Assembly: GCA_043822305.1 (NCBI GenBank)
Contig: JBDRBU010000032.1
Coordinates: 1 to 10,514 of the forward strand
Source of the DNA: Candidatus Firestoneibacteriota bacterium
GTDB taxonomy: Bacteria; Oederibacteriota; D2-FULL-39-29; JBDRBU01
Direction of reading: 5' to 3'
DNA length: 10,514 nucleotides
The stretch's first letter is position 1, and the number at the start of each line of letters is the position of its first letter. The position numbers and the translations under genes were made by a program. Under the pieces are notes generated by a model. It saw only the letters and a program-made list of their open reading frames with translations, made no database searches and was not told where the DNA came from. Positions 1 to 10,514 of this stretch are shown here, one piece after another.

Positions 1-282
1 AATCTAAAGAAATGGAGGTGATAAAATAAAAAGGTTAATATCCTAACCTTATCAAATTAGGATAAATCCAAGATAAAAGGAGGCTTTAGGTTAAAGTAGA
101 GATATATAAAATATTTTCTACAATAGAACCTGAAGAACCAAAAATACATTGATGATGTGAAAAACCTTGCGCCTGCGGTTATGGCTCTGGTTACTGCTGA
201 TATTGAGGCGTGTGCGTTTTTGGAGTAAAGTTTGTTTATATATAGGTTATGATAATATAGCTTATAAATATTTTTGATTTAA

Positions 283-1260
283 TTAAAAATAAAAACTTAA
301 ATGTATATTAAACATTACTGCAATTCCCCTATCTCCGGATTTCAAGATAATATAATTTGCCCCTTGGTAATAATTCCGCATATAAGATATTCCTGTATCT
401 AGTCCTATTCCAATAGGAGCAAAATATAGCTCAGTCCCAATAAAACCACCTGCATTATAATAATTATCTATAGTATCAATGGCTCTATTACCACTATAAC
501 GAACGGCTAAACTATAATCAACACCTAAATATGGATAAATAACAGATCCCTCAGATATAAATAAATAATATCCCCGTCCTCCAATACTCCATGTCCGCAA
601 ATATATTTCGGCTAAAATATTATCACTAATACCGTATCTTATATGAAAACCAGGATAATTAAGGCCTATAGCAACTCTATTTGCGAAACTTGTTGTTTCG
701 ATTGTTTTATATTGTATGCGTTTATTTATTTTCTCTTCTTTTTTTTCTGCCGGTTTTTCAACTTCCTTTTTCTCCTCTTTTACCTCAACTCCTGATAATT
801 GACCAGCCACCTTTTTTGTTAACGCTTCAATTTCATCTAAATCCTTGCACTTCTCTCTTAGTGAAAATACGATGGCTGATGTTTCCACATCTACAACACT
901 TACTTCAAGATAATAGAACGTTCCTAGTTTTGACAAGGTTCCAACAACCATCTTTCTTACATTTAATATTCTCCCCACTTCAACAGCACACTCCATATTC
1001 GTACAACCTGACATCTGAAACTTCTGCTCATTTAATATTTTGTCCATATTTGTTCTATCTAATACTGTAAATTTCTGAGTATTAACCATATCGCTTCTTA
1101 AAAAATTCGCTACTATTTCAGCTTCTGCTGCTGATACAACTTTTGCATCAAAAGTAGCAACTGCTATCTTCTCTTTTTCTGCACCGAAAGTTAAATCACA
1201 AAAAAGAATTAAGAAACTTACAAAAAATAATATACTCTGTTTTTGTCGAGTAGAACTCAT
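283..1260 (-). CDS. Exported CsgG/HfaB-like protein with a C-terminal beta-strand-rich (outer-membrane-like) domain; 3' exon of an intron-interrupted gene
   Basis: Hydrophobic signal peptide (KQSILFFVSFLILFCDLTFGA). CsgG-like segment 'KFTVLDRTNMDKILNEQKFQMSGCTNMECAVEVGRILNVRKMVVGTLSKLG', K/E-rich linker, amphipathic strands ending in ...HLSFYF. Spliced form is join(1911..1908,1244..283), 321 aa, starting MKKQSIL. Unspliced form from the intron-internal ATG at 1260 is 325 aa, starting MSSTRQKQSIL. Confidence 0.75.
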   Translation of the reverse strand: MSSTRQKQSILFFVSFLILFCDLTFGAEKEKIAVATFDAKVVSAAEAEIVANFLRSDMVNTQKFTVLDRTNMDKILNEQKFQMSGCTNMECAVEVGRILNVRKMVVGTLSKLGTFYYLEVSVVDVETSAIVFSLREKCKDLDEIEALTKKVAGQLSGVEVKEEKKEVEKPAEKKEEKINKRIQYKTIETTSFANRVAIGLNYPGFHIRYGISDNILAEIYLRTWSIGGRGYYLFISEGSVIYPYLGVDYSLAVRYSGNRAIDTIDNYYNAGGFIGTELYFAPIGIGLDTGISYMRNYYQGANYIILKSGDRGIAVMFNIHLSFYF

Positions 1261-1400
1261 AGCCACCTCCTCGAGGACACTATGAGTCCCCTCACGGAAC
1301 TGGACGTGAAGTTTTCCCTCATCCAGCTCTTCAAGTATATCTCCCTATTTTGACCCTCAAAGGTCATTTTTAAGGTAATTGGGTTAGGTTGCGTTGCCAA
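1257..1400 (-). pseudogene. Remnant of the intron-encoded protein start; 47-codon mini-ORF reading through D4-D5-D6
   Basis: GGAG at 1409-1406, then TTG at 1400, at the usual IEP start position just after D3. First residues (L/M)ATQPNPITLK resemble group II IEP N-termini from memory. No RT motifs follow. Stop TGA at 1259-1257. Confidence 0.55.
1297..1329 (-). ncRNA. Group II intron catalytic domain 5
   Basis: 33-nt hairpin GAGCUGGAU...AC-GUCCAGUUC with AGC catalytic triad, purine-rich loop and AC bulge. Confidence 0.93.
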
Positions 1401-1907
1401 CTGTTCTCCAGCTTTGATACTGGCGGTTGTTTCCCCGTCCTGATATACTCGTAAGTCCCTTCGCTCCATTTGCTTTCACAGACTTCTTCGCTACTATGGA
1501 CTTATCCGACCACCTATTATAAATCTTTTGCAACTCCTTGCTTCTTACGGCTTGTTGTTGCATACCTCTTATAAGGAATACATAGGTTCTCCCAAGTTCC
1601 TGTAATATCTCTTTAATGCGTCGCCACGGTCTCAGACCCCGTCGGGTTCCTGTTTCCTCGCCTCTTTTATTTGATTCGGCTACAGGACTTCTGTCTGCTC
1701 CATTATGAACTGTCCTGACCTCCGACATGATGGTGATTTCGGGGCTCAATCCCTTCACTTGCGTTACGGCTCCACATTCCTCCACTTTGGCTTCACGTAT
1801 GCAGGTTACCCCACATGGTTGTGCAAAGGTTTGTTCTGGAGTGATGGCTAATCTTTTCCCAGATTGAATTTTCACCAATTTGATATTACAAGCTTTTCTT
1901 GGCACAC

Positions 1908-1920
1908 TCATAATCACCTC
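1908..1920 (-). promoter_or_regulatory. 5' exon end: Shine-Dalgarno GAGGTG, start codon ATG and 1 nt (intron target site, IBS2/IBS1)
   Basis: Minus strand reads GAGGTGATT-ATG-A|GTGTG. Joining to 1244 gives ATG AAA AAA CAG AGT ATA, in frame with the downstream ORF. Confidence 0.85.
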
Positions 1921-1935
1921 GAATACTCTTATATA

Positions 1936-1964
1936 AATATATCATTAAAATTCATAAATATCAA
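1936..1964 (-). promoter_or_regulatory. Putative sigma70 promoter of the intron-containing gene
   Basis: TTGATA (1964-1959), 17-bp spacer, TATATT (1941-1936) with an extended -10 TGn. The AT-rich context raises the chance of a false match. Confidence 0.55.
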
Positions 1965-2135
1965 CCAAAAATATCAGAAATTCCCCATCTAAAAATGATT
2001 CAAGAGAAGGCAGTAAAAAGAGCCTAAAATAAGAAAAAGAAAAGAGAAAAAAGGTAAAAATATTGTATAATTGTAATGAAATAAAGCAATATCTTCTTTT
2101 TCTTTTCTCTTTTTTGGAATCCTATCTATCTGGAG

Positions 2136-2462
2136 GTGTTTAATATAGAAATAAACATAAAAGAATATTTCAGATTTATGAATGAAAGATTTCACATGGA
2201 AAATCAGATAGAAAGATTGCCGGATAAAAGAGTAAAGAAGCAGATAAGTTTAAAACAAATAATACAAATGTTGTTCGTAATGGGAGCATTGGGAGTAAGG
2301 AGTATAAAGCAATTAGATATTTTAGGCAGACAGAATTGGGCTAAGAAATTTACAAATAGTAAAAGGCTGCAGGTAGTAAGCGATAGCAGTATAGAGCGAA
2401 TAATAAGATGGTTAAGCGGGAAATTGATCGAAGAAATAAATTTAACAAAGTTCTGTACATAG
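2136..2462 (+). pseudogene. Truncated DDE transposase, N-terminal domain only (ISAs1/H-repeat/ISNCY-like)
   Basis: 'LPDKRVKKQISLKQIIQMLFVMGALGVRSIKQL' and 'VSDSSIERIIRWL' resemble the DxR...L..I and (P)SxxTxxR motifs of H-repeat-type transposase N-termini. ORF ends at 108 aa, before any catalytic domain. Upstream TATAAT (2066-2071) and GGAGGTG (2132-2138). Confidence 0.7.
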
Positions 2463-2533
2463 TAACGATGTTGAATGAATATTACAATAAAGGATATGAA
2501 AGAGCAAAACAGTTTTAATAGTCGCTGTCCCCT

Positions 2534-4381
2534 TTAAAAAATCTCAATATTGATATACTTTTTACTTACTCTTGTTTGTGTTTCGAATTCAGTAATACTA
2601 TCTTTTAACAAAACTCCTACACTATCTTTATTTTTTAACAGCAATTGGTAGTTGTAATATCCTTTAACTCTATTAACAAATGCCGGACCTAATATATTAC
2701 TTTCTTTCAATTTTTCTTTTATTATCTCTTTTAACAAATTTGCAAGATTCTTTACTTTTTTCTCATCCTTATTTTTTATTGTAACTAAACCAAGTCTAGA
2801 ATAAGGTGGGTAGTTTAATTGTTCTCTTGATTTTAGTTCATTCATCCAAAACTCTTCTAAATTGTTTATTGAAAAATTTTTCTCGTTTTTCACTTGAAGT
2901 ATTATTCTCGCATCTGCGGAGACCCTATCAACTATGCTTAATAAAAAATTAACAGCTAACTCAGATGAATTAAAAGTAGGAATATTTAACAAATAATCAA
3001 ACCCCAAAATTACGACAGTTCCTTTTTTTAAATATTTTAAATAATTTAAAGCGAATTGAGTACCAACTATAATATTTATCTCATCTTTTATAAATCTATT
3101 TAACATATCTTTTTTTAATGAATCTTTTTTTATTACTTCTGTATCCACTCTTTGAACTAAATATTTATCAAAATTCTTTTTAACTTCCAATTCAACCTTT
3201 TCAATGCCAAAACCAGAACTATTAATAAACACACCATGACAATTAGGGCATTTATTTTCCAGGCTCAGACTATTACGGCAGTATCTACATCTTAAACTAT
3301 TATCTTCCTTATAAAAAACAAGAGACATTCCACATTTTTCACACTGGAACACATAACCACAATCTTCACAGTAAATTGAGGTTGAATATCCCTTTCTGGT
3401 AGTTATAAAAATTATCTTTTCATTATTATTCAAATCTTCTTTCACCATATCATCAATTTGGGAAGAAACTATTTTATTTTTATTATAATAAGACACAATT
3501 TTAATATCTTTTGTAGACGCAATTTCAGAAAATAATGTTTCATATTTACATCTTGATTCCAACGATAATGAATATGAACCCAGAATCACATTTATTCCCT
3601 CTATTTCGGCTCTTTTTACTACTACTTTGCAGGTATTAAACTTTGGAGTTTCATCACTAAAATATGAATTTGAGTTTTCTTCTTCAACAATTATAAGTTT
3701 TAAACCAACTACAGGCAGAAATATACTTTGTCTGGTGCCAATAACAATTTTCACATTATTAGATAAAATTTTTGAAAGGACAAGAAACCTATCTTTAGAA
3801 CTTAATTTACTGTGGAATTTGATTGGTTCTATATTAAATCTATCTTTAATAACTTTTTCAAAAAATTCTAATGATGATATTTCCGGTACAACAAGTAAAA
3901 CACTTTTATTGTTATTTATATATTTTTCAATATTTTGTAAATAAATATTCAGCCTTTTTTCTTTTTGTGCTTCAACTGTATAAATTTCTGATGAGTCTTC
4001 CCTTGATGTTTTATCATCTACCTTATCTTTAAGAGTTTCGAATTTACCATATTTTGGTGGGATTGTTTTAATTCTGGGAGGAAACATTGTATGCAATGTC
4101 ATACCCAGAGAGGCACAGTATTCATCTCCTATCCATAAAGCAAGTTTAAATAAATCCTTTGTAATTATCGGGAAAGGGTCGTATGCAGATTCAATATATT
4201 TTAAACCTTTTACTTCTGAAATTTTAGGAAAATTAATTATATATCCAATTTGTTTGCTTTTTTTTAATGGAACAACGACTCTTTGATAAAGTCTTAATTT
4301 ATCTTTTAAATTAGGCGGTATTAAATAATGAAAAGTTTTAAAAGAAGGGGTATTAACCGCTACATCTGCATAATCTGTCAT
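2534..4381 (-). CDS. priA: Primosomal protein N' (PriA) with degenerate helicase motifs
   Basis: N-terminal 3'-binding domain (YADVAV...TFHYLIP...RVVVPL), 'LVVPEI', 'FHSKLS', 'IVIGTRQSIFLP', four CxxC pairs (CEDC, CEKC, CRYC, CPNC), 'GFGIEKVE', 'IVGTQ', 'ELKSREQLNYPPYSRL', 'ILGPA'. Start is probably ATG 4381 (MTDY); the ORF track extends to 4405. Confidence 0.92.
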   Translation of the reverse strand: MTDYADVAVNTPSFKTFHYLIPPNLKDKLRLYQRVVVPLKKSKQIGYIINFPKISEVKGLKYIESAYDPFPIITKDLFKLALWIGDEYCASLGMTLHTMFPPRIKTIPPKYGKFETLKDKVDDKTSREDSSEIYTVEAQKEKRLNIYLQNIEKYINNNKSVLLVVPEISSLEFFEKVIKDRFNIEPIKFHSKLSSKDRFLVLSKILSNNVKIVIGTRQSIFLPVVGLKLIIVEEENSNSYFSDETPKFNTCKVVVKRAEIEGINVILGSYSLSLESRCKYETLFSEIASTKDIKIVSYYNKNKIVSSQIDDMVKEDLNNNEKIIFITTRKGYSTSIYCEDCGYVFQCEKCGMSLVFYKEDNSLRCRYCRNSLSLENKCPNCHGVFINSSGFGIEKVELEVKKNFDKYLVQRVDTEVIKKDSLKKDMLNRFIKDEINIIVGTQFALNYLKYLKKGTVVILGFDYLLNIPTFNSSELAVNFLLSIVDRVSADARIILQVKNEKNFSINNLEEFWMNELKSREQLNYPPYSRLGLVTIKNKDEKKVKNLANLLKEIIKEKLKESNILGPAFVNRVKGYYNYQLLLKNKDSVGVLLKDSITEFETQTRVSKKYINIEIF

Positions 4382-5000
4382 ATTCTTTTCTGAGTAATTT
4401 AACATCCTTCCATACGTCCTTTTTATAATCAGGGAATCTTAAACATGCCGAAGGATGTAATGTTGGAATAACCTCTATACCTTTCCAGAAAAATATATTT
4501 CCTCTAATTTTAGTTATCCCTTCTTTTGTATTAAGTAAAGTTTGTGTAGATGGATTTCCTAAGGTACAAATAATAACAGGATTAATCATCTCTAATTGTT
4601 TTTCAAGATAAGGCTTACACTTTTCAACCTCATCTGGCTCGGGTGGTCTGTTATTAGGTGGTCTACATTTTAAGATATTCAATATAAATACTTCTTCCCT
4701 TTTAAAATTTATAGATTCTATTATTTTAGTCAGAAGTTGACCCGCCCTACCTACAAATGGTCTACCCTGTTCATCTTCATCTCGCCCTGGTGCTTCGCCT
4801 ATAAAAACAACTTTTGCATCTGGACTACCTTCTCCAAAAACAAAATTTATTCTTGTCTTATGTAACTCACATAATTTACAATCCTTGATTTGTTCATAAA
4901 AATTTCCTAATTGTGTCTTTCCACCCTTCTTAAAATAAACAAATCCTTCATCTTTTAAAGATTGTTGAATATGAGTTTTTAACGACTTAATTATGGTCAT
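4353..5000 (-). CDS. Uracil-DNA glycosylase, family 4 (4Fe-4S)
   Basis: CKLC, '[35 protein letters not shown]', '[10 protein letters not shown]', 'HPS'. Start is probably ATG 5000, just after the rpoZ stop; the ORF track starts at 5036. Confidence 0.95.
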
Positions 5001-5007
5001 GACTTCA

Positions 5008-5217
5008 TTATTTGGATTTCTTTTTGGGTTCTTCATACTTAACTTTTCCTAATAAAGTTTCTTCCAAGGCCATGCTTGAAGATTTCTTGAAATTCGAGTC
5101 AGTATTTAAATCACTTTTTTCAGCTAATTGCCTTGCCCTTTTTGATGCAACTACTGTAATCTTATACTTATTTTGTACCTTATCCAGATATTTTTCTAAA
5201 GAAAAAGTTGTAGTCAT
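5008..5217 (-). CDS. rpoZ: RNA polymerase omega subunit
   Basis: 'NKYKITVVASKRARQL...ALEE', 69 aa, directly after gmk, with an AGAGGAG RBS upstream. Confidence 0.93.
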   Translation of the reverse strand: MTTTFSLEKYLDKVQNKYKITVVASKRARQLAEKSDLNTDSNFKKSSSMALEETLLGKVKYEEPKKKSK

Positions 5218-5278
5218 ATTTTCTCCTCTTCTCCTCAGGGGACAGACACCCTATTTATTTTTTATATTTTTCCATTTA

Positions 5279-5897
5279 TCATCTTTGAATTCTAAATAAT
5301 TGACCCTTTATTATTTCTTTTATCTCGTTTACTGCATCTTTAAGTTTATCATTAACTACCAGATAATCATACCTGGGAATTTTATTTAACTCATTTTCTG
5401 CTGTTTTTAATCTGATTTTTGTTTCTTTTAAACTTTCTGTGCCCCTTTTATGCATACGACTTAACATCGTGTTTATAGTTGGCGGTAATAAAAATATTAA
5501 AATAGCATTTTTCAAATTTCTTTTTTATCTCAAGACCACCTTTTACATCTATGGTTAAAATTACAGTTTTACTCTTTTTAAGATTATCCATAACAAACTT
5601 TTTTGGTGTTCCATAATAATTATTGTGAACTTTTTTACTTTCAAGAAAAAAACTTTCAGACTTTAGTCTTGAAAATTCGTTTTTTGAGATAAAACAATAG
5701 TCCTTACCGTTTATTTCTTTATTCCTTGGCAATCTTGTTGTCCAGGAAACTGCTCTTAAAATATTTTTATCGCTTTTTATTAATTCTTCACAAACTGTTG
5801 TCTTACCACCGGCCGTAGGAGCAGAGATTATTACTATCCGCCCTTTTAATCTTTTATATTTACGAACTATTTCTTCAAATTTTTTTTTATTCAACAT
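5279..5897 (-). CDS. gmk: Guanylate kinase, split by a single extra base near 5508-5526
   Basis: N-terminal part: 'IVIISAPTAGGKTT', 'SWTTRLPR..EINGKDYCF', 'VHNNYYGTP', 'IDVKG'. C-terminal part in the +1 frame: 'AILIFLLPP...L..R..RGTES...RL..A..E....YDYLVVND'. Removing one base gives a 205-aa protein. Confidence 0.93.
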
Positions 5898-6750
5898 TTT
5901 GCATCTGCTCTCTAATTTTTTCTAATTCTTCTTTAAAACTTACAACATTATGTGAAATATCTACACTAATACATTTTGCTCCTAATGTGTTTATCTCTCG
6001 CATAATTTCCTGGATTAAGAAATCCAACCTTCTCCCCACTATTTCATTATTTCTTATTATATCACAAAACTCTTTTAAATGACAGTTTAATCTTACTATT
6101 TCTTCTGTAATATCACTTTTTTCTATTATGCCTGATATTTCTGCATATAACCTGTCTTCATTTATCTTAACTTCGTTAAAATTTTTTATGAATTTTTCTT
6201 TTAATTTTCTTTTGATTTCCGGGATAGACTTCTTGTGAATCCTGACAATATCATTTAGCATTATTTTTAGTTTATCAACCCTACGACTGATATCTTTTCC
6301 AATTCTTCCCCCCTCTTTTCTTTTTGAATTTAAGATATTATCCATAGCTTTTAATAATGCATTTTTTAAACCTAACCAGTTTATTTTTCTTACATCTTGC
6401 ACTTTAAAAATTTCCGAAAACCTTAAAATCATTTCCAATGATATATTGCCTTTTATTCCCAGTGTTTTTTGCAATTTTTTTAATTCATTTAAATAATTTT
6501 TCGCAAATTCTATATCAACTAAAATCTTTTTATTCCCAGAATTACAATCTACAAAAATTACCACATCAAGATAACCCCTTGTTATTTTGTTTCTAATCAC
6601 TCCTTTAACCTTATCCTGATAATGAATTAAGGAATCTGGCATTTTAAAATTAGCATCAAAATACTTGTGATTTACTGATTTTATTTCTACTGTATATCTA
6701 ACACCCTTTAAATTAAAAAACCCATTTCCAAATCCTGTCATACTTTTCAT
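5887..6750 (-). CDS. yicC: YicC/YloC family endoribonuclease
   Basis: 'MKSMTGFG', 'EIKSVNHKY', 'DITEEIVRL', 'GRRLDFLIQEIMREINTLGAK', 'ELEKIREQMQNVE'. AGGAGG RBS. Usual position upstream of gmk, overlapping its start. Confidence 0.95.
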   Translation of the reverse strand: MKSMTGFGNGFFNLKGVRYTVEIKSVNHKYFDANFKMPDSLIHYQDKVKGVIRNKITRGYLDVVIFVDCNSGNKKILVDIEFAKNYLNELKKLQKTLGIKGNISLEMILRFSEIFKVQDVRKINWLGLKNALLKAMDNILNSKRKEGGRIGKDISRRVDKLKIMLNDIVRIHKKSIPEIKRKLKEKFIKNFNEVKINEDRLYAEISGIIEKSDITEEIVRLNCHLKEFCDIIRNNEIVGRRLDFLIQEIMREINTLGAKCISVDISHNVVSFKEELEKIREQMQNVE

Positions 6751-6765
6751 ATTTCCTCCTGGTTA

Positions 6766-6884
6766 AAGTAGGGACAGCGCCTACTTGTTTTAATTCGCCC
6801 AGATAAATTGGGCAACTACTTAACGCAGGCTAACCCTGTACCACTCGTTATACTCGGATACAGGACTAAAGAGCCTGCGACTAC
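6766..6884. repeat. Cluster of short palindromic (REP-like) elements
   Basis: Hairpin AAGTAGG-gacagcg-CCTACTT (6766-6786). Minus-strand GTAG-TT-GCCCA...TGGGC unit (6819-6796). Minus-strand GTAG-T-CGCAGGCT...AGCCTGCG unit (6884-6824) with inner stem CCTGTA/TACAGG. Confidence 0.7.
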
Positions 6885-6904
6885 CAATAATCGACCACTA
6901 ACCG

Positions 6905-7366
6905 CTACTTGGCTATGGCCAGTATTAAGGCTATTACAGCCAGGCCAGATGCAACAACTCCCCAATATTCCCATTTTAAGACATTATCAATTGATGCGTT
7001 TTTTTCTTTGTCTTTCTGATCAAGAGTCTCATTTATTAATTTCCTACATTCAACAGTATTTTCTATATTTGAATCTAAATTTTTCTTTAAAACAGAAATA
7101 GATTCTCTAATACTTTTAATATCATCTGATTTTATCTTTATCTCATCATTGACTATATCAAATTTTACTTTAAACCCTTCTACTTCGTTTGTAAGTTTGT
7201 CTAAAATTAATTTATCAATTGATTTCGAAATTTCTTCGTTGTTTTTGATTAAATTATCAATTCTCTCTTGTATGTTTTTTAAACTACTTTGAAAATCTAT
7301 CTGAGCTTGTGGCTCTTCAGCAAAAACAAAGGCAACAAGCAATAATAAATATAGGAAACTTTTCAT
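6905..7366 (-). CDS. Hypothetical exported coiled-coil protein with a C-terminal membrane anchor
   Basis: Signal peptide MKSFLYLLLLVAFVFA, heptad-like I/L periodicity, C-terminal hydrophobic helix WGVVASGLAVIALILAIAK. ATG directly follows the nuoN stop (TAAATG). Confidence 0.8.
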   Translation of the reverse strand: MKSFLYLLLLVAFVFAEEPQAQIDFQSSLKNIQERIDNLIKNNEEISKSIDKLILDKLTNEVEGFKVKFDIVNDEIKIKSDDIKSIRESISVLKKNLDSNIENTVECRKLINETLDQKDKEKNASIDNVLKWEYWGVVASGLAVIALILAIAK

Positions 7367-8800
7367 TTAAAATACTCCACTAAAATACATTGCTGATTCT
7401 TTAGCAAATCTTATAAAAAACTCGGGGAATATACAAATAATTAGAACCATAACAGCACTTATTCCAATAGTTATGGTTAAACTTAACGAAACTCGGACAT
7501 CAAATTCTACTTTTGGTTGAGTAAAATATATTTGGCGCACAATTCTGAAATAATAATACAACGCAATTACACTATTTAAAATTCCTACTATAGCCAGCCA
7601 GACATAACCTGAATCAATTGCAGAATAAAAAACGAAAAATTTCCCCAGAAATCCCGCCGTAGGTGGAATACCTGCCAGTGAAAGCAAAAACAAGACAAAT
7701 ATTAAAGAAAGAATGGGATTTTTTAATGACATCCCCGCATAATCCCTTATATCATCACTACCTATTTTATTATAAATAGCAATAACTAGAGCAAAGGCAC
7801 CTATATTCATAAATAAATAAGCAAGAGTATAAATAAGAATCGCTTGTAGGCCTAATAAGCTATATGAAACAAAACCTATTAAAATATACCCAATATGGGC
7901 TATGCCTGAATACGCTAGAAGTCTTTTTACATTATTCTGGGAAATAGCGATTAAATTTCCCACAGTCATGGTCACGGCTGAAAGAACGGCTAAGATTAAA
8001 TTAATATTAGAATTCCCTCCCAGAACAACCATAAATGTGCGAATTAAAATCGCTAACCCGGCTGATTTTGAAGCCACAGATAAAAATGCAGTTACTGGAG
8101 TTGGTGCACCTTCATATGCATCTGGTGCCCACATATGAAATGGAACCAGAGCAATCTTAAAACCAAATCCAACCAACATAAGTAATAACGAAGTTAAAAA
8201 TAAAGGATTTATTCCATTAGTTTTAACCCAATTCTGAATAGCAAATAAATTACTTGACTGAGTTATACCTACAAGAAGCGAAGCACCATATATAAAAATA
8301 GCGGATGAAAAAGCACCAAGCAAAAAATATTTTAAAGAAGCTTCCCTTGATTTTAAATCCTGCCTTAAAAATCCAACAAGTATATAAAAAGTTATACTAA
8401 CAAATTCTATGCTTAAATAAATCATAAGAAGTTCGTTAGACATAACCATAAACATCATACCTAAAGTTGCAAAGACTATTAGAACTGAATACTCGCCTAT
8501 TTTAGAATCTGGTAAAATCTTAAAATCTTTAGAAAGAAGTAAAACAAATATTGAGCAAACTATAACTATGATTTTAAAATAAGTTGAAAAAGGATCAAGC
8601 CTAATTGAATTATTAAATAGCGATGTTGTCGTCCCGGAATATATAATCACTATTAGTAAACTTAACAGTAATCCAAATAATGCAATATCTAACAGTTTTC
8701 TTTTAGAACTTACAGAAAATATAAGATCCGCCATTAAAATAATAAGACCAAGGCAGAAAACAAATATTTCCGGAGACAAAAATAAAAAATCCTTAATCAT
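7367..8800 (-). CDS. nuoN: NADH-quinone oxidoreductase subunit N
   Basis: 'EASLKYFLLGAFSS', 'GFKIALVPFHMWAPDAYEGAPTPV', 'KRLLAYSGIAHIGY', 'SLAGIPPTAGFLGKF'. ATGA overlap with the nuoM stop. Confidence 0.96.
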   Translation of the reverse strand: MIKDFLFLSPEIFVFCLGLIILMADLIFSVSSKRKLLDIALFGLLLSLLIVIIYSGTTTSLFNNSIRLDPFSTYFKIIVIVCSIFVLLLSKDFKILPDSKIGEYSVLIVFATLGMMFMVMSNELLMIYLSIEFVSITFYILVGFLRQDLKSREASLKYFLLGAFSSAIFIYGASLLVGITQSSNLFAIQNWVKTNGINPLFLTSLLLMLVGFGFKIALVPFHMWAPDAYEGAPTPVTAFLSVASKSAGLAILIRTFMVVLGGNSNINLILAVLSAVTMTVGNLIAISQNNVKRLLAYSGIAHIGYILIGFVSYSLLGLQAILIYTLAYLFMNIGAFALVIAIYNKIGSDDIRDYAGMSLKNPILSLIFVLFLLSLAGIPPTAGFLGKFFVFYSAIDSGYVWLAIVGILNSVIALYYYFRIVRQIYFTQPKVEFDVRVSLSLTITIGISAVMVLIICIFPEFFIRFAKESAMYFSGVF

Positions 8801-10263
8801 ACCTTAACTCCTAATAAATTAATAAGTTTTGTTACCGTAGGTCCGGATAAATTAATTATTAAAGAAGGAATTATCCCTAATAAAATCATTAAAAAAGTTA
8901 AAGGAATTATTGATATTAACTCTCTTTTATCCATATCCCGCAAATCTTTCCATCTTTCATTTAATGGACCTAAAAATATTTTTTGGATCATAATTAAAAA
9001 ATAGGCTGCGGTAATAACTATACCCGAAATTGAAATTATAGTTATGAGTTTAAACACAGTAAATCCTCCGGATAAACACATAAACTCACTTATAAATCCG
9101 GCTAAGCCAGGAAGTCCAAGTGAAGCCAGACAGGAGACTATCATCATGCCGGTATAAACCGGAACTTTAACTCCCAACCCTCCAAAGGCATCAATATCTC
9201 TTAAATGTGCTCTGTCATAAATTACTCCAACAAGCAAAAATAAAGACCCTGTAATTATTCCATGATTAAACATTTGAAATATTGCTCCATTTAAACCAAC
9301 AGAATTCATGGCGGCCATGCCGAGTAAAACAAAACCCATATGACTAATACTGGAATAGGCGATCATCTTTTTCAAGTCTTTCTGAGCCATAGCCACAAAT
9401 GCTCCATAGACAATATTTATCAAGGCTAATATGGCCAGTGGATATGCAAAATATATGGCAGAAGAAGGTAAAATTGTATAACTCACTCTTAACATACCAT
9501 ATGTCCCCATCTTAAGTAAAACCCCTGCTAATATCACACTAACCGCCGTAGGTGCTTCAACATGAGCGTCTGGCAACCAGGTATGAAATGGAAACACAGG
9601 CACTTTAATGGCAAATCCTATAAATAAAGCAACATAAACAATATGTTGAAAAATTAGAGAAAATGGCTGATATTTAGCTAATTCAATCATGTTAAATGTA
9701 TGTGGATTACTTGCAAAGTAAAGACCTATGATGGCCAGAAGCATAATTACACTTCCAAATAATGTGTATAAAAAGAACTTTATGGCTGCATACTCTTTAC
9801 GAGGTCCACCCCAAATCCCTATTAAAAAATACATTGGGACAAGCATAACTTCCCAGAAGATATAAAACAAAAATAAATCCAAAGATACAAAAGCTCCTAT
9901 CATCCCGGTTTCAAGTAACAAGAAAAAGAAAAAGTACTCTTTAACTCTTTCTTTAATATTAAAAGAAAATATCACCGACAAGAAAGCAAGTAAAGGTGTA
10001 AGAATTAGCATGGCTACACTTAAGCCATCTATTCCCATAAAATAAGTAACACCCAGAGAAGGTATCCAGTCACATTTTTCAACAAATTGTAAATCAGAAG
10101 CACTCCGGTTAAAACTAAAAAATATCAAAAACCCTAAAACCAATGATAGAAAAGAAAACAGAGCAGCTGTCCATTGAATCCATTTTATTTTATCCTTTGG
10201 CAAGCATAAAACAATTATCGCTCCCATCAATGGTAAAAATGTTATCAATGTTAAAATCGGCAT
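8797..10263 (-). CDS. nuoM: NADH-quinone oxidoreductase subunit M
   Basis: 'DLFLFYIFWEVMLVPMYFLIGIWG', 'AIKVPVFPFHTWLPDAHVEAPT', 'LLKMGTYG', 'AYSSISHMG', 'LGLPGLAGFISEF'. GGAGGG RBS. Confidence 0.97.
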   Translation of the reverse strand: MPILTLITFLPLMGAIIVLCLPKDKIKWIQWTAALFSFLSLVLGFLIFFSFNRSASDLQFVEKCDWIPSLGVTYFMGIDGLSVAMLILTPLLAFLSVIFSFNIKERVKEYFFFFLLLETGMIGAFVSLDLFLFYIFWEVMLVPMYFLIGIWGGPRKEYAAIKFFLYTLFGSVIMLLAIIGLYFASNPHTFNMIELAKYQPFSLIFQHIVYVALFIGFAIKVPVFPFHTWLPDAHVEAPTAVSVILAGVLLKMGTYGMLRVSYTILPSSAIYFAYPLAILALINIVYGAFVAMAQKDLKKMIAYSSISHMGFVLLGMAAMNSVGLNGAIFQMFNHGIITGSLFLLVGVIYDRAHLRDIDAFGGLGVKVPVYTGMMIVSCLASLGLPGLAGFISEFMCLSGGFTVFKLITIISISGIVITAAYFLIMIQKIFLGPLNERWKDLRDMDKRELISIIPLTFLMILLGIIPSLIINLSGPTVTKLINLLGVKV

Positions 10264-10274
10264 AAAATCCCTCC

Positions 10275-10331
10275 AAAAGGGGTCAGGTCTATTTTCTTAG
10301 CATTTCCTAAAATAGGGACACATCCTATTTT
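10275..10331 (+). repeat. Two copies of the intergenic GGG(A/T)CA...CTATTT motif
   Basis: AAAAGGGGTCAGGTCTATTTT (10275-10295) and hairpin AAAATAGG-gacacat-CCTATTTT (10309-10331). Related copies at 2517-2535, 5237-5256 and 6766-6786. Confidence 0.6.
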
Positions 10332-10377
10332 TCCTACCCCTTATTTTATTTCCAAGTCAAGCACAGCTATCGGCATT

Positions 10378-10514
10378 GAGACTGTGTCGCAATGAAATTT
10401 TAAAAGTGATTTTTTAACATATAAACCACAAATTTAGCCCCTTATCCTCTCAAGTTACCAAAAGAAAACATTTCTTTAACCTTATAGTGGTCATGAACAA
10501 CTCTTCTACTACTT
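10378..10514. mobile_element. Possible terminus of an insertion sequence extending beyond the window
   Basis: GAGACTGTGTCGCAAT at 10378 resembles IS5/IS1182-type terminal repeats from memory. No nuoL C-terminus is readable here. The partner repeat is not in the window. Confidence 0.35.

Follow-up and report, generated by a model that had tools for sequence, protein, structure and literature searches.

An ORF-less group II intron one base past a start codon, from a lineage that appears to target gene starts

How can a bacterial group II intron, a kind of element thought to survive by avoiding genes, come to sit directly behind the start codon of a protein-coding gene? This question is raised by a 10,514-nt stretch of a Candidatus Firestoneibacteriota genome (referred to below as the window), in which an intron follows a Shine-Dalgarno (SD) sequence and ATG and precedes the body of a gene for a CsgG-like secreted protein. 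Comparison of its sequence with those of relatives from genomes and metagenomes indicates that the intron belongs to an abundant lineage (453 cluster representatives at E<=0.001, from many phyla and both domains) that lands on start codons, including those of housekeeping genes. The lineage appears to offset the damage of insertion with a ribosome-binding site and AUG of its own. The available text of a 2015 review lists three target specificities for group II introns and calls ORF-less copies rare (PMC4424553).

The intron and the gene that it interrupts

The intron is 663 nt long (1907-1245 on the minus strand) and is flanked by GAGGTGATTATGA on its 5' side and AAAAACAG on its 3' side. Two Rfam models match it above their cut-offs, group-II-D1D4-6 (RF02005) at 1872-1627 (76.5 bits against a gathering score of 49; E = 2.3e-20) and Intron_gpII (RF00029, D5-D6) at 1331-1245 (48.8 bits against 40), and the last base of the latter match coincides with the proposed 3' splice site. 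The termini, GUGUG at 1907-1903 and AC at 1246-1245, fit the group II pattern of 5' GUGYG and 3' AY. Further hallmarks of group II introns are a D5 hairpin that contains the catalytic AGC and has a bulge of 2 nt and, in D6, a bulged A located 7 to 8 nt from the 3' end; the predicted D5 and the unpaired A of D6 are both in place here (Table 1). The intron's GC content (0.42 to 0.47) exceeds that of its flanks (0.25 to 0.36). An internal frame of 177 aa has no Pfam family, and a search inside the intron with a related reverse transcriptase as the query gave no match. As judged from these comparisons, the element is a real ORF-less group II intron, as originally predicted, with apparently IIB-like exon binding and a ribozyme that fits Rfam group-II-D1D4-6. 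The predicted insertion point was also borne out, with a single base, A1908, separating the ATG from the first intron base, and removal of the intron leaves ATG A/AA AAA CAG..., read as MKKQSILFF.... A consensus fold of 22 aligned introns contains 185 pairs, 99 of which show compensatory changes on both sides, indicating that the ribozyme structure of the lineage is under selection.

Table 1. Features of the intron locus, in positions of the window
Feature	Positions	Strand	Basis or remarks
3' exon, CsgG-like secreted protein	283..1244	-	Stop codon 285-283; starts AAAAACAGAGT at 1244
ORF-less group II intron	1245..1907	-	5' GUGUG to 3' CUCGAC; Rfam, sequence, 22-intron alignment
Domain 6	1247..1294	-	Bulged branch-point A 1251; SD GGAGG 1270-1266 and ATG 1260-1258 in loop and 3' strand
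Domain 5, GAGCUGGAUGAGGGAAAACUUCACGUCCAGUUC	1297..1329	-	Rfam and consensus fold
Domain 4 remnant, no reverse transcriptase gene	1332..1451	-	Three stops (first bases 1386, 1359, 1347) close the exon-ATG frame
Domain 3	1452..1504	-	Consensus fold mapped to the window
Domain 2	1508..1591	-	Consensus fold mapped to the window
Domain 1	1592..1902	-	22-intron consensus fold mapped to the window; RF02005
Candidate EBS3, U facing first 3'-exon base A1244	1634..1634	-	Unpaired in Rfam structure; U in 22/22 aligned introns
EBS1, terminal loop of D1 hairpin	1702..1710	-	Consensus fold; core UCAU in 37/43 relatives
EBS2, internal loop of D1	1726..1739	-	Unpaired in Rfam structure and consensus fold; covariation with exons
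5' exon end	1908..1920	-	SD-like GAGGTG 1920-1915, ATG 1911-1909, A 1908; IBS2 GGUGA 1918-1914, IBS1 AUUAUGA 1914-1908
Promoter-like site TTGATA-17 nt-TATATT, TG before -10 hexamer	1936..1964	-	10/12 consensus matches

The gene downstream encodes a protein with a Pfam CsgG match (PF03783; E = 1e-8, 35.2 bits against a cut-off of 20.8), for which two N-termini are predicted: M-K-KQSILFFVSFLILFCDLTFGAEKEK... after splicing and MSSTRQKQSILFF... from an ATG in D6 that precedes the 3' splice site by 16 nt and shares the frame of the 3' exon. Gene callers place the start at this D6 ATG (P0001, 325 aa). The SD sequence and ATG of D6 had not been noticed in the earlier reading of this sequence. Since D6 carries this predicted in-frame start, the CsgG-like gene would have no strict need of splicing. 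Both N-termini (MKKQS... and MSSTRQKQS...) resemble the charged beginning of a signal peptide, and, provided that this peptide is removed, either start would yield the same mature protein. The closest homologue (58% identity over 56% of the protein) begins MKKIILF..., which fits the predicted spliced start. No intron-less allele or ortholog of the host gene was found, that homologue being the best non-self match; within the order, for which 12 genomes were compared, the top hit other than the protein itself had 46% over the N-domain and belonged to a large paralogous family. No RNA sequencing run was found to contain the region 900-2200, and four DNA runs matched it in conserved intron pieces alone (D1 motif and D5), from other organisms and with no exon covered. 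Upstream, the original prediction had also placed a promoter that leaves a 5' exon of about 20 nt. A site of the right form exists (Table 1) and would give an exon of that length, but such matches are no more frequent in the region than in shuffles (6 found, 4.8 expected); the site is therefore treated as a consensus match only.

Exon binding and the insertion sites of relatives

The earlier assignments of EBS1 and EBS2, which had been proposed from complementarity to the exon, are upheld by both the fold and the relatives. EBS1 (UCAUAAU, 1708-1702) is complementary to exon AUUAUGA (1914-1908) at 7 of 7 positions and EBS2 (UCACC, 1736-1732) to GGUGA (1918-1914) at 5 of 5, with A1914 common to IBS1 and IBS2; for such complementarity at set positions, the chance probabilities are about 6e-5 (7 bases) and 1e-3 (5 bases). 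Both lie in the proper D1 loops, EBS1 in a terminal hairpin loop that is unpaired in the covariation-supported consensus fold and EBS2 in an internal loop directly after the conserved GAGCCCCGAAAU. Among 37 relatives, the EBS1 base that follows the UCAU core pairs with exon position -5 in 22 by Watson-Crick rules and in 28 when G-U is allowed, and the observed covariation was reached by none of 5,000 permutations. For EBS2, contiguous Watson-Crick complementarity averages 3.43 with the cognate exon and 2.93 with non-cognate exons (42 relatives; 0 of 5,000 permutations); averaged over copies, EBS2 matches the SD region only modestly (3.4 versus 2.9 bp). The 7-bp EBS1-IBS1 pairing of the window copy is the best match among the relatives compared. 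In IIB-type recognition, a third contact joins EBS3, in the coordination loop of D1, to the first 3'-exon base, and U1634 is a candidate for this role. This U is invariant in all 22 aligned introns and therefore gives no covariation signal; it is unpaired in the Rfam structure line, whereas RNAalifold pairs it with G and leaves its neighbor C1635 unpaired. In the D6-motif set, A is the first base in 53 of 60 distinct 3' exons.

Two samples of relatives were used to locate insertion sites. The first came from a D1-motif scan of genomes, a selection independent of the site: among 125 motif instances, 14 with too little flank and 41 without GTGYG at the expected distance were excluded, and 61 distinct introns had a 5' junction. 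Thirty of these 61 follow [A/G/T]TG plus one nucleotide, where about 3 would be expected by chance; the 41 introns with a 5' end of GTGYGCCR include 28 of these 30. The second sample, from a D6-motif scan of metagenomes, comprised 68 loci; the 5' junction could be located securely in 27, and in every one of these it follows an ATG (26 loci) or GTG (1 locus) start codon plus A. One further locus of this sample (L188) has only a partial 5' match, and its extrapolated junction does not follow a start codon plus A. When the ORFs of exon 2 were tested, 25 of 41 had Pfam hits, to many different families (for example, PurE, MazE, ROK, thymidylate kinase, pyrophosphatase, and OmpH) and often from profile position 1 to 3. 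By these matches, the host genes are unrelated to each other and the introns are at their true N-termini. The hosts of the lineage include many bacterial phyla as well as archaea.

What the sites share is short. Across the lineage, only AUGA before the junction and A after it are held in common, and the bases at -5 and -6, like the EBS2 partner, vary among copies and covary with each copy's own site. Comparison of the relatives shows the predicted contacts to be divided accordingly: the UCAU core of EBS1, which 37 of the 43 relatives were found to have, pairs with AUGA (a start codon and the base after it); a further one to three EBS1 bases and EBS2 pair upstream, in the spacer and SD region at the gene start; and opposite the conserved U stands the first base of the 3' exon, in most cases the A that opens a second codon AAA or AAG. 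The original claim that the element recognizes translation starts in general is thus supported for the lineage (30/61 and 27/27 junctions), whose members recur at SD..ATGA at other loci as the test proposed with that claim expected. It is not supported for this copy, which is single and whose pairing beyond AUGA and the following A is copy-specific. No further intron copies were found in the 96.8% complete genome by BLAST, RF02005, or RF00029, and only one D5 was detected. The one perfect 12-base ligated-exon site elsewhere, inside a TPR-like ORF on contig C34, is intron-free. Sites with up to one mismatch number 47 in the genome, versus 25 for a reversed control pattern.

Start signals in domain 6 and the frame through the ribozyme

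In D6 of the lineage, the SD sequence and ATG always lie 3n+1 bases before the 3' splice site, which is the phase of the host ATG. Among introns with a known 5' junction, 15 of 16 with an in-phase D6 ATG are located at a start codon, compared with 0 of 6 without a D6 ATG. In many relatives, a single open frame runs from the host ATG through the whole ribozyme and ends at a TGA that overlaps the D6 ATG (AUGA). This exon-ATG frame has one stop, at L-14, versus 9 to 19 stops in the other frames, and the length is 2 mod 3; the combination was found at 18 of 19 loci chosen regardless of frame and also at L057, L058, L082, and L094. The frames of nine relatives end in RRWL (AGG AGG TGG CTA), the last four codons before the overlapping TGA. 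Of the 453 cluster representatives that a profile of the frame matches at E<=0.001, 188 remain at E<=1e-10. In the 68 loci of the metagenome sample, the frame from the start codon plus A before GTGYG is open in 21, cut by the contig end in 27, and closed in 20. Because 20 of the 41 evaluable metagenome copies are closed, the open frame is common but not universal, and since it is also closed in the window copy, we treat it as frequent rather than defining.

Variability in the frame showed no codon periodicity (0.57, 0.55, and 0.55 at the three positions, in an aligned set partly chosen for open frames). As the three codon positions are equally variable, only the openness of the frame looks selected, not the protein sequence. 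No reverse transcriptase was found in any of the 68 D6-motif loci. In one archaeal relative (L041), a single frame of 651 codons matches the group II reverse transcriptase/maturase model TIGR04416 with 372 bits at residues 213 to 583; the last 37 or so residues are encoded by D5 and D6, and no other domain was matched.

A mechanism consistent with these observations can be outlined. The element would borrow the start signals of its host gene to have itself translated through, making reverse transcriptase where one is present, and ribosomes would be handed back to the host gene at the D6 AUG, which overlaps the UGA of the through-frame. Through such a hand-back, the interrupted gene could be expressed with or without splicing. 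In the folded intron, EBS1 and EBS2 would mask the host AUG and SD sequence. At the present locus, the CsgG-like protein would arise by one of two routes, splicing (MKKQS...) or initiation at the D6 AUG (MSSTRQKQS...).

We put at roughly 0.8 the probability that the data as a whole are best explained by an ORF-less intron from a lineage that targets start sites and carries a restart in D6, with the window copy as a worn, immobile member. A wider proposal goes with it more tentatively, with the odds somewhat against it: gene starts would constitute a fourth general class of targets for prokaryotic group II introns, in addition to homing sites, terminators, and attC, and the element would be a translational cassette with a D6 restart, nearly harmless when unspliced and able to spread or persist without a protein of its own. 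Insertion into almost any ATG-AAR gene might be nearly harmless in the unspliced state because the UGA/AUG of D6 would restart the host protein, and spread or persistence without an own protein is suggested by the dominance of forms lacking reverse transcriptase, also where the genome has no cognate enzyme. If the hand-back is real, it would be a new route to neutrality for a mobile element, and annotations would contain systematically wrong gene starts and spurious "hypothetical proteins" of roughly 210 aa (in the window, P0001 and P0015). It would also offer a natural scaffold for start-codon-directed targetrons. With this lineage, how translation and ribozyme folding affect each other can be put to a direct test.

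Rival readings and known introns

The window copy may have lost splicing, being the most deviant of the 22 aligned introns. It keeps 169 of the 185 consensus pairs, the lowest number in the set, and departs at 24 of 302 highly conserved columns, versus 2 to 20 in the others. A stricter version of this idea is that the copy is a dead relic that does not splice at all, the CsgG-like protein being made only from the SD sequence and AUG of D6 (MSSTRQKQS...) and the upstream SD-ATG opening a junk frame of 175 codons. Gene callers already choose the D6 ATG, and the through-frame of this copy is broken by three in-frame stops, all in D4, in a length (663 nt) that is 0 mod 3. A maturase or reverse transcriptase of its kind was not found in the 96.8% complete genome, where the only gene resembling a reverse transcriptase (338 aa, on contig C65) reaches 166.5 bits, below the TIGR04416 cut-off of 300, and covers only profile positions 26 to 279 of 353. 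Two relatives (L191 and L202) with a 5' end mutated to GCGYG still have an open frame, indicating that non-splicing copies can persist. Decay of this kind does not readily account for the integrity of what splicing needs: 5' GUGUG, 3' AC, all D5 pairs, the bulged A of D6, and exon pairings of 7 bp (EBS1) and 5 bp (EBS2) are intact, and several departures from the consensus are matched by a compensating change in the partner strand, as at alignment columns 130/330 and 522/628. We consider a complete loss of splicing unlikely, though far from negligible, and regard the copy from its sequence as an immobile and somewhat worn member of the lineage.

The other readings concern what the association with start codons means. 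Splicing might have been co-opted by the host as a switch for the CsgG-like protein, with EBS2 and EBS1 masking the SD sequence and AUG. The sole observation in its favor is that EBS-IBS pairing covers these signals, which it does by definition at such a site; the same element precedes many unrelated genes, as expected of a selfish element, the Rfam search gives only the two intron models in the window and no ligand-binding or sensor element, and the D6 start would bypass such control. A role of this kind is improbable. It is more improbable still that the intron is not ORF-less and that its through-frame of roughly 210 codons encodes a functional protein, a new intron-encoded factor. The frame is indeed open in many diverged copies and its profile matches 453 cluster representatives; however, its three codon positions vary equally, its conserved residues fall on conserved ribozyme segments, no Pfam family matches it, and both the window copy and 20 of 41 evaluable metagenome copies have it closed. 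An ordinary homing intron that landed beside an ATG by chance, so that the link to start codons is meaningless, would suit the single copy in this genome, and a related intron with a reverse transcriptase from the same order (G002) is located in an intergenic site without a start codon. Chance hardly accounts for 30 of 61 and 27 of 27 junctions one nucleotide past start codons of unrelated genes, or for D6 start signals that 15 of 16 such introns have in phase and that the 6 sited elsewhere lack, and this account is barely credible.

The preferred reading of a start-site lineage has partial parallels among known introns. The yeast mitochondrial introns aI1 and aI2 have ORFs in frame with the upstream exon, and the intron protein of the archaeal relative L041 is likewise predicted to be read from the host start through ribozyme sequence. 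The yeast introns are organellar, lie deep inside cox1, and are not known to have an SD sequence or AUG in D6 or an overlapping stop-start hand-back. In our literature search, neither an ORF-less lineage that targets start codons nor an SD sequence and AUG in D6 turned up; Simon et al. 2008, Dai and Zimmerly 2003, Michel et al. 2007, and HYER (Science 2024) were outside that search and may bear on novelty.

The nearest precedent by site is the IIB1 clade of Michel 2007, which includes Avi.groEL and EcKTE56.groEL and which the available text of PMC12584367 describes as introns in or beside initiation and termination codons. In that text, the clade is characterized by a 5'-subterminal insertion of 300 to 700 nt (subdomain Ia) at the D1 base, by a CL1 reverse transcriptase that has a C-terminal endonuclease domain, and by hosts among the proteobacteria (PMC12584367). 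Like these introns, the window copy adjoins a start codon, and the lineage replaces the start signal that it hits much as insertion of the groEL members replaces UAA by UAG (PMC12584367). Unlike them, it is only 663 nt long with an ordinary D1 base, its conserved D1 motif starting 154 nt from the 5' end; it has no such ORF, and in L041 no domain was matched beyond the reverse transcriptase/maturase. The present lineage also occurs in many phyla and in archaea, in contrast to the proteobacterial clade. A D6-borne SD sequence and AUG or a frame through the ribozyme is not described for that clade in the available part of PMC12584367.

Group IIC introns, according to the available parts of PMC4424553 and PMC12584367, insert after transcription terminators or into attC sites. 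Like them, the present lineage aims at a generic genetic signal rather than at one gene and relies on a short conserved exon pairing. Group IIC introns, however, read a DNA hairpin with short pairings and land between genes, whereas the present lineage has no hairpin at its site, has a covarying EBS2, and inserts inside the gene at codon 2. With respect to the missing protein, the window intron resembles the TeI3 introns of Thermosynechococcus and the dnaN introns of Trichodesmium, which are described in the available parts of the sources as ORF-less and served in trans by the protein of a related intron, and C.te.I1 of Clostridium tetani, which is ORF-less and independent (PMC2882425, PMC4424553, PMC12584367). 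TeI3 copies even insert between two start codons of the reverse transcriptase ORF of another intron (PMC2882425). The TeI3 and dnaN introns, but not C.te.I1, share their genome with a cognate reverse transcriptase, and none was found in the present genome. In the same sources, the sites of all three are single conserved sequences, whereas those of the present lineage are gene starts in general.

Borders, fold and host gene of the intron

The ORF-less group II intron occupies 1907-1245 on the minus strand, where the order is TTGATA-17-TATATT, then GAGGTGATTATGA^GUGUGCCAAG, an intron of 663 nt in total, and GGAGGUGGCUAUGAGUUCUACUCGAC^AAAAACAGAGT (^ marks splice junctions). Two Rfam models matched above their gathering scores (see the table below), confirming a group II intron at the predicted position, and the 3' splice site of the original prediction is the exact end of the Intron_gpII match. 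The intron is a GC island (GC of 0.42-0.47, compared with 0.25-0.36 in the flanks). Its removal joins ATG-A to AA-AAA-CAG, giving MKKQSILFFVSFLILFCDLTFGAEKEK..., and the closest homologue of the host protein has the N-terminus MKKIILF...FGAEKEK. The 177-aa frame within the intron had no family match in Pfam.

The window intron was aligned with 21 full-length relatives of 638-686 nt, taken from contigs of genomes and metagenomes. Across these 22 introns, RNAalifold found 185 consensus pairs, 99 of them changed on both sides, indicating that the ribozyme fold is under selection in this lineage. The D1 hairpin terminal loop and the internal loop in which EBS1 and EBS2 fall are the usual locations of these sites, and both sites and U1634, the EBS3 candidate, had been predicted at exactly the right coordinates. 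U1634 is unpaired in the Rfam structure line and G-U paired by RNAalifold; covariation cannot test it because it is U in 22 of 22 sequences. The first base of the 3' exon is A in 53 of 60 distinct cases (D6-motif set).

Features of the window intron and its 3' exon
Feature	Position	Strand	Basis or details
group-II-D1D4-6	1872-1627	minus	Rfam, 76.5 bits, gathering score 49
Intron_gpII	1331-1245	minus	Rfam, 48.8 bits, gathering score 40
D1	1902-1592	minus	consensus fold mapped to window
EBS2	1736-1732	minus	consensus fold mapped to window; internal loop immediately 3' of conserved GAGCCCCGAAAU
EBS1	1708-1702	minus	consensus fold mapped to window; D1 hairpin terminal loop
D2	1591-1508	minus	consensus fold mapped to window
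D3	1504-1452	minus	consensus fold mapped to window
D4	1451-1332	minus	consensus fold mapped to window
D5	1329-1297	minus	consensus fold mapped to window
D6	1294-1247	minus	consensus fold mapped to window; unpaired branch A at 1251
3' exon frame	1244-283	minus	Pfam CsgG, E 1e-8

Insertion sites and exon pairings across relatives

A genome-wide search found no second copy of the intron in the window's genome, and insertion sites were compared in two samples of relatives, both picked without reference to the insertion site. Sample 1 used an exact 18-base D1 motif with one genome per species (at least 121 stretches); of at least 125 motif instances, 14 had too short a 5' flank and 41 lacked GTGYG 145-160 nt upstream. 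Among the matches listed, ATG, GTG or TTG plus one base preceded 30 of 61 distinct introns, where about 3 are expected by chance; start codons were the site of 28 of the 41 introns starting with GTGYGCCR and of 1/17 in a sister group starting with GTGCGGCY. By record titles, the start-site introns among the matches listed come from bacteria (Kiritimatiellales, Lentisphaeria, Victivallales, Verrucomicrobiota, Bacteroidota, Elusimicrobia, Edwardsbacteria, Vermiphilus, Limnochordia, Gammaproteobacteria, and Deltaproteobacteria) and archaea (Syntrophoarchaeum, Methanophagales, and Halobacteria). Sample 2 comprised 68 metagenome loci with a D6 motif, whose frame was followed from the D6 TGA back towards the 5' end: 21 were open up to a start codon plus A adjoining GTGYG, 27 were still open at the contig end, and 20 closed earlier. 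With five further junctions obtained by BLAST of 5' ends and one from loci picked by the D1 motif, 27 5' junctions were secure, all preceded by a start codon plus A (26 ATG and 1 GTG). Locus L188 has a partial 5' match only, and its extrapolated junction has no start codon plus A before it.

Of 60 distinct 3' exons, 35 continue in phase as long frames, either of 75 or more codons or running open to the end of the contig. Pfam matches were obtained in 25/41 tested frames, often from profile position 1-3, and to many families, including PurE, MazE, ROK, thymidylate kinase, inorganic pyrophosphatase, peroxiredoxin, OmpH, aldose epimerase, NosD, and MFS. The would-be second codon is AAA in 38 and AAG in 9 of the 60 exons. 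Taken together, the junctions, in-phase host frames and second codons identify SD...AUG-A^A(A/G), at the start of an ordinary gene, as the target common to the lineage. The original observation is confirmed; its reading, that a translation start signal is targeted, is right for the lineage and was overstated for the window copy.

The D6-motif loci L157-L224 showed two further features. A strongly hydrophobic stretch lies within the first ~36 residues of 15/35 long host frames, which suggests signal peptides or membrane anchors. In-phase 3'-exon frames are short in 25/60 cases (e.g., a stop after 22 codons in L158), and some interrupted host genes may therefore be decaying. At locus L058 (minus orientation), which carries an additional GC-rich hairpin of ~50 nt inside D1, the 5' exon AAAGGAGGTTGGCTATGA^ is nearly identical to the lineage's own D6 tail, so that the insertion target of this copy may have been an older copy's D6 start. 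Contig C28 of G002, a genome of the same order, contains a related intron (L004:1395 onwards, L013 to about 1647) that carries a reverse transcriptase and is 73% identical in D1. It occupies the intergenic site AAACTCGA^...^AACAATG, has no in-phase SD/ATG in D6, and is a conventional sister of the start-site clade.

We examined exon pairing by covariation in 43 distinct start-site introns. The UCAU core of EBS1 is present in 37/43. In these 37, the base after UCAU pairs with exon position -5 in 22 (28 counting G-U), the second base with -6 in 15, and the third with -7 in 3; these values were reached by 0/5000 permutations. For EBS2, the longest Watson-Crick run of the loop against exon -16 to -6 averaged 3.43 for cognate versus 2.93 for non-cognate exons (n=42), a cognate mean likewise reached by 0/5000 permutations; counting G-U, the signal is weaker (p about 0.07). 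Clear EBS2 pairings are UUACUCC with GGAGUAA (L158), UUCUCC with GGAGAA (L154), and UACAC with GUGUA (L041). In the window copy, pairing spans 7 bp at EBS1, the best of the set, and 5 bp at EBS2. The generic recognition of initiation regions first proposed is only partly right: AUGA^A is the generic part of the target, and the other bases are particular to each copy.

Start signals in D6 and the frame through the ribozyme

The original prediction overlooked an SD and ATG in D6, in frame with the gene. In the window, GGAGG (1270-1266) lies in the D6 loop and ATG (1260-1258) in the 3' strand, both on the minus strand. This ATG is 16 nt upstream of the 3' splice site (ATG AGT TCT ACT CGA C^AA AAA CAG) and hence in frame with the CsgG-like gene, whose start gene callers place here (P0001, the annotated protein of 325 aa). 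The D6 tail ...GGAGGTGGCTATGAG(T/C)TCTACTCGAC^ is seen again in different phyla, and another subgroup ends in AAGGAG-N-ATG(T/A/C)CTACTCGAC^, which puts the ATG 13 nt from the 3' splice site. This spacing is 3n+1 in every case, matching the phase of the host ATG-N^. Where both intron ends are known, 15/16 introns with an in-phase D6 ATG are at a start codon, compared with 0/6 without a D6 ATG.

In L057, L058, L082, and L094, the frame of the host ATG has one stop, a TGA overlapping the D6 ATG (AUGA) at position L-14, and the other two frames have 11-19 stops. The same single stop was found in 18 of 19 metagenome loci picked by the D1 motif, blind to frame; the one locus without it is a deletion form of 392 nt, and the length is 2 mod 3 in 19/19. 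When the window's frame served as a protein query, relatives of 209-228 aa were returned, and 9/9 aligned relatives end in RRWL, encoded by AGG AGG TGG CTA before the TGA overlapping the D6 ATG. The frame profile retrieved 453 cluster representatives at E<=0.001, 188 at 1e-10, and 33 at 1e-30. In L041, a 1967-nt intron of a Syntrophoarchaeum MAG, the frame of 651 codons encloses a group II reverse transcriptase/maturase (TIGR04416, 372 bits; closest solved structure 7uim, E 4.6e-50); it showed no other domain match, and its final ~37 residues are coded by D5 and D6. The three codon positions were equally variable (0.57, 0.55, and 0.55), which suggests that openness is conserved rather than protein sequence. 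The through-frame is not universal: it is closed in 20/41 evaluable metagenome loci and absent from L067 and L071, other start-site introns with a reverse transcriptase. In metagenome loci L191 and L202 the intron begins with GCGYG in place of GUGYG, a change expected to impair splicing, yet the single-stop frame is open over the full intron; these loci may be non-splicing copies retained as translated leaders.

Beyond the observed fold, junctions, covarying exon pairings, in-phase D6 SD/AUG and open frame, we propose the following mechanism. The RNP would reverse splice into AUGA^A sites, and the host SD and AUG would then send ribosomes into the element, in full-length members making the reverse transcriptase by such read-in translation. 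Termination at the UGA of AUGA would act together with the D6 SD to restart translation of the host protein, which would then begin with a short leader (MSSTR or MSTR), the open frame preventing premature termination ahead of the restart site. In the alternative state, EBS2 and EBS1 of the folded ribozyme would mask the host SD and AUG, and splicing would regain the native mRNA.

State of the window copy and known systems

The D5 of the window intron is the only one found in the genome, which has a single reverse transcriptase-like gene (contig C65, L155:1390-2406, plus strand, 338 aa). Its product, a relative of group II intron enzymes, scores 166.5 bits with TIGR04416 against a 300-bit cutoff, covering profile positions 26-279 of 353 with the C-terminal part absent; it may be a reverse transcriptase of a group-II-like or defence type. 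The window intron has a length of 0 mod 3, and D4 contains all three stops of its frame, which closes after 175 codons, about 125 nt short of the D6 ATG. The copy keeps 169/185 consensus pairs, the lowest among the 22, and deviates at 24/302 highly conserved columns versus 2-20 in the others, some changes being compensated. Its termini, D5, D6, and exon pairings are all intact. From the single copy, the lack of a full reverse transcriptase match, the closed frame and the lost pairs, we rate this member of the lineage as immobile. It plausibly still splices, at about even odds, and the D6 start could express the gene in either case; MKKQS... and MSSTRQKQS... would both be possible N-termini with the charged start of a signal peptide. 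A perfect 12-base ligated-exon site without an intron occurs in a TPR-like frame (..KGDYEN..) on contig C34 of the same genome (6212-6223; L225:63-74). Elsewhere in the window (5448-5897, minus strand), a guanylate kinase frame of 149 aa covers only profile positions 2-129 of 182, and a truncation or frameshift may affect the gene close to its 3' end.

Our literature search, outside which several key papers fall, found no published description of the start-site lineage or of D6 start signals. According to a 2015 review (PMC4424553), bacterial introns have three target specificities and ORF-less introns are rare. The ORF-less introns of Thermosynechococcus, as described in PMC2882425, are inserted between two start codons of another intron's reverse transcriptase ORF. 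The IIB1 start/stop-codon introns of Michel et al. 2007, as characterised in PMC12584367, have a subdomain Ia of 300-700 nt and a CL1 reverse transcriptase with endonuclease, whereas the window intron has neither.

Follow-up and report, generated by a model that had tools for sequence, protein, structure and literature searches.

Bacterial group II introns are thought to avoid genes, because an interrupted host would depend on splicing. The stretch of DNA analyzed here (the window; 10,514 nt from a Candidatus Firestoneibacteriota bacterium, contig JBDRBU010000032.1) raises the question of how a gene can be expressed when such an intron sits one base behind its start codon. On the minus strand, positions 1907-1245 are occupied by a group II intron of 663 nt that contains no protein gene, placed after ATG-A of a CsgG-like signal-peptide gene. 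An earlier note on this DNA proposed that domain 6 (D6) of the intron donates an in-frame start signal to the host gene, which is supported by the comparison of relatives. The SD and ATG of D6, an arrangement found in hundreds of related introns, probably let the interrupted gene be translated even if the intron is not removed. The overall reading favored here, which is considered likely, combines a lineage of introns inserted at start sites, a replacement start in D6 and, in a subclade without protein genes (ORF-less), restart at the end of a frame that runs through the ribozyme.

Anatomy of the intron and its host gene

The intron starts with GUGUG (1907-1903) and ends with ...CUACUCGAC, its terminal GAC lying at 1247-1245, in agreement with GUGYG/AY ends. 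The termini chosen, which make A1908 the last base of the 5' exon and 1245 the final base of the intron, give an in-frame spliced ORF. Two Rfam models match above their cut-offs: RF02005 (D1-D4) at 1872-1627, with 76.5 bits against a cut-off of 49 and over the full model length, and RF00029 (D5-D6) at 1331-1245, with 48.8 bits against a cut-off of 40. The former match (group-II-D1D4-6) delimits the domain 1 core at 1627-1872 and holds both exon-binding sequences, which were assigned by complementarity to the 5' exon. EBS2, UCACC (1736-1732), is complementary to GGUGA (1918-1914), the proposed IBS2, recognized by eye within the SD region GAGGTGA of the host gene (1914-1920). EBS1, UCAUAA (1708-1703), is complementary to UUAUGA (1913-1908), and this IBS1 (TTATGA in the DNA) spans the host ATG (1911-1909) together with the base that opens codon 2. 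Pairing of the exon-binding loops with the stretch from the host SD to ATGA would thus place the insertion between the first and the second base of codon 2. EBS1 covaries with the exon among the relatives of the intron, with a full fit in L176 (AAATGA/UCAUUU) and L273 (CUAUAG/CUAUAG) and a fit of five of six bases in L140 and L080. Domain 5 (1297-1329), GAGCUGGAUGAGG GAAA ACUUCACGUCCAGUUC, carries the AGC triad. Domain 6 (1247-1294), delimited by Rfam and the minimum-energy fold, consists of a basal stem with a bulged branch adenosine, a 12-bp stem bearing the ATG and a small apical hairpin bearing the SD. As the earlier note had it, the branch point lies near the ATG stem; A1251, the seventh base from the intron 3' end, is bulged in the predicted fold. 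In an alignment of six relatives that includes the window intron, compensatory changes are found in 90 of 197 predicted RNA pairs (pooled tally). The intron is present as a single copy in its genome, which holds a single D5/D6 match.

The 3' exon (283-1244, minus strand) is the remainder of a CsgG/LpoB-like secreted-protein gene, whose product matches Pfam CsgG (PF03783, E 1.1e-8). The predicted splice junction, ATG A|AA AAA CAG, leads to MKKQSIL... and a signal peptide, with MKKQSILFFVSFLILFCDLTFG... as the N-terminus of the spliced product. A comparable beginning, ATGA or GTGA followed by Lys/Arg and a signal peptide (MKK, MRK, MKR, VKK), occurs in four of six homologs that were examined from related genomes. 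A protein search across 99 genomes of the phylum found no uninterrupted ortholog of the host gene, only paralogs of at most 46% identity.

The start signal of domain 6

On the minus strand, D6 runs ...GGAGGTGGCT ATG AGT TCT ACT CGA C|AA AAA CAG... into the 3' exon. Its ATG (1260-1258) shares the reading frame of the 3' exon and is located 16 nt upstream of the splice site; it is preceded, with a spacer of 3-5 nt, by the SD GGAGGTG (1264-1270). A start at this ATG gives MSSTRQKQSIL... in a 325-codon frame ending at 283, which confirms the SD and in-frame ATG originally noticed. The ATG overlaps a TGA (1259-1257) in AUGA (1257-1260), and this TGA is the stop of the frame that runs through the ribozyme in the relatives, in which the SD corresponds to the codons R-R-W. 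The earlier note also placed the ATG in the D6 stem and the SD in the loop. The former agrees with the 12-bp stem, but in the minimum-energy fold GAGG of the SD pairs with CCUC (1276-1273) to form the apical hairpin, D6 alone reaching -25.9 kcal/mol. Because base pairing takes up the AUG and half of the SD, free ribosome loading on the folded D6 looks poor and direct initiation there should be weak. A switch between splicing and translation, as had been suggested, is therefore plausible in outline, but the relatives point to read-through and restart at AUGA instead of direct loading. A tally of the D6 partners of the AUG was not used as a test, since it would be circular for a set chosen for having an ATG.

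Relatives inserted at translation start sites

Relatives were collected in two sequence scans, both blind to the exons and to the D6 loop. The genome scan, whose pattern comprised only the 3' strand of D5 and the 5' strand of D6, returned at least 119 stretches. Among the matches listed, 112 include a 3' splice site, and in 46 of them a start codon precedes this site by 13 or 16 nt; 43 of these 46 are stop-free up to the junction, and 41 of the 43 carry an SD of at least 4 nt. The 5' exon ends in ATGA| in 16 of 17 bacterial introns with a D6 start (the window intron, L080, five copies in G076, L067 and eight copies in G101), the exception being L037 with ATCGA|. The metagenome scan used the first 20 nt of the intron and gave at least 120 matches, those listed having 98 unique 5' exons. 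Start-type ends account for 61 of these 98 (51 ATGA, 7 ATGG, 1 GTGA and 2 TTGA), and an SD is present in 57 of the 61. All 14 complete introns behind start-type exons, again among the matches listed, have an SD and an ATG at -13 or -16. The check named in the earlier note, for homologs without the SD/ATG or with this signal in random frames, did not refute the inference: all 14 complete start-site relatives listed from the metagenomes are in phase, as are five of five copies in G076. The window intron shares both traits, with the start-type exon GAGGTGATTATGA| and an SD and ATG 16 nt from the junction without an intervening stop. The relatives recovered by the two scans indicate that start-site insertion together with a D6 start signal is a lineage trait, and that these relatives occur in several phyla. 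As the copies are related by descent, all these counts overstate the number of independent events. Within the phylum of G099, a search of 301 genomes revealed no further relatives besides the copies of G099 itself. A crude hydropathy cut for hydrophobic N-termini was passed by 19 of 30 exons behind D6 starts and by 7 of 19 others, an observation that is suggestive only.

Copies at other sites are informative as well. L273, at the non-start site TTTCTATAG| with EBS1 CUAUAG, has changed AUG to ACG with a compensating change of CAU to CGU, and its read-through is ended by a stop at codon 8. In L272, likewise outside start sites, the frame contains 13 stops, and L160 has lost the upstream ATG (AAGA|) while keeping the SD and ATG of D6. 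The SD/AUG motif is retained at non-start sites in archaeal and other relatives (L272, L077 and L028, the last with an in-frame TGA), so that it can persist without an in-frame host start.

A stop-free frame through the ribozyme

In the ORF-less relatives of the window intron, the whole ribozyme is free of stops in the frame of the host start codon, and this frame ends at the TGA of D6 cuAUGAg. The first host-frame stop is codon 213 in L140, 208 in L176, 211 in L080 and 230 in the G101 copies; the other two frames contain 11-20 stops each, and none of 2000 shuffles matches this. In introns bearing a reverse transcriptase gene, the host frame stops at codon 10-37. The trait is not universal among ORF-less copies, as L199 and L003 have early host-frame stops. 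The exons behind the introns are not all long genes. Across the genome scan, the in-phase exon frame is open for at least 50 codons in 28 of 43 introns with a D6 start versus 20 of 62 without one (matches listed); in the metagenomes this applies to 7 of 11 cases (matches listed), while in L189 and L141 the frame already closes at codon 1.

The 212-aa read-through product is matched by 346 protein clusters. Among the 120 clusters listed, 111 cover at least 90% of the product, 91 start with M[SGRK][AVMS][PS][SR] and 97 have an ..RWL-like end at the D6 UGA. Differences are spread about 1:1:1 across the codon positions, with three to five times as many non-synonymous as synonymous changes. The substitutions give no sign of protein-level selection, while the RNA helices covary, a pattern that fits read-through and restart at D6. 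The product was also considered as a real protein, a possibility that was rejected as it has neither a Pfam family nor a codon-position signal.

The copy in the window departs from this arrangement. Its read-through frame from the host ATG (1384-1911, minus strand) has 174 stop-free codons after the ATG and ends with TAA at 1386-1384, 124 nt before the D6 AUG. The three frames contain 3, 14 and 14 stops, and none of 2000 shuffles reaches the 174-codon length. A second open frame (+1; 1257-1475, minus strand), which ends with ...SVRGLIVSSRRWL at the D6 TGA, is homologous in the alignment to the last third of the through-frame of the relatives. One frameshift within 1475-1387 parts it from the host frame as assembled, and a 2-nt gap relative to the relatives is located near 1446. 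A gmk gene elsewhere in the window is also split. Since the through-frame is broken, coupling through the ribozyme cannot work in the window as assembled, and expression of this copy would require either splicing or a weak direct start at D6. The 663-nt intron has no reverse transcriptase/maturase ORF. No group II reverse transcriptase was detected in the 96.8%-complete genome, where the only RVT_1 hit reaches 166, below the TIGR04416 cut-off of 300; related copies in G076 encode a reverse transcriptase (366 bits). A search of public sequencing runs found none that contains the locus (word shares of at most 0.10). In the four runs compared, there were no reads on the exons of the locus but only fragments of related introns. 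One metatranscriptome contig contains a related unspliced intron behind AAAGGAGGATACTTATGA, which was not used as evidence because DNA carry-over is possible.

Proposed mechanism and alternative explanations

The proposed mechanism adds translation, which we infer, to what can be read directly from the DNA, namely anatomy, conservation, phase, stop-free frames and RNA covariation. A lineage of group II introns would be specialized for translation start sites, and the SD and AUG in its extended domain 6 would keep the interrupted gene expressible, an AUG at either distance from the 3' splice site, 13 or 16 nt, always being in phase with the exon. Spliced RNA would yield MKKQSIL..., and unspliced RNA could yield MSSTRQKQSIL..., with the signal-peptide core common to both. 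In the ORF-less subclade, the D6 helix would lock up its AUG together with part of the SD, while the ribozyme is kept stop-free in the frame of the host start codon. Ribosomes loading at the host start would read about 210 codons through D1-D6, thereby melting D6, would stop at the UGA of cuAUGAg and would restart on the overlapping AUG by termination-reinitiation. As the host SD and AUG are the pairing partners of EBS1 and EBS2, one RNA would be contested by splicing and translation, and translation through the ribozyme would compete with its folding or with EBS-IBS pairing on the host SD/AUG. Whether these ribozymes are translationally transparent in this way, with about 640-720 nt stop-free and read through when unspliced, the host gene restarted by termination-reinitiation and the encoded peptide meaningless, is a matter on which the chances appear evenly balanced.

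If this mechanism applies, it would be a clear case of one RNA being selected for its ribozyme fold and, at the same time, for an open frame without protein meaning, which would offer a natural test bed for how translation and RNA folding compete. Probably, at least 346 protein clusters represent ribozymes that are translated or mis-called, and under the proposed mechanism hundreds of 'hypothetical proteins' of about 210-225 aa would be translated ribozymes. Genes behind such introns receive wrong annotated starts, and the design suggests intron-based insertions that leave the target gene unsilenced.

The SD-like run and AUG could instead be parts of a conserved, extended D6 helix, the unspliced RNA being untranslated and the gene wholly dependent on splicing. 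The in-phase position would then be trivial, because the insertion point (ATGA|) and the D6 geometry are fixed; in most members the D6 stem pairs the AUG with CAU, the motif is kept by the relatives L272 and L077 outside start sites, and the copies share descent. However, the two different offsets, 13 and 16 nt, each keep the phase, the path from AUG to junction is stop-free in 43 of 46 entries, and the SD is kept in 41 of 43 upper-D6 sequences that cannot otherwise be aligned (both among the matches listed). The loss of the AUG in L273 at a non-start site through a compensated change also speaks against a purely structural role, and stop-free frames that end exactly at the D6 AUGA in 97 of the 120 clusters listed are left unexplained, which makes this explanation quite unlikely. 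For the window alone, a dead intron may be considered, in which splicing has been lost and the D6 ATG was locally exapted as the sole working start, without a switch or two isoforms. Such a state would suit the broken through-frame and a 96.8%-complete genome with one D5/D6 match and no group II reverse transcriptase. Against it stand the intact GUGUG, D5 AGC triad, bulged adenosine, EBS-IBS complementarity and both Rfam scores, as well as the 90 covarying pairs out of 197, pooled over the six-member alignment that includes the window intron. The D6 ATG is predicted to be buried in the -25.9 kcal/mol hairpin, and some ORF-less introns, such as C.te.I1, are said to self-splice without a maturase (PMC4424553). 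A dead intron is considered unlikely.

The read-through product or the bound ribosome might serve the intron rather than the host, either as a basic RNA-derived polypeptide chaperone or, through ribosome loading, by protection of the intron RNA from decay. Hundreds of open frames conserved in length would agree with this, and Ll.LtrB RNA, as outlined in one report, is protected by ribosome association (PMC3851717). Such a service to the intron is very improbable, however, as there is no third-position excess, non-synonymous changes far outnumber synonymous ones, part of the window frame is shifted relative to L176 yet open, the frame invariably terminates where the host gene would restart and no Pfam match is found. 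The resemblance of D6 to the target site, which the earlier note took for a near duplication and possible landing site, can be treated likewise. GAGGTGGCTATGAGT (1269-1255) and GAGGTGATTATGAGT (1920-1906) are identical at 13 of 15 positions, as counted in that note, and a scan of the window with up to two mismatches gives only these two matches (0.03 expected; none of 200 shuffles gave two). The last two letters of the 15-mer (GT) nevertheless belong to the intron, since it starts at G1907 (GUGUG) and the 5' exon therefore ends in ...GAGGTGATTATGA. A role of the D6 stretch from SD to ATGA as a decoy or internal partner of EBS1/EBS2, or as an insertion point for another intron, could draw on this identity and on the potential of CUAUGA in D6 to pair with five of six EBS1 bases. 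But L176, L140, L080 and L123 share the D6 sequence GGAGGTGGCTATGAG while their 5' exons differ, relatives with identical D6 also differ in their EBS loops, and ATGA is absent from D6 of the 13-nt type (..ATGTCTAC). No intron-like insertion was noticed in the D6 regions viewed, unsystematically, and nested insertion thus finds no support. Target mimicry and nested insertion, whose probability seems close to negligible, were rejected since the same D6 occurs behind different 5' exons and EBS. The likeness is incidental and arises because both sites are translation start regions.

Comparison with known systems

In one form of translational coupling, stop and start overlap (AUGA or UGAUG) and the downstream start is masked by structure. 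The arrangement in the relatives of the window intron is similar in that the SD forms part of the final codons of the upstream frame, whose stop overlaps the AUG, and the start would be sequestered until a translating ribosome opens it. Unlike in textbook coupling, a catalytic RNA takes the place of the 'upstream cistron', and freedom from stops is the only coding property that it conserves. Open frames phased with the upstream exon are also found in the yeast mitochondrial introns aI1 and aI2, where the frame continues from the upstream exon through D1-D3 and encodes a reverse transcriptase/maturase; in the relatives of the window intron, by contrast, the frame encodes nothing conserved and closes at the codon where the host protein would restart. 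A related idea, outlined in PMC11317163, is reinitiation within the unspliced introns that transferred eukaryotic genes contain. No description of an SD/AUG in D6 or of a stop-free ribozyme was found in the literature searched, with Michel et al. (2007) and Simon et al. (2008) lying outside its scope; the stop-free ribozyme frame that ends at the D6 AUGA, seen in the ORF-less relatives, appears to be new.

A close parallel is the IIB1 lineage (Avi.groEL, EcKTE56.groEL) of Michel et al. (2007), which, according to a summary, is likewise inserted in or beside start or stop codons and leaves a usable codon, UAA being replaced by UAG in the groEL introns. The window intron also lies next to an initiation codon, after ATG-A. 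However, that lineage is summarized as having an insertion of 300-700 nt at the base of domain I, whereas the window intron, with 663 nt in total and an RF02005 match starting 35 nt from its 5' end, has no such insertion; the summary mentions neither an SD/AUG in D6 nor a stop-free ribozyme. Group IIC-attC introns, as presented in PMC3001079, are likewise mobile introns that carry an expression signal for the downstream host gene and lower the cost of insertion. Their signal is an internal outward-facing promoter in an IIC-class intron targeting attC without a frame relation, whereas the window intron carries a translation start. C.te.I1 of Clostridium tetani (PMC4424553) is also ORF-less, in a genome without an intron-encoded protein, and resides in a surface-protein gene, but it is described as acting through alternative splicing, and the account of it mentions no start-codon target, D6 start signal or through-frame. 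A 2015 review, as excerpted, lists only three target specificities, namely homing sites, terminators and attC, and regards ORF-less introns as rare. The lineage described here would represent another solution to insertion into genes, which is to target the start codon and to bring a replacement start.

Intron anatomy and the start signal in domain 6

On the minus strand of the window, Rfam models place group II intron domains 1-4 at 1872-1627 (RF02005, 76.5 bits, cut-off 49) and domains 5-6 (D5-D6) at 1331-1245 (RF00029, 48.8 bits, cut-off 40). Reading of the sequence on this strand sets the 5' end of the intron at G1907 (GUGUG), the bulged A of D6 at 1251 and the 3' end at C1245 (...UCUACUCGAC), giving a length of 663 nt without a reverse-transcriptase (RT) gene. 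The 5' exon ends in ...GAGGTGATTATGA and the 3' exon begins with AAAAACAG..., so that the spliced exons read ATG AAA AAA CAG AGT ATA... and encode MKKQSILFFVSFLILFCDLTFG..., a typical signal peptide. The protein downstream of the intron carries a CsgG-type domain (PF03783, E 1.1e-8). Of six homologs inspected in related genomes, four begin with ATGA or GTGA, then Lys/Arg and a signal peptide; a fifth lacks this kind of start and the sixth is ambiguous. A search across 99 phylum genomes gave no uninterrupted ortholog of the host gene. The intron is present as a single copy in the host genome (96.8% complete), where the sole RVT_1 match elsewhere is a 338-aa RT scoring 166 bits against a 300-bit cut-off for intron RT/maturases. 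Since the neighbouring ORFs of this RT (G000, contig C65; L258:1291-2307) are, judged by eye, formylglycine-enzyme/C-type-lectin-like, it resembles a diversity-generating retroelement rather than a maturase gene.

As described in the earlier note, D6 carries a Shine-Dalgarno (SD) sequence, GGAGGTG at 1270-1264, and an ATG at 1260-1258, which reads ATG AGT TCT ACT CGA C up to the splice junction and continues in frame with AA of the 3' exon. The likeness of this region to the 5' junction, 13 of 15 positions, is also confirmed and is the sole such match in the window (0.03 expected), with the correction that the final two letters of the 5'-junction 15-mer are the first two bases of the intron. 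The ATG lies within the D6 stem, as had been noted; part of the SD, previously placed in the D6 loop region, is base-paired (GAGG with CCUC), and the predicted fold energy of D6 with SD and AUG paired is -25.9 kcal/mol.

Distribution of the start signal among related introns

A DNA search of the 99 phylum genomes, that of the window included, identified related introns, among them five copies in genome G076, of which four encode an RT/maturase (TIGR04416, 366 bits) and the fifth is ORF-less. All five are placed directly after GGAGGC-N4-5-ATGA, and all five have a D6 of the form AAAGGAGGTTATAAAAG-ATG (or GTG)-TCTACTCACA up to the splice site, in phase with signal-peptide-looking exons. Two further scans were designed to be free of bias from the features under test. 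The scan of genome contigs used a pattern confined to the D5 3' strand plus the initial D6 bases and returned at least 119 stretches; removal of duplicates left 119 listed entries, and omission of seven without a recognisable 3' splice site left 112. Among these listed matches, a start codon precedes the 3' splice site by exactly 13 or 16 nt in 46 of 112, a count, like those that follow, of copies related by descent and not of independent events. No stop precedes the junction in 43 of the 46, and these 43 have an SD of at least 4 nt in 41 cases and of at least 5 nt in 31; none of the remaining 66 listed matches has a D6 start, and most have a short GNRA-type D6. The in-frame stop ACT TGA C is present in three kin introns among the matches listed. 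By record title, listed carriers come from Campylobacterota, Fibrobacterota, Sedimentisphaerales, Spirochaetia, Melioribacteraceae, Dehalococcoidia, candidate division WOR-3, Omnitrophota and several methanogen-related archaea.

The scan of metagenome contigs used the 20 nt at the 5' end of the intron and gave at least 120 matches. Among those listed, 61 of 98 unique 5' exons of at least 16 nt finish one base after a start codon (51 ATGA, 7 ATGG, 1 GTGA and 2 TTGA), with an SD 8-20 nt upstream in 57 of the 61; 14 of 16 complete introns stand behind such exons, and all 14 carry an SD and an ATG at -13 or -16. For bacterial D6-start introns with a visible 5' junction, ATGA precedes the intron in 16/17. 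At L160, the junction follows SD...AAAAAGA, and the D6 SD and ATG are retained in the absence of an upstream ATG. Close kin of the window intron, L273, is placed at TTTCTATAG with CUAUAG as EBS1 (exon-binding sequence 1), and its D6 has AUG changed to ACG with a compensating CAU to CGU on the opposite strand; archaeal kin at non-start sites (L272, L077) retain the D6 motif. Examination of both scans for homologs that lack the signal or carry it out of frame left intact the core reading of the earlier note, in which the intron supplies its host gene with an in-frame start, and sequence comparison supports it. Among the matches listed, an in-phase exon frame of at least 50 codons follows 28/43 D6-start introns vs 20/62 introns lacking such a start in the genome scan, and 7/11 introns of the metagenome set, and at L189 and L141 the first exon codon is a stop. 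Given the short frames in part of the set, some targets are not ordinary genes.

Several D6 variants were also observed. A conserved insert of ~70 nt (..ATATTGTGACACTC..GAAAG..GAGAAACAGGGAATACAAAG..), mostly upstream of the SD/ATG and structured in appearance, is found at L029, L040, L059, L070, L084, L086, L087, L097, L101, L107, L130 and L137. At L035, L042, L049, L065, L066, L068, L085, L109 and L131, mostly Clostridia-type records, D6 has GAAAGGAG and then GTCGAG..N8..CTCGAC at the splice site, without a D6 ATG, and the ATG of the exon follows 5-10 nt past the junction; these introns seem to be placed between SD and ATG and may supply a new SD, with a hairpin bringing it near the exon start codon. 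In L017 (contig C28 of G014), a relative located at a non-start site, D6 is 102 nt long and contains GGAGG-N9-ATG, which opens a short frame (MANLNGHE...) crossing the 3' splice site; similar N-termini occur in the database proteins P0097 and P0116. In L056, a candidate division WOR-3 record, the 3' half of D6 (CCTCGTGGTGGACTCCCAAAAGGGGTTGGCCACGAGGCCTACTCGAC) is present as a tandem pair at the intron end.

Target recognition

EBS1, UCAUAA at 1708-1703, is complementary to UUAUGA, and EBS2, UCACC at 1736-1732, to GGUGA, which indicates that the intron recognises the stretch from the host SD to the start codon. EBS1 varies with the exon in close kin: L176 pairs UCAUUU with AAAUGA, and L140 and L080 match at 5/6 positions. 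L176, L140, L080 and L123 have an identical D6, GGAGGTGGCTATGAG, yet their 5' exons and EBS loops differ. The idea of a D6 mimic copied from the target site is therefore not supported, and the 13/15 match is the likeness of two translation start regions. The nested insertion suggested earlier is not supported either; no intron-like insertion was noticed in the D6 regions inspected.

A stop-free reading frame through the ribozyme

A feature absent from the earlier note is that the frame opened by the host ATG continues into the intron. The first stop in this through-frame falls at codon 10-37 in RT-bearing relatives, at codons 213, 208 and 211 in the ORF-less kin L140, L176 and L080, and at codon 230 in eight 719-nt copies of genome G101. 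In L140, L176 and L080 it closes at a single TGA via ...AGG AGG TGG CTA TGA, which shares bases with the D6 ATG in cuAUGAg. The G101 copies first stop at a TAA lying 20 nt ahead of the D6 ATG and have one further stop after it. Each of the two alternative frames of these introns contains 11-20 stops, and the through-frame lengths were reached by 0/2000 dinucleotide shuffles. Three more copies, in G102, are open to the contig ends (>132, >132 and >152 codons). Early host-frame stops are found in ORF-less L199 (754 nt), L003 (786 nt), L272 and L273, the latter two at non-start sites.

A protein search with the 212-aa product of the L080 intron retrieved 346 clusters. Among the 120 listed, 111 have at least 90% query coverage (51-84% identity, mostly 200-237 aa), 91 begin with M[SGRK][AVMS][PS][SR], equivalent to ATG-A joined to GUGCGCC..., and 97 have the ..RWL-like end that corresponds to the D6 TGA; they are annotated as hypothetical proteins of Dehalococcoidia, Omnitrophota, Syntrophoarchaeum and Halobacteriota. 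In one cluster, P0032 (286 aa), a 70-residue stretch of a host enzyme (PF01663) continues in frame into the ribozyme read-through; here the intron lies after an internal ATG-A within the coding region. Differences among kin are spread over codon positions at ~1:1:1, and non-synonymous exceed synonymous codon changes three- to five-fold; the window intron and L176 even use different registers over part of their length, both open. These patterns show no protein-level selection on the peptide. Unlike the peptide, the intron RNA is constrained, with compensatory change in 90 of 197 predicted pairs across six kin.

The window copy departs from this arrangement. Its 663 nt are 0 mod 3 (kin: 2 mod 3), and its host frame is open for 174 codons up to a TAA at 1386-1384. 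In the +1 frame no stop occurs between 1475 and the TGA at 1259-1257, and this stretch encodes the kin-like ...SVRGLIVSSRRWL. The two frames are set apart by a single frameshift within 1475-1387, and the alignment has a gap of 2 nt near 1446. As assembled, read-through would thus end 124 nt before the D6 AUG and coupling would be lost, so that expression would require splicing, in a genome without a maturase, or weak direct initiation. Elsewhere in the window, gmk (guanylate kinase; 5279-5897, minus strand) is split into two overlapping ORFs covering PF00625 positions 2-129 and 114-180, with the frameshift near 5515-5495, adjoining A and T runs; either this essential gene is truly frameshifted or the assembly contains an indel error. 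With the gmk break lying beside homopolymer runs, the intron frameshift may likewise be an assembly error.

A model for expression of interrupted genes

The sequences establish the anatomy, phase, conservation, stop avoidance and RNA covariation; we infer that the D6 signal or the through-frame could serve translation, the SD and AUG of D6 permitting expression of the interrupted gene from unspliced RNA. Because both elements are paired in folded D6, loading of free 30S subunits should be poor, and the stop-free ribozyme would offer a way round. Ribosomes loaded at the host start site would read through D1-D6, melting the 5' strand of D6, terminate at UGA and reinitiate at the AUG that overlaps it; the SD falls inside the last four codons. 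An SD in the final codons and a stop overlapping the AUG form the classical layout of coupled genes. Since the host SD and AUG are the pairing partners of EBS1 and EBS2, a folded ribozyme and a loading ribosome should be incompatible at the 5' end also, in addition to the splice-or-translate switch previously proposed for D6. The two products would differ solely in the first signal-peptide residues (MKKQ... vs MSSTRQKQ...), which may explain the hydrophobic N-termini of many targets, seen by a crude test in 19/30 D6-start targets vs 7/19 for other introns. A demonstration that ribosomes cross a ribozyme free of stops and restart at AUGA would be of great interest.

Comparison with known introns

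The full-text literature searched yielded no account of a start signal in D6 or of a ribozyme free of stops, and an earlier mention is possible. In the review by Zimmerly and Semper (2015; PMC4424553), three target specificities are named, the terms 'start codon', 'initiation codon' and 'Shine-Dalgarno' do not occur, and bacterial ORF-less introns are described as rare, with a related intron protein encoded by the same genome in nearly all cases. The Introduction of Gomes et al. (2025; PMC12584367) describes a monophyletic IIB1 family, credited to Michel et al. (2007), that is located in or beside initiation and termination codons, and terms its way of colonising such codons unknown. Every member of that family, according to the same text, has an insertion of 300-700 nt at the base of domain I; the window intron differs in having none and is therefore not assigned to the family as so described.

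Follow-up and report, generated by a model that had tools for sequence, protein, structure and literature searches.

A group II intron of 663 nt without an RT gene interrupts a protein gene one base after its start codon in the stretch of DNA analysed here (the window: 10,514 nt, contig JBDRBU010000032.1 of a Candidatus Firestoneibacteriota bacterium), and carries an SD-like motif and an AUG of its own in domain 6 (D6). This anatomy is conserved in a lineage of related introns, and in several of these one frame is free of stop codons from the host start codon to a UGA that overlaps the D6 AUG as AUGA. From these features we infer translation through the intron followed by termination and restart, and we think it rather probable that introns of this lineage insert after the start codon, carry a restart site in D6 and relay ribosomes through the intron to the AUGA. 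For a wider reading the arguments seem to us evenly balanced, namely that this cross-domain lineage is a translation pass-through cassette, which homes to start codons, has its RT made via the host RBS, returns the ribosome at a UGA/AUG overlap in the branch-point helix, keeps its RT-less offspring stop-free with an unconstrained peptide, and leaves its genes expressed without splicing.

In the proposed mechanism, ribosomes loading at the host's own RBS would translate through the unspliced intron, their passage would melt the stable hairpin of D6, in which SD and AUG lie buried, and after termination at the UGA they would restart at the overlapping AUG. The product would be the host protein with MSSTR(Q/H) replacing its first two residues, and the host gene would be expressed whether the intron is spliced or not. 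In full-length copies, the host's start signals would also serve for synthesis of the RT. Since the frame of the relatives runs from the host start through the whole intron to the restart codon, it suggests that the gene is translatable without splicing. Ribosomes crossing D1-D3 should hinder folding of the ribozyme, a cost to splicing that counts against the proposal.

Intron anatomy, host gene and loss of the RT gene

The intron occupies positions 1245..1907 of the minus strand, the strand of all intron and host-gene features given here, and reads from 5' GTGTGCC to ...TCTACTCGAC 3'. Its Rfam matches are RF02005 at 1872-1627 (76.5 bits against a 49-bit threshold), covering the D1-D4 core, and RF00029 at 1331-1245 (48.8 bits against a threshold of 40), covering D5/D6. 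The consensus for group II introns is 5' GUGYG and 3' AY, with an A bulging out of D6 at a distance of 7-8 nt from the 3' end. Here the termini are GTGTG (1907-1903) and ...GAC ending at 1245, and the bulged A at 1251, 7 nt from the 3' end in the predicted fold, is a candidate branch point. Both ends coincide with those of the full-length relative L035, and the intron is a single copy in its genome. EBS1 (UCAUAAU, 1702..1708) complements the last 7 nt of exon 1 through 7 contiguous pairs with IBS1; L043, L095 and L035 show covariation between EBS1 and the 5' exon. An EBS2 mimicking the anti-SD (AUCACC with GGUGAU) was considered and rejected: it overlaps IBS1 by 2 nt in the window, and the EBS2 loops of other copies pair inconsistently with their 5' exons.

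Domain 5 was placed at 1297..1329 by Rfam alignment and folding, and D6 folds as a long hairpin at 1245..1293 (-25.9 kcal/mol). Alignment and fold together define a 17-nt apical extension of D6 (1262..1278), which is missing from the aligned short-D6 relatives and contains the SD-like GGAGGTG (1270-1264), partly paired with CCUC in the fold. Downstream of it stands the ATGA at 1257..1260, made up of the intron-borne AUG (1260-1258) and the stop UGA (1259-1257) of the spanning frame.

The host gene has a promoter-like site (1936..1964), TTGATA-17-TATATT, whose second hexamer is preceded by TG; this is a consensus match only (10 of 12 positions) and lies about 25 nt upstream of the start codon. 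Exon 1 bears an SD-like GAGGTG (1915..1920), comparable purine-rich motifs being present in the 5' exons of relatives, and ends, by sequence and EBS1 pairing, with the native ATG (1911-1909) and A 1908 (1908..1911), which is also the 3' part of IBS1 (AUUAUGA, 1914-1908). Exon 2 (283..1244) encodes a CsgG-like secreted or lipoprotein-type protein (Pfam PF03783 CsgG, 35.2 bits). The exon-exon join would read MKKQSILFFVSF, and the predicted spliced product starts MKKQSILFF..., a signal peptide; read from the D6 AUG, exon 2 gives MSSTRQKQSILFF..., 325 aa. The D6 ATG had previously been treated as the host's own start. It belongs instead to the intron; exon 1 holds the native start, ATG 1911-1909, and the N-terminus MKKQSILFF would be regained on splicing. 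No intron-less host allele was found among 61 related genomes, in which the best match was 45-46% identical and the N-terminal domain of the host protein is highly paralogous.

The description of a group II intron stripped of its RT gene was borne out by the Rfam matches and by alignment to L035 (1977 nt), which encodes an IEP of 510 aa (TIGR04416, 368 bits) whose RT body is absent from the window intron. No group II RT was found in the window's genome, which is 96.8% complete, with PF00078 and TIGR04416. These models were used instead of PF08388 (GIIM), a weak maturase probe with which the L035 IEP itself gives no match at E <= 0.001. The genome has one RVT_1 match, which looks like a DGR-type RT because it adjoins a bAvd gene and its TIGR04416 score, 166 bits, falls under the 300-bit cut-off. 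Compared with PDB sequences, the L035 IEP scores 159 bits with LtrA, 151-158 with IIC-type RTs and 126 with 6me0, values that do not separate the classes.

Insertion site, D6 layout and spanning frame in relatives

Relatives occur in Firestonebacteria, Elusimicrobia, ANME-1-type archaea and other hosts, and most follow a start codon plus one base, as does the window intron, one base after ATG. The 5' splice site is preceded by ATG, GTG or TTG and then A in 13 of the 18 distinct complete copies and by ATG and G in two, and six more 5' junctions show an SD-like motif followed by ATG or GTG and A. EBS1 starts with UCAU, which pairs with AUGA, and the exon-2 products begin at Pfam profile position 1-3 (MazE twice, ROK once). 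A search of the phylum of G064 (9 genomes) gave one extra partial match, and that of G063 (301 genomes) gave none.

The D6 layout of the lineage is an SD-like motif, the AUG, 13 nt and the 3' splice site, with the AUG in frame with exon 2. An SD-like core lies 3-10 nt before the AUG in all 15 distinct extended D6 variants; in the window, TGA 1259-1257 overlaps ATG 1260-1258 with GGAGGTG upstream. The ORF from the D6 AUG is at least 84 aa long, or is cut off by the contig end at 146 aa or more, at 15 of 21 distinct extended-D6 loci, and short D6 without an SD precede ORFs of merely 7-11 aa (5/5 loci). The count of ATGA is partly circular, because relatives were retrieved with a pattern containing TATGAG and the regexes required [AG]TGAG; among five D6 retrieved by BLAST, two are without ATGA (G002 C28, with its ATG in another phase, and G018, with no ATG).

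In 7 of 12 RT-less copies (L048, L074, L084, L085, L086, L087 and L089) reading is uninterrupted in a single frame between the exon start codon and the UGA of the D6 AUGA. In two of seven full-length copies this single spanning frame encodes the RT (L112, 652 codons; L125, 653 codons), which answers affirmatively the question raised earlier of whether a full-length IEP frame also ends at the D6 ATGA. A third full-length copy, L117, has 651 open codons counted back from the UGA and an ambiguous 5' junction, and in L040 all 199 available codons are open. The single frame is absent from 5/12 RT-less and 4/7 full-length copies. A protein search gave 132 clusters of intron ORFs at E <= 1e-5; among the 120 matches listed, 88 start with M[SG][AV]P and 90 end with RWL.

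The D6 site could also be an ordinary internal RBS, used when D6 breathes or unfolds. The long frame would then be dispensable for restart, and would either do no more than keep ribosomes along the transcript, as protection from Rho termination or decay, or be a legacy of the full-length form. The AU-rich D6 variants are consistent with such independent initiation: their folds are weak (-11.4 kcal/mol) and leave the SD in the apical loop, no long frame in them stops at the UGA, and for the most part they still precede long in-frame ORFs. Intact intron frames are also found before short downstream ORFs (17 aa in L085, 40 in L084, 38 in L112 and 27 in L117). Against it, GC-type D6 hairpins, that of the window included, have folding energies of -22 to -31 kcal/mol with SD and AUG paired, the intron frame stops exactly at the AUGA in 90 of the 120 homologues among the matches listed, and full-length and RT-less forms, which read D5/D6 in different frames, end at the same UGA. 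We regard initiation independent of the upstream frame as unlikely.

The termination-restart relay, as read from the frames, is nevertheless not universal in the lineage, because the RT frame of AU-rich-D6 copies with an RT gene (L053, L054, L061 and L067) stops 99-108 nt before the intron end; in these four the frame that ends at the UGA is merely 5-31 codons long. The idea that RT is always translated from the host AUG was likewise given up. That frame stops after 5 codons in G002 C28 and after 36 in the Firestonebacteria-type 5' ends L072 and L076, and the idea also fails in L100 and L102.

The window locus was sought in eight sequencing runs, which shared 5-8% of sampled words, and was not found; contigs of four of the eight runs hold fragments of related introns without the window locus. 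One contig from an RNA library (X7, record 19) holds a relative of about 91% identity that follows ...TTATGA and has a D4 of 71 rather than 90 letters. It may be DNA carry-over and is given no weight in the argument.

Open frames across the window copy

Two overlapping frames cross the window intron. Frame A (1384..1911) leads from the host ATG through D1-D3 into D4 and stops at TAA 1386-1384; it has 175 codons counted from ATG 1911-1909, or 177 from GTG 1917. Frame B (1257..1469) comprises 70 codons from ATG 1469 to TGA 1259-1257. Frame A residues 3-156 align with residues 1-149 of P0010, an intact intron ORF of 211 aa, and frame B residues 11-69 with its residues 154-208. The matches of both frames are confined to the N-terminal extension and the tail encoded by D5/D6, and the frames are thus IEP remnants; the earlier note had described the end of frame B as such a remnant, and its upstream part too corresponds to the IEP frame of relatives.

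The note had further proposed that ribosomes which leave frame A at its stop, TAA 1386-1384, move back 14 nt to begin again at TTG 1400, served by GGAG 1409-1406, and after 47 codons restart once more at the D6 AUG. Every letter of this arrangement is found on the minus strand: GGAG is followed by aacag and by TTG 1400-1398, the frame is open for 47 codons through D5 (1329-1297) and D6 (1293-1245) to TGA 1259-1257, the TGA overlaps ATG 1260-1258 as ATGA, and the TAA lies four codons past the TTG. The mini-ORF frame extends upstream to ATG 1469 (70 aa), and the overlap of about 90 nt between frames A and B makes a hand-off geometrically possible. Comparison with relatives points elsewhere. Measured against L074 and L048, the phase changes at position 472 counted from the ATG, which places a 1-nt shift at approximately 1435..1445, where a G-run reads GGGG in the window and GGGGG in L074. 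To judge from this comparison, frames A and B are two halves of one frame, split near 1440, and the hand-off is not a designed feature; the frame is single in relatives. GGAG and TTG 1400 can be explained by common descent, since they stand at an internal Gln-Leu position of the single ORF in intact relatives and carry no start mark there. ATG 1367 (36 codons), 17 nt past the frame A stop and in the same frame, is a restart candidate no worse than TTG 1400, and the shift may be an assembly error in the G-run. A restart at TTG 1400 of the kind proposed appears quite improbable to us.

Continuous translation across the intron, as put forward earlier, gains strong backing from those relatives whose single ORF ends at the D6 ATGA; for the window copy the frame is split, and translation across it is what we infer for the lineage. 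For the relay in the window there are three readings: it needs an extra restart, at TTG 1400 or ATG 1367; it is a relic in decay; or the shift arose as an error of assembly. The open frames themselves exceed chance, because in 20000 dinucleotide shuffles of the intron neither an exon-frame ORF of at least 175 codons (0/20000) nor a route linking the exon ATG and the D6 TGA through no more than one change of frame (0/20000) was reproduced. The three frames of the window intron contain 3, 15 and 14 stops.

These frames also bear on the possibility that the host protein comes from spliced mRNA alone (MKKQSILFF...), frames A and B and the D6 AUG being non-functional relics. Splicing would be favoured by the intact 5' GUGUG, D5, bulged A of D6 and perfect 7-bp EBS1-IBS1 pairing, and the broken intron frame of the window would suit relics. 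The 96.8%-complete genome, on the other hand, yielded no group II RT/maturase, and the D1-D4 score of the window copy (76.5 bits) is the lowest among the five copies scored. With that score and the split frame, the window copy may be decaying. Moreover, ribosomes would invade D1-D3, because the host-AUG frame has no stop for 175 codons; in most group I introns an early in-frame stop prevents such invasion, according to a published review (PMC3073962). Expression by splicing only is, in our judgement, distinctly unlikely.

What is preserved seems to be openness rather than the peptide, because substitutions show no codon-position bias and stops are nonetheless absent. Differences between copies are flat across codon positions (e.g. 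63, 61 and 68), dN/dS is 0.53-1.55, and the other two frames contain 14-19 stops; with 200 random substitutions, no in-frame stop arose in only 6 of 20000 trials. A functional protein of about 210 aa made by RT-less introns, e.g. a helper of a trans-acting maturase, would fit the keeping of the frame across over 100 clusters, in which the motif SD.(S/L)IV..K..N..G.KGL recurs, and dN/dS of about 0.55-0.65 between distant copies. It accords poorly with the evenness of differences over codon positions, with dN/dS of 0.8-1.5 between close copies, and with about 39 window codons that lie in another phase than in L074 and L048 and are still open. Among the matches listed there is no Pfam domain except one unrelated match, and we hold a functional peptide to be highly improbable.

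Openness tracks a live host gene as a weak tendency. The relation held in the first six copies and failed in the ANME-class set (ORFs of 17-40 aa); since intact frames precede short ORFs, a live host gene does not by itself account for openness, to which a recent origin of the copies or descent from the full-length form may add.

Comparison with known systems and wider significance

The common view is that group II introns of bacteria and archaea keep out of protein genes, since an unspliced intron kills the gene, and that ribosomes entering an intron are harmful to splicing. If the relay operates as proposed, introns would have a third means of doing no harm, next to splicing and intergenic targeting, and the persistence of RT-less copies in genomes that lack a maturase would be explained. 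The relay would also be a prokaryotic counterpart of the exon-fused RT frames of mitochondrial introns, and a clear example of an open frame under selection while the peptide that it encodes is not.

The mitochondrial group II introns aI1 and aI2 of yeast cox1 have their IEP frame fused to the upstream exon. Their RT frame is continuous with that exon through D1-D3, as in L112 and L125. The present introns differ in that the exon gives only the start codon and one base, the frame crosses D5 and D6 to a stop that overlaps the exon-2 restart codon, and RT-less derivatives keep the frame. Four-nucleotide ATGA overlaps such as that of the nuoM/nuoN-like pair in the window (7367..8800 and 8797..10263) have the same AUGA and an SD-like motif in the upstream frame. 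Compared with this ordinary coupling, the upstream cistron here is a ribozyme whose peptide is seemingly irrelevant, and the site of restart is part of an intron's branch-point helix.

Specialized IIB1 introns at start and stop codons of proteobacterial genes, such as Avi.groEL and EcKTE56.groEL (Michel et al. 2007, as cited in the consulted part of PMC12584367), resemble the window lineage as group II introns associated with the outermost codons, first or last, of protein genes. Insertion of the groEL introns re-creates the stop codon, leaving the host frame correct without splicing (PMC12584367, same part). All members of that clade are described there as having a 300-700 nt 5' insertion (subdomain Ia), together with a CL1-type RT and proteobacterial hosts. 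The window intron lacks subdomain Ia, with about 290 nt from its 5' end to D4 and 663 nt overall; L043 alone has an insert, of about 30 nt. The hosts differ as well, being Firestonebacteria, Elusimicrobia, ANME-1-type archaea and others as opposed to the proteobacteria named in that part of the paper. It makes no mention of a D6-borne SD and AUG or an intron-spanning frame, and our literature search found no paper on either in prokaryotic group II introns; they may be described in Michel et al. 2007 or Simon et al. 2008.

The introns of Trichodesmium dnaN and RIR, which in the consulted part of PMC12584367 are ORF-less and served in trans by a related RT-encoding intron, are alike in being RT-less derivatives of an RT-encoding family inside protein genes. 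As far as that account goes, the window differs in that no cognate RT was found in its genome, and the copies of its lineage in that their frame stays open and they bring a restart codon of their own, which gives a route independent of splicing. Gene callers label such intron frames hypothetical proteins and give the host genes a false MSSTR N-terminus.

Boundaries of the intron and the host start

The sequence elements reported in the earlier note were all found on the minus strand: GGAG at 1409-1406, five bases, a TTG at 1400-1398, 47 open codons, and a TGA (1259-1257) that overlaps an ATG (1260-1258) as ATGA. The surrounding group II intron is matched over D1-D4 at 1872-1627 (-) by Rfam RF02005 (76.5 bits, the lowest among five copies scored, vs 83.6-126.9 for the others) and over D5/D6 at 1331-1245 (-) by RF00029 (48.8 bits). 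A full-length relative in a same-order genome (locus L035; G002, C28) codes for a 510-aa RT/maturase (TIGR04416, 368 bits against a 300-bit cut-off) and runs from GTGCGCC to ...TCTACTCGAC. The window intron shares these ends (GTGTGCC from 1907, ...TCTACTCGAC up to 1245) and is therefore a 663-nt intron from which the RT body has been deleted.

Exon 1 ends in GAGGTGATTATGA, which comprises an SD-like motif, ATG 1911-1909 and one base, and a promoter-like site lies ~25 nt upstream of this ATG; the plus strand carries a 108-aa ORF (2136-2462) just upstream of that site. EBS1 (UCAUAAU, 1708-1702) pairs perfectly with the seven bases 5' of the splice site. Joining the exons gives ATG A/AA AAA CAG... 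(slash at the junction), translated as MKKQSILFFVSFLILF, a signal peptide. As the spliced reading restores this peptide from the exon-1 ATG, the D6 ATG is intron sequence; read from the latter, the host gene begins MSSTRQKQSILFF... and encodes 325 aa, CsgG-like (PF03783, 35 bits). The ATGA overlap is real, but the native host start is 1911-1909 rather than the D6 ATG proposed previously, and the first base of the 175-codon frame A is that of the host's own ATG.

Loss of the RT had been taken to imply a maturase acting in trans. The window genome holds a single intron copy and a single RVT_1 match, which adjoins a bAvd gene and scores under the group II cut-off, and so looks like a DGR-type RT; no group II maturase was found in this 96.8%-complete assembly. 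At locus L002 (G000:C65:3641-6927; ORFs 596..952 and 1291..2307) the genome's only reverse transcriptase lies beside a bAvd-like gene, with flanking ORFs that by eye resemble sulfatase-modifying-factor-type proteins, a layout that looks like a diversity-generating retroelement.

An intron lineage at start codons

A scan pattern built from D6 matched 9 loci in species genomes and 22 in metagenomes. Once same-junction repeats (L052, L056, L057, L060, L061, L063, L013 and L036) had been removed, the set comprised 21 distinct loci whose D6 is extended and 5 whose D6 is short. The taxa given in the record titles are Firestonebacteria, Elusimicrobia, and archaea of the Methanophagales or Methanomicrobia; the element is present in 42/79 genomes of the class to which the archaeal hits belong, often in several copies each. 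An SD-like core (AGGAGG, GGAGGAGGTGG, AAGGAGG, GAAGGTGG etc.) lies 3-10 nt 5' of the AUG in all 15 distinct extended D6 variants. Long ORFs, defined as at least 84 aa or as running off the contig end after at least 146 aa, follow this AUG at 15 of the 21 extended loci (one gene being included three times, at L044, L047 and L059); five others have ORFs of 7-26 aa (L039, L042, L043, L064, L068), and L067 is undecidable. Behind the short D6, which lacks the SD, the ORF is 7-11 aa in 5/5 loci.

The exon-2 products are mutually unrelated (MORN repeat, NeuB, aminotransferase, PEMT/ICMT-like, MazE (twice), ROK and nitrite/sulfite reductase). MazE and ROK profile matches open at position 1-3 directly after the junction, which places these insertions at true N-termini. 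The 5' junction is ATG/GTG/TTG + A in 13/18 distinct complete copies and ATG + G in 2 more; at another six 5' ends, with SD-like motifs before them, the junction is likewise a start codon plus one base. EBS1 begins UCAU in start-codon copies, and at other kinds of site it covaries with the exon (UCAAGA/UCUUGA in L043, UUGGU/ACCAA in L095, UCGA/UCGA in L035).

Several individual copies deserve description. L089 (G402:C164) and L083 are variants of the design; L089 has an exon end of ATG + G, a GTG as the D6 start, an intact intron frame (225 codons) and a response-regulator-like gene downstream. Other kinds of site are seen in L101 (G388:C18), behind TAA + A (possibly a stop codon), and in L095 and L096, which in two genomes lie at a common ...TTTACCAA and whose EBS1 is altered to match. 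In L043 (regions 1900-1980 and 2657-2720) the Elusimicrobia copy sits between inverted-repeat arms GGGGTCAGGTCTT ... AAGACCTGACCCC with a terminator-like hairpin upstream, at an intergenic site where the start-codon context is only TTGA. At L044 (2304-2652), L047, L059 and L063 the intron is 5'-truncated to a D4 remnant, D5 and D6, and lies behind another gene; the copies in L047 and L059 give rise to a bridging ORF of 100-112 codons up to the D6 ATGA, ahead of the gene for a PEMT/ICMT-like membrane protein. Without D1-D3 the truncated copy presumably does not splice, and this gene would need either the D6 start or an ATG inside exon 2, 3 codons from its beginning. An RNA-library contig (run X7, record 19; 1852 nt) carries a relative ~91% identical to the window (aligned at 1298-1350 and 1441-1913), also after ...TTATGA; it diverges after D5, opening GTGCG, and might hold a second intron nested at D6 (twintron).

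A single intron-spanning frame that ends at the D6 AUGA

In seven intact RT-less copies of 638-686 nt (L048, L074, L084, L085, L086, L087 and L089), reading from the exon start codon stays open for 209-225 codons and first meets a stop at the TGA within the D6 ATGA; L040 is open across all 199 available codons. Whether the frame of RT-encoding introns also ends at this ATGA had been posed as a check, and it does in the full-length L112 (1967 nt) and L125 (1970 nt), where single frames of 652 and 653 codons contain the RT. In L117, whose 5' junction is ambiguous, 651 codons are open back from the TGA. The single frame is broken in 5/12 RT-less copies (window, L042, L043, L064, L083) and in 4/7 full-length copies (L095, L100, L102, L035). 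In 20000 dinucleotide shuffles each, the observed open length was never reached for the window, L048 or L074, confirming that these open frames are not chance; it was reached 50 (L042), 557 (L043) and 3106 (L064) times.

A protein search with the 211-aa intron frame of L074 returned 132 clusters at E <= 1e-5. Among the 120 listed, the median length is 214 aa, 88 have the N-terminus M[SG][AV]P (start codon, one base and intron GUGYGCC) and 90 the C-terminus RWL (the codons directly 5' of the D6 UGA); sources among them are Omnitrophota, Edwardsbacteria, WOR-3, Dehalococcoidia, Syntrophoarchaeum and Halobacteriota.

As judged by sequence comparison, it seems to be openness that is conserved and not the peptide. 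Differences between intact RT-less copies are flat over codon positions (e.g. 63, 61, 68 or 21, 19, 22), with dN/dS of 0.53-1.55. Copies differing at about 190-230 sites still have zero in-frame stops; in simulation, 200 random substitutions left the frame stop-free in 6/20000 trials (mean 7.4 stops). The remaining two frames of the copies hold 14-19 stops. Positions 246-363 of the window copy (from the ATG) are phased differently from L074 and L048, yet are open.

In the window copy, frame B extends from TTG 1400 upstream to ATG 1469, giving 70 aa. Frame A residues 3-156 align to residues 1-149 of the intact 211-aa intron ORF P0010, and frame B residues 11-69 to its residues 154-208; since they match successive parts, A and B correspond to the first and second half of the one frame seen in the lineage. 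The shift between them, 1 nt net, falls at about 1445-1435, at a G-run that reads GGGG in the window and GGGGG in L074, and ~90 nt around it are open in both frames. TTG 1400, four codons ahead of the frame A stop (TAA 1386-1384), is an internal Gln-Leu position in intact relatives, and nothing in the comparison with these marks it as a start; ATG 1367 lies in frame B, 17 nt past the frame A stop. The relay idea of the earlier note is right in kind, and relatives strongly support it; what the note says on the host start, TTG 1400 and the A-to-B split has to be corrected. In the window copy a further restart would be needed, or the relay may already be in decay, or an assembly error may have produced the shift.

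Proposed coupling and its relation to known systems

GC-type D6 hairpins, the window's included, have predicted folding energies of -22 to -31 kcal/mol; CCUC pairs with the SD, and the stem encloses the AUG. A free 30S subunit would be expected to bind poorly to an SD and AUG buried in this way. The helix would be opened by a ribosome that comes through in the intron frame, and this ribosome would terminate at the UGA and sit on the overlapping AUG with the SD just behind. We infer that the host gene could be expressed by intron translation with stop/restart coupling: ribosomes that load at the host's own ribosome-binding site would cross the unspliced intron to reach it, and full-length copies would make the RT en route. 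AU-rich D6 variants have a weak predicted fold (-11.4 kcal/mol) that leaves the SD in the loop; in these copies the RT frame ends before D5 and no long frame reaches the UGA, and they may initiate directly instead.

In mitochondrial introns, RT frames fused to an exon are known. The closest described case is the IIB1 clade that occupies start or stop codons in proteobacterial genes, defined, in the sections of the source consulted, by a 300-700 nt subdomain Ia (PMC12584367); the window intron does not have this subdomain and is accordingly not filed there. Most group I introns, according to the part of PMC3073962 consulted, have an early in-frame stop that keeps ribosomes out, the opposite of the frame kept open here. 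In the literature searched we found no D6-borne start or intron-spanning frame described for prokaryotes, although Michel et al. 2007 may bear on the point. Ordinary coupled genes share the layout of stop/start overlap and SD, as in the window ORFs 7367..8800 and 8797..10263 (-; 477 and 488 aa), where the 4-nt overlap noted earlier is present. The earlier reader called these two nuoM and nuoN.
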